Source of the DNA: a virus
Taxonomy: Duplodnaviria; Heunggongvirae; Uroviricota; Caudoviricetes
Direction: 5' to 3' (one strand)
Virus record (IMG/VR): IMGVR_UViG_2675903650_000012
Coordinates: 1 to 10,632 of that record
DNA: 10,632 bases
Shown here: positions 1 to 10,632 of the stretch, piece by piece
How positions within the stretch are numbered: the first letter of the stretch is position 1
Layout of the letters: each line of letters starts with the position of its first letter
Position numbers and translations under genes: made by a program
Notes under the pieces: generated by a model
What the model saw: only the letters and a program-made list of their open reading frames with translations
The model's database searches: none
What the model was told of the DNA's origin: nothing

Positions 1-164
1 CCGGAAGTTACAGGACAATGGCAGGAGGAAAACTACAGCCCGCAATACGAAAAAGGCCACGCAGTTGCGCAGCCTTATGAATTCTGGTTAAAATCCATTC
101 GATTATAAAAATGTATATCTCATGCTGTTGCCCGAACCCACTCAGGCTTTTTTTTGCCCACAAG

Positions 165-395
165 AAAGCCCCTCCGGAGAGGGGCTAAAGCCGCGTATCT
201 GTATCATCATGCACATGGTGCCGGGTGCCTCCCGGTGAGTTCAGCCCGGTGCCACTAAACCCGCGTCATTCTCGTTTTGATAATCAGAAATTATACCGTC
301 ACCAGTCGCCCCTCCGCTCAGGGGGATTCACCATGCGAAATTTTTTTAACAAATGCCCAGTCTGACAGGCAACTGTCAACTTACTGAATTGTGAG
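165..395. repeat. Structured repeat module, copy A: GC hairpin (168..185), ~120-bp imperfect palindrome closed by catggtg/caccatg (214..336), and conserved downstream blocks
   Basis: Identical or near-identical blocks shared with copy B: aaagcccctccggagaggggct; catggtgccgggtgcctcccggtgagttcag; gcccctccgc(t/a)cagggggattcaccatgc; ttttaacaaa; ca(a/g)c(t/a)gtcaac; ctgaattgtgag. The sequence between blocks has diverged. Confidence 0.6.
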
Positions 396-430
396 CAACA
401 TAGCATTTAACGGGGAACCTGTTTTCTGCA

Positions 431-459
431 GTAAAAAGGCCCACCGGAGCGGATGGGCC
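431..459 (-). terminator. Candidate rho-independent terminator on the minus strand, between the two repeat modules
   Basis: Stem ggccca/tgggcc (438..443 / 454..459) with a 10-nt loop; on the minus strand the hairpin is followed by a run of five T (complement of A 433..437). Confidence 0.45.
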
Positions 460-651
460 TGGAAGGATAGCGGTCATGTGATGCCGGTTTCCCGGTAACT
501 CAGCACCGGTATCTGAGTCAACGTTTTCTCTACTGGGTCATTTCCGATACGCCCTGCCTGCTGACAGGCTTTCATCACATCTGAAAATATAGCACCCTGA
601 CTGATACTGTAGTACCCAAGGTTCCAGAAACTGTGATGTATCCGGCACAGA

Positions 652-878
652 AAAGCCCCTCCGGAGAGGGGCTGGAGAGTGGCGCTATGTGCCATTGCAT
701 GGTGCCGGGTGCCTCCCGGTGAGTTCAGTATCAGCACCTGAACCCGCACAGAAAGGATAAGGGTCGGTGACAAAACACCAGTTGCTGATTGCCCCTCCGC
801 ACAGGGGGATTCACCATGCCAGTTTCTTTTAACAAACTCCCCGCAAACCAGACAACAGTCAACCGCCTGAATTGTGAG
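652..878. repeat. Structured repeat module, copy B (paralog of 165..395): hairpin 655..672, palindromic core 698..819
   Basis: Same ordered conserved blocks as copy A with different intervening sequence; the gttcag...ctgaac hairpin is perfect here and has one mismatch in copy A. Confidence 0.6.
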
Positions 879-1002
879 GTATTTAAAAATTTCAACGGGT
901 AACTGATACCCTGCTAATCGCCTGATGCTTTCTTTTTCAGCAACGGGAAAGCAACAACCACCACACCCACCAGCCGCCCATTTACCACAAATAAAAAATC
1001 CT

Positions 1003-1200
1003 TCACTGCGGAAGGCGTCTGTAACAACCGAACTGATAGTCTGCCAGACCCGCCATAACCAGCTGGGTCAGTATTAACTGGCAGCGTTCGCGTGAAAGGT
1101 AAGTATTCTGCGCAATCTCCCCGACTGTCGCCGGTTCGGTGGCACTTAATTCATTAAACACCACTCTGGCGGTTTCTGTCATATCCTGCTGTTTTAGCAT
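1003..1200 (-). CDS. Small hypothetical protein (65 aa) with an HTH/winged-helix-like segment, downstream of Q
   Basis: Taken from the internal ATG (MLKQQDMTETARVV...) of the 1003..1293 ORF, preceded by a purine-rich gggaaaaagac; the upstream GTG start in the track lacks an RBS and would overlap the terminator region. The segment ATVGEIAQNTYLSRERCQLILTQLVMAGLA resembles a DNA-binding HTH. Confidence 0.45.
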   Translation of the reverse strand: MLKQQDMTETARVVFNELSATEPATVGEIAQNTYLSRERCQLILTQLVMAGLADYQFGCYRRLPQ

Positions 1201-1320
1201 GTCTTTTTCCCTTTTCCGGTTAACGTGACACACCAATAACTCTTGTCGAAAAAGCCAGCAAGCTGAAAGACCGGTATTCACCACCACCAGCACGTTTACT
1301 GTACTGATGCGATTTCAGTC

Positions 1321-1347
1321 ATAAAAAACCCGCCAGGCGGCGGGTTT
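1321..1347 (-). terminator. Strong intrinsic terminator directly downstream of Q (tR'-like position)
   Basis: Perfect 6-bp GC stem cccgcc/ggcggg (1329..1334 / 1339..1344) with a 4-nt loop; on the minus strand it is followed by six T (complement of A 1323..1328). It lies ~60 nt after the Q stop codon. Confidence 0.65.
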
Positions 1348-1404
1348 AAGTTGTGTGGCGTAGTAACCACTCTTAACATACTGACATACTTTTTGCGGAC
1401 CGCG

Positions 1405-1797
1405 CTAATCATTTTTTACTTTTTTGGGCAGCCAGTCGTCCATCTCCAGCCTTACACCCAGCATCGACAGACATCCGTCAATAAATCCTTCAGCAATCTG
1501 CATCTCAATTCGTATTGCCTTTTCGCTCTTCTTTCTTGTTCTGGCAATCTGCCTTTTTGATATGCGCAGCAGATAATGAGCTACCAGCAGCGAATACTCG
1601 TCCGGTTTTTTCTTCTTCAGGCGCGTAAGGCAGTTTTCGATGATAAGGCCGTCATCATCGCTGCAGGCCGGGCGAGGTTTAGCGGTGGATGGTAAAAGGC
1701 CTTTAAATCCAGCAGCTATCGGAGAATAGTCCACCCCGGCGTTACCACTTGCCGCCCATGCCCCCCAGCGTTCGAGAACCATCTGAATATCACGCAT
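1405..1797 (-). CDS. Q: Late-gene antitermination protein Q (QuuD/phage-21-type Q family)
   Basis: Translation from the ATG at 1797 (MRDIQMVLERWGAWAA ... RLEMDDW...), with GGAG 7-10 nt upstream; the track start at 1812 is a TTG. The N-terminus and the ~130-aa length match my memory of E. coli cryptic-prophage Q proteins (QuuD-like). It is the last gene of the nin-region operon. Confidence 0.7.
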   Translation of the reverse strand: MRDIQMVLERWGAWAASGNAGVDYSPIAAGFKGLLPSTAKPRPACSDDDGLIIENCLTRLKKKKPDEYSLLVAHYLLRISKRQIARTRKKSEKAIRIEMQIAEGFIDGCLSMLGVRLEMDDWLPKKVKND

Positions 1798-1814
1798 CAA
1801 CTTTCTCCACAAAA

Positions 1815-2810
1815 TCAGGACAGCACACCAATCGCCAGCGCGCGATCGATAAAACGAAATATCAGCTCCAGCTGGGAGCCATACTTCTCTTCAAATGCCA
1901 CGGTATCCGCATGCAGCTCGTCGTGATGCTTTCTGCACAAAGGCAACACAAAGAGGTCATGCGCTTTTGTAGCCATTCCACCCTGACCGTGACCTATCAG
2001 GTGGTGGGGATCATCAGCAGGCTTTCCACAACATGCGCACGGCTGCGTCTTAACCCAGCGCGTGTACTTTTCATTAACCCAGCGGCGACGTTTTGGGCGT
2101 AACATAAAAGACTCCGGCGACTCCGGATCCACTTTCAGCGCCAGCACCTTTTTCGCTTTATCCCGGATAATACTGGTGGCGGGAACCGAAGGCACAAGGT
2201 CACTTTCCCGGGTGACAGACGGCACAACCGTCTTCGGTAATCTCAGTACCTTACGGGCTGCACTTTCCGGTAAGGCATCCGCCAGGTCATTACGAATCAG
2301 CCACCAGCACAGTTCCGGCATTGTCACAACGTGACTGTCATCAAAACCGAGATCCCGACGCACAACAGACAACACCCAGCGGGCACAGTTATCCGTTGCC
2401 ATTGATTCCAGCCGTTCCGTGAACTGATCGCGCAGCTGGTTATCGCAGTGCCAGCACAGACGGATTGCGCCCGGAGCGTGTCGCATTGTGGTCATGTTCT
2501 CGCTGTGCCATCCGGAATGAGGCCACTGGCAGCCTTTTTCACGAAGTAACCAGCTTTCAAGACATTCCACGCCACCAGCACGACGGATCACTGCCTCATG
2601 GCGGAACACGGACCGAACGGCAGGATCATCCGCCAGCGGTTGTGATGCCGCCGGAACGGCACCACTGGCGAAAGATGAATAACGCTCCGGCTCAGGCTCC
2701 AGCAGGACACGCCCCTGCATAAACAGGGGCATCAGCTCTGAACCTGGCCTGAACAATACGATCCCCATACGCGGGGCAATTTCAGGGGTCAGTAGTGCTC
2801 TCACAGTCAC
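1815..2810 (-). CDS. DUF968-like phage protein (YdfU-like) with a C-terminal Cys/His zinc-finger or HNH-like motif
   Basis: 331-aa ORF; C-terminus CACCGKPADDPHHLIGHGQGGMATKAHDLFVLPLCRKHHDELH (C-x2-C ... HH ... C ... HH ... H). It sits immediately upstream of Q, as ydfU does in Qin-like prophages (from memory). Start uncertain: GTG at 2810 or GTG at 2804 behind a GAGG. Confidence 0.7.
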   Translation of the reverse strand: MTVRALLTPEIAPRMGIVLFRPGSELMPLFMQGRVLLEPEPERYSSFASGAVPAASQPLADDPAVRSVFRHEAVIRRAGGVECLESWLLREKGCQWPHSGWHSENMTTMRHAPGAIRLCWHCDNQLRDQFTERLESMATDNCARWVLSVVRRDLGFDDSHVVTMPELCWWLIRNDLADALPESAARKVLRLPKTVVPSVTRESDLVPSVPATSIIRDKAKKVLALKVDPESPESFMLRPKRRRWVNEKYTRWVKTQPCACCGKPADDPHHLIGHGQGGMATKAHDLFVLPLCRKHHDELHADTVAFEEKYGSQLELIFRFIDRALAIGVLS

Positions 2811-2811
2811 C

Positions 2812-3627
2812 TCAATGAACGGTATCGAGCAGCTTTAACAGCTCAGGAAATCGGGATTCGAAGAAATGCGGCTGCGTCTCGCGCGGATTTGCAGGACTGG
2901 TGATGTTCTTGCCGAACATGCAGCCTTTCGCGGTCAGCGACCAGAATTTTTTGATGTTGTTAATCGCGGTACGGCTGTATCGTTCGCGTTGTTCAACGAT
3001 CCCCAGCTTCGCCATCTGGTGATATGCCTGATTAGCCGTCAGGCGGATACCATACTGCTTCAGCAGTGCACTCAGCGACAGCGTAGGGCGGCTTGAACCA
3101 TCTGGCGCATCAGCAGGTGCATCAATGGCATAGATCGGCATAAGTTCAGGAAGACCAGCTACCTTTGATAATTTCTGGTATGCACCAAGTTTCGAGGAGT
3201 TTGACAGATTTAGAGTCTTTGCTGCTGATTCAAGCAGAATGACCCCGGATTTAATTTTGTCGGATGTGGTTTCTTCTGGTGATGAATTATGAAGCGCATC
3301 AAAAGTACGTATCACTTTTAAGCTGAATGCCGGGCTGATCCACATTGCATATGCATAGACCAGCTCTTTACAGACATACGTCCCACCATTGCGCCCCTGA
3401 ATGGTGATGACAGGAATACTACGGGAATCTCCCGTAGTTTCTTCTTCCAATAATTCCACAAGAGCCTTCGTTTCAGGACGACGCATAAACTCGTGAACTT
3501 CCAGCGAACGGGAGGAGCGATTCTCACCAGCGGCAAGAAGAGCAGCTTTCTGAAGGTCGTTAAGACAGTAGTTAGATTCGAAGTACTGGCGCACAGAAAC
3601 GCCATCAATTACAAGCAACTGATTCAT
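2812..3627 (-). CDS. KilA-N domain protein
   Basis: Translation from the ATG at 3627 (MNQLLVIDG...), with GGAG 7-10 nt upstream. KilA-N hallmark GGTYVCKELVYAYAMWISPAFSLKVIRTFD. The C-terminal half (from about residue 150) is a separate, unassigned region. Confidence 0.75.
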   Translation of the reverse strand: MNQLLVIDGVSVRQYFESNYCLNDLQKAALLAAGENRSSRSLEVHEFMRRPETKALVELLEEETTGDSRSIPVITIQGRNGGTYVCKELVYAYAMWISPAFSLKVIRTFDALHNSSPEETTSDKIKSGVILLESAAKTLNLSNSSKLGAYQKLSKVAGLPELMPIYAIDAPADAPDGSSRPTLSLSALLKQYGIRLTANQAYHQMAKLGIVEQRERYSRTAINNIKKFWSLTAKGCMFGKNITSPANPRETQPHFFESRFPELLKLLDTVH

Positions 3628-3724
3628 TGGTTTCTCCACAAATTTTTATCCACGAGCGGGACTGCACTCCCTTTTCGTTGATGCAGGATGAACTTACTGC
3701 GATTTTTAATAGTTATCAAGGATA

Positions 3725-3744
3725 CACTGTTCATAAATACAGTA
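3725..3744. promoter_or_regulatory. LexA-box-like palindrome (SOS-box candidate) upstream of the KilA-N/DUF968/Q genes
   Basis: CACTGTTCATAAATACAGTA: CTGT (3727..3730), an 8-nt AT-rich spacer, ACAG (3739..3742); 16 of 20 positions match the consensus TACTGTATATATATACAGTA as I recall it. Flanked by GATAC (3721..3725) and GTATC (3742..3746). Lies in the 160-bp gap between rusA and the KilA-N gene. Confidence 0.4.
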
Positions 3745-3789
3745 TCTTTAACGAGGTAATACCCAAATTTAGGGTGTTGCTCAATTCCG

Positions 3790-4185
3790 TTACCGAGTTG
3801 CTAATTTGCAACTCGCTTTTTCGTACTTACTGATAGTGATCTCGACCTTCCCTTCCGGGATAACCGGTCCCCACTCCACCAGCATTCTTTTCACCTGGCT
3901 GTCGTCTTCCCACACACCCGCGTGGGTCAGGGCGTCAAACAGCGCCTTGTTATAGTTGTCCAGATCGCGGATCCGGTTATCCGGAGGAAACAACACGATC
4001 TCCACTGAAGCAGGTGCCGACGTTGGTTTCGGCAGACGACGTAACTGCTCAACTATTGCTGCACACGCCGCGCTCTGGAATTTTCGCCCCGCCGCGCTTA
4101 TCAGGCTCTTACCAGCAAACGCCCCTTTGTTGGGGTGTCGCCAGTACGTGTTCACGCTGGGCGGAAAAGGCAGTATTAGCTTCAT
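3790..4185 (-). CDS. rusA: Crossover junction endodeoxyribonuclease RusA (Holliday junction resolvase)
   Basis: 131 aa; N-terminus MKLILPFPPSVNTYWRH resembles RusA (...LPWPPSNNRYYRH) and the catalytic-region motif RIRDLDNYNKALFDAL is present. The ATG overlaps the upstream stop (ATGA). Confidence 0.9.
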   Translation of the reverse strand: MKLILPFPPSVNTYWRHPNKGAFAGKSLISAAGRKFQSAACAAIVEQLRRLPKPTSAPASVEIVLFPPDNRIRDLDNYNKALFDALTHAGVWEDDSQVKRMLVEWGPVIPEGKVEITISKYEKASCKLATR

Positions 4186-4835
4186 GCCACCATCTCCCTG
4201 ACCAGTTTTTCCGCCTGCTGGCGAACCTGCGCCAGAAATGCCTCACCACATGCCTCAAGTTCATCGCGCCCGATGTAGCTGATTGCCGGTCCCTTCCAGG
4301 TCTTGTCGAAAACAGCAATAGCACCAGCGAAGAAAGCACCTGTTGGCACCTGCTTTTCGTCTTTCGGGATAAACCAGGCAGGCAGTTCAAAACCAATACG
4401 CCCGCGAATAAAAGCAATATGATCTGCATCTTCCGGCCACCACACTTCGCTGGTGGCAGCTTTGATCAGGAAAACATAGCGCCCGCCTTTATCACGCATG
4501 GCAGTGGCATGCTTCATGATGTAACGCATGCCGGTGATGTATTGCCCCTCATGCTGACTGGCGCGGCTGTACGGGGGATTGCCAAAGGCAGCACCTTTAA
4601 GCTCCGCAAGACGTTCTGACCAGTCATGCGCCAGCGCGTTGTCTTCCGCCGTGTAATACGCGGCACATTTGGCGTTATCACCGTCAGTGAACAGATCCAG
4701 AACAAACGGACCAAACAAGGTGTTAATTCCCCAGAAAATGTTATCCGGCGTGCGCCACTGATCTCCCACTTCCTTCAGTTCATGGGCTGGTTTATTCCGC
4801 AGTTCCACCAGCGCCTGGCAATATTTATTACTCAT
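4182..4835 (-). CDS. Phage DNA N6-adenine methyltransferase (Dam-type)
   Basis: 217 aa; NPPY catalytic motif (AAFGNPPYSRA); typical nin-region methylase of lambdoid phages. Start ATG overlaps the stop of the upstream 30-aa ORF (TAATG). Confidence 0.85.
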   Translation of the reverse strand: MSNKYCQALVELRNKPAHELKEVGDQWRTPDNIFWGINTLFGPFVLDLFTDGDNAKCAAYYTAEDNALAHDWSERLAELKGAAFGNPPYSRASQHEGQYITGMRYIMKHATAMRDKGGRYVFLIKAATSEVWWPEDADHIAFIRGRIGFELPAWFIPKDEKQVPTGAFFAGAIAVFDKTWKGPAISYIGRDELEACGEAFLAQVRQQAEKLVREMVA

Positions 4836-4927
4836 TAAGCCCCCACGTAAAAAGCATCCGCAATGTCTCCGGAAGTACAGCCAGGATGGGCTTCAATGAA
4901 TTTCTGAACTTCATTCAAAAGACTCAT
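4835..4927 (-). CDS. Small ORF (30 aa, MSLLNEVQKFIEAHPGCTSGDIADAFYVGA), hypothetical
   Basis: Not in the ORF track (too short). Strong SD AGGGGGTG 5 nt upstream of the ATG; its stop overlaps the methylase ATG (TAATG) and its start lies 2 nt after the O-like stop. Confidence 0.35.
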   Translation of the reverse strand: MSLLNEVQKFIEAHPGCTSGDIADAFYVGA

Positions 4928-4929
4928 GA

Positions 4930-5913
4930 TCACCCCCTGAATCCTGCCGGAATCTGGCTGTAGTCCACGTTGTCGTAACTGGCTTTGAAGTACGGGTCCT
5001 CGCGTCTGGCTGCAGATACCGCAGGAACTTCCCAGGATTCTTCGAAATGACGATCCGGACCAAAGAACGTCGACGCCTGCTTCACGAACTGGGTACCGGT
5101 ATTTCCAGAGACACGCACCCAGGCGGCATAGCGTTTCACACCGTCGAGCATGGTTTCGGGTGTCACACCTTCCCTGATTCGGGCTTTCCAGGCTTTAAAA
5201 GCGGCGGATTTTGAATTACCACCAGCACGTTTGGGATATTCCTGCCAGGCCTGTTCAAATTCCGGTGAATATTCCTGTCGGGCAGAACGCGCTGGCGCAG
5301 ACGCGTCAGCGGATGCATCAATAGTGTTTTTAGTCTCCGTTGTAATCTCTGTAGTAATCTCTGTATTTGTATCAACATTCAGCGTATCCCCTGTTCCGTT
5401 ATGACGTCGGGGGGTGTTCCGTTTTAACGTAATAGCTGTATCGCTGATTGCATTATTGCTGTTACTTTCTGGCGAAACAGAAGAAGGTGTGGTGATGGCC
5501 GCAATTGCCTGTGGGTTGATCCCGACAAACAAAATATTGCTGCATTTCACCCCATCGAGCATTTCCACCGTGCGTAAATCCAGAGTAATAAACCCTGCAT
5601 CGCGCAGACGCTTCAGCGCATCTGCGGTTTCCCTTTTCCCGAAACCAAACTGCTCAGCAAACGCCTGGTAGCTTCTTTGCAGTTTGTCGCCCTGAAAACG
5701 CTTGCGATATCCCAGCAACGCTCCGGTGTGCTCATCCCTGACCTCTGTCGGGCGGTACCAGTAAACGATCTCTGAAAGCAGAGCGATAGCCGTCGCATCC
5801 GGACGCCCACTGGGTAGTCGAATATATTTCCACCAGTTCGCAGGTGTAACATTGCCGGAAATATTAATTTGACCAATAGCCATAACTTCCGGTGTGGGGG
5901 CGTAACGGCTCAT
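4930..5913 (-). CDS. Phage replication initiator / replisome organizer (lambda O-like), with iterons inside the gene
   Basis: 327 aa; N-terminal region (...IVYWYRPTEVRDEHTGALLGYRKRFQGDKLQRSYQAFAEQFGFGKRETADALKRLRDAGFI...) resembles DnaD/replisome-organizer N-domains. A central linker (TEITTEITTETKNT, ASADASA) is encoded by direct DNA repeats, as ori-lambda lies within O. Confidence 0.65.
   Translation of the reverse strand: MSRYAPTPEVMAIGQINISGNVTPANWWKYIRLPSGRPDATAIALLSEIVYWYRPTEVRDEHTGALLGYRKRFQGDKLQRSYQAFAEQFGFGKRETADALKRLRDAGFITLDLRTVEMLDGVKCSNILFVGINPQAIAAITTPSSVSPESNSNNAISDTAITLKRNTPRRHNGTGDTLNVDTNTEITTEITTETKNTIDASADASAPARSARQEYSPEFEQAWQEYPKRAGGNSKSAAFKAWKARIREGVTPETMLDGVKRYAAWVRVSGNTGTQFVKQASTFFGPDRHFEESWEVPAVSAARREDPYFKASYDNVDYSQIPAGFRG
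5333..5380. repeat. Candidate origin iterons inside the O-like gene
   Basis: tagtctccgttg / taatctctgtag / taatctctgtat / ttgtatcaacat: tandem 12-bp units, with two exact gtaatctctgta copies at 5342..5353 and 5354..5365. Confidence 0.5.
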
Positions 5914-6209
5914 ACAACCTCCTTCCGCGGCATGAGAATTGTGTAGCCACGCGCAGGTTGTAGTCTGGCTTTTGCATCAATAGTAAGCGTTGCAATTTTT
6001 CGGATATGAAGATAACCAGCTCTTTCCAGTGCCAGGGTTTCCCTGAATATCGCTTGCTTAGAACAACAGCAGAAATCAGCAAGCACCTGATGATCAATAA
6101 CTCTCTCGCCTTCACCGTCTGAAGAACCCGACATCAAAACACGCAACATAATCAGGCGCTGAATCGGGTTATCGAAAGCACATCCGCACACAAACTGAAA
6201 ACAGTTCAC
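5910..6209 (-). CDS. Hypothetical protein (99 aa), translationally coupled to the O-like gene
   Basis: Stop overlaps the O-like ATG (ATGA at 5910..5913) and start overlaps the upstream stop (6206..6209). Cys-rich (CGC, CCC); a possible HTH at QAIFRETLALERAGYL. Confidence 0.5.
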   Translation of the reverse strand: MNCFQFVCGCAFDNPIQRLIMLRVLMSGSSDGEGERVIDHQVLADFCCCSKQAIFRETLALERAGYLHIRKIATLTIDAKARLQPARGYTILMPRKEVV

Positions 6210-6430
6210 GCCACACCTCCCAGACGCTTAAACATTTTTCCGGAGCAAAAGGCTATAAGCGGCATACTGATGCGGTAATTACGGCCCAGCGGTTCACAAA
6301 TCACCTTCTGACATTCACGGTCAACCAGGCTGACACGTAGAACATGCCCTGCAGGCGTGGTGTACCACTGACCAGGACGAGGACAACGGAAAGTCTGATT
6401 GGTAAACCGTTTGAAAATATTCCGGATCAT
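6206..6430 (-). CDS. Hypothetical protein (74 aa)
   Basis: ATGA overlaps with both neighbours; same strand and operon context. No family recognised. Confidence 0.45.
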   Translation of the reverse strand: MIRNIFKRFTNQTFRCPRPGQWYTTPAGHVLRVSLVDRECQKVICEPLGRNYRISMPLIAFCSGKMFKRLGGVA

Positions 6431-7587
6431 TTGCGCCCCCTTACCTCTGAAGGGTTCAGCGACAAATTTATGAGACTGGCCAGTAGCGCCGCGTCGTTGA
6501 TGCGGTCATACAGACTTACAGCCAGCGGGGATTCGGCTTTTGCCAACATGGGATAAAGCTGCTGCAGCCAGACCTTGTGGATTACCGACAGGTGGGAGTA
6601 AAGCACGCTGGCGTTATCTGCGGCATCGCTCAGCGTGGATGGCTTTGAAAGCAGTTTTTCCATCTGGTTAAAGGCATTGATGTATGCCTCTTTGAACCGG
6701 GCAGCACGTTTACCCGTGAAACCCATAGCAAGAAACGCAAAACCGTCTCGTGTGATTTGATAGCAAGGGAGCTTGCGTGTACCACCGTTCGGTTGATTTA
6801 CCGAAATCGATGTCTCCGCAAAATTGCGGGCACAAAACTCTGGGGAACAATCCAGAGTGCGGATCTTTTTCAGCACATCGTCGTGACGCTTGGAGAAGGA
6901 GTTGGCAACAGCCAAAGAAGTGGTAACGGCCTGGCCGTTGTCAATGGTGATTTCAGGTTGAGTGAGGGCTGGGATCGTAGCCATGATGGCAGCCTCCGTT
7001 GACAGTGAAAAACTTCCACCACCGGAAACGCCAATTTCACTGGTGGTGAACTGGACGGGGTTGGCGTAACCGGCGTCAACGGAGACCGGCGCACCTTTCG
7101 GTGCCCCCGCCCAGCCCACCATAATCTGGATGTGAGCAAATGCGGACGATAAAAAAGACGCTGGCGCGTCATACATCGCCGTTGACAATTTCAGGACGCC
7201 AATCCCGGCACCCGCTTTATAAGGTGCCTGAACAGTGTAACGTCCCGGAATGGCAGAATCAATGTGCTGGTGGTCCTTCACACTCAACAAAATCACGCCT
7301 GAATTTCCACAAAGGACTAAAGCACTCATGCTGGTAGTCTTTGCGAAGATAGATAACGCGCTGTGTTTCTGGCTCCCAACGAATAACATGAACATAAAGT
7401 CCTCTTCCGTCACGAAACCAGCGGTTAAGTTCCTGCACAACTCGCCCCCCACAGTCAGGTAAAGTTCTCTGTGGTTACTTACAGCCAGGTGATTTGGTAA
7501 TCTGCATTCATGCCGTAACAACAGGTGTTCAGCGACGCTGACCACCAGCTGTTGCGACAAACGGTTATTTGCCGTTAAACTATTCAT
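6427..7587 (-). CDS. Rha-family phage regulatory protein with a ~200-aa N-terminal extension of unknown function
   Basis: Residues ~205-320 (MATIPALTQPEITIDNGQAVTTSLAVANSFSKRHDDVLKKI...YQITRDGFAFLAMGFTGKRAARFKEAYINAFNQMEKLL) match the Rha N-terminal domain. The ORF continues in frame ~200 aa upstream (Gly-rich linker VSGGGSFSLS) and its ATG overlaps the stop of the CII-like gene (ATGA at 7584..7587). Confidence 0.65.
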   Translation of the reverse strand: MNSLTANNRLSQQLVVSVAEHLLLRHECRLPNHLAVSNHRELYLTVGGELCRNLTAGFVTEEDFMFMLFVGSQKHSALSIFAKTTSMSALVLCGNSGVILLSVKDHQHIDSAIPGRYTVQAPYKAGAGIGVLKLSTAMYDAPASFLSSAFAHIQIMVGWAGAPKGAPVSVDAGYANPVQFTTSEIGVSGGGSFSLSTEAAIMATIPALTQPEITIDNGQAVTTSLAVANSFSKRHDDVLKKIRTLDCSPEFCARNFAETSISVNQPNGGTRKLPCYQITRDGFAFLAMGFTGKRAARFKEAYINAFNQMEKLLSKPSTLSDAADNASVLYSHLSVIHKVWLQQLYPMLAKAESPLAVSLYDRINDAALLASLINLSLNPSEVRGRK

Positions 7588-8153
7588 GCGTTAGTTTCTC
7601 CACAACCAGAAGCAATCGACGCCACGACGCCCGGAGCTGCACACTCGCGGGCGTTACTATTTTCTGGAGCGCAGAAGATTTTGTAGACCAGTGCTGCATG
7701 CTCCTGGAGCTTCGAAATTGAGAGGTACAGCTCGTCGTTAATTGCTGTCTTCTCATGCGGTTCCACTACACCGTCTTCGATTGCTGAACGAATCTGTCTG
7801 GAATAACTGCCGATCTGTTCAATGACTTCCAGCAGACGCTGGTTAATATCGGCGTTGTCCACATCCTCGACGTCAGGAAGAGACACAAAGACGCCATTTG
7901 CAGACTGCGCCACAGCGTCAGCAATGAAGTGAGTTCCACCAGCACGTTGTAAAATCATTGCCCATCCCAGCGGGAAAATCTGATCGCCATCGGCACGAAG
8001 GCGATTGAATAAAGCGTTCTCTGTTACATCCAGCCACTCAGCAGCTTCAGCGTAACCCCCCGGCAACGCCGCGATAGTTTTTCTGACAGCTTTCACGTAC
8101 CACTCAGGCTGTTTTTCTACTTTCCAGTGATGCTTACCCACGGTTAGCCTCAT
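7584..8153 (-). CDS. Putative CII-like / YdaT-like regulator (189 aa)
   Basis: Second gene after the Cro-like gene, the usual CII/YdaT position. Putative HTH GGYAEAAEWLDVTENALFNRLRADGDQ. No SD is visible upstream of the ATG (cagaacg ATG). The family assignment is positional and weak. Confidence 0.5.
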   Translation of the reverse strand: MRLTVGKHHWKVEKQPEWYVKAVRKTIAALPGGYAEAAEWLDVTENALFNRLRADGDQIFPLGWAMILQRAGGTHFIADAVAQSANGVFVSLPDVEDVDNADINQRLLEVIEQIGSYSRQIRSAIEDGVVEPHEKTAINDELYLSISKLQEHAALVYKIFCAPENSNARECAAPGVVASIASGCGETNA

Positions 8154-8184
8154 CGTTCTGTGGTTAAAAATTGAAGGTGTTCTG

Positions 8185-8385
8185 TTAATCTTTCGGATAG
8201 ATATCCGGTCTTAAGTCAGATTTCGTAATTGCACCTGACGTGCATTGCTCAAGTTTTTTAGCCAGCACAAAACTGGCTTTTTTATAACCATTGAAAACCA
8301 GCCGTAAGTAGCCTGGTGTTGAGCCAACTTTTCCGGCCAACTCGCCCTGCTGTTCTTTGGTTAAAGAGTCCCAATACGCTTTCAT
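8185..8385 (-). CDS. cro: Cro-like HTH regulator (YdaS-type, 66 aa)
   Basis: Translation from the internal ATG at 8385 (MKAYWDSLTKEQQGELAGKVGSTPGYLRLVFNGYKK...LRPDIYPKD), with GGAGG ~10 nt upstream. The C-terminus (...TKSDLRPDI) resembles YdaS (...CEELRPDI). The longer 167-aa ORF would begin upstream of the predicted pR start site and overlap the operators. Confidence 0.7.
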   Translation of the reverse strand: MKAYWDSLTKEQQGELAGKVGSTPGYLRLVFNGYKKASFVLAKKLEQCTSGAITKSDLRPDIYPKD

Positions 8386-8390
8386 ACAAT

Positions 8391-8470
8391 ATGTACCTCC
8401 GATATACATATTACATGATTGAGATGAACCTTCAAGATACTTGTACCCTATCGGTACAAAGGTTTTAATT
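8391..8470. promoter_or_regulatory. Divergent switch region (OR-like): candidate pR (minus), candidate pRM (plus, leaderless cI), and two 19-bp operators
   Basis: Operators ATGTACC-tccga-TATACAT (8391..8409) and the perfect palindrome TTGTACC-ctatc-GGTACAA (8441..8459). Candidate pR on the minus strand: -35 TTGAAG (8430..8435), 16-bp spacer, -10 TAATAT (8408..8413). Candidate pRM on the plus strand: -35 TTGTAC (8441..8446), 17-bp spacer, -10 TTTAAT (8464..8469), placing the start site at or next to the cI ATG (8476). Confidence 0.5.
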
Positions 8471-8475
8471 TCGTT

Positions 8476-9150
8476 ATGAAAACAGTCCATGACATCCGGC
8501 GGTCTAACGCCAGAAAACTGAGAGATGGTGTTGGCGGGAATTCTTCCTTTGCCACCATGATTGATCGCGAGCCAACCCAGACCAGCAGGTTTATGGGAGA
8601 TGGTGCTACTAAAAATATCGGTGACAGCATGGCACGGCACATCGAAAAATGTTTCGACCTGCCTGTCGGATGGCTTGATCAAGAACACCAGACAACAAAC
8701 ATCACAAAAAAACCTGATGTTTCAATTACTAACAAACAAATAACGTTAGTCCCTGTCATATCATGGGTACAGGCCGGAGCATGGAAAGAAGTTGGCTATT
8801 CTGAGGTTGATTTGAGCACAGCAGAAACTTATCCCTGCCCTGTACCCTGTGGCGAAATGACTTATATCTTGCGGGTGATTGGTGATTCAATGATTGATGA
8901 GTACCGCCCGGGAGACATGATTTTTGTAGATCCTGAAGTCCCTGCCTGCCACGGTGACGACGTTATTGCATTGATGCACGATACAGGCGAAACCACCTTT
9001 AAGCGGTTGATAGAAGATGGAACACAGCGTTACCTCAAAGCATTAAACCCAAACTGGCCTGAACCTTACATTAAGATCAACGGTAATTGCTCTATAATTG
9101 GCACAGTAATTTTCTCAGGAAAACCAAGAAGATACAAAATAAAGGCCTAA
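8476..9150 (+). CDS. cI: CI/C2-type prophage repressor (HTH N-domain plus S24 LexA-like autopeptidase C-domain)
   Basis: 224 aa; C-domain LVPVISWVQAGAWKEV...VIGDSMIDEYRPGDMIFVDPEV...TFKRL...LKALNPNWPEPYIKINGNCSIIG closely resembles P22 C2 / lambda CI. Catalytic Ser (GDSM) and Lys (TFKRL) are present, as is an Ala-Gly candidate cleavage site (VQAGAW). Confidence 0.9.
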   Translation: MKTVHDIRRSNARKLRDGVGGNSSFATMIDREPTQTSRFMGDGATKNIGDSMARHIEKCFDLPVGWLDQEHQTTNITKKPDVSITNKQITLVPVISWVQAGAWKEVGYSEVDLSTAETYPCPVPCGEMTYILRVIGDSMIDEYRPGDMIFVDPEVPACHGDDVIALMHDTGETTFKRLIEDGTQRYLKALNPNWPEPYIKINGNCSIIGTVIFSGKPRRYKIKA

Positions 9151-9161
9151 TCAATATTTAT

Positions 9162-9185
9162 AACCTGCTTCGGCAGGTTTTTTTA
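9162..9185 (+). terminator. Intrinsic terminator of the cI transcript
   Basis: Stem aacctgc/gcaggtt (9162..9168 / 9173..9179) with loop ttcg, followed by a T run through 9184; begins 12 nt after the cI stop. Confidence 0.7.
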
Positions 9186-9188
9186 TAC

Positions 9189-9221
9189 TTGACAATGTAC
9201 CCTTGAGATACATAATGTATC
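9189..9221 (+). promoter_or_regulatory. pL-like promoter with overlapping operators
   Basis: -35 TTGACA (9189..9194), 16-bp spacer, -10 CATAAT (9211..9216). Operator ATGTACC-cttga-GATACAT (9195..9213) has the same architecture as the two OR sites; a perfect 15-bp palindrome GATACATaATGTATC (9207..9221) overlaps the -10. Confidence 0.6.
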
Positions 9222-9633
9222 TAAAAGAAACATGTCACAGGCAAGATTAAACAAAATTTGGTTGTAACACGGCGTATGGCACATGCGTCGTTAGCGGTCT
9301 GGGGACGTTAAAGGGGACAATCCACTCCTTGCTCGGGCAAACAAACCAGGTAGCCGGAATGTGCAAGTCAATGAGGATGCTGATAAGACGCCTAACCAGC
9401 GTGGCGATTCGGTTTGACGCCTGGGAAGAGACCAGGGTGCAACGATGAGGGCATTTATGGAACCGCGACAAAGTATGGTGCCGTAACTGGCTAAGTGCTC
9501 TCAGCGTTGTGGTAATCCGCGAAATGGCGCGGCGGTAAGTATGGCGGGGTTATTCCTTCCCCGTTGAGGACACCGGGTTGTCAGGTTGACCATACGCTTA
9601 AGTGACAAGCCCACCACAACAGCCACTGCTTTG

Positions 9634-9679
9634 GCGGTACCAGTTTGTACACTTGCTTCCGGCTGGTACCGCTCTTTTT
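9634..9679 (+). terminator. Strong intrinsic terminator inside the long leader downstream of pL
   Basis: Perfect 10-bp stem gcggtaccag/ctggtaccgc (9634..9643 / 9663..9672) with a 19-nt loop, followed by tcttttt (9673..9679). Confidence 0.6.
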
Positions 9680-9816
9680 ACAAAACAGAGAAGAGCATCA
9701 CCGGACGACGGGCTCATAACCCAATCCACCCGGGCGGCTGCCACCGCAGGTGTTCTTCTCTGTTTTGTGGAGAAACCAACCGACCTTGCAGGGTCGATAT
9801 GATGAGGAGCAGCAAA

Positions 9817-10179
9817 ATGGCTAGCGAACGCAGTACTGATGTGCAGGCATTTATCGGGGAGCTGGACGGCGGCGTATTTGAAACCAAAATCGGCGCTGTT
9901 CTCAGTGAAGTCGCTTCAGGTGTGATGAACACGAAAACCAAAGGGAAGGTCTCGCTCAACCTGGAAATCGAACCGTTTGATGAGAACCGTGTGAAAATAA
10001 AACACAAACTCTCATATGTTCGTCCGACTAACCGCGGGAAAATTTCCGAAGAAGACACCACCGAAACGCCGATGTATGTCAATCGCGGTGGTCGCCTGAC
10101 TATTCTGCAGGAAGACCAGGGACAATTACTGACTCTTGCCGGTGAACCTGACGGAAAACTCCGCGCAGCAGGTCATTAA
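9817..10179 (+). CDS. Hypothetical protein (120 aa), first gene of the pL-side operon
   Basis: Translation from the ATG at 9817 (MASERSTDVQAFIGELDGG...), with strong SD GAGGAG (9804..9809) 7 nt upstream. The upstream in-frame extension to 9586 runs through the terminator hairpin and begins at a TTG. Acidic, with no Arg-rich motif, so not N-like. Confidence 0.6.
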   Translation: MASERSTDVQAFIGELDGGVFETKIGAVLSEVASGVMNTKTKGKVSLNLEIEPFDENRVKIKHKLSYVRPTNRGKISEEDTTETPMYVNRGGRLTILQEDQGQLLTLAGEPDGKLRAAGH

Positions 10180-10244
10180 TATCGTTCTTAATTAACTGAT
10201 TATTTATCTCATCACTGAATATCTTTATATAGTGAGGACTTATT

Positions 10245-10628
10245 ATGTCTCAGAACTTAGACGCAACCGCAATTAATCAAATCCATGCCCTTATTTCTGC
10301 GCAGGGTGTTAATGAAATTATCAGTAAGATTGGTGCCGATGCTGTGGCATTGCCTGAGAATTTCCGCATTCATGATCTGGAAAAATTTAATTTAAATCGC
10401 TTCCGTTTCCGTGGTGCGCTTTCCACTGCCAGCATCGATGACTTTACCCGTTATTCTAAAGATCTTGCAGATGAAGGCACCCGCTGCTTTATCGATGCTG
10501 ATAATATGCGTGCCGTCAGTGTGCTTAACCTGGGTACTATTGATGAACCAGGTCACGCAGATAACACCGCCACTCTCAAACTGAAAAAGACAGCACCGTT
10601 CTCTGTGTCAACGACGGATGAAAAGTGA
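10245..10628 (+). CDS. Hypothetical protein (127 aa)
   Basis: Complete ORF from ATG to TGA, with SD GAGGA ~7 nt upstream (agtgaggacttatt ATG). No family recognised. Confidence 0.6.
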
Positions 10629-10632
10629 TCCA

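Follow-up and report, generated by a model that had tools for sequence, protein, structure and literature searches.

What is encoded at positions 156-878 of the window (the whole 10,632-nt stretch of caudoviricete DNA analysed here) is the question that this locus raises. The original prediction described two diverged copies of a structured module in this region and left two readings side by side, an ERIC-related palindromic element or a pair of small regulatory RNA genes.

The repeated module is an STnc100-family sRNA array

Every hairpin and helix listed in that prediction is present at or near its expected position. Global alignment of positions 156-395 with 643-878 gives 174/252 identities (69%), concentrated in blocks that include 31 nt of complete identity (214-244 and 698-728) and 88 nt that are 80% identical (308-395 and 791-878). 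Positions 167-186 and 654-673 both carry the GC hairpin AGCCCCTCCGGAGAGGGGCT, of which a third, weaker version lies at 437-460, and a terminator scan returned nine terminator-like sites, all on the minus strand, compared with 1.4 +/- 1.2 in shuffled sequences. This count and the Rfam E-values place the repeat and helix pattern far beyond chance.

The Rfam covariance-model search that had been suggested as a check returned RF02076, 'Gammaproteobacterial sRNA STnc100', over the full model for both intact copies (Table 1). Copy A matches model positions 1-206 with 165.8 bits (E = 3.3e-38) and copy B the same positions with 141.4 bits (E = 5.8e-32), 3.5 and 3.0 times the gathering score of 47 bits, respectively. 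A middle copy falls short of the gathering score, at 30.1 bits (E = 2.5e-4). Positions 156-878 are an STnc100-family sRNA array of two intact units with one decayed unit between them, related to EcOnc27/sRNA103 and PasD1/PasD2, and the functional strand of the modules is the minus strand. The two diverged intact copies were predicted correctly, but there are three copies in all and the decayed one had been missed.

Table 1 Coordinates of the array units and neighbouring features in the window.
Feature	Positions	Strand	Remark
Copy A, RF02076 match	156-365	-	RNA would run from 336 to ~160
Copy A promoter region	337-395	-	nearly identical to sequence upstream of the Sp5 copy
Copy A P1, 8-bp closing helix	336-329/220-213	-	one G.U pair
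Copy A P2, CCCCT-N6-AGGGG hairpin	324-320/313-309 (span 309-324)	-	
Copy A putative pseudoknot strands	X 305-300; X' 251-246 in P3 loop	-	
Copy A P3, gttcag/ctgaac stem	262-255/244-237	-	
Copy A P4, CCGGG-N5-CCCGG hairpin	235-231/225-221 (span 221-235)	-	
Copy A 3' part	variable linker 212-187; terminator 186-167; U-tract 166-159	-	
Copy B, RF02076 match	643-848	-	RNA would run from 819 to ~647
Copy B promoter region	820-878	-	homology with PasD1/PasD2 5' ends, family-wide enrichment
Copy B P1, 8-bp closing helix	819-812/704-697	-	
Copy B P2, CCCCT-N6-AGGGG hairpin	807-803/796-792 (span 792-807)	-	
Copy B putative pseudoknot strands	X 789-783; X' 736-730 in P3 loop	-	
Copy B P3, gttcag/ctgaac stem	745-738/728-721	-	
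Copy B P4, CCGGG-N5-CCCGG hairpin	719-715/709-705 (span 705-719)	-	
Copy B 3' part	variable linker 696-674; terminator stem-loop 673-654; U-tract 653-646	-	
Decayed third STnc100 copy	431-604	-	sub-threshold RF02076 match, three-way alignment
Antiterminator Q gene	1405-1812	-	PF06530, E = 3.3e-52; sets late-transcription direction
Intrinsic-terminator-like hairpin, CCCGCC-GCCT-GGCGGG then TTTTTT	1323-1344	-	read from sequence
AsxR/AgvB-type short sRNA gene	100-152	+	convergent with copy A; dyad partner

The MFE fold of copy A recovers P1, P2, P3, P4 and the terminator, and that of copy B recovers P1, P3, P4 and the terminator. A short, interrupted U-tract follows each terminator (UUUCUU in copy A, UUUUCU in copy B). 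The decayed copy lacks the promoter block and the 5' strand of P1 and retains remnants of P3, P4 and the 3' strand of P1, together with an intact terminator-like hairpin (460-437 plus TTTTT).

The array belongs to an already catalogued family and is an ordinary feature of Shiga-toxin-type prophages; 353 phage records, mostly of Stx phages, carry the family, and a scan of genome contigs with a pattern of 15 specified bases gave chance matches only, in unrelated phyla. The original prediction neither recognised the catalogued family nor stated the strand. For annotation, 156-878 should be labelled as three STnc100 units, and neither as hypothetical ORFs nor as ERIC.

Structural covariation and exchange of segments

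Homologues were gathered with exact anchors, the P1 5' strand plus P2 for a first set and P4 for a second. Because the first set is anchored in the P1 5' strand and P2 it is uninformative for them, and the family was therefore rescanned with the P4 anchor; P4, being itself an exact search anchor, was left out of the covariation judgement. Among 29 diverse relatives, six of eight pairs in P1 and six of eight in P3 are changed on both sides, and 91.3% of cells are paired. The covariation score for these relatives is 0.375; shuffles give 0.159 (0/500) and slid partners no more than 0.093. In the homologue set in which the terminator was scored, 5/8 of its pairs are changed on both sides and P3 covaries as well; covariation in P2 is thin (1/5 pairs). 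The compensatory changes in P1, P3 and the terminator uphold the earlier view that the near-identical blocks reflect selection on structure. An alternative offered by RNAalifold for the first set, in which the 5' strand pairs with the first copy of the duplicated GGCACC, was rejected; we read it as an artefact of invariant columns because the second set covaries for the Rfam P1 instead, and it is perhaps an echo of the PasD arrangement.

A covarying pseudoknot is predicted to join the strand 3' of P2 (X) to the P3 loop (X'), an element absent from the RF02076 consensus structure line printed by cmscan. Since MAFFT shifts the register in the P3 loop, the pairing was evaluated by a permutation test in Python with P2 and P3 parsed explicitly. 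Cognate strands form on average 6.64 bp at -8.6 kcal/mol, compared with 4.36 bp at -3.7 kcal/mol for non-cognate strands, and 0/5000 permutations reach the observed means; with wide sequence windows the contrast is nearly uninformative (-13.3 versus -11.7 kcal/mol).

Around these elements the family is modular. Three segments, GGUGAAUC, GCGG before P3 and CACCGGGAGGCACCCGGCACC, are near-invariant across very different relatives, the constant core is combined freely with different variable segments and 3' tails, and tandem arrays recur with up to five units. Module clustering shows reassortment at coarse thresholds, which merge the A-type and B-type tails because their terminator is common to both. 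Some IMG/VR variants (L136, L148 and L163) join an STnc100 5' domain to a terminator of the PasD type.

Promoters and the prophage setting

In copy A, a -10-like TAAAAA (348-343) preceded by TGT is separated by an 18-nt spacer from a -35-like TTGCCT (372-367), with TTGACA upstream (379-374) and a block, CTCACAATTCAG (395-384), that recurs in copy B (878-867). The corresponding elements of copy B are TAAAAG (831-826, again with TGT before it) and TTGTCT (855-850) at the same 18-nt spacing, with a further TTGACT at 862-857. The strength of these promoters is uncertain because the -35 elements are weak and the spacers 18 nt long. Throughout the family, 105 of 126 units have a promoter-like site (at least 8/12 matches) that ends 3-7 nt ahead of P1, compared with 18% of shuffles, and in 104 of the 126 P1 is followed by a terminator-like hairpin with a T-run. 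The RNA-seq-estimated 5' ends of PasD1 and PasD2 fall on the G of GCATGGTG; by analogy, we infer that transcription of copies A and B would start at the G of GCAUGGUG. Positions 1-29 of the RF02076 model are probably promoter rather than RNA.

The earlier placement of the modules 'downstream of Q' holds in the direction of late transcription, because Q lies on the minus strand. In NCTC9112, which is 99.9% identical, this gene is annotated as an antiterminator Q family protein, and genes for a SASA esterase, a holin and a lysozyme come after the array. The strong intrinsic-terminator-like hairpin about 60-80 nt downstream of Q (Table 1), absent from the simple terminator scan, is on its sequence a candidate tR'. 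The array occupies the 'moron' slot of a lambdoid prophage, which extends from Q/PR' to the nanS-p esterase and lysis genes.

On the opposite strand, a short gene ends only a few bases from the 3' end of copy A. It matches AsxR (RF02703) over model positions 1-53 with 56.5 bits (E = 9.5e-9), below the gathering score of 63 because of one C.A mismatch in the terminator stem, and it scores 37 bits with the AgvB model; it is homologous to AsxR though under the curated cut-off. Its position is orthologous to that of AsxR in Sp5, and positions 1-420 of the window are colinear with the Sakai Sp5 stx2B-ECs1207 spacer (stx2B-nanS-p) at 83% column identity, where the convergent Hfq-bound sRNAs EcOnc27 and AsxR have been mapped (PMC4104026, PMC7873438, PMC12711010). 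Tree et al. 2014 described a 'convergent sRNA dyad at PR' moron site' (PMC4104026), that is, two convergent sRNA genes, one of AsxR/AgvB type, between the moron CDS downstream of Q/PR' and a conserved downstream ORF. Copy A and the AsxR-like gene form such a dyad. The proposal of a small regulatory RNA gene pair at the site of late-region morons is thus borne out by full-length STnc100 genes on the late strand, colinear with Sp5.

Function of the array and its relation to known systems

We favour, at a probability of roughly 0.8, the reading that the STnc100-family genes of the array specify Hfq-dependent base-pairing sRNAs and that every gene has a promoter and a terminator of its own. Each intact unit (B, 878-643; A, 395-156) would be a self-contained late-strand gene with a sigma-70-type promoter, whose RNA would comprise a 5' domain of about 123 nt, closed by the 8-bp P1 and holding P2, P3, P4 and the pseudoknot, followed by a variable, largely single-stranded linker of 23-26 nt and the intrinsic terminator. 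RNAs of about 175 nt would most likely be made in the lysogen, where Hfq would bind and stabilise them, and would work through limited base pairing, with either mRNAs or other sRNAs as partners. The scaffold is the same in the two copies; because their internal variable segments, at about 299-263 in A and 782-746 in B, and their pre-terminator linkers differ, we propose that copies A and B, if expressed as we infer, have different target sets. Transcription, Hfq binding and base pairing through the 3' part would be expected from published experiments on relatives. In EDL933, all 11 Rfam-annotated STnc100 copies have transcriptome reads and one was verified by northern blot (PMC5331693), and PasD1 and PasD2, RNAs of about 172 nt, were reported with other Pas sRNAs as Hfq-dependent for stability and form RIL-seq chimeras largely via their 3' 50 nt (PMC8550237).

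The pseudoknotted four-helix 5' domain hints at an additional function because it is more elaborate than a simple Hfq-dependent sRNA needs. We entertain, tentatively and at fairly low odds, the idea that the constant 5' domain of STnc100/PasD is an autonomous functional module rather than an inert sRNA 'body', and that prophages swap segments around this core and build arrays from it. If so, the domain could bind a host or phage factor or confer exceptional nuclease resistance, prophages would diversify regulators by exchanging the variable segment and a 3' seed/terminator cassette and by building tandem arrays, and the window would be a three-unit array caught between duplication and decay. 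A stronger version, which we consider unlikely, makes the 5' domain the functional part (a protein decoy or sponge, a nuclease-resistant stabiliser, a ligand sensor or a ribozyme) and Hfq-dependent pairing by the 3' tail secondary or absent. The covarying helices with their near-invariant junction and loop sequences, the covarying pseudoknot, the free exchange of variable segment and 3' tail around the constant core, and arrays of up to five units would all fit it. But the exact-match anchors account for part of the invariance seen in P4 and in the P1/P2 core, PasD is an abundant sRNA with reportedly Hfq-dependent stability although it has no P4 duplication, and RIL-seq and CRAC on relatives fit ordinary sRNA behaviour. 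To our knowledge, the 5' domain of STnc100 has no known ligand, protein partner or cleavage activity. A riboswitch, with the domain as aptamer ahead of the terminator, seems unlikely, since every unit is preceded by a promoter of its own and has no gene downstream to control: it stops at its own terminator, beyond which lies another unit or the convergent sRNA gene.

Very unlikely, in our estimate, is a mainly cis-acting role, in which the units would serve as successive intrinsic terminators insulating nanS-p and the lysis genes from Q-independent read-through, with the RNAs as by-products. Five late-strand terminator-like hairpins between ORF 1003-1293 and the left end of the window, together with the tR'-like hairpin (1344-1323), do lie on the PR' transcription path. 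Insulation needs hairpins only, however, and leaves unexplained the conserved promoter of each unit, the covarying 120-nt domain, and the Hfq binding and abundant discrete RNAs of relatives. It can be an additional effect rather than the reason for conservation.

We give almost no credence to a reading of the modules, on either strand, as genes for small proteins. In its favour are ORFs of 25-58 codons that overlap them, a plus-strand pseudogene ('hypothetical protein') placed by PGAP over copy B in NCTC9112, and ribosome footprints on some EDL933 copies, with ribosomal coverage values that spread widely from 0.04 to 3.2 (PMC5331693). Against this, and in keeping with the original observation that no conserved ORF spans the copies, no ORF is common to more than 28 of 86 variants, none of the ORFs overlapping the modules has a Pfam match, variable segments occur in every length class modulo 3, the frames led by the 5'-proximal AUG differ between the two copies (11 versus 28 codons), and substitutions track base pairing rather than codons. 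Stx phages have tRNA genes at the corresponding site. A tRNA or tmRNA was considered because of these genes and the four-helix junction, and was rejected: ARAGORN finds none in the window, and the P4 loop is 5 nt long, with no CCA or discriminator context.

The other half of the original proposal, an ERIC/IRU-related intergenic palindromic repeat, that is, a dispersed core-genome repeat and no gene, can be dismissed: an ERIC element has a 44-bp core, GTGAATCCCCAGGAGCTTACAT/AAGTAAGTGACTGGGGTGAGCG, inside an imperfect palindrome of ~127 bp, whereas the module is prophage-borne, fits another curated family and contains only local hairpins and inverted repeats, with no palindrome over its whole length. 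The 10-mer GTGAATCCCC, common to the module and the left end of the ERIC core, is all that blastn against a genuine ERIC copy returned (E = 0.27), and the 22-nt ERIC1R target is matched nowhere in the window at up to three mismatches; the 44-nt core itself was verified in 5426/5426 E. coli genomes searched.

With the sRNA reading preferred, the array is best placed by its relatives. Nothing essential separates the window copies from STnc100 (RF02076), with which they share the helices, the terminator and the prophage late-region setting; here they form a tandem array with a decayed middle copy. The additions described above (arrays, a decayed copy, module reassortment, a promoter within the Rfam model and a pseudoknot) leave this classification unchanged and could guide experiments on why the STnc100 family has so elaborate and conserved a 5' domain. 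Compared with the EcOnc27 (sRNA103)/AsxR dyad downstream of stx2B in Sp5 and 933W, the window likewise has a convergent AsxR-type gene and then nanS-p, but it has no stx genes, and its upstream side is occupied by a hypothetical ORF and two further STnc100 units. The promoter and 5' domain of the Sp5 EcOnc27 copy are nearly identical to those of copy A, whereas its internal variable segment, linker and terminator are unlike; in the AsxR-like gene, the 5' half is changed relative to AsxR and the terminator stem is weakened.

PasD1 and PasD2 of EPEC E2348/69, homologues of EcOnc13, occupy the same position and strand downstream of Q, give weak RF02076 matches (37.7 and 41.4 bits) and share with the window copies the P1 5' strand, the GAAUC junction, an equivalent pseudoknot (AAUGAUC/GAUCAUU in PasD) and a similar size (~172 nt, compared with a predicted ~175 nt). 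They differ in having a single GGCGCC in place of the duplicated GGCACC that forms P4 in STnc100, and in a 3' part with another linker, containing a proposed UGUGAG seed, and the terminator GGCUGCGCAUGGCGCGGCC. In the alignment, the window copies have neither the PasD-type UGUGAG linker nor GGCUGCGCAUGGCGCGGCC and carry other linkers and a GCCCCUC/GAGGGGC terminator. EcOnc27/sRNA103 adjoins stx2, AsxR and AgvB act as sponges of sRNAs, and both virulence and core mRNAs are pairing partners of PasD; the array is prophage-borne regulatory cargo of a kind for which a link to virulence regulation is known from EHEC and EPEC.

OmrA/OmrB and PrrF1/PrrF2 are likewise pairs of neighbouring paralogous sRNA genes that have separate promoters and terminators and are alike in a conserved part but diverge in another; they are core-genome genes with short simple folds. 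The window units, by contrast, are prophage cargo with a large, putatively pseudoknotted 5' domain, in a family whose arrays reach five units. Zhu et al. cite these tandem siblings as a contrast case to PasD, whose copies are distal rather than tandem.

STnc100 units in the late operon

The whole window was scanned against Rfam 15 at gathering thresholds, and both copies of the structured module, copy A (unit 156-395) and copy B (unit 643-878), are full-length matches to RF02076 (STnc100) above its gathering score of 47. The original prediction had suggested searching the conserved blocks against Rfam and had left a choice between an ERIC-related palindromic element and a pair of small RNA genes; the second interpretation is correct. 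In a three-way alignment, a third match, lying between the two copies, has no promoter block and is missing the P1 5′ strand (P1 being the 8-bp closing helix); traces of P3, P4 and the 3′ strand of P1 survive along with an intact terminator-like hairpin. This third match indicates a former three-unit tandem array. The Rfam matches and the three-way alignment thus assign the module to a curated family, with two copies intact and one decayed, and the element is an already known, catalogued RNA family in its usual location.

Two diverged copies of a module at 150-900 are confirmed by repeat search and global alignment. The repeat search recovers a 31-nt block shared by 214-244 and 698-728 (100% identity), an 88-nt block shared by 308-395 and 791-878 (80%), and a three-member GC hairpin family at 159-186, 429-456 and 646-673, with spacings of 270 and 217 nt. 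The predicted pattern of near-identical blocks separated by differing sequence holds in the global alignment, where the two units are 69% identical (174/252) and the identity is clustered in blocks.

The position of Q, together with the late genes to the left in the E. coli NCTC9112 prophage (99.9% identical to the window), places the array in the late operon downstream of Q. The NCTC9112 genes, on the same strand, encode a SASA-family (nanS-p-type) esterase, holin, lysozyme and terminase; rightward of Q lie DUF968, KilA-N, RusA, Dam, a CII-like gene, a Rha/Ash gene and an S24 repressor gene. The array occupies the site at which related phages carry stx or other morons. As a candidate tR′, the hairpin following Q, missed by a simple terminator scanner, would terminate a short PR′ transcript. 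Window positions 1-1400 are at least 80% covered in 19 complete E. coli genomes, and 3064 of 5426 genomes contain some match to them. The NCTC9112 prophage locus (L001) carries a PGAP pseudogene, 'hypothetical protein' (internal stop, incomplete), at 12688-12828, equivalent to window 688-828 (+), which spans copy B and most likely results from mis-annotation of an RNA gene. Elsewhere in the window, the C4 and isrK matches fall within a mechanical ORF (6427-7587) whose predicted product has Ash and Rha domains; they overlap the Ash-domain part, and the start and coding of that stretch are putative.

Features of the STnc100 region, other window features and multi-unit arrays on IMG/VR contigs
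Feature	Position	Strand	Remarks
Terminator-like hairpin	53-76	-	just upstream of nanS-p start; conserved in Sp5
AsxR/AgvB-type anti-sRNA gene	100-152	+	adjoins copy A on left, convergent; full-length AsxR match
STnc100 copy A	365-156	-	RF02076, 165.8 bits, E 3.3e-38
Decayed middle copy	604-431	-	RF02076, 30.1 bits, E 2.5e-4 (relaxed thresholds; gathering score 47)
STnc100 copy B	848-643	-	RF02076, 141.4 bits, E 5.8e-32
Promoter-like elements, copies A/B		-	-10-like TAAAAA/TAAAAG, -35-like TTGCCT/TTGTCT, 18 nt
Extra pairing, copy A	305-300 with 251-246	-	CUGGUG with CACCGG; complementarity
Extra pairing, copy B	789-783 with 736-730	-	AUCAGCA with UGCUGAU; complementarity
Terminator-like sites	186-167, 460-437, 673-654	-	terminator scan
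Terminator-like hairpin	1000-1015	-	at end of ORF 1003-1293
Candidate tR′ hairpin	1323-1344	-	strong; CCCGCC-GCCT-GGCGGG then TTTTTT; ~60-80 nt downstream of Q stop codon
Q antiterminator	1405-1812	-	PF06530, E 3.3e-52
C4 antisense RNA	7039-7126	-	81.4 bits, above gathering score
isrK	7151-7227	-	62.2 bits, above gathering score
STnc100 array, contig L127	2265-3380		3-5 units; tRNA genes
STnc100 array, contig L250	342-1038		3-5 units; tRNA genes
STnc100 arrays, contig L277	4349-5513 and 8357-8555		3-5 units; isrI match

Family-wide structure and a candidate pseudoknot

With the P1 5′ strand and P2, the first internal hairpin of the 5′ domain, as anchor, a scan of IMG/VR yielded 119 loci with 86 distinct units; the anchor fixed P1 and P2, and both-side changes occur in the P3 and terminator pairs (45 sequences). 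A scan anchored on P4 yielded far more diverse units, and all those tested score above the RF02076 gathering score (52-132 bits). In an alignment of 29 diverse 5′ domains from this second set, 91.3% of cells pair, both-side changes are found in six of eight P1 pairs and six of eight P3 pairs, and the covariation score is 0.375, compared with 0.159 for shuffled alignments (0/500) and at most 0.093 for slid partners. The compensatory changes by which the original prediction was to be judged are therefore borne out in relatives for P1, P3 and the terminator.

In 105 of 126 units, a promoter-like site (at least 8/12 matches) has its end 3-7 nt ahead of P1; no more than 18% of shuffled upstream sequences attain that score. 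Beyond P1, 104 of 126 units have a hairpin with a T-run, the T-run starting a median of 45 nt past P1. Each unit thus appears to comprise a promoter, a structured domain, a short linker and a terminator, and this predicted anatomy is that of an independent sRNA gene. GGCACC is duplicated (GGCACCCGGCACC) at 697-719 and 213-235 (-), so the P1 5′ strand could pair with either copy; PasD has a single GGCGCC. RNAalifold pairs the strand with the first copy, an alternative fold that the RNA may adopt, and the duplication may reflect the origin of P4.

Both copies in the window show complementarity between the P3 loop and the 6-7 nt that directly follow P2 on its 3′ side. Different yet complementary pairs are present in PasD (AAUGAUC/GAUCAUU), in Sp5 (CUGGUG/UACCAG) and in further relatives (CCAGUC/GACUGG, CUAGAC/GUCUAG, ACUGGAUA/UAUCCAGU and GCCAGGUCG/UGACCUGGC). 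The comparison covered 11 representatives with a minimum difference of four edits in each of the two segments; their cognate pairs have means of 6.64 contiguous bp and -8.6 kcal/mol, versus 4.36 bp and -3.7 kcal/mol for non-cognate pairs and 3.98 bp for shuffled loops; 0 of 5000 permutations reach the observed cognate means. Because it crosses P3, this pairing, which covaries between widely diverged family members, is a pseudoknot, and since nearly the entire P3 loop would be paired, its geometry would resemble a kissing interaction. It is missing from the nested RF02076 consensus line printed by cmscan and unmentioned in the papers that were searchable, although it may be annotated elsewhere.

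In alignment A1, one 5′ core is combined with varied internal segments and varied linker/terminator cassettes. L134 and L184 are chimeras exchanging the A-type and B-type parts of the window, and L136, L148, L163 and L138 join an STnc100-type 5′ domain to the PasD-type terminator GGCTGCGCATGGCGTGGC; such units are evidence suggesting cassette reassortment at the invariant blocks. In a coarse clustering, a single internal type is found with six different tails, and a single tail type with seven internal types. Tandem pairs at 468 or 483 nt reproduce the arrangement in the window, and other pairs lie at 267 nt. IMG/VR prophage contigs also carry arrays of 3-5 units with a period of ~253 nt, some beside tRNA genes or isrI. 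Because PasA and PasD copies are distal, not tandem (Zhu et al., bioRxiv 10.64898/2026.05.13.724894), tandem arrays seem characteristic of the STnc100 branch.

Mode of action and alternative readings

The best-supported reading, by analogy with published work on relatives, takes copies A and B to be independent sRNA genes, with RNAs that Hfq would bind and that would act through base pairing. EcOnc27 was detected by Hfq CRAC and northern blots (PMC4104026; PMC7873438), and sRNA103 overexpression affects fimZ and espA (PMC12711010). Hfq-dependent stability is reported for Pas sRNAs as a group, and chimeras with PasD RIL-seq partners fall largely within the 3′ 50 nt (PMC8550237). Eleven STnc100 copies are transcribed in EDL933, one of them northern-verified (PMC5331693). 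Copies A and B demonstrably carry the sequence-level prerequisites of this putative mechanism; short U-tracts and modest -35 elements in both are among the weak points of the sRNA-gene reading.

Within 1-1500 the scan for terminators picks out nine terminator-like sites, every one on the minus strand, versus 1.4 ± 1.2 in shuffles, and STnc100 units may have an additional role as a mainly cis-acting terminator series. The 5′ domain is more elaborate than Hfq binding and base pairing require, and this conserved, pseudoknotted domain may likewise have a function of its own. Protein coding is rejected, and the original statement that no conserved ORF spans the copies is upheld: no ORF on either strand is common to more than 28 of 86 variants, variable-segment length takes every residue modulo 3, and ORFs overlapping the modules have no Pfam match. 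ERIC homology is also rejected, as the first 22 nt of a 44-nt ERIC core rebuilt from primer sequences (100% identity in E. coli, present in 5426/5426 genomes) have no window match within three mismatches and blastn of 100-900 against a genuine ERIC copy returns only GTGAATCCCC (E = 0.27), a chance single 10-mer.

Comparison with PasD and the Sp5 locus

STnc100 and EPEC PasD1/PasD2 share a common ancestor according to Zhu, Shabalina and Storz (bioRxiv 10.64898/2026.05.13.724894). The PasD loci, retrieved by the coordinates of table S6 in PMC8550237, lie, like the window copies, downstream of Q on the late strand, and match RF02076 below threshold (37.7 and 41.4 bits). RNA-seq puts their estimated 5′ end at the G of GCATGGTG, with TTGACT-N18-TAAAAA-N7 in front of it, and by homology the RNAs of copies A and B should start at 336 and 819, respectively. 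Given these 5′ ends and the family-wide promoter-like sites upstream of P1, the first ~29 RF02076 model positions (window 337-365 and 820-848) appear to be an untranscribed -10 region and start site.

Convergent Hfq-bound sRNA pairs, AsxR with EcOnc27 and AgvB with EcOnc06, occupy the position of copy A and its AsxR-like neighbour in at least eight Sakai prophages (Tree et al., PMC4104026; review PMC7873438), and EcOnc27/sRNA103 overlaps an STnc100 annotation downstream of stx2B (Paganini et al., PMC12711010). The AsxR-like neighbour of copy A scores 56.5 bits, below the AsxR gathering score of 63, with a weaker AgvB match; relative to Sp5 AsxR, its 5′ half is altered and its terminator stem has a C.A mismatch. 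Window 420-1 (reverse complement) aligns colinearly with the stx2B-ECs1207 spacer of Sp5, with 83% of columns identical. The Sp5 locus is nearly identical to copy A in promoter and 5′ domain, and differs from it in variable segment, linker and terminator.

Follow-up and report, generated by a model that had tools for sequence, protein, structure and literature searches.

A probable Shiga-toxin-phage-type PR'/tR' switch and an ordinary accessory segment between the Q gene and the lysis genes of a lambdoid prophage

In lambdoid prophages of the Shiga toxin (Stx) type, a Q gene without adjoining lysis genes is normal: a variable segment (methylase, tRNAs, toxin, sRNAs, esterase) separates PR'/tR' from the lysis cassette, and the published Stx-phage order is Q, PR'/tR', accessory genes, nanS-p, and S-R-Rz. 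Annotated Stx2a phages have Q, a small ORF, a methylase gene, tRNAs, stx2AB, nanS-p, and a holin gene, in that order. In Sp5/933W, PR' is reported to be constitutive, with its transcripts terminated in lysogens; the Sp5 start was mapped by dRNA-seq at 1,266,203, and the transcript reportedly runs 258 nt to a distal tR', is cut by RNase E (GU|AUU) at +173, and is processed to the 74-nt StxS (PMC7547250). Phage 21 (6P18, 6JNX; OL657228) has its promoter, PR'21, no more than 10 nt from the Q stop, with a consensus −35, a Q-binding element made of two 8-bp direct repeats (ATTGAGCA/AATGAGCA) whose last base overlaps the −10, and an ~50-nt leader ending at an intrinsic terminator, right after which come tRNAs and then the holin gene. 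Among the accessory elements, STnc100 has been located 75 nt downstream of stx2, and its RNA has been found in vesicles from STEC cultures (PMC12370729). Its relatives, the PasD sRNAs, were abundant in EPEC in RIL-seq and northern blots; such elements lie between Q and a sialate esterase gene, and multiple copies are usually far apart (bioRxiv 10.64898/2026.05.13.724894). Phage 1720a-02 carries a methyltransferase (MTase) very similar to M.EcoGII (PMC5778455).

We analyzed the region downstream of the Q gene on the minus strand of a 10,632-nt stretch of viral DNA, referred to here as the window. Judged from its sequence, this region is very probably an ordinary Stx-phage-type PR'/tR' late-gene switch of a lambdoid prophage. 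The segment between Q and the lysis genes is an ordinary accessory segment, neither a deletion nor a new system, and the arrangement matches the published Stx-phage architecture and is in that sense already known. The methylase-tRNA-stx block is absent, and its space is taken by STnc100, present as two complete copies and a degenerate one. The result counts chiefly as a negative one, in that such an arrangement is not to be taken for prophage decay. For annotation and experiments, it could also supply a reference layout for PR' promoters of this class, in which the dyad, the −10, the start-site box, and the first hairpin are positioned by the published start of Sp5 and which can be carried over to other loci. 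The elements of the switch are as follows.

1405..1797, minus strand: Q antiterminator gene, 130 aa from ATG (RefSeq places the start one codon earlier), with its TAG stop codon at 1407..1405.
1395..1403, minus strand: dyad GCGGTCCGC, directly 3' of the Q stop, at −32..−24 from the predicted start; candidate Q-binding element.
1374..1389, minus strand: 8-bp direct repeat GTATGTCA/GTATGTTA, the repeat singled out in the first-pass annotation.
1378..1383, minus strand: predicted PR' −10, CAGTAT, which aligns with TATCAT of Sp5.
1363..1375, minus strand: near-invariant box TAAGAGTGGTTAC, holding the putative start, A1371, and the first transcribed bases.
1321..1347, minus strand: intrinsic terminator AAACCCGCCGCCUGGCGGGUUUUUUAU of the tR' type, which would end a leader of ~49 to 51 nt.

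The Q protein matched PF06530 over its full length (176.1 bits, cut-off 26; E = 2.8e-52) and phrog_79 (1.1e-47), is homologous over residues 8 to 86 to the solved Q21 structures 6p18 and 6jnx (E = 1.4e-7), and is 48% identical to the 933W/Sp5-type Q. These matches assign it to the PF06530 family of antiterminators (Q21/Q933W type), and it is predicted to antiterminate at its own PR'. We propose that Q would be made from the end of the early-right operon and that PR' would lie directly 3' of the Q stop, comprising the dyad, the −10, and, within the box, a start near A1371. When Q is absent, transcripts would stop after ~50 nt at the hairpin-U terminator, giving a short terminated leader RNA comparable to StxS or to the 6S RNA of lambda. 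Q loaded at the promoter-proximal site would allow RNA polymerase to pass tR' and five more co-oriented terminator-like hairpins, and readthrough would then span the 1.3-kb accessory segment and reach nanS-p, the holin, lysozyme, and Rz genes, and the morphogenesis genes just beyond the window. Positions 1 to 2000 hold 10 terminator-like sites, compared to an expected 2.4 ± 1.6, and all 10 are on the minus strand.

The accessory segment contains the following features.

1284..1291, minus strand: Chi site GCTGGTGG, in the interval from tR' to the small gene; several related loci have it as well.
1225..1262, minus strand: conserved promoter-like or operator box of 38 nt upstream of the small gene (CTTGCTG, 12 nt, AGAGTTATTGGTGTGTCAC).
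1003..1200, minus strand: 65-aa winged-helix gene (WP_000917742.1, phrog_331), identified by profile match and AlphaFold.
991..1015, minus strand: weak hairpin with a T-run, overlapping the small-gene stop (scan site 1015..1000).
963..981, minus strand: invariant stretch ATGGGCGGCTGGTGGGTGT, containing a Chi site at 974..967.
643..848, minus strand: STnc100 copy 1 (RF02076; 141.4 bits, gathering score 47; full-length 1-206), with a terminator at 673..654.
431..604, minus strand: degenerate STnc100-like module (30.1 bits, below the gathering score; E = 2.5e-4), with a terminator at 460..437.
156..365, minus strand: STnc100 copy 2 (RF02076; 165.8 bits, gathering score 47; full-length 1-206), with a terminator at 186..167.
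100..152, plus strand: AsxR/AgvB-like element (AsxR, 56.5 bits, below the gathering score of 63, E = 8.5e-8; AgvB, 37 bits).
53..76, minus strand: hairpin resembling a terminator, a short way before the nanS-p esterase gene.

The Stx2a phages Stx2_EH2201 (LC567829) and 1720a-02 (KF030445) share Q, PR', the tR' hairpin, and the 65-aa ORF with the window at 92% DNA identity over positions 963 to 1900, the alignment of this part being confined to that interval, and the sequence immediately 3' of stx2B is homologous to window positions 1 to 394. They also share the downstream order nanS-p, small ORFs, holin, and endolysin and have an STnc100-like element after the cargo. Between the small ORF and STnc100/nanS-p, however, they carry an M.EcoGII-type methylase gene, three tRNAs, and stx2AB, whereas the window has none of these and has extra STnc100 modules instead. 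The first-pass annotation had offered, as one of two readings, cargo inserted at a Q-proximal accessory site, and the comparison bears this out: the segment stands where Stx2a phages with the same Q have the methylase gene, tRNAs, and stx2AB.

The 65-aa ORF, initially described as HTH-like, is a genuine conserved gene. Its product matched phrog_331 (2.4e-37), it has 341 homologues across the Enterobacteriaceae, and dN/dS was at most 0.04 to 0.14 where computable, synonymous sites being saturated in every comparison. The AlphaFold model (pLDDT, 89.6) has a winged-helix fold; Foldseek gave TM scores of 0.7 to 0.8 to the winged-helix domains of IclR, MarR, and O-methyltransferase proteins but no match at E ≤ 1e-3, which supports a generic winged-helix fold and nothing narrower. 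The name that NCBI gives to homologues, TrmB family regulator (PF01978), was rejected at 19.1 bits, below the cut-off of 25.6. For the same protein, a PDB sequence search returned nothing meaningful (best hit, YraP; E = 0.28) and NCBIfam returned at most a weak Lrs14 match.

Upstream of this gene, the pattern CTTG, AGAG, and TTAT..T.T.TG of the 38-nt box was invariant or nearly so in 16 aligned loci from different genera, and the box is retained whether the genes before it belong to any of three unrelated Q families or encode tRNAs. In the window it reads TTGCTG-17-TATTGG and fails the sigma-70 scan; compared by eye with sigma-54, sigma-32, sigma-S, and sigma-E promoters, it fit none of them. 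The interval from tR' to the small gene folded no better than shuffled sequences (z = −1.45), and we therefore dropped an RNA-structure explanation of the box.

The repeat modules seen in the first-pass annotation are present and correspond to the two STnc100 copies (848..643 and 365..156) and the degenerate module (604..431). As described previously for such elements, their location is between the Q and sialate esterase genes; they form a tandem array within 700 nt, in contrast to the usual wide separation of multiple copies (10.64898/2026.05.13.724894). Copy 2 falls within window positions 12 to 394, which are homologous to DNA downstream of stx2B in Stx2 phages. A TTGAC(A/T) motif lies upstream of each copy at the same distance.

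It is possible, if somewhat doubtful, that the small gene and the sRNAs are no more than passengers on the late transcript, without promoters and expressed on Q antitermination only. They are co-oriented and lie between tR' and the late genes; the conserved box, TTGCTG-17-TAT(C/T)(T/G)G, has no T at the key −7 position and was not picked up by the scan; and the M.EcoGII-type methylase that is the usual neighbor of the small gene is reportedly silent in lysogens (PMC5778455). Against this, the box keeps its nucleotide sequence in different genera even though synonymous sites in the gene are saturated, and it is kept regardless of the upstream context; the TTGAC(A/T) motif is equidistant from each STnc100 copy; and PasD sRNAs are abundant in EPEC (10.64898/2026.05.13.724894) and STnc100 RNA is found in STEC vesicles (PMC12370729). 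As worded, the earlier suggestion that this cargo is expressed only on Q-mediated readthrough is not upheld by the promoter-like box, found in all 16 loci, or by the PasD data, and the small gene may have a promoter of its own.

The small gene has a usual partner. An M.EcoGII-type methylase gene, matching PF01555, follows it in 40 of 50 assessable related loci and is missing from the window, where homology to the small-gene/methylase cassette stops at ~963, at the Chi site 3' of the gene. The MTase reported for 1720a-02 (PMC5778455) is likely the methylase adjoining the small ORF in that phage, whose record also annotates a separate Dam-type methylase. The small gene itself, a candidate moron in view of its promoter-like box and the weak hairpin at its end, is variable in its presence, being missing from 933W and from many variants with Q proteins 65 to 79% identical. 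In the homologous Salmonella locus, neither the leader nor the spacer preceding the methylase gene matched a known Rfam family. We speculate, while regarding it as unlikely on balance, that the 63- to 65-aa protein is a dedicated controller of the toxic, nonspecific M.EcoGII-type adenine methylase, acting via its own upstream box, and that the cassette is portable and has been orphaned here. If so, the protein would set when the methylase is expressed as part of the late transcript; the cassette, made up of the terminator, the box, the winged-helix gene, Chi, and the methylase gene, would have become established downstream of no fewer than three unrelated Q/PR' systems; and the orphan regulator would persist here without the methylase and might act on other targets. 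Such a role would resemble that of the C proteins of restriction-modification (R-M) systems, with which the small gene shares a small DNA-binding-fold product, a position directly upstream of a co-oriented methylase gene (in relatives), and a box before the gene. R-M C proteins have an Xre-type HTH, however, whereas this protein is a winged helix without a restriction gene and with a methylase in relatives only; identity as a C protein is ruled out by the fold and by the missing restriction gene, and the resemblance is functional only. For annotation and experiments, it could be useful that this uncharacterized winged-helix gene is recognized as the usual partner of an M.EcoGII-type methylase and that the stx-less arrangement terminates at a conserved Chi site.

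The placement of PR' depends on homology to Sp5, in which the mapped start and the RNase E site both identify the A of TAAG[A]GT as +1 and TATCAT sits 6 nt upstream of the dRNA-seq-mapped start. One locus in our set (L104) is 100% identical to Sp5 across the PR' region, and window positions 1323 to 1379 align with its positions 2949 to 3004; by this alignment, transcription in the window would start at about A1371 and yield a leader RNA of ~50 nt (49 to 51). With the box core, TAAGAGT[AG]GT, as the search anchor, we retrieved all 56 distinct variants, with Q proteins 48 to 100% identical. The −10-like hexamer, the box, and the hairpin are arranged in a fixed way across the 56 variants, and the unit stays together even where Q is 1 to 1.7 kb away (L005, L013, and L021). 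The hexamer is TAnnnT in 44 of them and CAGTAT in the other 12; in the clade of the window it begins with C instead of T. A sigma-70 scan of the minus strand over positions 1 to 2000 found no promoter, and PR' has no recognizable −35. The start-region box is also written TAAGAGTGG.

The dyad occurs once in the window and is found in 51 of the 56 variants at a constant distance from the −10. Other dyads occupy the same place with more distant Q types (TTTACGATCGTAAA in 933W and ATTCGTnACGAAT in L008 and L022). We consider the dyad a better candidate for the Q site than the 8-bp repeat; as such, it would be a Q-binding element of the inverted-repeat type, unlike the direct repeat of Q21. A phage-21-like model, in which Q would bind the repeat GTATGTCA/GTATGTTA as an element with two subsites, AAGAGT is the −10, and transcription starts ~8 nt further downstream, near 1362, is improbable. 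The repeat has the same period as the Q21 element and ends at AAGAGT, and the window Q is a structural relative of Q21. We nevertheless dropped this model because the Sp5 start and the +173 RNase E site put +1 inside TAAGAGT, which is then not a −10, and because the 44 other variants (Q 48 to 79% identical) have no repeat, while nearly all of them keep the dyad. The repeat is confined to a clade with Q proteins at least 91% identical, and variants without it keep the spacing to the dyad. Moreover, a simple count gives 7 places in the window with tandem 8+8 repeats matching at 7 or more of 8 positions, so the repeat alone is statistically unremarkable. The proposal that the repeats form the promoter and pause region stands in part: the second copy supplies the predicted −10, CAGTAT, but the repeat is absent from those 44 variants, and the invariant element, at the start site, is the TAAGAGTGGT box. 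Among the variants compared, the first 25 transcribed nucleotides held no conserved TAnnnT pause-like element.

With PR' placed by homology to Sp5, the first hairpin is a candidate for tR'. The terminator at 1321..1347, previously placed ~60 nt after the Q stop, is confirmed on the minus strand, where it begins 57 nt past the stop. Its folding energy is −15.7 kcal/mol (z = −3.65), a stability reached by none of 200 shuffled sequences; a simple terminator scan overlooked it solely because its stem absorbs three U residues. A hairpin with a T-run follows the start by 31 to 62 nt in 44 of the 56 variants (47 to 62 nt in all but one), with differing loops and two stem types. RNAalifold found no consensus structure for 25 leaders because the two stem types were misaligned, and the variant leaders were instead folded sequence by sequence. 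A weak resemblance of the leader to isrK (16.5 bits; E ~1) was dismissed as chance.

We consider it highly improbable that this hairpin is merely the terminator of the early-right (Q) operon and that the true late promoter lies elsewhere, e.g., before nanS-p or the holin gene. Such a reading would accommodate the poor −35 and the failure to detect a sigma-70 consensus promoter between Q and the hairpin, as well as the finding that the published tR' of Sp5, at +258, is another, more distal hairpin than the homologous first hairpin of Sp5 at +25..+50. It does not accommodate the homology of the box at 1375..1363 to the dRNA-seq-mapped PR' start site of Sp5 or the arrangement of −10, box, and hairpin kept in 56 variants, including those with a distant Q.

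With the Sp5/933W leader (the StxS locus; PMC7547250) the predicted switch shares the Q family, the start-site box ATAAGAGTGGTTAC, and a homologous first hairpin; only positions 1323 to 1379 align, however, the small gene follows the first hairpin, and the post-Q dyad differs. The leader is not StxS, as the distal 200 nt of the Sp5 leader, including StxS, are absent from the window. With phage 21 it shares a related Q structure, a promoter within 10 nt of the Q stop, and an ~50-nt leader ending at an intrinsic terminator, whereas in the window there is no −35, conservation falls on a dyad, and the holin gene comes only after 4.2 kb of cargo.

The window ends before the late genes, and their placement was read from near-identical genomes. 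The statement that Q is not followed by lysis genes holds inside the window (none in positions 1 to 1400). Two genomes, NCTC9112 (99.9% identical over window positions 1 to 4185) and STEC17-183 (99.5% over 1 to 1900), have the nanS-p esterase, DUF1378, DUF826, class II holin, lysozyme, and Rz genes directly downstream in the same orientation; nanS-p starts 54 nt beyond position 1 (L001), and the holin gene starts ~2.8 kb beyond it. NCTC9112 also has terminase and capsid/head genes. The isolated viable phage PhiR5_1, propagated on E. coli C, has the same order in shorter form, with window positions 396 to 651 absent. The first-pass alternative of a cryptic prophage, with its lysis and morphogenesis genes deleted or displaced and the terminator and small gene marking the scar, is extremely unlikely: it would fit the 1.4 kb without a lysis gene next to Q, the missing methylase-tRNA-stx block with its homology break at ~963, and a frameshifted portal gene in NCTC9112, but the co-oriented late genes of both near-identical genomes, the terminase and head genes of NCTC9112, and the similar layout of PhiR5_1 argue against it, and the missing part is accessory cargo rather than late genes. 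Given its portal frameshift, the prophage of NCTC9112 may itself not be fully functional.

The window is a lambdoid prophage with its early-right operon on the minus strand, and its genes are ordered as follows.

8476-9150, plus strand: cI-like repressor gene, named first in the order together with a cII-like gene
6427-7587: Rha/Ash gene, a long ORF containing isrK and C4 RNA matches
between Rha/Ash and Q: replication genes, Dam, RusA, KilA-N, and DUF968
1797..1405, minus strand: Q, with stop codon TAG, at the end of the listed early-right order
1200..1003, minus strand: 65-aa ORF, the next ORF after the leader terminator

The full length of Q matched PF06530 (E = 2.8e-52), and Q21, a protein of solved structure, is a relative (E = 1.4e-7). 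A predicted terminator, AAACCCGCCGCCUGGCGGGUUUUUUAU (1347..1321, minus strand), lies 57 nt past the Q stop; its fold (-15.7 kcal/mol, z = -3.65) was equalled by 0 of 200 shuffles. As the first-pass annotation had reported, Q is followed by this terminator and then by the small ORF, and no lysis gene was found from that ORF down to window position 1. Elsewhere in the window, Rfam matches to isrK (62 bits) and C4 antisense RNA (81 bits) at 7039-7227 (minus strand) fall inside the Rha/Ash ORF. The immunity modules isrK-anrP of Gifsy-1 and c4-ant of P1/P7 show a similar placement, and the annotated ORF may thus have been drawn too long on its 5' side.

That annotation proposed either that the late region was displaced or deleted, as in a cryptic prophage, or that cargo occupied a Q-proximal accessory site. 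Deletion was refuted by near-identical genomes. E. coli NCTC9112 matches window 1-1900 at 99.9% identity, a level that extends across 1-4185, and STEC17-183 matches 1-1900 at 99.5%. In both genomes, the start codon of a SASA-family sialate esterase gene (nanS-p) lies 54 nt past position 1 on the minus strand, and it is followed by DUF1378 and DUF826, by a class II holin gene starting ~2.8 kb past position 1 (4.2 kb from the Q stop), and by lysozyme and Rz genes. In NCTC9112, whose flank was read further, terminase, portal, and capsid genes come next. The isolated phage PhiR5_1, which was propagated on E. coli C, keeps the order Q, small ORF, esterase, holin, R, Rz, and terminase; window 396-651 is missing from it. 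As read from these near-identical genomes, the late region is present, with accessory DNA between it and Q. In the NCTC9112 prophage, the portal gene (L001 3821-5412) carries an annotated frameshift, whether a genuine defect or an error of assembly, and a Dsr1 anti-phage sirtuin gene (L001 27433 onward) lies near the far, immunity-side end of that prophage region.

Comparison with Stx phages favored the cargo reading. Stx2a phages with the same Q allele are 92% identical in DNA across window 963-1900, and their order is Q, 65-aa ORF, DNA methylase, tRNA-Met/Arg/Arg, stx2A, stx2B, nanS-p, two small ORFs, holin, and endolysin. The DNA just 3' of stx2B is homologous to window 1-394. This homology and gene order indicate that the window is an stx-less relative without the methylase-tRNA-toxin block. 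Its architecture is one already known, annotated, and published for Stx phages; the new points are modest, namely, a map of the late promoter (PR') for this Q clade, the pairing of a winged-helix gene with a methylase, and a junction at Chi.

Within 91 nt past its Q stop, phage 21 has TTGACA, a pair of Q sites that are 8-bp direct repeats, a -10, the start, a pause element, and a terminator (10.1101/651190; PMC6606751). Using the fully annotated phage 21 genome, the 8-bp direct repeat GTATGTCA/GTATGTTA at 1389..1374 (minus strand) was at first compared to such a Q site, a reading corrected by the closer relative Sp5/933W (48% Q identity). Window 1323-1379 aligns downstream of that Q with ...TTTACGATCGTAAAAATCTGCATATCATGATAAGAGTGGTTACATTGCC...AACCCGCCGATGCGCGGGTTTTTTT. 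In Sp5, dRNA-seq mapped the PR' start and Term-seq the 3' end 258 nt away, and an RNase E cut, GU|AUU, was mapped at +173 (StxS study, PMC7547250). Sakai Sp5 is 100% identical across this region to L104, our Sp5/933W-type locus, and the GU|AUU site sets the Sp5 +1 as the bracketed A in TAAG[A]GT. The start and -10 of the window, placed by this homology, would be as follows, with a leader RNA of ~49-51 nt; the dyad is listed from the variant comparison below.

1403..1395, minus strand: dyad GCGGnCCGC, -32..-24 from the inferred start
1383..1378, minus strand: putative -10, CAGTAT, in the second copy of the 8-bp repeat
1371, minus strand: predicted start (A)

The proposal that this repeat belongs to the promoter therefore held insofar as its second copy supplies the putative -10, but it is clade specific and no special element. 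Viral contigs (n = 80) and genome loci (n = 18) yielded 56 distinct PR' variants, all of which carry the search anchor TAAGAGT[AG]GT by construction. The hexamer located 6 nt before the start was TAnnnT in 44 and CAGTAT in 12. The dyad GCGGnCCGC stood at a fixed distance in 51/56, and other dyads occupy the same place with more distant Q types (TTTACGATCGTAAA for 933W; ATTCGTnACGAAT for another two loci). This pattern suggests that Q recognises the dyad rather than the clade-specific repeat. The variants had a poor -35 and shared no clear pause element resembling a -10; the -35 and pause parts of the PR' mechanism are putative. In many of the loci L005, L013, L021, and L048-L065 (relatives with Q 53-79% identical), 1-1.7 kb of other DNA separates Q from the dyad/-10/box/hairpin module, so PR' can be separated from its own Q gene; the inserted DNA often ends in a bidirectional terminator right after Q.

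A hairpin and T-run ended 31-62 nt past the start in 44/56 variants (47-62 in all but one), with variable loops and two stem types. The first Sp5 hairpin, AACCCGCCGATGCGCGGGTTTTTTT (L104 2981-3006), is of a good intrinsic-terminator type at +25..+50 of the mapped transcript and is homologous to the leader terminator (tR') of the window, whereas the published tR'/StxS 3' end of Sp5 is at +258. Past that published tR', the methylase gene survives only as its 3' end (L104/L105). Six co-oriented terminator-like hairpins, tR' included, lie between the start and nanS-p, and a terminator scan of 1-2000 found 10 sites, all on the minus strand, versus 2.4 expected. Overcoming such stacked co-oriented terminators is what processive Q antitermination is made for. 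The leader 5' end (1354-1369, minus strand; +3..+18) may form a small hairpin, GUGG(N7-8)CCAC, with variants in other loci (e.g., GUUAC-GUA-GUGAC).

The 65-aa ORF is a genuine gene. It matched phrog_331 (E = 2.4e-37), and its 341 homologues come from Escherichia, Salmonella, Klebsiella, Citrobacter, and Buttiauxella, among others; sampled homologues (n = 19) were 81-97% identical to it. Its synonymous sites are saturated at a dN of 0.07-0.2. Its AlphaFold model (pLDDT 89.6; H-H-H-beta-beta) best matched winged-helix domains of IclR, MarR, and O-methyltransferases in Foldseek (TM 0.7-0.8). The protein missed the TrmB Pfam cutoff (19.1 versus 25.6 bits), and the "TrmB family" label on its homologues is therefore unearned. 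A methylase of ~350 aa matching PF01555 lies 3' of the gene in 40 of 50 assessable loci, across a conserved spacer of 151-186 nt. Phage 1720a-02 is reported to carry a methyltransferase very similar to M.EcoGII, the nonspecific adenine methylase, which stays silent in lysogens and does harm if constitutively expressed (PMC5778455); this methyltransferase is likely the methylase beside the small ORF of that phage, whose record also annotates a separate Dam-type methylase. Upstream of this cassette of small gene and methylase stand Q genes of three unrelated families (PF06530, PF03589, and PF06323) or tRNA genes, and a terminator precedes it in almost every locus. About 30 nt before the small-gene ATG is a box (CTTGCTG, then 12-13 nt, then AGAGTTATCTGTATGTCAC) conserved at the nucleotide level; it resembles a weak sigma-70 promoter (TTGCTG-17-TAT(C/T)(T/G)G) and could serve as an operator as well. 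Our working inference is that the protein regulates the cassette; in the window, the gene is orphaned, without its methylase.

Cassette homology ends at ~963. An invariant stretch with Chi, ATGGGCGGCTGGTGGGTGT (963-981, minus strand), lies 4-5 nt 5' of this end, and in relatives it forms the 5' arm of a long hairpin rich in GC. This break beside Chi suggests that Chi-associated recombination produced the methylase- and stx-less arrangement. Across the 10.6 kb there are eleven Chi sites (GCTGGTGG), versus 0.48 expected from shuffles.

967, 1284, 2301, 2572, 3876, 4805, 5219, 7542, and 7936, minus strand: Chi
4449 and 7266, plus strand: Chi

Two of these flank the 65-aa gene, and 9/11 point the same way as early-right and late transcription, an orientation that would be recognised by RecBCD entering from the cos end.

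The remaining cargo includes copies of the prophage sRNA family STnc100.

848..643, minus strand: full STnc100 copy with its own terminator
604..431, minus strand: degenerate third STnc100-like module (30 bits), between the full copies, with its own terminator
365..156, minus strand: full STnc100 copy with its own terminator
100..152, plus strand: AsxR/AgvB-like element (56.5 and 37 bits, below threshold), adjoining the esterase gene

Known prophage sRNAs located near Q and the esterase include STnc100 and its relatives, PasD; RIL-seq and Northern blots reportedly show PasD to be abundant in EPEC (10.64898/2026.05.13.724894; PMC12370729). Expression of the cargo only by Q-mediated readthrough, as had been proposed, is doubtful for the sRNAs, given this reported abundance, and for the small gene, given its promoter-like box. 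Neither full STnc100 copy has a good -10 at 17 bp after its upstream motif. That motif, CTCACAATTCAG..GTTGAC(A/T)GTTG, lies at equal distance upstream of both (383-388 and about 857-862, minus strand) and could be a shared -35 and promoter.

Follow-up and report, generated by a model that had tools for sequence, protein, structure and literature searches.

In an SfIV-like lambdoid prophage, a high-quality SOS box adjoins a predicted internal promoter for kilA-N, DUF968 and Q

The stretch of DNA considered here, 10,632 nucleotides that make up positions 1 to 10,632 of the viral record IMGVR_UViG_2675903650_000012 (hereafter the window), covers the early-right part of a lambdoid prophage that resembles SfIV; its operon runs along the minus strand. 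Pfam assignments give the gene order. The CI repressor gene (8476-9150, plus strand) encodes an S24 peptidase; cro-like, cII-like, and Rha-family genes separate it from the Dam methylase gene of the minus-strand operon (4182-4835). Then come, all on the minus strand, rusA (3790-4185); kilA-N (2812..3627; 271 residues; Pfam KilA-N, 1.3e-15; phrog_129); a DUF968/HNH gene (1815..2810) that abuts kilA-N; and, last in the block, the gene for the Q antiterminator (1405..1812; Pfam Phage_antitermQ, 3.3e-52). The order rusA, kilA-N, DUF968, Q is widespread, occurring for example in mEp460, ST64B, and YeP2.

DUF968 is mentioned in a study of Orf-family recombinases that includes HNH fusions (PMC4118853). 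For the KilA-N protein, searches of Pfam, PHROGs, NCBIfam, PADLOC, and PDB sequences returned only the KilA-N domain itself or a generic "transcriptional regulator"; domain and sequence searches found no ANT, Bro, or P22_AR domain and no PDB relative. Its AlphaFold model is mediocre (pLDDT 70.8, pTM 0.42), and a Foldseek comparison of that model with the PDB gave nothing at E <0.5.

Small RNA genes are also present on the minus strand. The long Rha-family open reading frame contains, in its 5' part, a C4 antisense RNA (7039-7126; 81.4 bits) and isrK (7151-7227; 62.2 bits), and a Pfam "Ash" match covers the same stretch; this arrangement suggests that a Rha or antirepressor-like gene in the early-right operon may be under RNA control. 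Downstream of Q are two to three tandem copies of the prophage sRNA STnc100 (156-365 and 643-848, with 165.8 and 141.4 bits, and weakly 431-604). An AsxR/AgvB-like match on the plus strand (100-152) scores 56.5, just below the gathering score of 63.

The intergenic region between rusA and kilA-N is the subject of this analysis. An earlier note on this DNA had given the gap as 3640-3789, which would start kilA-N at GTG 3639. The start is corrected here to the ATG at 3627-3625, which stands 6 nt behind the Shine-Dalgarno sequence GGAG (3634..3637, minus strand; GTGGAGA is conserved in relatives) and yields a 271-residue product 100% identical to P0001. The gap therefore spans 3628-3789 (162 nt). 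It is the largest in the rightward operon but, contrary to the note, not the only sizeable one, since positions 4836-4929 form another of 94 nt.

Over the 601 bases around the palindrome in the gap (see below), identity with Shigella phage SfIV and with Escherichia phage PhiR49_1 is 99.3-99.5%, and a 271-base segment spanning the gap is found in 186 of 5426 complete Escherichia coli genomes, always between rusA and kilA-N. Carriers include O104:H4 C227-11, S88, and O157:H7 FRIK944, plus phage SfIV. (A connection with Stx was considered and dropped: the O104:H4 and O157 FRIK944 carrier prophages inspected are non-Stx.) A mosaic junction lies inside rusA, where similarity to a far commoner rusA body ends at about 3817; a single mosaic module therefore comprises kilA-N, the gap, and the nine final codons of rusA. 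The imported rusA tail (...KASCKLATR) contains a terminator-like hairpin, discussed below.

Within the gap, positions 3725..3744 form a 20-bp palindrome that reads CACTGTTCATAAATACAGTA on the plus strand and TACTGTATTTATGAACAGTG on the minus strand. The earlier note had described a LexA-box-like site here, and rightly so: the CTGT-N8-ACAG core is perfect, and 16 of 20 positions match the E. coli consensus, TACTGTATATATATACAGTA. The versions in SfIV and AZ187 (...CAGTA) are nearer still to the consensus, at 17 of 20. A heterology index was built from 30 E. coli SOS boxes, and so only approximates the Lewis 1994 matrix. On this approximate scale the palindrome scores 4.9 (plus) and 6.6 (minus), the next best site in the window scores 11.3, and genuine boxes range from 0.8 to 10 overall, with recA at 5.5 and uvrB at 6.5. 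The note had proposed this scoring, with a poor result to count against the site; the result is good. None of 300 Markov-shuffled windows reached 4.9 (the best gave 6.46). By these sequence measures, 3725-3744 is a high-quality SOS box, and by far the best LexA-like site in the window.

The CTGT-N8-ACAG pattern occurs twice in the window, against 0.18 expected. The second occurrence (7469-7484; GGCTGTAAGTAACCACAGAG on the minus strand) has a poor index, 15.7, and lies about 240 nt upstream of the isrK and C4 RNA genes, within the annotated Rha/Ash open reading frame. The exact 20-mer of the box is found in 101 viral contigs. Two unrelated GC-rich viral contigs (L177, at 9572, and L212, at 117) have the identical 20-mer, which there probably represents a convergent LexA operator, as fits a shared LexA constraint. 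One of these two copies lies just upstream of an open reading frame that adjoins an integrase-like gene.

Next to the box is a candidate promoter. A weighted promoter scan predicts, on the minus strand, a −35 element TTGATA (3714..3719) and a −10 element TAAGTT (3691..3696) with a 17-nt spacer; the hexamer positions place the predicted transcription start at about 3684 (3683..3686), inside the interval 3640-3720 in which the earlier note had expected a minus-strand start. TTGATA-17-TAAGTT matches the consensus at 8 of 12 positions and has the top promoter score in the gap (10.8), among the top five in the window on both strands. A stricter promoter scan returned no promoter in 3300-4200. The promoter-like element starts 5 nt downstream of the box, which spans about −60 to −41 of the predicted promoter (centre at about −50.5) and does not overlap its core. 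A weak second box-like 20-mer, AACTATTAAAAATCGCAGTA (3695..3714, minus strand; index 15.2), spans the spacer and the −10 element, and its CAGTA half is kept in 7 of 13 aligned upstream sequences of the group A defined below, the window's included. That this second 20-mer aids LexA binding is speculative.

The predicted promoter reads into kilA-N, DUF968, and Q. These three genes abut, and no convincing minus-strand terminator was found between 3627 and 1405 (kilA-N to Q), so a transcript that starts in the gap should include Q. The earlier note had spoken of an internal promoter for Q. The direction and reach of the promoter-like element agree with this, but the gene linked to the box across relatives is kilA-N; because Q types differ between carriers and only the link to kilA-N is consistent, a promoter for Q is something that we infer.

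Comparison of kilA-N loci provides the broader view. Homologues of the KilA-N protein number in the thousands; the loci compared were 65 from species-representative genomes and 80 from viral contigs. By the gap upstream of kilA-N, they divide into two classes. At short-gap loci, the gene comes directly after its neighbour, with 16-42 nt between them. Long-gap loci have about 85-160 nt there, and in these a LexA-like palindrome of 20 bp is found repeatedly, 55-117 nt ahead of the ATG. Within −150 to −30, an index of 10 or less is reached at 11 of the 30 distinct long-gap loci and one of 12 or less at 16, where dinucleotide shuffling leads one to expect 0.03 and 0.16; these loci are related, however, and so do not count as 30 independent events. 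Such a box is present at none of the 14 short-gap loci. Likewise, CTG-N10-CAG is found in eight long-gap loci versus no short-gap loci. Neither box nor promoter is present in about 29 of 76 distinct upstream sequences, whose gaps measure 16-42 nt; most E. coli homologues (about 70% identical) are of this kind. Since these box-less homologues are common, LexA control would be optional for kilA-N.

The box and the predicted promoter abut or overlap in at least three arrangements. Group A consists of the window together with Citrobacter, Raoultella, Kluyvera, Atlantibacter, Leclercia, and other loci; here, 4-5 nt separate the end of the palindrome from the promoter. In Rosenbergiella and Pantoea (L018, L020, L025), the box overlaps the −35 element, whereas overlap with the −10 element is seen in Erwinia (L039, TTGCCA-17-TATATT) and Gilliamella (L046). 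That the layouts vary around the same gene argues for selection on LexA control. Three relatives (L008 at 5671, L025 at 5451, and L043 at 4960) contain a very strong SOS box, TACTGTAAAAATAAACAGTG (index 4-4.5), directly after the ATG of an open reading frame for a DPPY-motif DNA methyltransferase, about 0.5 kb downstream of Q. This box is absent from the window.

Alignment of 13 group A upstream regions (KilA-N protein identity to the query, 59-100%) reveals conservation in separate islands: the two palindrome halves; the −35 and −10 elements; a hairpin; and the Shine-Dalgarno sequence. As judged from the alignment, this is a classical footprint pattern. The promoter is conserved as TTGAnA-17-TAAnnT, and relatives carry TAAGGT, TAATGT, or TAGTGT at the aligned −10 position. 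In several group A relatives, the promoter-distal half of the palindrome is GTGGAT instead of CTG, and is conserved in this form; this half would be expected to weaken binding by host LexA there. The left half in the window differs from that of the close relative L118 (GGTGGATAA to ACTGTATTT), and the difference goes toward the LexA consensus.

The hairpin among these islands has a wider distribution than the box. It lies in the predicted 5' leader as a stem-loop, ACGA-AAA-GGGA-GTGCAG-TCCC-GC-TCGT (3652..3678, minus strand), and is present in almost all homologues (L004-L050, L017, L069-L071), 24-50 nt before the ATG and just upstream of the ribosome-binding site; in short-gap loci it overlaps the rusA stop codon. 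Across 28 distinct loci the stems differ, while in the loop, (G/T)TGC(A/G)G, the residues TGC(A/G)G are invariant. In a loop-anchored, ungapped alignment of the 28 distinct sequences, the stem positions pair in 80.7% of cells, versus 50.9% in shuffles (0 of 500 reach the observed value) and at most 49% in slid controls, and all five leader stem pairs show compensatory changes. With its covarying arms and unchanging loop, the structure looks like an RNA (or single-stranded) element that a protein may recognise. No U-run follows, so the structure is not an intrinsic terminator; Rfam contains no match to it. A variant with an 11-bp deletion (CTCGTGGATAA) at 3646-3656, present in O157 FRIK944, AZ187, and several viral contigs, lacks the 3' lower stem of this hairpin and retains the upper stem and loop.

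Together, these observations suggest a model in which the palindrome is a host-LexA operator that gates an SOS-inducible internal promoter for kilA-N, DUF968, and Q. This reading, built on sequence comparison, has somewhat better than even odds (about 0.55); LexA binding, repression from about −50, and an output of Q large enough to matter are each presumed. According to the model, a σ70-type promoter inside the nin region would read from the gap into the kilA-N, DUF968/HNH, and Q genes. In the undamaged lysogen, LexA would sit on −60 to −41, blocking the AT-rich upstream region and crowding the −35 hexamer, and thereby keep the promoter quiet. DNA damage would lead to RecA-stimulated LexA self-cleavage and free the promoter, and KilA-N, DUF968, and possibly Q would then be made without transcription arriving from pR. 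This route would run in parallel to the cleavage of the S24-type CI protein.

The earlier note had made the same proposal, and the features of CI on which it relied are present: the S24 peptidase domain is accompanied by a QAG/AW cleavage site and by GDSM and FKRL motifs, which supply the Ser/Lys dyad. Because CI looks autocleavable, LexA control would be a parallel input rather than a substitute. The comparative data strengthen the proposal of LexA gating; the position of the box, off the core promoter, weakens it. Characterised LexA operators usually overlap the −35 element, the −10 element, or the start site, and repression by LexA from a box centred at about −50, upstream of −35, would be unusual. 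Literature searches turned up neither this site nor any case of LexA control at a kilA-N/Q block.

That position is also compatible with a box that has no consequence: it could be the relic of a mosaic module, or LexA could occupy −50 without effect, the genes being expressed only by read-through from pR. The many homologues that manage with neither box nor promoter fit this, as does a C-to-G change that breaks the box in the contig L100, and the module itself offers little help, since its near-identical copies (8 distinct sequences among 50 full-length copies) vary too little to demonstrate purifying selection on the box. The very high quality of the site, the conserved promoter islands, and the family-wide enrichment of LexA-like boxes here, in several promoter layouts, nevertheless make an inert box unlikely. 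A further reading concerns the sequences that flank the box. GATAC-N(3-18)-GTATC occurs in the window only at pL (9207-9221) and in the gap (two occurrences versus 0.06 expected), and the earlier note had correctly seen in these half-sites an echo of pL and allowed for a phage factor; on this view the site might be an extra operator for CI or Cro. The immunity operators (8380-8480 and 9190-9225), a region that SfIV shares with a few substitutions, appear to be ATAC-N5-GTA(T/C) palindromes, such as GATACATAATGTATC at 9207-9221. In the gap, however, 16 nt separate the two arms, a helical turn more than a dimer could span; the axis of symmetry between them is displaced by 1 bp from the axis of the box; and both arms are partly made up of the TAC/GTA ends of the SOS box itself. 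Moreover, SfIV has ATATC at the gap site, so the right arm is not conserved there, and group A relatives lack the flanks. The N16 spacing and this lack of conservation led to rejection of the CI-operator reading, and a role for CI or Cro is highly improbable.

The box might instead serve the opposite strand. Past it lies a two-hairpin structure (3755..3823, plus strand): a hairpin at 3755-3781, then the terminator-like hairpin at 3794-3815, then CTTTTT. (As an intrinsic terminator for minus-strand transcription, the hairpin at the rusA end was ruled out, as its T-run is on the other strand.) LexA could then mainly gate a divergent plus-strand promoter for a structured RNA of about 75 nt (about 3748-3823), antisense to the 3' end of rusA, and by covering the spacer and −10 element of that promoter the box would hold a classical repressing position. 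Region 3748-3826 does fold better as plus-strand RNA (−27.7 kcal/mol, z −5.4, with 0 of 200 shuffles as good) than as minus-strand RNA (−20.7 kcal/mol, z −2.4). Hairpin 3755-3781 contains three G-U pairs, available on the plus strand only; two of the three AZ187 substitutions within it keep plus-strand pairing as G-U; and the terminator-like site is called on the plus strand only. Yet plus-strand promoter scores are poor, 7.2 at most, with 5.8 for the candidate that overlaps the box; the overall fold in AZ187 is weak (z −0.7); and other group A relatives have the box without any such plus-strand structure. Rfam contains nothing credible for the gap on either strand (a Ysr209 match, 14.4 bits and E 7.3, vanished in a larger search). 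The region exists only in the near-identical module of the window type. On balance, control of a plus-strand RNA seems rather improbable.

Other alternatives involve a second DNA-binding protein. Related prophages encode a 108-residue truncated LexA homologue, 43% identical to residues 1-86 of E. coli LexA and matched by TIGR00498. It consists of the DNA-binding domain only, with no cleavage domain, followed by a conserved tail of about 35 residues, and its recognition helix (RSVNAAVEHLRAL) closely resembles the one in LexA (RSPNAAEEHLKAL). The gene, on the minus strand in relatives (9623-9949 in L152; 3612-3938 in L002 and L003; 7558-7884 in L001), is located between dam and rusA. Of the viral contigs with the exact box that could be assessed, 82 of 88 have it, as do 8 of the 11 group A relatives whose upstream DNA extends far enough and the SfIV, O104:H4, and O157 prophages. 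A tblastn search found none in the window. (Two apparent fusions of LexA and KilA-N domains, P0096 and P0107, were considered as a domain-swap family and set aside; they look like rare deletion chimeras of the truncated lexA-like gene and kilA-N.)

The palindrome could be mainly the operator of this phage-encoded protein, acting as a non-cleavable repressor or as a gp6-like activator; the window would then have lost the gene, leaving the site orphaned or served in trans. The LexA-like recognition helix and the frequent presence of the gene alongside the box, in exact-box contigs and group A relatives alike, are in keeping with this. In addition, the gene is missing from loci whose box overlaps −35 or −10 (L018, L020, L025, L039, L046, L014, L007, and L019), though present in L016 and L036; the conserved GTGGAT half-site suggests a ligand that is not quite host LexA; and phage GIL01 offers a precedent for activation of a late promoter from −43.5 (PMC6182141). 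The earlier note had allowed for a phage factor at this site; of such factors, the truncated homologue is a better candidate than CI acting through the flanks. Its absence from the window nevertheless speaks against it, as does the 98% identical protein in short-gap phages that lack a box before kilA-N (L017 and mEp460 L071), and the box in the window is canonical in both halves, favouring host LexA. That the site serves mainly the phage protein is improbable. It is also conceivable, if doubtful, that both proteins act at the palindrome near −50, competing or succeeding one another, to supply an SOS input to Q. Loss of LexA would license Q expression; the non-cleavable homologue would tune or time it; and in the window, as a naturally occurring variant, the host-LexA arm alone would be left. 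Such a two-protein circuit, if real, would be a Gram-negative counterpart of GIL01 LexA/gp6, and would let DNA damage trigger late genes, including those for lysis, from prophages with intact CI.

LexA boxes on temperate phages are already known, in Gifsy, 186, GIL01, and CTX. In coliphage 186 and Salmonella phage SPC32H, the LexA-repressed genes tum and ant encode antirepressors that promote lytic development. There, host LexA represses a phage gene directly, as is predicted here; those genes specify antirepressors, whereas only a KilA-N domain is recognisable in the present case. Chromosomal boxes of E. coli (recA, sulA, umuDC, uvrB, and others) share the 20-bp consensus and have comparable index values, but they usually overlap −35, −10, or the start, whereas the box in the gap abuts −35 from upstream.

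The nearest precedent comes from the Gifsy prophages of Salmonella. Downstream of their replication genes are LexA-controlled loci that comprise a dinI homologue and antirepressor genes, gftA among them (PMC3121763). The likeness is one of plan: a LexA box at an internal promoter downstream of replication genes, and an SOS route that bypasses the immunity region. The differences are several. Gifsy repressors are not cleaved and need an antirepressor, whereas CI here has the features of S24 autocleavage; the downstream genes are dinI and a small antirepressor in the one, kilA-N, DUF968, and Q in the other; terminator-like palindromes precede the Gifsy boxes, but the T-run that accompanies the present hairpin belongs to the other strand; and only here is the box upstream of −35.

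Phage GIL01 of Bacillus thuringiensis also ties late-gene control to LexA-type sites. Its late promoter P3 combines host LexA boxes with gp6, a truncated LexA homologue that activates from −43.5 (PMC6182141), and the palindrome in the gap similarly lies just upstream of −35. The truncated homologue of the relatives is about as similar to its host LexA as that of GIL01 is (43% versus 44%). However, phage type and host are different; in GIL01 gp6 has a site separate from the LexA boxes, themselves located inside the promoter; and the window has no truncated homologue.

If host LexA does gate the promoter in the gap, a prophage with cleavable CI would gain a second, CI-independent route from DNA damage to Q. 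The speed and tightness of lysis after SOS induction would be affected, along with the expression of late-operon cargo, and defective or hetero-immune prophages could respond to damage. The module is frequent enough to be studied: 186 of the 5426 complete genomes of E. coli have it.

Follow-up and report, generated by a model that had tools for sequence, protein, structure and literature searches.

The minus strand of the window (the whole stretch of phage DNA analysed here, 10,632 nucleotides) carries a reading frame of 386 codons that ends in an Rha domain, and this raises the question of what the many codons ahead of that domain are for. A preliminary description took them for an N-terminal region of about 200 amino acids, perhaps a novel sensor or effector domain, tied to Rha by a glycine-rich linker. 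Our analysis indicates that the region is very probably an antisense-RNA immunity module of the P1/P7 c4, P4 CI and Gifsy-1 IsrK type, controlling a Rha-family putative antirepressor. The module belongs to the early right operon of a prophage of lambdoid type. Read 5' to 3' on the minus strand, the locus consists of ymfL, a YmfM-like segment, a DUF4222 gene in another frame, a putative promoter, IsrK, C4, the a2/b2 leader and Rha (Table 1).

Table 1. Features of the locus, in order of transcription (all coordinates refer to the window).
Feature	Position	Strand	Details and basis
YmfL / phage CII (CP76)-like gene	7584..8153	minus	Pfam PF06892, E 4.9e-14
Long through-ORF	6427..7587	minus	386 codons, ATG start; ORF listing of the window
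Codons 1-49, apparent diverged homologue of the conserved YmfM-type N-part	7441..7587	minus	alignment with type-1 YmfM N-parts
DUF4222 gene	7259..7438	minus	59 aa, GTG start, -1 frame of the long ORF; Pfam PF13973 and phrog_1343
Putative promoter PisrK	7234..7262	minus	-35 TTGATT (7262..7257), 17-nt spacer, -10 TACACT (7239..7234), predicted start near 7227
IsrK / P4 seqA-type RNA	7151..7227	minus	Rfam RF01394
IsrK sites	a1 7202..7196; b1 7185..7176	minus	a1 in hairpin loop
IsrK intrinsic terminator	7170..7157	minus	hairpin, then T6; terminator prediction
C4 / P4 CI-type antisense RNA	7039..7126	minus	Rfam RF01695
Conserved AUG at C4 5' end	7122..7120	minus	codon 156 of the long ORF; position of the first AUG of Gifsy-1 orf45
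C4 elements	b' 7085..7076; a' 7067..7061	minus	b' in loop, a' in junction
Leader with C4 targets	6993..7034	minus	a2 7034..7028; helix strand GGTGGTGG 7023..7016; b2 7002..6993
Rha-family regulator / putative antirepressor	6427..6984	minus	185 aa, starts at codon 202; Pfam PF09669

The long frame and the Rha gene at its end

The long ORF is present as first described, on the minus strand, with an ATG start and 386 amino acids. Its junction with the upstream gene, whose counterpart is annotated ymfL in relatives, reads aacgcATGAatag, and here the ATG (7587..7585) overlaps the TGA of that gene in an ATGA, an overlap that the preliminary description had also reported. Upstream of ATG 6984 we counted 201 stop-free codons in the Rha frame, in agreement with the roughly 200 given before. 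The frame is open in every closely related allele examined, namely eight operon-embedded alleles and that of Citrobacter braakii (L026), whose through-ORF has 383 amino acids; such recurrence is, by comparison of these alleles, more than the accident of a single sequence. Common descent of the alleles, and not selection, could nevertheless account for part of this openness. Annotation of the region varies: PGAP lists a full-length 'Rha family' protein in L001, L003 and L007, while in other genomes, despite the open frame, it lists DUF4222 (as in L002, L005, L006 and L008) and an 'ash family' or shorter Rha protein instead.

At the 3' end of the frame the protein assignment is firm. Pfam PF09669 (Rha) matches residues 222-311 of the long ORF (E 1e-27, 97 bits against a cut-off of 29.9), corresponding to residues 21-110 of the 185-residue product, and TIGR02681 (Rha) scores 88.3 bits against a cut-off of 45.95. 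The internal methionine of MATIPALTQPEITIDNGQ is codon 202 (ATG 6984..6982), and a GGAGG (6997..6993) stands upstream of it at a spacing of 8 nt. Codon-position differences are flat upstream of this ATG (186/180/224) versus 140/100/307 downstream (p 2e-29). The same ATG and a 'MAT.P' N-terminus open the Rha coding sequence of F039, a P1-like icd (73 amino acids) and a P4 kil-sized ORF (65 amino acids). On the best reading of this analysis, the product under C4 control would be the 185-residue Rha from the internal methionine, a putative antirepressor. We also considered the window Rha as a homologue of AnrP, the antirepressor of Gifsy-1, and rejected this, since blastp found no similarity between them and AnrP is an ORF6N protein, unrelated to this Rha; this speaks against the putative antirepressor role. 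The prophage's LexA-like repressor is encoded at 8476..9150.

RNA genes and a nested gene in the upstream codons

Searches against Rfam placed two RNA genes, each over its full length, within the supposed N-terminal region: isrK (RF01394; 62.2 bits, gathering score 50, E 1e-11, model positions 1-77 of 77) and C4 (RF01695; 81.4 bits, gathering score 45, E 3e-15, model positions 1-87 of 87). A third model, c4-a1b1, scored 21.6 bits, under its gathering score of 46.7. The isrK and C4 pair was found in all 17 of the related loci searched, and also in P4 and Gifsy-1. The minimum free energy fold of C4 (-52.2 kcal/mol) has the same three stems that covary between alleles (below), a long closing stem and two hairpins, and the b'-b2 duplex has a predicted energy of -23.7 kcal/mol as compared to -10.9 +/- 2.3 for shuffled sequences. 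The b2 target includes the Shine-Dalgarno GGAGG of ATG 6984, and GGTGGTGG in the leader is a strand of an alternative helix.

An alignment of 16 alleles revealed extensive covariation in these RNAs: 93.5% of cells are paired and 33 pairs show double changes, values reached by none of 500 shuffles, and sliding the pairing partners by 1-3 columns lowered pairing to 29-50%. The three stems of C4 (helices 4-6) are 100% paired, with 13 of their 27 pairs changed on both sides. Pairing between the RNAs and their targets is similarly maintained, double changes included, at 99.1% for a1-a', 87.3% for b1-b', 97.5% for a'-a2 and 85.7% for b'-b2. In a per-allele table we counted nine different a and more than ten b specificities, with all three copies changing together; co-varying specificities in such number suggest that prophages which are otherwise alike fall into heteroimmune classes.

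Upstream of isrK, -35 and -10 elements are conserved in position across the 16 alleles and correspond in position to P4 PLE and Gifsy-1 PisrK, the latter an experimentally shown promoter (PMC4825925). A consensus promoter scan of 6900..7700 called no promoter, PisrK matching at 8 of 12 positions only, so it is positional homology that leads us to propose it.

The RNA genes also account for a protein-domain match that seemed to favour a fusion. Pfam Phage_ASH (PF10554) matches residues 117-212 of the long ORF (74.3 bits, cut-off 26), and the stretch so matched is isrK, C4 and the leader, lying in the part of the frame where codon positions are flat. In P4, Ash matches an obsolete 'cI protein' ORF exactly at the CI RNA. 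It has been stated that the P4 'Ash' is epsilon (PMC8628076), an identification that we reject, as epsilon matches PF25738 and Ash the obsolete cI ORF. In the two loci tested, the window and P4, PF10554 thus falls on RNA genes and not on constrained protein-coding sequence. PHROG families of 307-324 amino acids span Ash and Rha, while phrog_4908 proteins start at the AUG at the C4 5' end. Many lambdoid phages, Stx-converting ones included, have annotated 'Rha/Ash' fusions, which the literature treats as proteins with two domains and no known function (PMC8951638); the Ash part at this locus marks an RNA-based second immunity system gating a putative antirepressor.

Codons 50-110, ahead of the RNA genes, are by their sequence an out-of-frame reading of a conserved DUF4222 gene. 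The nested ORF matches Pfam PF13973 (E 1.1e-13, 51 bits, cut-off 27) and, over its full length, phrog_1343 (E 4e-36). Lambdoid alleles compared with one another give a pN/pS of 0.13-0.17 in its frame, and comparisons that involve the e14 prophage give 0.32-0.44, whereas the same comparisons read in the long-ORF frame give 1.3-3.4, and substitutions are concentrated at DUF4222 third codon positions. A further 22 loci gave 0.34 versus 1.5. We rejected the idea that a -1 frameshift at a G-run near 7445 fuses the YmfM N-part with DUF4222, as that run is missing in e14 and most loci and an ATG, GTG or TTG stands at the homologous start position of DUF4222 in 38/38 loci. Among such loci without the RNA module, the long frame is open in 36 of 38 and ends just ahead of the next gene's in-frame start. 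When DUF4222 was recoded synonymously, between 10-50% of trials (15-37% in most cases) kept the long frame free of stops, which means that openness over the DUF4222 part alone is not rare.

Among the upstream codons, only residues 1-49 look like genuinely conserved coding sequence, namely that of the YmfM N-part. They align with type-1 N-parts (MNSLT.NNRL.Q...R.E.R..N...NH), with the loss of several conserved residues and six codons. Across 22 enterobacterial loci the YmfM N-part has a pN/pS of 0.32 in the long-ORF frame versus 1.1-1.4 in the two other frames; within the window's own group the signal in codons 1-49 is weak (window versus ST64B pN/pS 0.33, without clear periodicity). Searches of residues 1-116 and of YmfM-type ORFs against NCBIfam and Pfam gave no match, and none of the HMM libraries searched covers the YmfM-like N-part.

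These results divide the earlier claim of an N-terminal region. The long open frame coupled to the upstream gene stands; the sensor or effector domain does not, with RNA covariation and no codon periodicity over residues 117-212, where isrK and C4 lie, and with residues 50-110 overlapping a constrained DUF4222 frame. The 'Gly-rich linker' (GVSGGGSF) turned out to be the translation of GGCGTTTCCGGTGGTGGAAGT, that is, of the a2 target of the C4 RNA and the covarying helix strand. Codons 50-201 are without protein constraint in the upstream frame, and stand-alone homologous modules begin at the internal methionine, with in-frame stops upstream; the outcome that the preliminary description itself had named as refuting its claim is thus largely what we observed.

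Comparison with known immunity modules

The immI region of P1 and P7 (c4, icd, ant) follows an a1/b1 - c4 (a'/b') - a2/b2 logic, in which b2 covers the first gene's ribosome-binding site. The window has the same a/b logic, and the first gene of immI shares a 'MATVP..PE' N-terminus; downstream, immI has a Bro-network antirepressor gene. P1-type modules differ in placing a separate icd of 73 amino acids before ant, whereas Rha itself is the controlled gene in the window, and in having no in-frame ORF over c4, the frame of the P1-like RCS47 being stopped 6 codons upstream.

P4 presents the elements in the same order as the window: an upstream stop with the long-ORF ATG, an internal promoter (putative in the window), an isrK/seqA-type RNA, a C4/CI-type RNA, a target over GGAGG and a 'MAT' ATG, with full-length matches to both Rfam families (isrK and C4). 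Its long ORF eta (ORF199), with promoters PLL and PLE upstream, is in frame with the short gene kil as the long ORF is with Rha here, and kil, too, begins at an internal methionine inside the open frame rather than behind stops. The eta ORF is coupled to the upstream gene, and its frame continues across seqA, CI RNA and seqC until it joins that of kil (PMC10111431). Its ATG at 8767 abuts the orf88 stop, where that of the window overlaps the ymfL stop. P4 differs in being a satellite, whereas the window module sits in a lambdoid prophage early operon, and in nesting a 65-residue Kil in place of a 185-residue Rha-family protein; unlike eta, the window ORF opens with a YmfM-like segment and also overlaps a DUF4222 gene in another frame. 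As judged from its layout, the long ORF is the like of eta, in frame with Rha and spanning all nested elements, and like eta it may well be translated.

The isrK-orf45(STnc1160)-anrP module of Gifsy-1 in Salmonella, the mechanism of which has been published (PMC4825925), shares with the window its isrK/C4 spacing, the position of its promoter (putative in the window), an intrinsic terminator followed by read-through, and an AUG at the C4 5' end; it also has a downstream Bro-network antirepressor gene. In Gifsy-1 orf45 is a separate ORF of 45 codons that ends in an AUGA overlap, whereas the equivalent frame of the window is fused to Rha, and the module stands alone after antQ, without a through-ORF. 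The short IsrK RNA of Gifsy-1 activates translation and does not repress it (PMC4825925), so the regulatory sign of the upstream RNA may differ in the window.

The e14 prophage of E. coli K-12 resembles the upstream part of the window: ymfL overlaps the long-frame ATG by ATGA, the frame opens with 'MNSLT', and the nested DUF4222 ORF has 61% amino-acid identity to that of the window. The e14-like relatives are too similar to e14 for a strong frame test. Both e14 and intact relatives are without isrK, C4 and Rha, and their long frame ends some 8 codons short of the DUF4222 stop, immediately ahead of the replication gene.

Across these systems the state of the frame follows the setting of the module. 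An open in-frame ORF crosses it in 8/8 operon-embedded alleles, starting at or beside the upstream gene's stop, as it does in P4, whereas in 7/7 stand-alone modules the frame is closed by stops that lie 4-71 codons ahead of the gene ATG. ATGA or adjacent coupling with the upstream gene was seen in four different upstream contexts. The modules that start at the internal methionine behind such stops include those of F039 Rha, P1-like icd and Gifsy-1 anrP, among others. An ORF across C4 is therefore no general requirement, in-frame stops lying near the gene ATG in P1-like, VT2-Sakai, Tyrion, TL-2011b, Apl-pPE4 and Gifsy-1 modules.

Translation of the long frame and rival explanations

On the pattern of P1, P4 and Gifsy-1, the internal promoter would, in a lysogen, give rise to IsrK and to a read-through transcript from which C4 would be processed. 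C4 would then pair with a2/b2, block ribosome binding at the Rha start and keep the 185-residue Rha off, with the a1/b1 sites of IsrK serving as putative decoy or target sites. Promoter, C4 processing and Rha repression are taken over here from the homologous systems. Where transcription begins at the early promoter upstream, ribosomes coupled from ymfL would probably translate through the terminator and the C4 region, which would override the RNA immunity and supply the Rha sequence and downstream expression in lytic growth. For codons 50-201, it would be the openness of the frame that matters rather than the amino acids encoded. It is conceivable, and we put it forward tentatively, that the through-ORF is a working P4 eta-type 'immunity override' in lambdoid phages, one frame read across DUF4222, the promoter and two RNA genes, with Rha unmasked in lytic growth and a long YmfM-N-Rha isoform made beside the short C4-controlled one. 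Against this, the IsrK terminator lies inside the long ORF and could end most transcripts from upstream before any ribosome arrives at Rha.

The long ORF might instead never be translated, the frame being open through shared ancestry and the GC-rich, stop-poor sequence of the RNAs, so that the real genes would be ymfL, perhaps a short YmfM-like ORF, DUF4222, the two RNAs and the 185-residue Rha. This account, which we consider rather unlikely, fits the missing amino-acid constraint in codons 50-201, the terminator, the recoding trials and the observation that frame +1 of the Rha frame is also stop-poor in some alleles (Stx1, for instance, has no stop in it). It does not readily explain the perfect split between embedded and stand-alone modules, the coupling in four upstream contexts, or a frame open in nearly all DUF4222 loci without the RNA module, and P4 offers a precedent against it: in the summary of Forti et al. 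(1999) given within PMC10111431, nonsense mutations in the long ORF eta cause termination. A different start is proposed by the reading in which the main regulated product begins at the AUG at the C4 5' end, an orf45-like uORF fused to Rha (231 amino acids). All 16 alleles keep that AUG, and its distance of about 106 nt from the predicted start of IsrK matches the first AUG of Gifsy-1 orf45 (A107); it is also where phrog_4908 proteins begin. In Gifsy-1, orf45 starts at the matching AUG, its UGA overlaps the anrP AUG, and its translation is required for anrP expression (PMC4825925). Yet the AUG belongs to a conserved C4 stem, which explains its invariance, no Shine-Dalgarno is evident upstream of 7122, the ORF from this AUG varies in length and, in P1-like, VT2-Sakai and Tyrion modules, stops far short of the gene, and the strong GGAGG and b2 target are located at ATG 6984, so that we think such a product improbable.

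A genuine multidomain fusion, as first envisaged, would make a folded sensor or effector of about 200 residues, a Gly-rich linker and Rha into one functional protein of 386 amino acids. Coupling of the open frame to the upstream stop, the Ash match with the PHROG families over Ash and Rha, and annotation of the long protein by PGAP and in several phage records could all be cited for it. But the Ash stretch evolves by RNA covariation and not by codon rules, residues 50-110 have pN/pS >1 while the overlapping DUF4222 frame is constrained, the linker is RNA target and helix strand, and the close Rha homologues of stand-alone modules begin behind stops; the codon-position and covariation tests have already largely refuted the fusion, and we give it next to no credence.

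The antisense-RNA switch preferred here bears on prophage induction and hence on Shiga toxin release. The override reading would also touch e14, where the gene to which the SOS division inhibitor YmfM has been ascribed holds a better conserved nested gene. We searched the ymfM literature for frame-specific mutants and found none; as a corollary of that reading, the division inhibition published for e14 'YmfM' may be that of the nested DUF4222 protein, or may need both products.

The long frame and the gene beneath it

The long reading frame that leads into Rha is real: the ORF listing gives 386 codons from an ATG, and in 'aacgcATGAatag' this ATG overlaps the TGA of the preceding ORF, both as the preliminary description had it. 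Hundreds of E. coli prophages carry near-identical DNA (at least 80% of the query is covered in 529 genomes), as do phages SfV, ST64B, cdtI, mEp460 and Stx phages. PGAP calls are inconsistent: some genomes receive a full 386-aa 'Rha family' protein, others, with DNA 92–99% identical, 'DUF4222' plus an 'ash family protein' or a shorter Rha, and the long frame is open also in genomes where PGAP splits it.

Features of the window and of related loci
Feature	Coordinates	Strand	Details
Long ORF	6427..7587	-	386 codons, ATG start
Upstream ORF	7584..8153	-	YmfL / phage CII homologue, PF06892
DUF4222 ORF	7259..7438	-	GTG start, 59 aa, -1 frame relative to long ORF
Phage_ASH match	7239..6952	-	PF10554, aa 117–212 of long ORF
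isrK	7227..7151	-	Rfam, 62.2 bits, gathering score 50
C4 antisense RNA	7126..7039	-	Rfam, 81.4 bits, gathering score 45
b2	7002..6993	-	includes GGAGG of ATG 6984
Internal Met of MATIPALTQPE	6984..6982	-	codon 202, GGAGG 8 nt upstream
Rha domain	aa 222–311 of long ORF	-	Pfam PF09669
STnc100 / AsxR-like matches	156..365, 643..848, 431..604; 100..152	-; +	Rfam
P4 CI RNA	8507..8420		Rfam C4
77-aa ORF, SfV/KP63/R1 alleles	L005 2104..2337; L006 2104..2337; L013		L013: SfV orf37 3' part

The DUF4222 ORF matches PF13973 (E 1e-13) and phrog_1343 over its full length (E 4e-36), and we compared the frames among the window, ST64B, an Stx1 phage and e14. Substitutions accumulate at third positions of the DUF4222 frame, whose pN/pS is 0.13–0.17 among lambdoid alleles and 0.32–0.44 against e14, while the long frame has a pN/pS of 1.3–3.4 over the overlap. 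Amino acid identity is 0.80–0.90 among lambdoid alleles and 0.61–0.63 against e14 in the DUF4222 frame, and 0.45–0.69 and 0.28–0.33, respectively, in the long frame; 22 further enterobacterial loci gave a pN/pS of 0.34 for DUF4222 and 1.50 for the long frame. Codons 50–110 of the long ORF are an out-of-frame reading of DUF4222.

The DUF4222 TGA stop (7261..7259) falls within the -35 hexamer TTGATT (7262..7257 (-)) of the putative isrK promoter, and lambdoid alleles that are widely different elsewhere hardly vary over the ~110 nt around this stop (about 7305..7193).

An antisense-RNA module under the 'Ash domain'

Ash has been called a domain of unknown function in Rha proteins of Stx phages (PMC8951638). 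Scanning the window against Rfam returned two families above gathering score, isrK and C4, both full length, inside the Ash stretch and on its strand. The pair recurs with unchanged spacing in 17 of 17 related loci searched and is also present in P4 and Gifsy-1; a search of e14 for the pair found none. The P4 record retains an obsolete ORF, 'cI gene product (AA 1-137)', which Ash matches at aa 22–85 (8330..8521 (-)), on the CI RNA. Because the Ash match coincides with RNA genes in both genomes, the 'Ash domain' of the window and P4 is a conceptual translation of the isrK/C4 RNA locus. The novel N-terminal domain that the preliminary description considered is not supported: RNA genes lie at codons 117–212, and DUF4222 read out of frame lies before them. 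Equating Ash with P4 epsilon (PMC8628076) was rejected, the true epsilon belonging to a different family (PF25738).

In an alignment of 16 alleles that reaches from the start of isrK to the ATG of the gene, we scored pairing in the structure derived from Rfam and in the intermolecular pairings. Overall, 93.5% of cells were paired and 33 pairs had changed on both sides, a result reached by 0 of 500 shuffles; control partners slid by 1–3 columns were 29–50% paired. Pairing is complete (100%) in the stems of C4. Its junction segment a' is complementary to a1 inside isrK (99.1%) and to a2 in the leader before ATG 6984 (97.5%), and the loop segment b' to b1 in isrK (87.3%) and to b2 in the leader (85.7%). 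In the window, the b'-b2 duplex reaches -23.7 kcal/mol, as compared to -10.9 ± 2.3 with shuffled targets. Over the 243 nt that precede ATG 6984, allele differences fall evenly on the three codon positions (186/180/224); within the coding sequence of Rha their periodicity is strong (140/100/307, p 2e-29), marking a switch to coding at this ATG.

The alleles carry at least nine distinct a and more than 10 b sequences, and in each allele the three copies change together. Some alleles agree at one site and not the other, as do the window and Stx1, which have b in common and differ in a; this variety among otherwise similar prophages may point to combinatorial classes of heteroimmunity. In the leader, GGTGGTGG (7016..7023 (-)) can serve as an alternative partner for the 3' strand of the stem that closes C4 (TCACCACC, 7042..7049 (-)). 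This helix is 94.5% paired over the 16 alleles, both sides having changed at four positions, and suggests a precursor or a switch resembling the alternative structures described for Gifsy-1.

Related switches and the proposed control of Rha

In Gifsy-1, the isrK promoter drives IsrK, some transcripts pass the terminator into orf45-anrP, the C4-like RNA STnc1160 is processed out of the read-through transcript, and expression of the antirepressor-like AnrP induces the prophage (PMC4825925). In its sequence, orf45 begins at an AUG in the C4 5' end and its UGA overlaps the anrP AUG. In P4, the start codon of eta (ORF199), ATG 8767, lies directly next to the orf88 stop; this long ORF crosses PLE, seqA, CI and seqC and continues in the same frame into kil, a 65-codon gene with a GGAGG ahead of its ATG (8365). 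A passage in PMC10111431, citing Forti et al. (1999), describes eta as translated from the upstream late promoter only, in coupling to the upstream gene, and its translation as blocking immunity-dependent termination. The P1-like RCS47 has an icd-sized 73-codon ORF at the equivalent ATG, with the MATVP..PE N-terminus in common. The anatomy of the window matches all three, and its module is a c4/CI/IsrK-class antisense-RNA switch before a 'Bro-network' gene.

Because the window contains every part of these systems, the promoter as a putative element, we propose two products. The short one would be a 185-aa Rha from ATG 6984, silenced when C4 pairs with a2/b2; we infer that the promoter is active, that the RNA is processed and that the pairing represses, and Rha would act as an antirepressor. 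Translation of the long frame, as previously suggested, is plausible: ribosomes from ymfL on early-promoter transcripts would pass the terminator and the C4 region and thereby override RNA control. Supporting this role, the in-frame ORF is retained in 8 of 8 modules that sit in an operon after an upstream gene, and also in P4, whereas stand-alone modules (F039, VT2-Sakai, P1-like RCS47, Tyrion, Apl-pPE4, TL-2011b and Gifsy-1) have in-frame stops 4–71 codons upstream in 7 of 7.

The gene controlled by other modules carries ORF6N (AnrP, VT2-Sakai H0107) or Bro-N (Tyrion, TL-2011b), or is a small Icd/Kil-type ORF. The SfV, KP63 and R1 alleles have the same RNA module (DNA 92–96% identical) but a 77-aa ORF as the controlled gene. 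Since this ORF and Rha have only 'MATVPAL', the first few codons, in common, an N-terminus of a type also seen in P1-like icd and P4 kil, recombination seems to exchange cargo genes at a point just within the first ~8 codons. Given these other controlled genes, an SfV orf37 record already labelled 'immunity region' and an Stx phage record in which both ncRNAs are annotated, this kind of switch is already known; particular to the window lineage is a through-ORF that is fused to Rha, overprints DUF4222 and begins with a YmfM-like segment.

The YmfM-like segment and e14 YmfM

Other genera yielded 40 DUF4222 loci, 38 of them distinct. The long frame has one consistent layout in 36 of these 38 loci: a 108–114-codon 'YmfM' ORF that overlaps ymfL by ATGA at its start, remains open through DUF4222 and ends 6–9 nt short of the point where the replication gene starts in the same frame. 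Purifying selection acts in this frame on the 56 codons that open the ORF ahead of DUF4222 (pN/pS 0.32 vs 1.1–1.4 in other frames). By alignment, window codons 1–49 appear to be a diverged relative of this N-part, six codons shorter; inside the window's own group its coding signal is weak.

In K-12, the ORF that carries the annotation YmfM, an SOS-inducible inhibitor of division (e14, L004 5823..6161), contains a nested DUF4222 in the -1 frame. The constrained frame in the overlap is DUF4222, the YmfM N-part upstream is also constrained, and PGAP annotates DUF4222, not YmfM, in K-12-like genomes. Because the ymfM study cloned the entire ORF, YmfM and DUF4222 both remain candidates for the division block; we found no frame-specific test of the two in that study. 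The value of our analysis lies mainly in correcting the 'Rha/Ash fusion' annotation and in raising this question about the e14 division inhibitor.

At its left end, downstream of the Q-like gene region, the window carries two full-length Rfam matches to the sRNA STnc100 (166 and 141 bits, gathering score 47), a weak third copy, and an AsxR-like match of 56.5, just below the gathering score of 63.

Follow-up and report, generated by a model that had tools for sequence, protein, structure and literature searches.

Five putative 19-bp operators and a probably leaderless cI mRNA in the lambda-type immunity locus of the SfV/e14 prophage group

Background

Which sequences flanking a prophage repressor gene act as its operators, how many of them there are, and where the repressor mRNA starts are the questions raised by a cI/cro locus in a 10,632-nucleotide stretch of Caudoviricetes DNA (positions 1 to 10,632 of IMG/VR record IMGVR_UViG_2675903650_000012; the window, hereafter). 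An initial annotation, made from the letters alone, proposed three 19-bp operators of one design, one each for the promoters pR, pRM and pL, and a cI transcript that begins at its own ATG. Prophage switches often contain a repressor gene without a leader, as in the case of lambda cI, racR, dicA and paaR2. Among the mRNAs of Escherichia coli K-12, dRNA-seq found merely five to be leaderless, and that of ymfK is one of them (Romero et al. 2014, PMC4681348). The ymfK gene (cohE) lies in e14, itself a defective prophage, and encodes a CI-like, SOS-responsive and essential repressor.

By sequence comparison, the locus in the window belongs to the SfV/e14/cdtI group of prophages, whose cI/cro immunity region it represents. 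The CI encoded here and that of SfV are 100% identical, and the DNA that spans cro, OR, cI and OL matches ymfT-ymfK of the K-12 prophage e14 at 95.6% identity. Megablast returned cdtI (98.8%) and Stx2c-converting phages (98.4%), and also Ayreon, 2H10, SfV and SfIV (97-99% DNA identity), a well-populated phage group; the same immunity module is found in SfV, SfIV, cdtI, Ayreon, 2H10 and the Stx2c-converting phages. The GenBank record of SfV annotates cI, cro, a terminator and a "putative operator region", the last of which corresponds exactly to 8391..8459 of the window; it gives no individual sites, OL or promoters. The immunity locus, a putative operator region and a leaderless transcript were all on record before this work, which adds little to them as discovery. 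What appears to be new is a site-by-site parse of OR1-3 and OL1-2 as 7-5-7 dyads, based on phylogenetic footprinting, together with a predicted link between the recognition helix of CI and the operator half-site; the individual sites may have been drawn before, in the original SfV and e14 papers. Among the accessible papers we found no binding, footprint or reporter work on this CI or Cro, and no operator mapping for e14.

Results

Repressor and Cro-like protein

By domain, fold and motif, the CI of this locus is a lambda-type (LexA-like, self-cleaving) repressor. Its C-terminal domain matches Pfam Peptidase_S24 (residues 93-212, 1.5e-26) and, in a profile search against the PDB, the C-terminal domain of lambda CI (E 4e-16), and the best Foldseek matches (2ho0, 8gmu and 3bdn) are all lambda repressor. 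The segments WVQAGAW (containing A100-G101), GDSM (S138) and FKR (K176) show little or no variation across 15 homologues and, as judged by motif, supply the Ala-Gly cleavage site and the Ser/Lys catalytic dyad of such repressors. In the AF2 model (mean pLDDT 80 over the whole model and 85-92 over residues 1-70), the N-terminus forms helices at residues 4-19, 22-28, 33-40 and 50-59, the second and third of which would make up a helix-turn-helix. None of the Pfam HTH models fires on CI; by profile its N-terminal domain matches Rep of Salmonella phage SPC32H (5d50, 2e-8), to which it is nearer than to that of lambda.

The small gene divergent from cI is annotated as cro in SfV and cdtI. Its position beside cI is that of an HTH cro gene, though the HTH family matches of its product are weak, with 25.1 bits for YdaS_toxin against a cut-off of 30 bits, a likewise sub-threshold score for HTH_3, and PDB matches to phage Cro proteins at E 0.01. 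A Shine-Dalgarno sequence, GGAGG, precedes it at 8400..8396 on the minus strand, with the predicted +1 of pR just upstream. A CP76-type CII-like ORF follows cro.

Table 1. Predicted operators, promoters, genes and terminator of the immunity region (window coordinates; centres in brackets; match to the consensus ATGTACC-N5-GGTACAT)
Feature	Position	Strand	Sequence or elements	Match	Remarks
cro-like gene	8185..8385	-			66 aa; orthologue of SfV cro and e14 ymfT/croE; 90 bp from cI
OR1	8391..8409 (8400)		ATGTACC-TCCGA-TATACAT	12/14	-85 from cI ATG in homologues; half-sites 1.73/1.62 bits; centre ~+1 of predicted pR; includes cro Shine-Dalgarno
pR (predicted)	8408..8435	-	-35 TTGAAG (8435..8430), 16 nt, -10 TAATAT (8413..8408)	 	predicted +1 ~8401
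OR2	8424..8442 (8433)		ATGAACC-TTCAA-GATACTT	11/14	covers pR -35; centre -43 from pRM start; absent from the initial annotation
OR3	8441..8459 (8450)		TTGTACC-CTATC-GGTACAA	12/14	covers pRM -35; centre -26 from pRM start
pRM	8441..8469	+	-35 TTGTAC (8441..8446), 17 nt, -10 TTTAAT (8464..8469)		+1 at 8476
cI	8476..9150	+			224 aa; leaderless, with predicted start at A of ATG 8476
Terminator, intrinsic	9162..9185	+			after cI; annotated in SfV and Ayreon; conserved in relatives
pL	9189..9216	+	TTGACA-16-CATAAT (11/12)		predicted +1 ~9223; annotated promoter in Ayreon
OL1	9195..9213 (9204)		ATGTACC-CTTGA-GATACAT	13/14	occupies pL spacer
OL2	9215..9233 (9224)		ATGTATC-TAAAA-GAAACAT	11/14	centre ~+1 of pL; absent from the initial annotation

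Five candidate operators flank cI

The three 19-bp dyads proposed initially, OR1, OR3 and OL1 in Table 1, are present where they had been placed, and so are TTTAAT, the ATG and a 15-bp palindrome at pL. Their overlap with promoters is likewise as described: OR1 falls on the start region of pR, OR3 on the -35 box of pRM, and OL1 between the -35 and -10 boxes of pL. The shared pattern, WTGTACC-N5-GRTACAW, holds for OR3 and OL1; in OR1 the right arm begins with T rather than G, which is a single mismatch. OR3 had been called a perfect palindrome, a description that fits its 7-bp arms and not its spacer, CTATC, which is not self-complementary. A scanner listed the same 19 bp (8441..8459) as a "terminator-like" hairpin, an assignment that we rejected, since the sequence lies upstream of a leaderless gene, its T-run belongs to the -10 region, and its arms are conserved as DNA dyads while the spacers vary freely.

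The number of sites is where the earlier picture, that of a minimal switch in which each promoter has a single operator, is not supported. The whole window was scanned with the consensus ATGTACC-N5-GGTACAT, the 14 arm positions being scored at a threshold of at least 11/14. Exactly five sites were found in the 10.6 kb, all of them in the intergenic stretches on either side of cI, so that OR would comprise three sites and OL two; the next-best match (10/14) lies within the cI coding sequence. Shuffled windows contained a mean of 0.44 sites at this threshold. With the pattern of the initial annotation and up to three mismatches, the same five places were recovered on both strands, which gave 10 matches against 3.5 +/- 2.6 expected, a number reached in just 4 of 200 shuffles. 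In the complete 47-kb genome of cdtI, the same five sites and no others score at least 11/14. As the consensus was built from these very sites, conservation rather than such counts is the decisive evidence.

The five predicted sites overlap pR/pRM on one side of cI and pL on the other, about 0.8 kb apart. The centres of OR1 and OR2 are 33 bp apart and those of OL1 and OL2 20 bp, whereas OR2 and OR3, with centres 17 bp apart in the window, share 2 bp. The two additional sites, OR2 and OL2, are the weaker matches.

Conservation of the sites and the arms at OL

A search of viral contigs for CI returned only copies that were 100% identical, which are useless for footprinting. A profile scan of one-genome-per-species contigs was therefore used instead. 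This yielded 72 loci, about 30 of them with full-length CI homologues (88-42% identity) from Klebsiella, Pantoea, Serratia, Proteus, Rosenbergiella, Salinicola, Halomonas and Phytohalomonas. With two exceptions, these homologues have three dyads, placed some -85, -52 and -35 relative to the ATG of cI. The two that depart from this layout are L106, a Symbiopectobacterium locus, where the middle dyad falls under the scan threshold, and a Halomonas locus (L117) with a 40% identical CI, where the motif differs. In a separate comparison of 88 loci with near-identical CI, half-site columns were set against all other columns by Fisher's test. Variation affected four of the 40 half-site columns and 17 of the 50 remaining ones (p = 0.011), and for non-singleton variants the difference was 1/40 against 13/50 (p = 0.0025). 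Natural variants at OR3 and OL1 are confined to the spacer.

On the far side of cI, the Enterobacterales relatives carry an almost invariant arrangement of TTGACA, OL1, one base and an ATGTACC arm, and OL1 reaches 14/14 in many of them. OL2 stands 20 bp from OL1 in most of these relatives. Its right arm (G-AAC-) is the weaker one; six of 27 relatives have it in degenerate form and yet retain the left arm.

The 15-bp palindrome at pL (9207..9221, GATACATAATGTATC) had been taken for a second, different motif. It turns out to begin with GATACAT, which is the OL1 right arm, and to end with ATGTATC, the OL2 left arm, with a single base between them; as abutting arms of two neighbouring dyads, it presents the same half-site motif and no second one. 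The unit GRTACAT-A-ATGTAYC might nonetheless be recognized as such, for example by Cro or by another dimer that reads back-to-back arms, and the palindrome is in fact better conserved than the 19-mer of OL2, with its ATGTACC arm kept in the six relatives just mentioned. We regard this reading as unlikely. Both arms of the palindrome are ordinary half-sites, and OR has no comparable palindrome; in the Proteus and Rosenbergiella relatives, the palindrome is absent while OL1 and pL are kept. Moreover, the offset between OL1 and OL2 sets two dimers on the same helix face, and one strong arm combined with cooperativity would account equally well for the retention of the left arm. The dimers at OL1 and OL2 of lambda share a helix face as well.

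OR2 and OL2 as probable additional sites

Thirty OR regions, no two of them identical and with CI identities between 100% and 42%, were aligned with OR3 as the anchor. The half-site columns of OR carry 1.25-1.89 bits, and OR3 itself has 1.89 and 1.50 bits in its half-sites against 0.32 bits in its spacer. At the offset of OR2, 29 of the 30 relatives score at least 10/14, as compared with a background frequency of 7e-4, and the sequence of OR2 is invariant across e14, SfV, Ayreon and cdtI. Part of this conservation belongs to the TTG of the pR -35 box, which is located in the OR2 spacer. That OR2 is conserved merely as a -35 box was considered and rejected, for the arms of the extra sites lie outside the promoter hexamers and are conserved there, so promoter function alone does not account for it.

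These data bear directly on the possibility that the three operators proposed initially, one each for pR, pRM and pL, are the only ones, and that the sequences at 8424 and 9215 are left unbound. The three do match the consensus best (12-13/14 against 11/14), and the example of phage 933W indicates that lambdoid switches can depart from a six-site plan. The two further sequences are, however, the sole additional matches of at least 11/14 both in the 10.6-kb window and in the 47-kb genome; both are conserved in the family at fixed offsets, and alleles of OL2 include the near-consensus ATGTATC-TATAG-GATACAT as well as ATGTACC-CAAGA-GAAACAA. We consider a three-operator locus very unlikely.

The half-site follows the predicted recognition helix

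In the helix predicted to make the contacts (residues 33-40 of the AF2 model), the sequence TQxSR pairs with TGTACC arms. This pairing also holds in Pseudomonas and Amphritea loci that are homologous in the N-terminal domain of CI only. Where a Halomonas CI carries SYISR, the arms read [AT]TTACC...GGTAAT within the same three-site layout, and a protein with STISQ is accompanied by TTAGCG-N3-CGCTAA. The half-site motif co-varies with the predicted recognition helix of CI, and this covariation is the best available stand-in for a binding experiment. Together with position and conservation, it supports the original proposal of a cI/cro switch with these dyads as its operators, and we infer from it that CI would be the protein that reads them. 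That they are bound chiefly by Cro or a host factor, while CI works elsewhere, is very improbable: Cro and CI do share sites in lambdoid phages, so that sequence by itself cannot assign the binding protein, but the motif changes with the CI helix even where the homology is limited to the N-terminal domain, and the sites occur to either side of cI and nowhere else in the genome.

Promoters and the start of the cI mRNA

A promoter scanner with a threshold of 9/12 listed pL alone, as pR and pRM match at 8/12 and so fall below it. The two weaker promoters draw their support from conservation and from the published transcription start site (TSS) of ymfK. Both the TTG of the pR -35 box and the pR -10 box are conserved among the relatives, and pL is near-invariant in the Enterobacterales relatives (CI identity from 100% to about 56%). 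The 580-nt untranslated stretch after pL gave no result in an Rfam E-value search, with ARAGORN or by MFE z-score.

It had also been proposed that the pRM -10 box places the start of transcription at the cI ATG, and here there is experimental evidence from the e14 orthologue. By dRNA-seq, the TSS of ymfK, at 1202156, coincides with the start of the gene and leaves a leader of 0 nt (PMC4681348, Table S3), and the window does not differ from e14 at any position from the -10 box through the ATG. The supplement of Romero et al. lists no TSS for ymfT or ymfJ, and the starts of pR and pL given in Table 1 are predictions. Nearly every homologue inspected has a TnTAAT/TnAAAT box 6-7 nt ahead of the ATG (9 nt in the Symbiopectobacterium locus L105); the six bases between it and the ATG are unconserved (0.26 bits), and a Shine-Dalgarno sequence is lacking. 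A leaderless cI mRNA is therefore documented by experiment for the e14 orthologue, and its extension to the window is supported by sequence identity.

Discussion

A model of the switch

Taken together, the locus is best read as a bistable immunity switch of the lambda type, belonging to the SfV/e14 group, in which a CI dimer acts on five 19-bp operators of 7-5-7 design, and we place the probability of this reading at about 0.8. A dimer of CI would recognize the consensus ATGTACC-N5-GGTACAT. Bound at OR1, over the start of pR and the cro ribosome-binding site, and at OR2, over the pR -35 box, it would turn off cro and the lytic operon; bound at OL1, in the pL spacer, and at OL2, at the pL start, it would silence pL. 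The cI gene would be transcribed from pRM into a leaderless mRNA that starts at its own AUG, and occupation of OR3, over the pRM -35 box, would result in negative autoregulation. Cro presumably uses the same sites and shuts pRM. RecA-stimulated self-cleavage of CI at its Ala-Gly site (VQAG) would then lead to induction of the prophage.

The position of OR2, centred at -43 from the pRM start, could also permit activation of pRM. In lambda, CI activates pRM from that same position of OR2 (near -42/-43). The 2-bp overlap between OR2 and OR3, a difference from lambda, makes it uncertain whether the two sites can be occupied simultaneously. This overlap (centres 16-17 bp apart) is conserved from E. 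coli to the Halomonadaceae, and OR3, which sits on the pRM -35 box, is the best-conserved and most symmetric site of all. It is conceivable, if still rather doubtful, that occupancy of OR2 and OR3 is mutually exclusive, or else obligatorily coupled, and that the logic of the switch is then not that of lambda. Should this be so, the locus would exemplify a repressor that is leaderless, very weakly expressed and kept under tight negative autoregulation, without positive autoregulation in the style of lambda. As for the order in which the sites might fill, OR3 matches the consensus at least as well as OR1, contrary to the affinity order in lambda; the example of 933W shows that affinity is poorly predicted by consensus match.

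Comparison with known switches

The locus resembles lambda in its divergent cI and cro genes, in a tripartite OR that extends across two back-to-back promoters, in a leaderless cI, in an OL beyond cI, and in a repressor with an S24 C-terminal domain and an Ala-Gly cleavage site. It differs from lambda in the length of its operators (19 bp, 7-5-7, versus 17 bp), in an OL of two sites at a distance of about 0.8 kb from OR (2.4 kb in lambda), in the 33-bp distance between the centres of OR1 and OR2, and in the overlap of OR2 with OR3. N, cII and cIII have not been reported for SfV and SfIV.

In the number of its operators, the locus is closer to 933W, which has five natural operators (OR1-3 and OL1-2, described there as ten half-sites). 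The DNA-binding domain and the operator sequence of 933W are nevertheless unrelated to those described here, and the 933W repressor has been reported to bind non-cooperatively. A third kind of likeness exists with PaaR2/YdaS of CP-933P and with RacR and DicA of K-12, where a leaderless repressor gene is likewise divergent from a cro-like gene of the YdaS family, with several dyads within an intergenic region of about 90 bp. Unlike this CI, PaaR2 has no S24 domain, is tied to a toxin-antitoxin pair, and uses a different operator motif.

Distribution of the immunity type

The immunity region was found in 1324 of 5426 complete E. coli genomes, about a quarter. Its immunity type is carried by K-12 itself (in e14) and by Shigella serotype-converting, Stx2c-converting and Cdt-converting phages. 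Since it is so widespread, a correct operator map should be of use in predicting homoimmunity, the essentiality of ymfK and the induction of toxin phages by the SOS response.

The e14 locus, ymfK (cohE)/ymfT (croE), has all five sites and differs from the window by single bases, which fall in spacers and in two right arms, those of OR1 and OL2. In SfV and cdtI the operator arms are identical to those of the window, and e14 departs in its arms only at 8404 and in OL2. With the same CI and the same operator arms, the window would thus fall into the SfV/e14 homoimmune group. Similarity to e14 and SfV stops directly after OL2, at a mosaic joint beyond which the window and cdtI differ from both, as would fit the edge of an exchangeable immunity module.

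Sequence between OL2 and the first gene on the pL side

A mosaic-type joint lies at position 9233/9234 of the window, exactly at the end of OL2, one of two predicted CI operators at pL. In e14 (locus L084), SfV (L001) and many relatives from the Enterobacterales, OL2 is followed by a conserved leader that begins ACAGGCAGGACGCCCACGAAGTAGCCGCC, and the sequence that follows OL2 in the window, cdtI and Ayreon is unrelated to this leader of e14 and SfV. Approximately 580 nucleotides (9234..9816) separate pL/OL2 from the first gene on the pL side.

This interval contains no convincing ORF, and is itself a mosaic made up of conserved non-coding pieces. Positions ~9256..9433 match the unannotated trnI-ban spacer of phages P1 and P7 (78% identity). 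Positions ~9269..9512 show 82% identity to a segment of an E. coli O157 typing phage, and this segment overlaps with an annotated tRNA-Arg. Further pieces are matched by Stx2a phages and SfIV. Neither an Rfam family nor a tRNA was found in 9234..9816, and the fold z-score of the interval was -0.72.

Distant relatives

The three-site OR is retained in distantly related loci, namely L112-L114 and L116 (Salinicola, Halomonas and Phytohalomonas), L137 and L148, in all of which the cro SD is still wrapped by OR1. The overlap between OR2 and OR3 measures 3 bp in L137 and the Halomonadaceae loci, and 4 bp in L148. A scan of the Halomonadaceae loci (L112-L114 and L116) revealed no OL-like sites within 140 bp downstream of cI; thus, the pL of these loci, if any, is located elsewhere.

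Genes and RNAs beyond cro

The gene that follows cro codes for a "CII"-family protein orthologous to YmfL; cII, cIII and N were said in the SfIV genome paper to be absent from these phages. The matches to C4 antisense RNA and isrK both fall within a 386-aa ORF. The Phage_ASH domain of this ORF (Pfam, aa 117-212) overlaps with the C4 RNA and also with most of isrK; a Rha antirepressor domain comes after it. The region looks like an RNA-controlled antirepressor module of the P1 immI or Gifsy isrK-anrP type, adjoining the CI switch, and the "Ash" portion of the ORF may in reality represent RNA genes. Two copies of the STnc100 sRNA family, spaced ~490 bp apart, were also detected.

Features of the window outside the operator region
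Feature	Position	Strand	Basis
STnc100, copy 1	156..365	minus	166 bits
STnc100, copy 2	643..848	minus	141 bits
386-aa ORF	6427..7587		
C4 antisense RNA	7039..7126	minus	Rfam, 81 bits
isrK	7151..7227	minus	Rfam, 62 bits
Gene after cro	7584..8153	minus	Phage_CP76, 4.9e-14
First pL-side gene	ATG 9817		SD GAGGAG, 9804..9809

Follow-up and report, generated by a model that had tools for sequence, protein, structure and literature searches.

RNAs of the DicF type stop cells from dividing and reprogram their metabolism and virulence; DicF itself binds Hfq and represses translation of ftsZ. In E. coli K-12, DicF occurs as a 190-nt form, with a 5′ end made by RNase III, and a 53-nt form made by RNase E; its 3′ end is generated by Rho-independent termination or, on read-through, by RNase III (bioRxiv 10.1101/2023.04.14.536235; PMC5069750). 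EHEC carries four dicF copies (PMC7873438). The K-12 gene belongs to dicBF, an early operon under repressor control in the cryptic lambdoid prophage Qin. A second system of interest is HK022, an N-less lambdoid phage with a structured RNA near pL, upstream of terminators. Processive antitermination there needs RNA only, which binds the β′ zinc-binding domain and suppresses the terminators downstream. This RNA, put, is ∼70 nt long and of conserved sequence, with two stems joined at the essential G35/G36 (PMC9378689).

Here we describe the region between cI and yfdP in a 10,632-nt stretch of phage DNA (the window), which is 100% identical to a UPEC prophage. In the identical UPEC record, the RefSeq annotation is blank from cI to yfdP, the first annotated gene downstream (ATG 9817). 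A gap of 590 bases, non-coding on both strands, separates the yfdP start codon from a pL-like promoter. The order cI–terminator–promoter–gap–yfdP is common to SfV, cdtI, Ayreon and Stx2c phages; the terminator is annotated as such in Ayreon and SfV, and the promoter in Ayreon. We think it likely that the pL operon of an SfV/cdtI/mEp460-type lambdoid prophage begins here with an untranslated head, arranged as A1–P5–T-domain–DicF-like hairpin/terminator–yfdP leader junction, in which the terminator yields an sRNA and also attenuates the left operon. Module boundaries, homology, covarying structures and distribution are observations. The features are as follows.

8476-9150: cI, LexA-like repressor gene
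9162..9185, + strand: intrinsic terminator of the cI transcript (7-bp stem AACCTGC/GCAGGTT, loop TTCG, T-run)
9189..9216, + strand: pL-like sigma-70 promoter (TTGACA-16-CATAAT, 11/12, near-consensus), right after the cI terminator
9207-9221: palindrome GATACAT-A-ATGTATC, candidate operator by its sequence, overlapping the pL-like promoter
9250..9268, + strand: conserved 5′ flank AACAAAATTTGGTTGTAAC, the conserved start of the module whatever the immunity type
9269..9439, + strand: A1, a pseudoknotted RNA of ∼170 nt (covariance model R1, 132.8 bits, E 2.6e-40)
9440..9505, + strand: P5 helix, GAGGGCAUUUAU ... CUAAGUGCUCUC, with a variable insert inside and then AGCG, joining A1 to the T-domain
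9506..9620, + strand: T-domain, tRNA-like (closing helix GUUGUGGU/ACCACAAC, D-arm-like hairpin after AA, 3′ hairpin stacked on the closing helix)
9621..9679, + strand: DicF-like sRNA module (single-stranded AGCCACUGCUUU, 13-bp hairpin at 9633-9673, U-tract)
9680..9768, + strand: yfdP leader three-way junction (outer stem of 20 bp, extendable onto the U-tract)
9709..9722, + strand: CGGGCUCAUAACCC, identical over 14 nt to the core of the E. coli initiator tRNA anticodon stem-loop
9781-9796, + strand: small GC hairpin; orthologues have a GC hairpin of other sequence in the same place
9804-9809, + strand: Shine-Dalgarno sequence GAGGAG, upstream of the yfdP start codon 9817-9819 (the RefSeq placement)

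An earlier note on this DNA, made from the sequence alone, had described a GC-rich, ORF-poor leader of about 590 bp after a pL-like promoter. That gap is real, and the promoter is a repressor-controlled early-left promoter. The leader is G-rich, with a GC content of 0.48-0.57 and a GC skew that is positive from 9225 to ∼9600. Folding of the interval revealed covarying structured RNAs; a search of Rfam, both at gathering threshold and at E ≤ 10, gave nothing credible for it. The note had missed that the terminator probably forms the 3′ module of an sRNA of the DicF family, that the preceding 115 nt correspond to the precursor domain known from ‘long DicF’, and that the 5′ half of the interval is a widespread structured RNA family shared with phage P1.

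The element at 9621-9679 contains an intrinsic terminator, which most likely attenuates the left operon. Thirteen pairs (9633-9645 with 9661-9673) are followed by CUUUUU, with a folding energy of -21.2 kcal/mol (z = -4.2 versus shuffles), and 9 of the 13 pairs change on both sides among 18 orthologous leaders from >10 genera. The terminator recognised earlier (9634..9679) is thus genuine and covarying, with a stem longer than the 10 bp proposed. Nucleotides 9630-9651 match nucleotides 13-33 of DicF at 19/20 positions, with a score of 30 compared to a shuffle mean of 12.5 ± 2.1 (0/2000 shuffles). Like K-12 DicF, the module contains the core UUUGGCGGUAYCAGUUU, lies 3′ of the precursor domain in a repressor-controlled prophage early operon, and has a Rho-independent terminator hairpin as its predicted 3′ end. 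Unlike K-12 DicF, it lacks the 12-nt 5′ seed UUUCUGGUGACG, which pairs with xylR, and it differs 3′ of DicF nucleotide 33, in the ftsZ-pairing region, with another loop and 3′ arm. The Rfam DicF model (RF00039, gathering threshold 48 bits) gave no match at E ≤ 10 in 9100-9900 or 9495-9700 of the window; a positional orthologue (L015) scored 28.4 bits (E 0.036). Given the missing seed and the differing loop and 3′ arm, the targets, including ftsZ, may differ, or the element may act as a terminator only.

The surroundings of the hairpin also resemble those in Qin. In both loci, a nearly identical structured domain of ∼115 nt lies directly 5′ of the sRNA, the downstream genes are reached via read-through only, and a double-stranded region after the terminator is open to RNase III. 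The loci differ upstream, where A1 and P5 replace ydfABC, and downstream, where the three-way-junction leader and yfdP stand in place of a second STnc100-like domain and dicB.

Window segment 9505-9628, which spans the T-domain, is ∼92% identical to the MG1655 (K-12) Qin segment directly 5′ of dicF, and the closing helix of the T-domain covaries with that of K-12 (GUUGUGGC/GCUGCAAC). Judged by sequence, the T-domain is orthologous to the K-12 segment that gives rise to the 190-nt DicF species described in bioRxiv 10.1101/2023.04.14.536235. It is present in 4793/5426 complete E. coli genomes. In other phages, its position is taken by tRNA-Arg(UCU) or tRNA-Ile, with which it shares the 5′ junction; phiV10-like contigs, for example, have tRNA-Arg(UCU) there, with the same P5-AGCG-UUGUGG junction. 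ARAGORN called no tRNA in the window, and neither it nor the Rfam tRNA model recognised the T-domain. In this respect the locus is unlike tRNA-linked sRNAs, such as those that RNase P or RNase E frees from the spacers of tRNA operons; the T-domain is a candidate site of processing. Likenesses to that class are the tRNA 5′ junction (AGCG|UUGUGG), the acceptor-like helix, and the existence of sister cassettes with tRNA-Arg(UCU) directly 5′ of a DicF-like hairpin, in which tRNA end-processing would therefore free the sRNA.

STnc100/PasD RNAs (RF02076), Hfq-binding sRNAs of prophages, offer a further comparison. They share with this locus the closing helix, AA(U), 5′ hairpin, variable middle, stacked 3′ hairpin, short single strand and terminator hairpin. 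The T-domain differs from them in internal sequence and in its location in an early-left leader, not downstream of Q, and the STnc100 model found no match in window 9495-9700. Variants at the T-domain position elsewhere scored 43.1 (L006), 36.3 (L036) and 36.9 (L009) bits, where 47 is the threshold, and the highest of these scores came from the variant of SfV-like loci. Two bona fide STnc100 copies do occur elsewhere in the window, beside tRNA genes.

Downstream of the terminator, the yfdP leader folds into a three-way junction (-38.6 kcal/mol, z = -5.8). Arm A consists of CCGG/CCGG and GGG-CUCAUAA-CCC, and arm B of GCGG-CUGCCA-CCGC. In the outer stem, 11/20 pairs change on both sides, and RNAalifold extends the stem onto UUUUUAC/GUGGAGA. 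The junction lies before yfdP in 89/91 unique contexts. For terminator and junction together, 85% of cells are paired (38-50% when slid), and 26/52 pairs change on both sides, across >10 genera, a result obtained in 0/500 shuffles. The junction is a candidate RNase III substrate in read-through transcripts.

The 5′ half of the interval is occupied by A1 and P5. In phages with other immunity regions (mEp460, PhiR40_1), the match to the window begins at 9250 and not before. From 5′ to 3′, A1 comprises hairpin P1 (9270-9290), a variable P2 closed by CUGG/CCAG, the invariant GGUAGCCGGAAUGUGCAAG, a variable P3, the hairpin ACGC-CUAACCA-GCGU and hairpin P4, CCUGG-GAAGAGA-CCAGG. Two pseudoknots are proposed, GCACAU of the P1 loop with AUGUGC and loop AACC with GGUU. 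In an alignment of 45 copies that are <93% identical, 97.7% of cells are paired, compared to 25-47% when slid, and 12/31 pairs change on both sides, which is reached in 0/500 shuffles. RNAalifold offered an alternative in which a long-range helix replaces the local P1 hairpin; we preferred the local hairpin because pair 9-21 switches from G-C to A-U in 22/45 sequences. The GCACAU/AUGUGC pairing of the model is retained as a putative, unproven invariant pseudoknot. In P5, 11-12 of 12 positions pair in each of seven distinct versions, the distal pairs covary (UAC/GUA, UGG/CCA, UUA/UAA), and the identical P5-AGCG junction lies upstream of either tRNA-Arg or the T-domain.

A1 is found in phage P1, phiV10-like phages and >119 viral contigs, across unrelated phage types. 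It is followed by a DicF-like TTGGCGG hairpin in 86/117 contexts, with a tRNA, tRNA-Arg(UCU), between the two in 19, and it is always linked via P5 to a tRNA or T-domain or else adjoins tRNA genes. In phage P1, where it is unannotated, it adjoins ban downstream of a dicF-like region, after three tRNAs and far from the promoter; its location there indicates that the modules do not keep to one order. A1 is missing within 2.5 kb of many yfdP leaders that carry this terminator. Rfam contains no match to A1 at E ≤ 10, and a literature search with its sequence strings found nothing. A resemblance to RNase P RNA, seen by eye in GUGCAACGAUGAGGGCA and CCAGGUAGCC, was discarded, as local alignment to rnpB scored 19 against a shuffle mean of 19.3 and Rfam gave no match. 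The notion that A1 always lies at the transcript 5′ end was likewise unsupported: in 85 contexts, promoters were not enriched upstream of A1 relative to shuffles, except in three clear, independent cases in which a 10/12 promoter ends 7-8 nt before it. We regard it as possible, though less likely than not, that A1 is a new class of phage structured RNA, doubly pseudoknotted and common to lambdoid, P1-like and epsilon15/phiV10-like temperate phages, acting in cis on transcription or RNA maturation at the heads of repressor-controlled early operons, and, separately, that the yfdP leader carries a functional mimic of the initiator-tRNA anticodon arm. For example, A1 may prevent termination by binding RNA polymerase or blocking Rho, or it may help to process the attached tRNA/tRNA-like–DicF unit, whether as a ribozyme or as a scaffold.

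Several other explanations of the interval can be considered. One is that it encodes small proteins, either from two ORFs that match phrog_33599 (+ strand) and phrog_3651 (- strand), both families of unknown function, or as an N-terminal extension of YfdP from TTG 9586. The PHROG E-values (5.7e-18 and 1.9e-27) and the hypothetical ORFs annotated here in phage records speak for this. Yet the two ORFs overlap on opposite strands, neither has a Pfam match, and RefSeq annotates nothing in the interval. Moreover, the interval has no 3-base periodicity of variation, spacer lengths between genera differ by 2, 5, 13, 16, 23 and 25 nt (non-multiples of three), and substitutions in the RNA helices compensate one another, some of them through G-U pairs that are possible on the + strand only. 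On the basis of the Pfam result, the lack of periodicity and the non-triplet spacers, we rejected protein coding, which we judge very improbable. The ORFs look like calls made over RNA, and PHROG families 33599 and 3651 were apparently built on such spurious ORFs. Lambda-type or rrn-type Nus-dependent antitermination is less credible still. The earlier note had taken CGCTCTTTTTACAA (9670..9683) as boxA-like and a hairpin with a GACGA pentaloop (9693..9715) as boxB-like, which together would form nutL. CGCTCTTTTTACAA does resemble boxA by eye, and related SfV-like leaders have a perfect rrn-type boxA (CGCTCTTTAACAA or AGCTCTTTAACAA) after a hairpin. However, CGCTCTTTTTACAA consists of nothing more than the last part of the terminator stem and the U-tract. 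It differs from boxA (GCTCTTTAACAA) by more than 2 mismatches, and its GCTC residues vary in orthologues (GCAATTTTTT, GCACTTTTTT, GCCCTTTTT), leaving the residues of a CGCTCTTTAACAA-like boxA unconserved. Nor is there a boxA better than chance anywhere in the window, in line with the earlier remark that none follows cro. The proposed boxB hairpin is unsupported by covariation: nucleotides 9701-9704 pair with 9730-9733 inside the three-way junction, and the ‘loop’ reads GGCGA, GGTGA, CAGCGA or TTGCAA in orthologues. The site also lies after a terminator stem rather than before a terminator. As that note had stated, an N gene is lacking; PHROG and Pfam searches identified no N-like ORF in the interval, and YfdP, a mildly acidic protein (pI 5.7), lacks an arginine-rich motif. 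Both elements were rejected as unconserved and structurally unsupported.

The lack of an N-like ORF and of boxA would suit a different possibility, namely that A1 is a cis-acting, put-like antiterminator that folds on emerging from RNA polymerase, binds the polymerase, allows read-through of the DicF-like and later terminators, and substitutes for N. A put-like reading had been raised before, attached to the wrong place; the sole element reminiscent of put is the A1 5′ hairpin (9269-9291), which shares ACGGCG...CAUGCGUCG..AGCG with HK022 putL. Put-like sequences are reportedly listed by King (2011). A1 lies upstream of the terminator, the promoter in the three cases above is placed as at putL, and the invariant single-stranded and pseudoknot elements of A1 are typical of a partner-binding RNA. 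Against this, the A1 covariance model matches nothing in HK022 at E ≤ 1, and the A1 nucleotide that aligns with G35, an essential residue in put, is a U (PMC9378689). A1 is ∼170 nt long with two pseudoknots, compared to ∼70 nt and two stems for put, and it is neither fixed at the transcript 5′ end nor present as a second copy after cro. The promoter statistics, the phage P1 copy and the many A1-less yfdP leaders weigh in the same direction. The features that define HK022 put were not found in A1, and we rejected homology between the two; put-like function is retained as an unlikely rival. About equally doubtful is that A1 senses a ligand as a riboswitch, catalyses a reaction as a ribozyme, or is a scaffold dedicated to processing the tRNA or tRNA-like domain beside it. 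The compactness of A1, its two proposed pseudoknots and its long stretches free of variation, its constant association with tRNAs or the T-domain, and its spread across unrelated phage types favor this idea, against which stand the lack of an expression platform beside A1, its dissimilarity to any Rfam riboswitch or ribozyme, and the chance-level similarity to RNase P RNA.

The reading we prefer, a pL-operon head ending in a DicF-like terminator, suggests the following scheme. Where transcription starts, how efficiently it terminates, which enzymes process the RNA, whether Hfq is needed and what the targets are is conjectural, as is any role of A1 or the initiator-tRNA look-alike. Upon loss of the LexA-like cI repressor, pL would fire. 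The G-rich, tightly folded transcript would be a poor substrate for Rho, and most polymerases would halt at the intrinsic terminator at 9679 to give a primary RNA of ∼450 nt. By analogy with K-12 DicF (RNase III, 190 nt; RNase E, 53 nt), this RNA would be trimmed to a long DicF-family sRNA of ∼175-180 nt, made up of the T-domain and the hairpin, and possibly also to a short one. The T-domain, which occupies the position of tRNA-Arg(UCU) in related phages, would probably be the processing handle. If most polymerases stop at 9679 and the RNA is so trimmed, the terminator would both make the sRNA and attenuate yfdP-yfdQ-yfdR. Read-through transcripts would fold 9674-9775 into a long stem, and a cut by RNase III, as for the 72-nt DicF 3′ end in K-12, would part the sRNA from the yfdP mRNA and set the mRNA 5′ end. 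The terminator is one that every pL transcript must pass, and an attenuator and an unrecognised ncRNA had been among the readings offered earlier. Against the cassette scheme, the Rfam DicF and STnc100 models miss the window copy even at E ≤ 10, the copy departs from DicF in its seed, loop and 3′ arm, and the scheme has no necessary role for A1, whose place among the modules differs in phage P1.

If this is correct, common inducible prophages, Stx2c and cdt-converting ones among them, have a diverged DicF-like unit at the head of the early-left operon, such that induction itself would deliver an RNA of this type, and the DicF family would be broader than Rfam detects. The cassette would represent a phage way of building sRNA genes, with a tRNA or tRNA-like handle placed before a terminator-borne sRNA. 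A1 shows strong covariation, belongs to no Rfam family and has no match in the literature searched. Should it control elongation or processing, it would be the second known way, after put, of expressing early genes without N.

One further observation concerns the tip of arm A in the yfdP leader. There, CGGGCUCAUAACCC is predicted to form a hairpin tip with three G-C pairs and the loop CUCAUAA, and it is near-invariant across genera. Its 14 nt are the longest common substring with metY, and a match of ≥14 nt to that one tRNA arose in 2/2000 shuffles. Given the choice among ∼40 tRNAs, this sequence match is suggestive only. An anticodon-arm mimic of this kind could interact with IF3 or with the P site of the 30S subunit, or could act as a decoy for an anticodon nuclease such as VapC.

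The DNA of the window belongs to a lambdoid prophage of E. coli, of the same type as SfV, cdtI, Ayreon, mEp460 and the Stx2c phages. Over the queried region it matches UPEC-245U (NZ_CP049845) at 100% identity, and phages cdtI, Ayreon and 2H10, as well as a series of Stx2c-converting phages, at 96–98%. The leader studied here lies between a promoter and yfdP, in the following setting.

cro-like gene, minus strand, first in gene order, before cI
8476–9150, plus strand, cI, encoding a LexA-like S24 repressor (Pfam Peptidase_S24)
9162–9185, intrinsic terminator after cI
9189–9216, near-consensus promoter TTGACA-16-CATAAT
9817, ATG of yfdP, followed by yfdQ and yfdR, downstream of the gap

The promoter is termed pL because repressor and early-left operon are read in one direction in the window, as in lambda; this name is reasonable, with transcription presumed to start just downstream. 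Two perfect palindromes, unlike each other in sequence, are candidate operators: GATACAT-A-ATGTATC (9207–9221), which overlaps the pL –10 box, and TTGTACC-CTATC-GGTACAA (8441–8459), in the cI-cro intergenic region.

The gap before yfdP, to which an earlier note had drawn attention, is genuine, and is unannotated in RefSeq. Compared by BLAST with 114 related loci (L-numbers below), the leader resolves into independent blocks. Similarity to phages with different immunity regions begins only at 9250; in mEp460-type phages, sub-block 9521–9611 gives way to unrelated sequence of about the same length; in SfV-type phages, morons are inserted between the first hairpin and later blocks; and the last 190 nt of the leader accompany yfdP across genera. 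The leader is a cassette of conserved RNAs: A1 (9269–9439), helix P5 (9440–9505), a T-domain (9506–9620), a DicF-like hairpin-terminator (9621–9679) and the yfdP leader (9680–9768). A repeated element (...GTTGTTGGGGA..CCAGG..CCACC..GCCTGATGTGG..AAAAG.CAGGCA; L021 1545–1635 and 2110–2170, L006 2050–2140) flanks minus-strand moron ORFs within the leader at Kosakonia and SfV-like loci, often directly 5' of A1.

No ORF of the interval matches Pfam. Overlapping opposite-strand ORFs in 9601–9799 match phrog_33599 and phrog_3651, PHROGs without known function, over covarying RNA; these are probably artefacts of spurious ORF calls that have spread through phage records. Variation across the interval lacks codon periodicity, the spacing of conserved anchors varies by 2, 5, 13, 16, 23 and 25 nt across genera, and substitutions are compensatory in RNA helices. 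Hence, we read the interval as non-coding.

The terminator hairpin described in the earlier note was confirmed, with 13 pairs (9633–9645 with 9661–9673) followed by CUUUUU (z = –4.2). Both-side changes occur at 9 of the 13 pairs among 18 orthologous leaders, drawn from Escherichia, Mangrovibacter, Enterobacter, Atlantibacter, Leclercia, Superficieibacter, Phytobacter, Kosakonia, Scandinavium, Pseudocitrobacter and Providencia. This element is 19/20 identical to DicF nt 13–33 (score 30, against a shuffle mean of 12.5 ± 2.1; 0 of 2000 shuffles scored as high), and window positions 9505–9628 are ∼92% identical to the segment of the MG1655 prophage Qin immediately 5' of dicF. The closing helix of the T-domain covaries between the two (GUUGUGGU/ACCACAAC in the window, GUUGUGGC/GCUGCAAC in K-12), and the domain is found in 4793 of 5426 complete E. 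coli genomes. The variant that takes this position in SfV-like leaders, together with the shared terminator, reaches 43.1 bits over full-length Rfam STnc100 (threshold 47 bits), and one hairpin orthologue scores 28.4 bits against Rfam DicF. The window copy, however, is detected by neither model and has no DicF 5' seed; we therefore regard it as a diverged relative rather than canonical DicF. It is related by descent to the Qin dicBF leader and would work like it. In K-12, RNase III generates the 5' end of a 190-nt DicF species and RNase E yields a 53-nt species (bioRxiv 10.1101/2023.04.14.536235), while the 3' end arises by Rho-independent termination or, on read-through transcripts, by RNase III, giving 72 nt (PMC5069750).

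Sister cassettes carry tRNAs at the T-domain position. In phiV10-like and other contigs, A1 and P5 lead, via the junction ...GUGCUCUC-AGCG-UUGUGG..., into a bona fide tRNA-Arg(UCU), with a DicF-like hairpin-terminator ∼40 nt beyond it. In Phytobacter ursingii (L019 2222–2300, L024 1186–1264), ARAGORN calls, precisely at the T-domain position, a tRNA-Ile whose anticodon is the unusual AAU and whose acceptor arm is GUUGUGG/CCGCAAC. The T-domain is itself predicted to be closed by an acceptor-like helix; a first hairpin follows a two-base linker, and a second, 3' hairpin abuts that helix. These parallels suggest that the T-domain serves as a processing handle, a role filled by the tRNA in sister cassettes. 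Two full-length STnc100 sRNAs (156–365 and 643–848, both minus strand; 165.8 and 141.4 bits) also bracket a tRNA-Arg/tRNA-Arg/tRNA-Ile cluster downstream of Q (from the identical UPEC record), so the same domain type accompanies tRNAs in the late region too. P1 (L117, NC_005856; 2514–2691 and 230–319) carries, besides a copy of A1, a T-domain-like segment that adjoins an annotated 'dicF-like region' just past Pban, and its sequence 3' of A1 contains UUUUCUGGUGAUGAC, resembling the DicF 5' seed.

Beyond the U-tract, a 20-bp stem (9680–9699 with 9749–9768) encloses two arms (–38.6 kcal/mol, z = –5.8), with both-side changes at 11 of 20 pairs. RNAalifold continues this stem into the U-tract by pairing UUUUUAC with GUGGAGA; the outcome in read-through RNA would be a nearly unbroken duplex of ∼30 bp, which RNase III could plausibly cut, by comparison with K-12. 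The leader is followed by yfdP in 89 of 91 unique contexts and by an rdgC-like gene in the other two. The tip of arm A, CGGGCUCAUAACCC (9709–9722), shares a 14-nt identity with the anticodon stem-loop core of E. coli initiator tRNA (metY). A match of such length arose in 2 of 2000 shuffles, and the motif is near-invariant across genera while its flanking stems vary; we treat this resemblance as a lead, not a finding.

The earlier note had also proposed nut-like elements here. No match to GCTCTTTAACAA at ≤2 mismatches was found for the supposed boxA at 9670–9683, whose putative diagnostic residues differ among orthologues, and the sole match anywhere in the window is no better than chance. The bases of the 'GACGA pentaloop' hairpin, likened to boxB, sit in a three-way junction (9701–9704 pairs with 9730–9733), and the loop sequence is variable. 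With both elements failing, we reject a nut site. The region singled out was real and interesting, but its elements were misread, the terminator apparently being the working part of a unit that makes a DicF-like sRNA. In SfV-like and other relatives (L006 ∼1340–1375; L042, L142, L155, L197), a perfect rrn-type boxA (AGCTCTTTAACAA or CGCTCTTTAACAA) stands behind a hairpin, both located after A1 or truncated A1; these phages may use Nus-factor antitermination. This arrangement is absent from the window.

A1 appears to be an undescribed structured RNA, new and widespread. Its 19-mer GGTAGCCGGAATGTGCAAG is present in more than 119 viral contigs, and BLAST locates A1 between trnI and ban of phage P1, in the P1-like RCS47 and SJ46, and in phiV10/TL-2011b-type podophages, SPN1S, and phages of Klebsiella and Enterobacter. 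The annotations inspected, those of P1 and one phiV10-type phage, leave it unmarked, and the hit table gives no RNA feature over it in other records. No Rfam family matches A1, and a literature search with A1 sequence strings found nothing. From 45 copies (<93% identical), we propose a structure with hairpin P1, closure P2, a small hairpin, hairpin P4 (loop GAAGAGA) and two pseudoknots. In this model, 97.7% of cells are paired, against 25–47% with partners slid, and both-side changes occur at 12 of 31 pairs, a level reached in 0 of 500 shuffles. One pseudoknot shows a C-G to A-U switch of one pair in four sequences; the other, GCACAU with AUGUGC, is unproven because its invariance is partly due to how the sequences were collected. 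P5, whose distal pairs covary, joins A1 to the tRNA or T-domain. The covariance model scores 132.8 bits in the window, recovers A1 at phiV10-type loci and at P1 (129.9 bits for the copy between trnI and ban), and finds no match in HK022; identity of the leader with a put site, another earlier suggestion, was rejected.

On the observed module boundaries, dicF-locus homology, covarying folds, non-coding character and distribution we base a scheme that we consider likely. Upon loss of cI, pL would make a tightly folded RNA, G-rich (GC skew +0.14 to +0.21) and expected to resist Rho. A substantial fraction of transcripts would end at 9679, and processing at the T-domain boundaries would release a DicF-family sRNA in a long and perhaps also a short form. 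In this way the terminator would attenuate yfdP-yfdQ-yfdR, and the long stem of read-through RNA would be cut. That A1 acts as a put-like antiterminator seems improbable, and a sensing, catalytic or scaffold role for it is just as doubtful; between these two, the evidence favours neither.

Elsewhere in the window, Rfam C4 antisense RNA (7039–7126, minus strand, 81.4 bits) and isrK (7151–7227, minus strand, 62.2 bits) both lie within an ORF annotated as a 386-aa Rha-family protein (6427–7587, minus strand), which suggests a P1 immI-like c4/antirepressor module and an over-extended Rha ORF call. Among the relatives, yfdP-type enterobacterial prophage sequence also turns up in assemblies assigned to Fredinandcohnia, Martelella and Chryseobacterium (L014, L017, L018, L022), located on short contigs or in unusual surroundings; this is probably contamination.

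Follow-up and report, generated by a model that had tools for sequence, protein, structure and literature searches.

The stretch of viral DNA analyzed here (10,632 nt, referred to as the window) raises the question of what a lambdoid prophage encodes directly beside its immunity region, in the place that the N gene occupies in phage lambda. The initial annotation recorded at this place two small genes that match nothing known and proposed them as candidate exclusion, takeover or defence cargo. Both open reading frames are indeed present on the plus strand, as are all features described below unless mentioned otherwise: ORF1 at positions 9817–10179 (120 aa) and ORF2 at 10245–10628 (127 aa), each preceded by a good Shine-Dalgarno (SD) sequence and separated by an AT-rich gap of 65 bp (10180–10244, 24.6% GC). 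Nevertheless, they do match known families. ORF1 is YfdP (PF27127, phrog_204) and ORF2 derives from YfdQ (DUF2303, i.e., PF10065, phrog_210). Since both are catalogued prophage genes and yfdQ is cut by an insertion sequence (IS), the finding is in itself ordinary. The more unusual feature of this region is the structured leader of about 600 nt that precedes yfdP.

Identity and linkage of the two reading frames

ORF1 (ATG start, SD GAGGAG at 9804–9809) represents an intact yfdP gene. Its product is 99% identical, at 100% coverage, to a RefSeq cluster named "protein YfdP" that carries PF27127, and PHROG 204 matches residues 1–119 with E = 1.2e-49; in the related complete Escherichia coli genomes, the matched DNA is likewise annotated as yfdP by RefSeq. 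The profile match extends over the full length of the protein, as expected for a single-domain family of ~110–125 aa, for which our profile search pooled 521 clusters at 50% identity, nearly all of them 100–130 aa long. In turn, hmmscan of YfdP against a Pfam copy that did not contain PF27127 and a comparison with NCBIfam gave no match, a sequence search of the PDB returned noise only (E~0.2), and profile-profile comparison found YfdP and YfdQ to be unrelated. The remote homology search suggested in the initial annotation gave no structural or defence-system homology from which a function could be deduced. YfdP has a pI of 5.7 and is not arginine-rich. A longer version of the protein starting from TTG at 9586 (197 aa) was discarded, as its Cys/Arg-rich extension overlaps conserved RNA hairpins and is missing from the annotated and homologous proteins. 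At the opposite end, the YfdP tail (EEDTTETPMYVNRGG...QEDQGQL) is conserved and has low pLDDT values.

ORF2 (ATG start, SD GAGGA at 10234–10238) is a member of the DUF2303 family by descent, but it is a gene fragment and not an intact member. Pfam DUF2303 matches it with E = 4.9e-41 (141 bits versus a cutoff of 26.6) and PHROG 210 with E = 2e-49. Yet, only profile positions 2–119 of 269 are covered (44% of the domain), where a complete domain takes up ~269 profile positions in a protein of 270–280 aa, and family-invariant residues of the C-terminal part, e.g., E137, W138, R166, P202, and R237, are missing. Residues 1–120 are identical to those of a 274-aa "YfdQ family protein," while residues 121–127 (VSTTDEK) differ. 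At the DNA level, intact yfdQ can be aligned as far as 10605, and the 5' fragment of the gene (codons 1–120 of 274) thereby occupies 10245–10605. The last 27 nt of the window (10606–10632, no strand assigned) are an exact match to the terminus of an IS21-family element, inside which the window ends. We found this 27/27-nt end at 54 loci, around 50 of them in a single Yersinia pestis genome (NCTC5923), in which the copies flank genes for IstB (NCBIfam, E = 2e-140) and the IS21 transposase IstA (E = 5e-96). The element is presumably IS100, since Y. pestis is known to carry this IS21-family element in multiple copies. Because yfdQ homology stops at 10605 and an IS21-family end follows, the 127-aa frame, which the initial annotation took for a natural unit, is a truncation product that is completed by seven IS-derived codons and a stop. 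We infer that the event at yfdQ was an insertion rather than an IS-bounded deletion or rearrangement.

It could be argued that ORF2 is a genuine small protein, a naturally short variant of DUF2303, as a proper SD, an ATG and a stop codon all lie inside the window. This reading is effectively refuted and retains hardly any probability given the origin of its last seven codons and stop in a multicopy IS end, the identity of its first 120 residues with those of the 274-aa protein and its coverage of less than half of the domain. Moreover, the 127-aa form occurs in none of the 79 IMG/VR loci carrying the YfdP of the window, 71 of which encode the 274-aa protein (these allele counts come from a first YfdP-alignment scan that returned 100%-identical copies only and is unsuited to covariation analysis), and the junction of yfdQ with the IS is found in 0 of 5426 complete E. 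coli genomes.

The two genes co-occur. In all 13 divergent loci examined, i.e., two of Serratia, those of Salmonella, Klebsiella, ST64B, and LLS and seven distant metagenomic ones, as well as in the window, a DUF2303 gene is located directly after yfdP on the same strand. The gaps in the seven metagenomic loci range from -8 to +7 nt, and the stop and start codons often overlap; thus, yfdP and yfdQ are often translationally coupled and form one cassette. The DUF2303 family pools more than 600 clusters and, like the YfdP clusters, is spread over many genera. The two genes constitute an obligate pair far beyond enterobacteria. The cassette is independent of yfdR: it often occurs without this gene, and its neighbors elsewhere include genes for DnaJ-domain, Erf/YqaJ or Kil/Abc2 proteins, which implies that its primary role may be unrelated to DnaA. 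The obligate pairing also argues for studying both proteins together, while the sole functional study left yfdP out.

As for the genetic context, a gene for a cI-like prophage repressor of the LexA/Peptidase_S24 family (8476–9150; Pfam Peptidase_S24, E = 1.5e-26), annotated by RefSeq as "LexA family protein / ymfK" in relatives, defines the immunity region and lies upstream of both ORFs on the same strand. The operons of intact relatives are organized as yfdP, yfdQ (274 aa), yfdR (encoding an HD-type 5'-deoxynucleotidase), further small genes and int. Such relatives include cdtI, Ayreon, mEp460, ST64B, and LLS, as well as 1174 of the 5426 complete E. coli genomes, in which at least 80% of a 1483-nt query (window positions 9150–10632, i.e., the leader, yfdP and the 5' part of yfdQ) was matched; any part of this query was matched in 4792. 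With high confidence, the region is where the early-left (pL) operon begins in a common lambdoid prophage of the E. coli type (the cdtI/Ayreon/mEp460/ST64B/LLS kind), with an intact yfdP and an IS-cut yfdQ. Homology to ordinary early-left genes, the outcome that the initial annotation itself had named as speaking against its proposal, is largely what we observed, given how common both genes are. They are well catalogued and functionally obscure, but not novel, and as first submitted the finding adds little, since it concerns families that most E. coli genomes carry, one of which is broken here. At the same time, yfdP-yfdQ is among the commonest lambdoid early-gene cassettes to which no mechanism has been assigned, despite a structure of YfdQ and a published link to DnaA. 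What is added here is the obligate pairing, the independence of yfdR and the expression through a conserved modular leader with a built-in terminator.

The promoter and the structured leader

The terminator scan detected an intrinsic terminator at 9162–9186 (a 7-bp stem at 9162–9179 and a T-run), which ends the repressor transcript. It is followed by a pL-like sigma-70 promoter at 9189–9216 (TTGACA, 16 nt, CATAAT; 11 of 12 consensus positions). A perfect palindrome, GATACATAATGTATC, overlaps the promoter at 9207–9221 and may act as an operator. In the deposited annotation of Ayreon, a terminator and a promoter are given at the corresponding positions. As the stretch from the promoter to ORF1 holds no convincing protein gene, ORF1 and ORF2 are the first coding regions of a pL-type transcript. 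This confirms their N-equivalent position next to the immunity region, as the first protein genes behind a repressor-controlled pL-like promoter. The view that they are the first elements to be transcribed from it stands for coding regions only, as a ~600-nt leader with a terminator of its own intervenes.

The leader is modular. Module A (9256–9512) is a conserved non-coding, RNA-like stretch recognized by covariation and by its 78–82% identity both to a Uetakevirus stretch located just upstream of tRNA-Arg and to the P7/P1 DNA that separates tRNA-Ile from ban. Module B (9506–9620) is predicted from its pairing to form a closed domain of helices P0–P3 with a pseudoknot helix P4. Its core is near-invariant in PhiR42_1, where it is positioned just before the Rfam DicF match, in the Actinobacillus phage pPE4 and in the P1/P7 ban leader. 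The usual place of module B is immediately upstream of DicF, and we detected the module in at least 119 IMG/VR contigs. Then follows an intrinsic terminator (9633–9679; GGCGGTACCAG...CTGGTACCGC and TCTTTTT), a DicF-like remnant matching the 3' half of DicF, as seen in the alignment with the terminator half of the PhiR42_1 copy. The hairpin and the T-run are kept in ST64B, LLS, Klebsiella, Serratia, and SKA5, while the sequence of the stem is changed. Module C (9680–9768) consists of a stem of ~20–25 bp with a conserved branched loop (z = -5.3 versus shuffles) and precedes yfdP in 75 of the 79 IMG/VR loci. It is a candidate site for processing of the RNase III type directly ahead of yfdP. Minimum free energy folding places a small hairpin (9781–9796) after module C and before the ribosome-binding site of yfdP; relatives possess a hairpin of other sequence at the equivalent place. 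No part of the leader matched Rfam at gathering thresholds or at E ≤ 5 (9100–10300), modules A and B being absent from Rfam 15, and the tRNA/tmRNA scan of the leader was likewise negative.

Covariation backs helices in all three modules. The statistics should be considered optimistic, since the structures were partly derived by hand from the same sequences: compensatory changes affect 10 of 39 predicted pairs in module A (four sequences) and 9 of 32 in module C (six sequences, with G-U pairs on the plus strand only), and in module B 93% of cells are paired versus at most 56% in slid controls, with seven pairs changed on both sides.

These observations allow for the reading that the RNA itself (the pL leader with modules A and B, the DicF-like terminator and module C) is the main functional element, serving in regulation or antitermination or as an sRNA precursor, with yfdP and yfdQ as ordinary passengers. 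The leader modules are 78–93% identical at the nucleotide level in phages that do not carry yfdPQ (P1/P7, Rac/Qin-like phages, the Actinobacillus phage and Uetakeviruses), SKA5 retains module C with yfdR placed directly behind it, and the DicF seed follows module B in 70 of the 119 loci counted. However, the strong conservation of YfdP and YfdQ at the protein level is compatible with a protein function, and any activity of the RNA modules is putative. We regard the passenger view as possible, if doubtful. Whatever its role, parts of the leader recur in P1 and in Rac/Qin-type, epsilon15-type and Pasteurellaceae phages.

Possible roles of YfdP and YfdQ

Published data concern mainly YfdQ and its downstream neighbors. 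Replication initiation that depends on DnaA is inhibited by yfdQ, yfdR and either yfdS or yfdT in multicopy, all of which are required for the effect; DnaA is also a binding partner of YfdR (PMC4776307). In the same work, initiation was unaffected by deletion of yfdQRST, the phenotype being restricted to multicopy overexpression. Production of YfdQ was also reported to lead to plaque formation by a resident phage (bioRxiv 10.1101/413146). The PDB entry 9o7m ("YfdQ Protein," 36 chains) matches at a profile E = 2e-56, and its chain count by itself suggests that YfdQ is a large homo-oligomer; our literature search retrieved no paper on 9O7M or on YfdQ with cryo-EM.

We tentatively favor, at a likelihood somewhat below even, the reading that YfdP and YfdQ, together with YfdR, constitute an early host-takeover module. 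Upon induction, transcription would have to read through the leader terminator for yfdP and yfdQ to be expressed, and RNase III may cut the leader hairpin before the ribosome-binding site of yfdP. YfdP and YfdQ would then act jointly, probably as a putative complex, and with YfdR could perturb initiation of host replication (the DnaA-DiaA/DnaB interaction) and shift nucleotide metabolism in favor of the phage. The host-takeover role named among others in the initial annotation is partly backed by the multicopy data. Nonetheless, yfdP was dispensable for the inhibition in the only functional assay available (PMC4776307). In the prophage of the window, such a module is most likely inactive, with YfdP as the only product that can still be made, because YfdQ is cut short and the downstream genes would be set apart by the IS or subject to its polarity.

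The other side of the cargo proposal, i.e., that the genes serve defence or superinfection exclusion and protect the lysogen in the manner of rex, sieB, or other morons, seems very unlikely. Such genes do often adjoin the immunity region, YfdQ affects another resident phage, and deletion of yfdQ or of CPS-53 alters stress phenotypes according to reports cited in PMC4776307. Yet, none of the PADLOC-DB v2 families matched YfdP, full-length YfdQ or YfdR at E ≤ 0.1, and the repressor-controlled promoter and the intrinsic terminator that precede the genes imply that the lysogen would not be expected to express them. Rather than variable cargo, the core cassette is conserved across many genera, and in Salmonella the pair lies deep in the early operon, behind kil and abc2.

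An accessory role in recombination or in protection of DNA ends, as an annealase or mediator or as an anti-RecBCD factor acting on phage DNA, is somewhat better placed but still unlikely. The early-left operon is the usual home of Rec modules, the neighbors of the cassette elsewhere include Erf with YqaJ and Kil with Abc2, and LLS possesses yfdPQR without a recognizable Rec module (PMC12315714). Also, the large oligomer suggested for YfdQ would resemble many annealases, and a yfdQ deletion is described as MMS-sensitive in work cited in PMC4776307. On the other hand, the cluster is found as well in phages whose own Rec modules are complete and separate from it, and the role was judged unlikely by the authors of the comparison (PMC12315714); moreover, neither protein is strongly acidic (pI 5.0–5.7), in which they are unlike DNA mimics.

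Comparison with known systems

Close counterparts of the window are found in ST64B (sb37/sb36/sb35), LLS (gp39/38/37), cdtI, Ayreon, and mEp460, which share its layout of repressor, terminator, promoter, long untranslated leader, yfdP, yfdQ, and yfdR. In contrast to the window, yfdQ is full-length in these phages. Module C is shared. The leaders are mosaic, modules A and B being present in some of them only. Genes of the yfdP/yfdQ/yfdR type have been described as common and without an assigned function (PMC12315714). The cluster yfdP-yfdQ-yfdR-yfdS-yfdT of the K-12 cryptic prophage CPS-53 (KpLE1), the sole one with functional data (PMC4776307), agrees with the type represented by the window in gene families and gene order. 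CPS-53 is decayed, while in the prophage type of the window the genes still follow an immunity region, a promoter and a leader that are all intact; in turn, yfdQ of the window is cut by the IS after codon 120, and the genes downstream fall outside the window.

Among known RNA systems, the leader recalls the DicF/dicB operon of Qin/Rac-type prophages (RF00039): the conserved stretch located immediately 5' of DicF in PhiR42_1 is module B, and the equivalent stretch of P1 is named "dicF-like region" by its annotators. Both DicF and the terminator of the window belong to an early operon under repressor control, in which they occupy the leader or an intergenic stretch. The 5' seed of DicF, TTTCTGGTGACG, which normally pairs with ftsZ and other targets and is followed by the terminator hairpin, is deleted in the window in the alignment with PhiR42_1, whereas TTGGCGGTACCAGTTT... 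and the terminator are kept. The Rfam DicF model likewise gave no match in the window at its gathering threshold (48 bits) and none at E ≤ 5 within 9100–10300, whereas PhiR42_1 scores 76.7 bits. With the seed absent and the model unmatched, the element of the window is not a functional DicF. It also differs in what it precedes: module C and yfdP here, dicB in the case of DicF.

Phage lambda opens its pL transcript with N, which lies behind a structured leader that contains nutL and an RNase III-sensitive long hairpin adjoining the ribosome-binding site. The lambda N locus is a positional analogue only, in which downstream expression likewise depends on the passage of terminators; YfdP, which unlike the small, arginine-rich N is not rich in arginine, shows no similarity to it in sequence or fold. 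No N-like protein was recognized in the window, and the only antiterminator found there is the late protein Q.

The put RNAs of HK022, a lambdoid phage devoid of N, are cis-acting processive antiterminators (PMC9378689), and the concept is alike: a structured RNA placed after an early promoter and before terminators in a phage without N. In sequence, blastn of the whole window against positions 22,000–30,000 of HK022, a stretch that may not include putL, gave no similarity. Module B (~115 nt) is also longer than put (~70 nt), and its closing stem and pseudoknot represent another predicted architecture. It is an improbable proposal that modules A (~250 nt) and B would act in cis and independently of proteins on RNA polymerase or RNA processing to allow terminator read-through in N-less lambdoid phages, as a second widespread put-like system, with YfdP-YfdQ as a dedicated two-protein complex for early replication takeover. 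If the leader does control read-through, this would explain how early-left genes are expressed in lambdoid phages that lack N.

Identity and position of the two ORFs

We found that the two proteins which the initial annotation described as matching nothing recognizable belong to families already known and occupy the place where these are usually encountered. The initial annotation holds in part, as regards both the observation and its interpretation. ORF1 (9817–10179, + strand) encodes 120 aa from an ATG preceded 7 nt upstream by GAGGAG, while ORF2 (10245–10628, + strand) encodes 127 aa from an ATG with GAGGA 6 nt upstream; the genes, their SD sites and the 65-bp spacer (GC content of 24.6%) are thus as originally annotated. 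By homology ORF1 is YfdP, as it shares 99% identity along its entire length with the RefSeq cluster "protein YfdP" (PF27127) and matches PHROG 204 (E=1.2e-49); ORF2 matches DUF2303, i.e., the YfdQ family (E=4.9e-41). The underlying DNA (9150–10605) shares 98–99.9% identity with many E. coli chromosomes and with phages cdtI, Ayreon, 2H10 and mEp460 as well as Stx2c phages, in which the respective genes are annotated as yfdP and yfdQ. At least 80% of this stretch is present in 1174 of the 5426 complete E. coli genomes. At 50% identity, the YfdP family resolves into 521 clusters, almost all of them 100–130 aa long. In the AF2 model for YfdP (pLDDT 74), a helix at the N-terminus packs against a three-stranded meander. 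Model confidence is low for EEDTTETPMYVNRGG...QEDQGQL, the segment conserved best, which hints that it may fold upon binding. Both proteins are mildly acidic (pI of 5.7 for YfdP and 5.0 for YfdQ) and show no relationship to each other.

The description of the locus as a pL/N-equivalent position proved correct, since the two ORFs are preceded on the same strand by a cI-like repressor gene (Peptidase_S24/LexA-type, 8476–9150, + strand), an intrinsic terminator (9162–9179 plus T-run, + strand) and a pL-like sigma-70 promoter (9189–9216, + strand; 11/12 consensus), in this order, and the opposite strand encodes a cro-like gene, a cII-like ymfL, a Rha/antirepressor-like gene, replication genes, a methyltransferase, RusA and the Q antiterminator. 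In the deposited Ayreon annotation, a terminator and a promoter likewise occupy these positions. A perfect 15-bp palindrome, GATACATAATGTATC (9207–9221), overlaps the -10 region of the promoter, and a relative with three mismatches is positioned between the repressor and cro-like genes (8383–8397); both probably serve as operators for the cI-like repressor.

Also on the opposite strand, Rfam matches to C4 antisense RNA (81 bits) and to IsrK (62 bits) adjoin each other at 7039–7227 (- strand). Both fall within the first (N-terminal) half of a 386-aa ORF (6427–7587), which RefSeq lists in relatives as "Rha family phage regulatory protein." The arrangement resembles an immI (c4/ant) module of the P1 type, and the N-terminal part of the ORF is hence probably over-annotated. 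In turn, the sRNA family STnc100 is represented by a tandem pair (156–365 and 643–848, - strand; 166 and 141 bits) in the late-leader region, downstream of the Q antiterminator gene (1405–1812).

In intact relatives the operon reads yfdP, yfdQ, yfdR (encoding a YfbR-like HD 5'-deoxynucleotidase), small genes and then int. The co-occurrence of the pair, which the initial annotation proposed to check, is borne out: yfdP adjoins a DUF2303 gene in every divergent locus examined, namely those of Serratia (two loci), Salmonella and Klebsiella (YfdP identity of 59–62%), of phages ST64B and LLS, and seven distant metagenomic loci from soil, marine and other sources. In the metagenomic loci, gaps of -8 to +7 nt indicate translational coupling of the two genes. 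A DUF2303 search returned more than 600 clusters. The third gene varies by locus (yfdR, a DnaJ-domain protein gene or Erf+YqaJ) and in one Salmonella prophage the pair comes after kil and abc2. As the third gene varies and the pair is constant, the conserved unit is yfdP-DUF2303 and not yfdPQR.

Truncation of yfdQ by an IS element

The 127-aa product of ORF2 is not a protein in its own right but results from truncation. Its match to DUF2303 covers only profile positions 2–119 of 269, the intact YfdQ being 274 aa long, and all database alignments end at window position 10605. Aligned with two intact yfdQ genes, ORF2 is perfectly identical through ...CCGTTCTCTG and unrelated beyond; residues 1–120 are those of YfdQ and residues 121–127 (VSTTDEK) with the stop codon are IS-derived. 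The terminal 27 nt, TGTCAACGACGGATGAAAAGTGATCCA (10606–10632), have exact matches at 54 loci in a set of species-representative genomes, around 50 of them in one Yersinia pestis genome and the others in Escherichia and Citrobacter. The Y. pestis genes that come after the 27-mer match the IstB helper (E=2e-140) and the IstA transposase (E=5e-96), and by these matches the 27 nt are the end of an IS21-family element, which we take to be IS100, the known multicopy element of this species.

None of the 5426 complete E. coli genomes carries the yfdQ::IS junction; among 79 IMG/VR loci with an identical YfdP, 71 encode the 274-aa YfdQ and none the 127-aa form. That the window stops 27 nt into the IS suggests a contig broken at a repeat. 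With 154 of the 274 YfdQ residues gone, among them the majority of positions invariant in the family, and with the IS lying between the promoter and whatever genes come downstream, the yfdP/yfdQ/yfdR module is very probably dead in this prophage.

Possible roles of YfdP and YfdQ

A solved YfdQ homolog (PDB 9o7m, "YfdQ Protein"; profile E=2e-56 over 268 residues) comprises 36 chains of one sequence, which implies that YfdQ forms a large homo-oligomer; our literature search did not find a paper describing this structure. [quoted passage not shown] Suppression needs yfdQ, yfdR and either yfdS or yfdT, while yfdP is dispensable; YfdR binds DnaA at Phe46, competing with DiaA and DnaB, and deletion gives no phenotype (PMC4776307). 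Sensitivity of yfdQ mutants to H2O2 and MMS is cited in the same work (PMC4776307), and a preprint links YfdQ production to plaque formation by another resident phage (bioRxiv 10.1101/413146). Tentatively, we consider YfdP and YfdQ a joint early module that, upon induction and in enteric phages together with YfdR, would disturb nucleotide metabolism and the initiation of replication in the host. A role as a recombination or DNA-end accessory seems unlikely to us; a 2025 survey of lambdoid early-left operons, in which yfdP/yfdQ are common and without known function, likewise judged a recombination role unlikely (PMC12315714). Defence or exclusion, envisaged for this position in the initial annotation, is more improbable still, because the genes should be repressed in lysogens, a PADLOC search of the proteins gave no match, and the genes are core rather than cargo. 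The remaining weight falls to some other early function, e.g., anti-restriction.

A modular pL leader

The most interesting part of the region lies outside the two ORFs singled out initially. It is the leader of around 600 nt between the promoter and yfdP (9217–9816), in which a tRNA search was negative and an Rfam search gave no match at E<=5. Similarly long gaps lie ahead of yfdP in ST64B (815 nt), LLS (628 nt), Klebsiella and Serratia. The leader is modular, consisting of module A, module B, a terminator and module C. Module A (9256–9512, + strand) is a conserved non-coding element of about 250 nt with no Rfam match. It shares 78–82% nucleotide identity with P7/P1, where it is placed between tRNA-Ile and ban, with a Uetakevirus, where tRNA-Arg follows closely, and with the leader of a Klebsiella prophage. 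Compensatory changes among four sequences affect 10 of the 39 predicted pairs.

Module B (9506–9620, + strand), a conserved RNA-like domain of about 115 nt without an Rfam match, is immediately followed by DicF in the Rac/Qin-like phage PhiR42_1. In P1 and P7 it comes directly after the C1-controlled Pban promoter (the ban leader being labeled "dicF-like region" by the P1 annotators), and in Actinobacillus phage vB_Apl-pPE4 it is flanked by a DicA-like repressor gene and kil. For non-coding DNA, it is striking that a Pasteurellaceae phage carries this enterobacterial-type element at 84.5% identity; in this phage, the DicF-like segment and terminator following module B are tandemly duplicated (2105–2295 of the phage sequence). 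At least 119 IMG/VR contigs carry module B, followed by the DicF seed in 70 and by yfdP/yfdQ in 15, with a terminator-like hairpin next in nearly all. Our hand-built structure has P0 as its closing stem, P1 and P3 as hairpins, P2 as a helix and P4 as a putative, covariation-supported pseudoknot. With 93% of cells paired versus at most 56% in slid controls, and seven pairs changed on both sides, the statistics are supportive, not conclusive, as these sequences also served to derive the structure.

The intrinsic terminator (9633–9679, + strand), directly upstream of module C, occurs in all relatives compared, with hairpin and T-run kept and the hairpin sequence different. The terminator corresponds in alignment to the 3' half of DicF but lacks the 5' seed and is not matched by the Rfam DicF model; it appears to be a DicF remnant kept as a terminator. 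No N-like gene was recognized in the window, the sole antiterminator found being the late Q, and yfdP can therefore be reached only by transcription that passes this terminator. By analogy, an RNA acting in cis in the manner of HK022 put is thus conceivable; the window shows no sequence similarity to the compared HK022 region.

Module C (9680–9768, + strand) directly precedes the yfdP ribosome-binding site and is found upstream of yfdP in 75 of the 79 IMG/VR loci. In phage SKA5, which has neither yfdP nor yfdQ, it is positioned directly before yfdR. The module is a stem, perfectly paired over about 20–25 bp, that ends in a conserved branched loop, GACGGGCUCAUAACCCAAUCCA (fold z=-5.3), and its G-U pairs form only on the + strand. 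Compensatory changes, seen in 9 of 32 pairs among six sequences, maintain it from E. coli to Serratia, where the stem is of entirely different sequence and equal length. A paired stem as long as this, beside a ribosome-binding site, recalls RNase III sites such as that of the lambda N leader and makes module C a candidate RNase III site.
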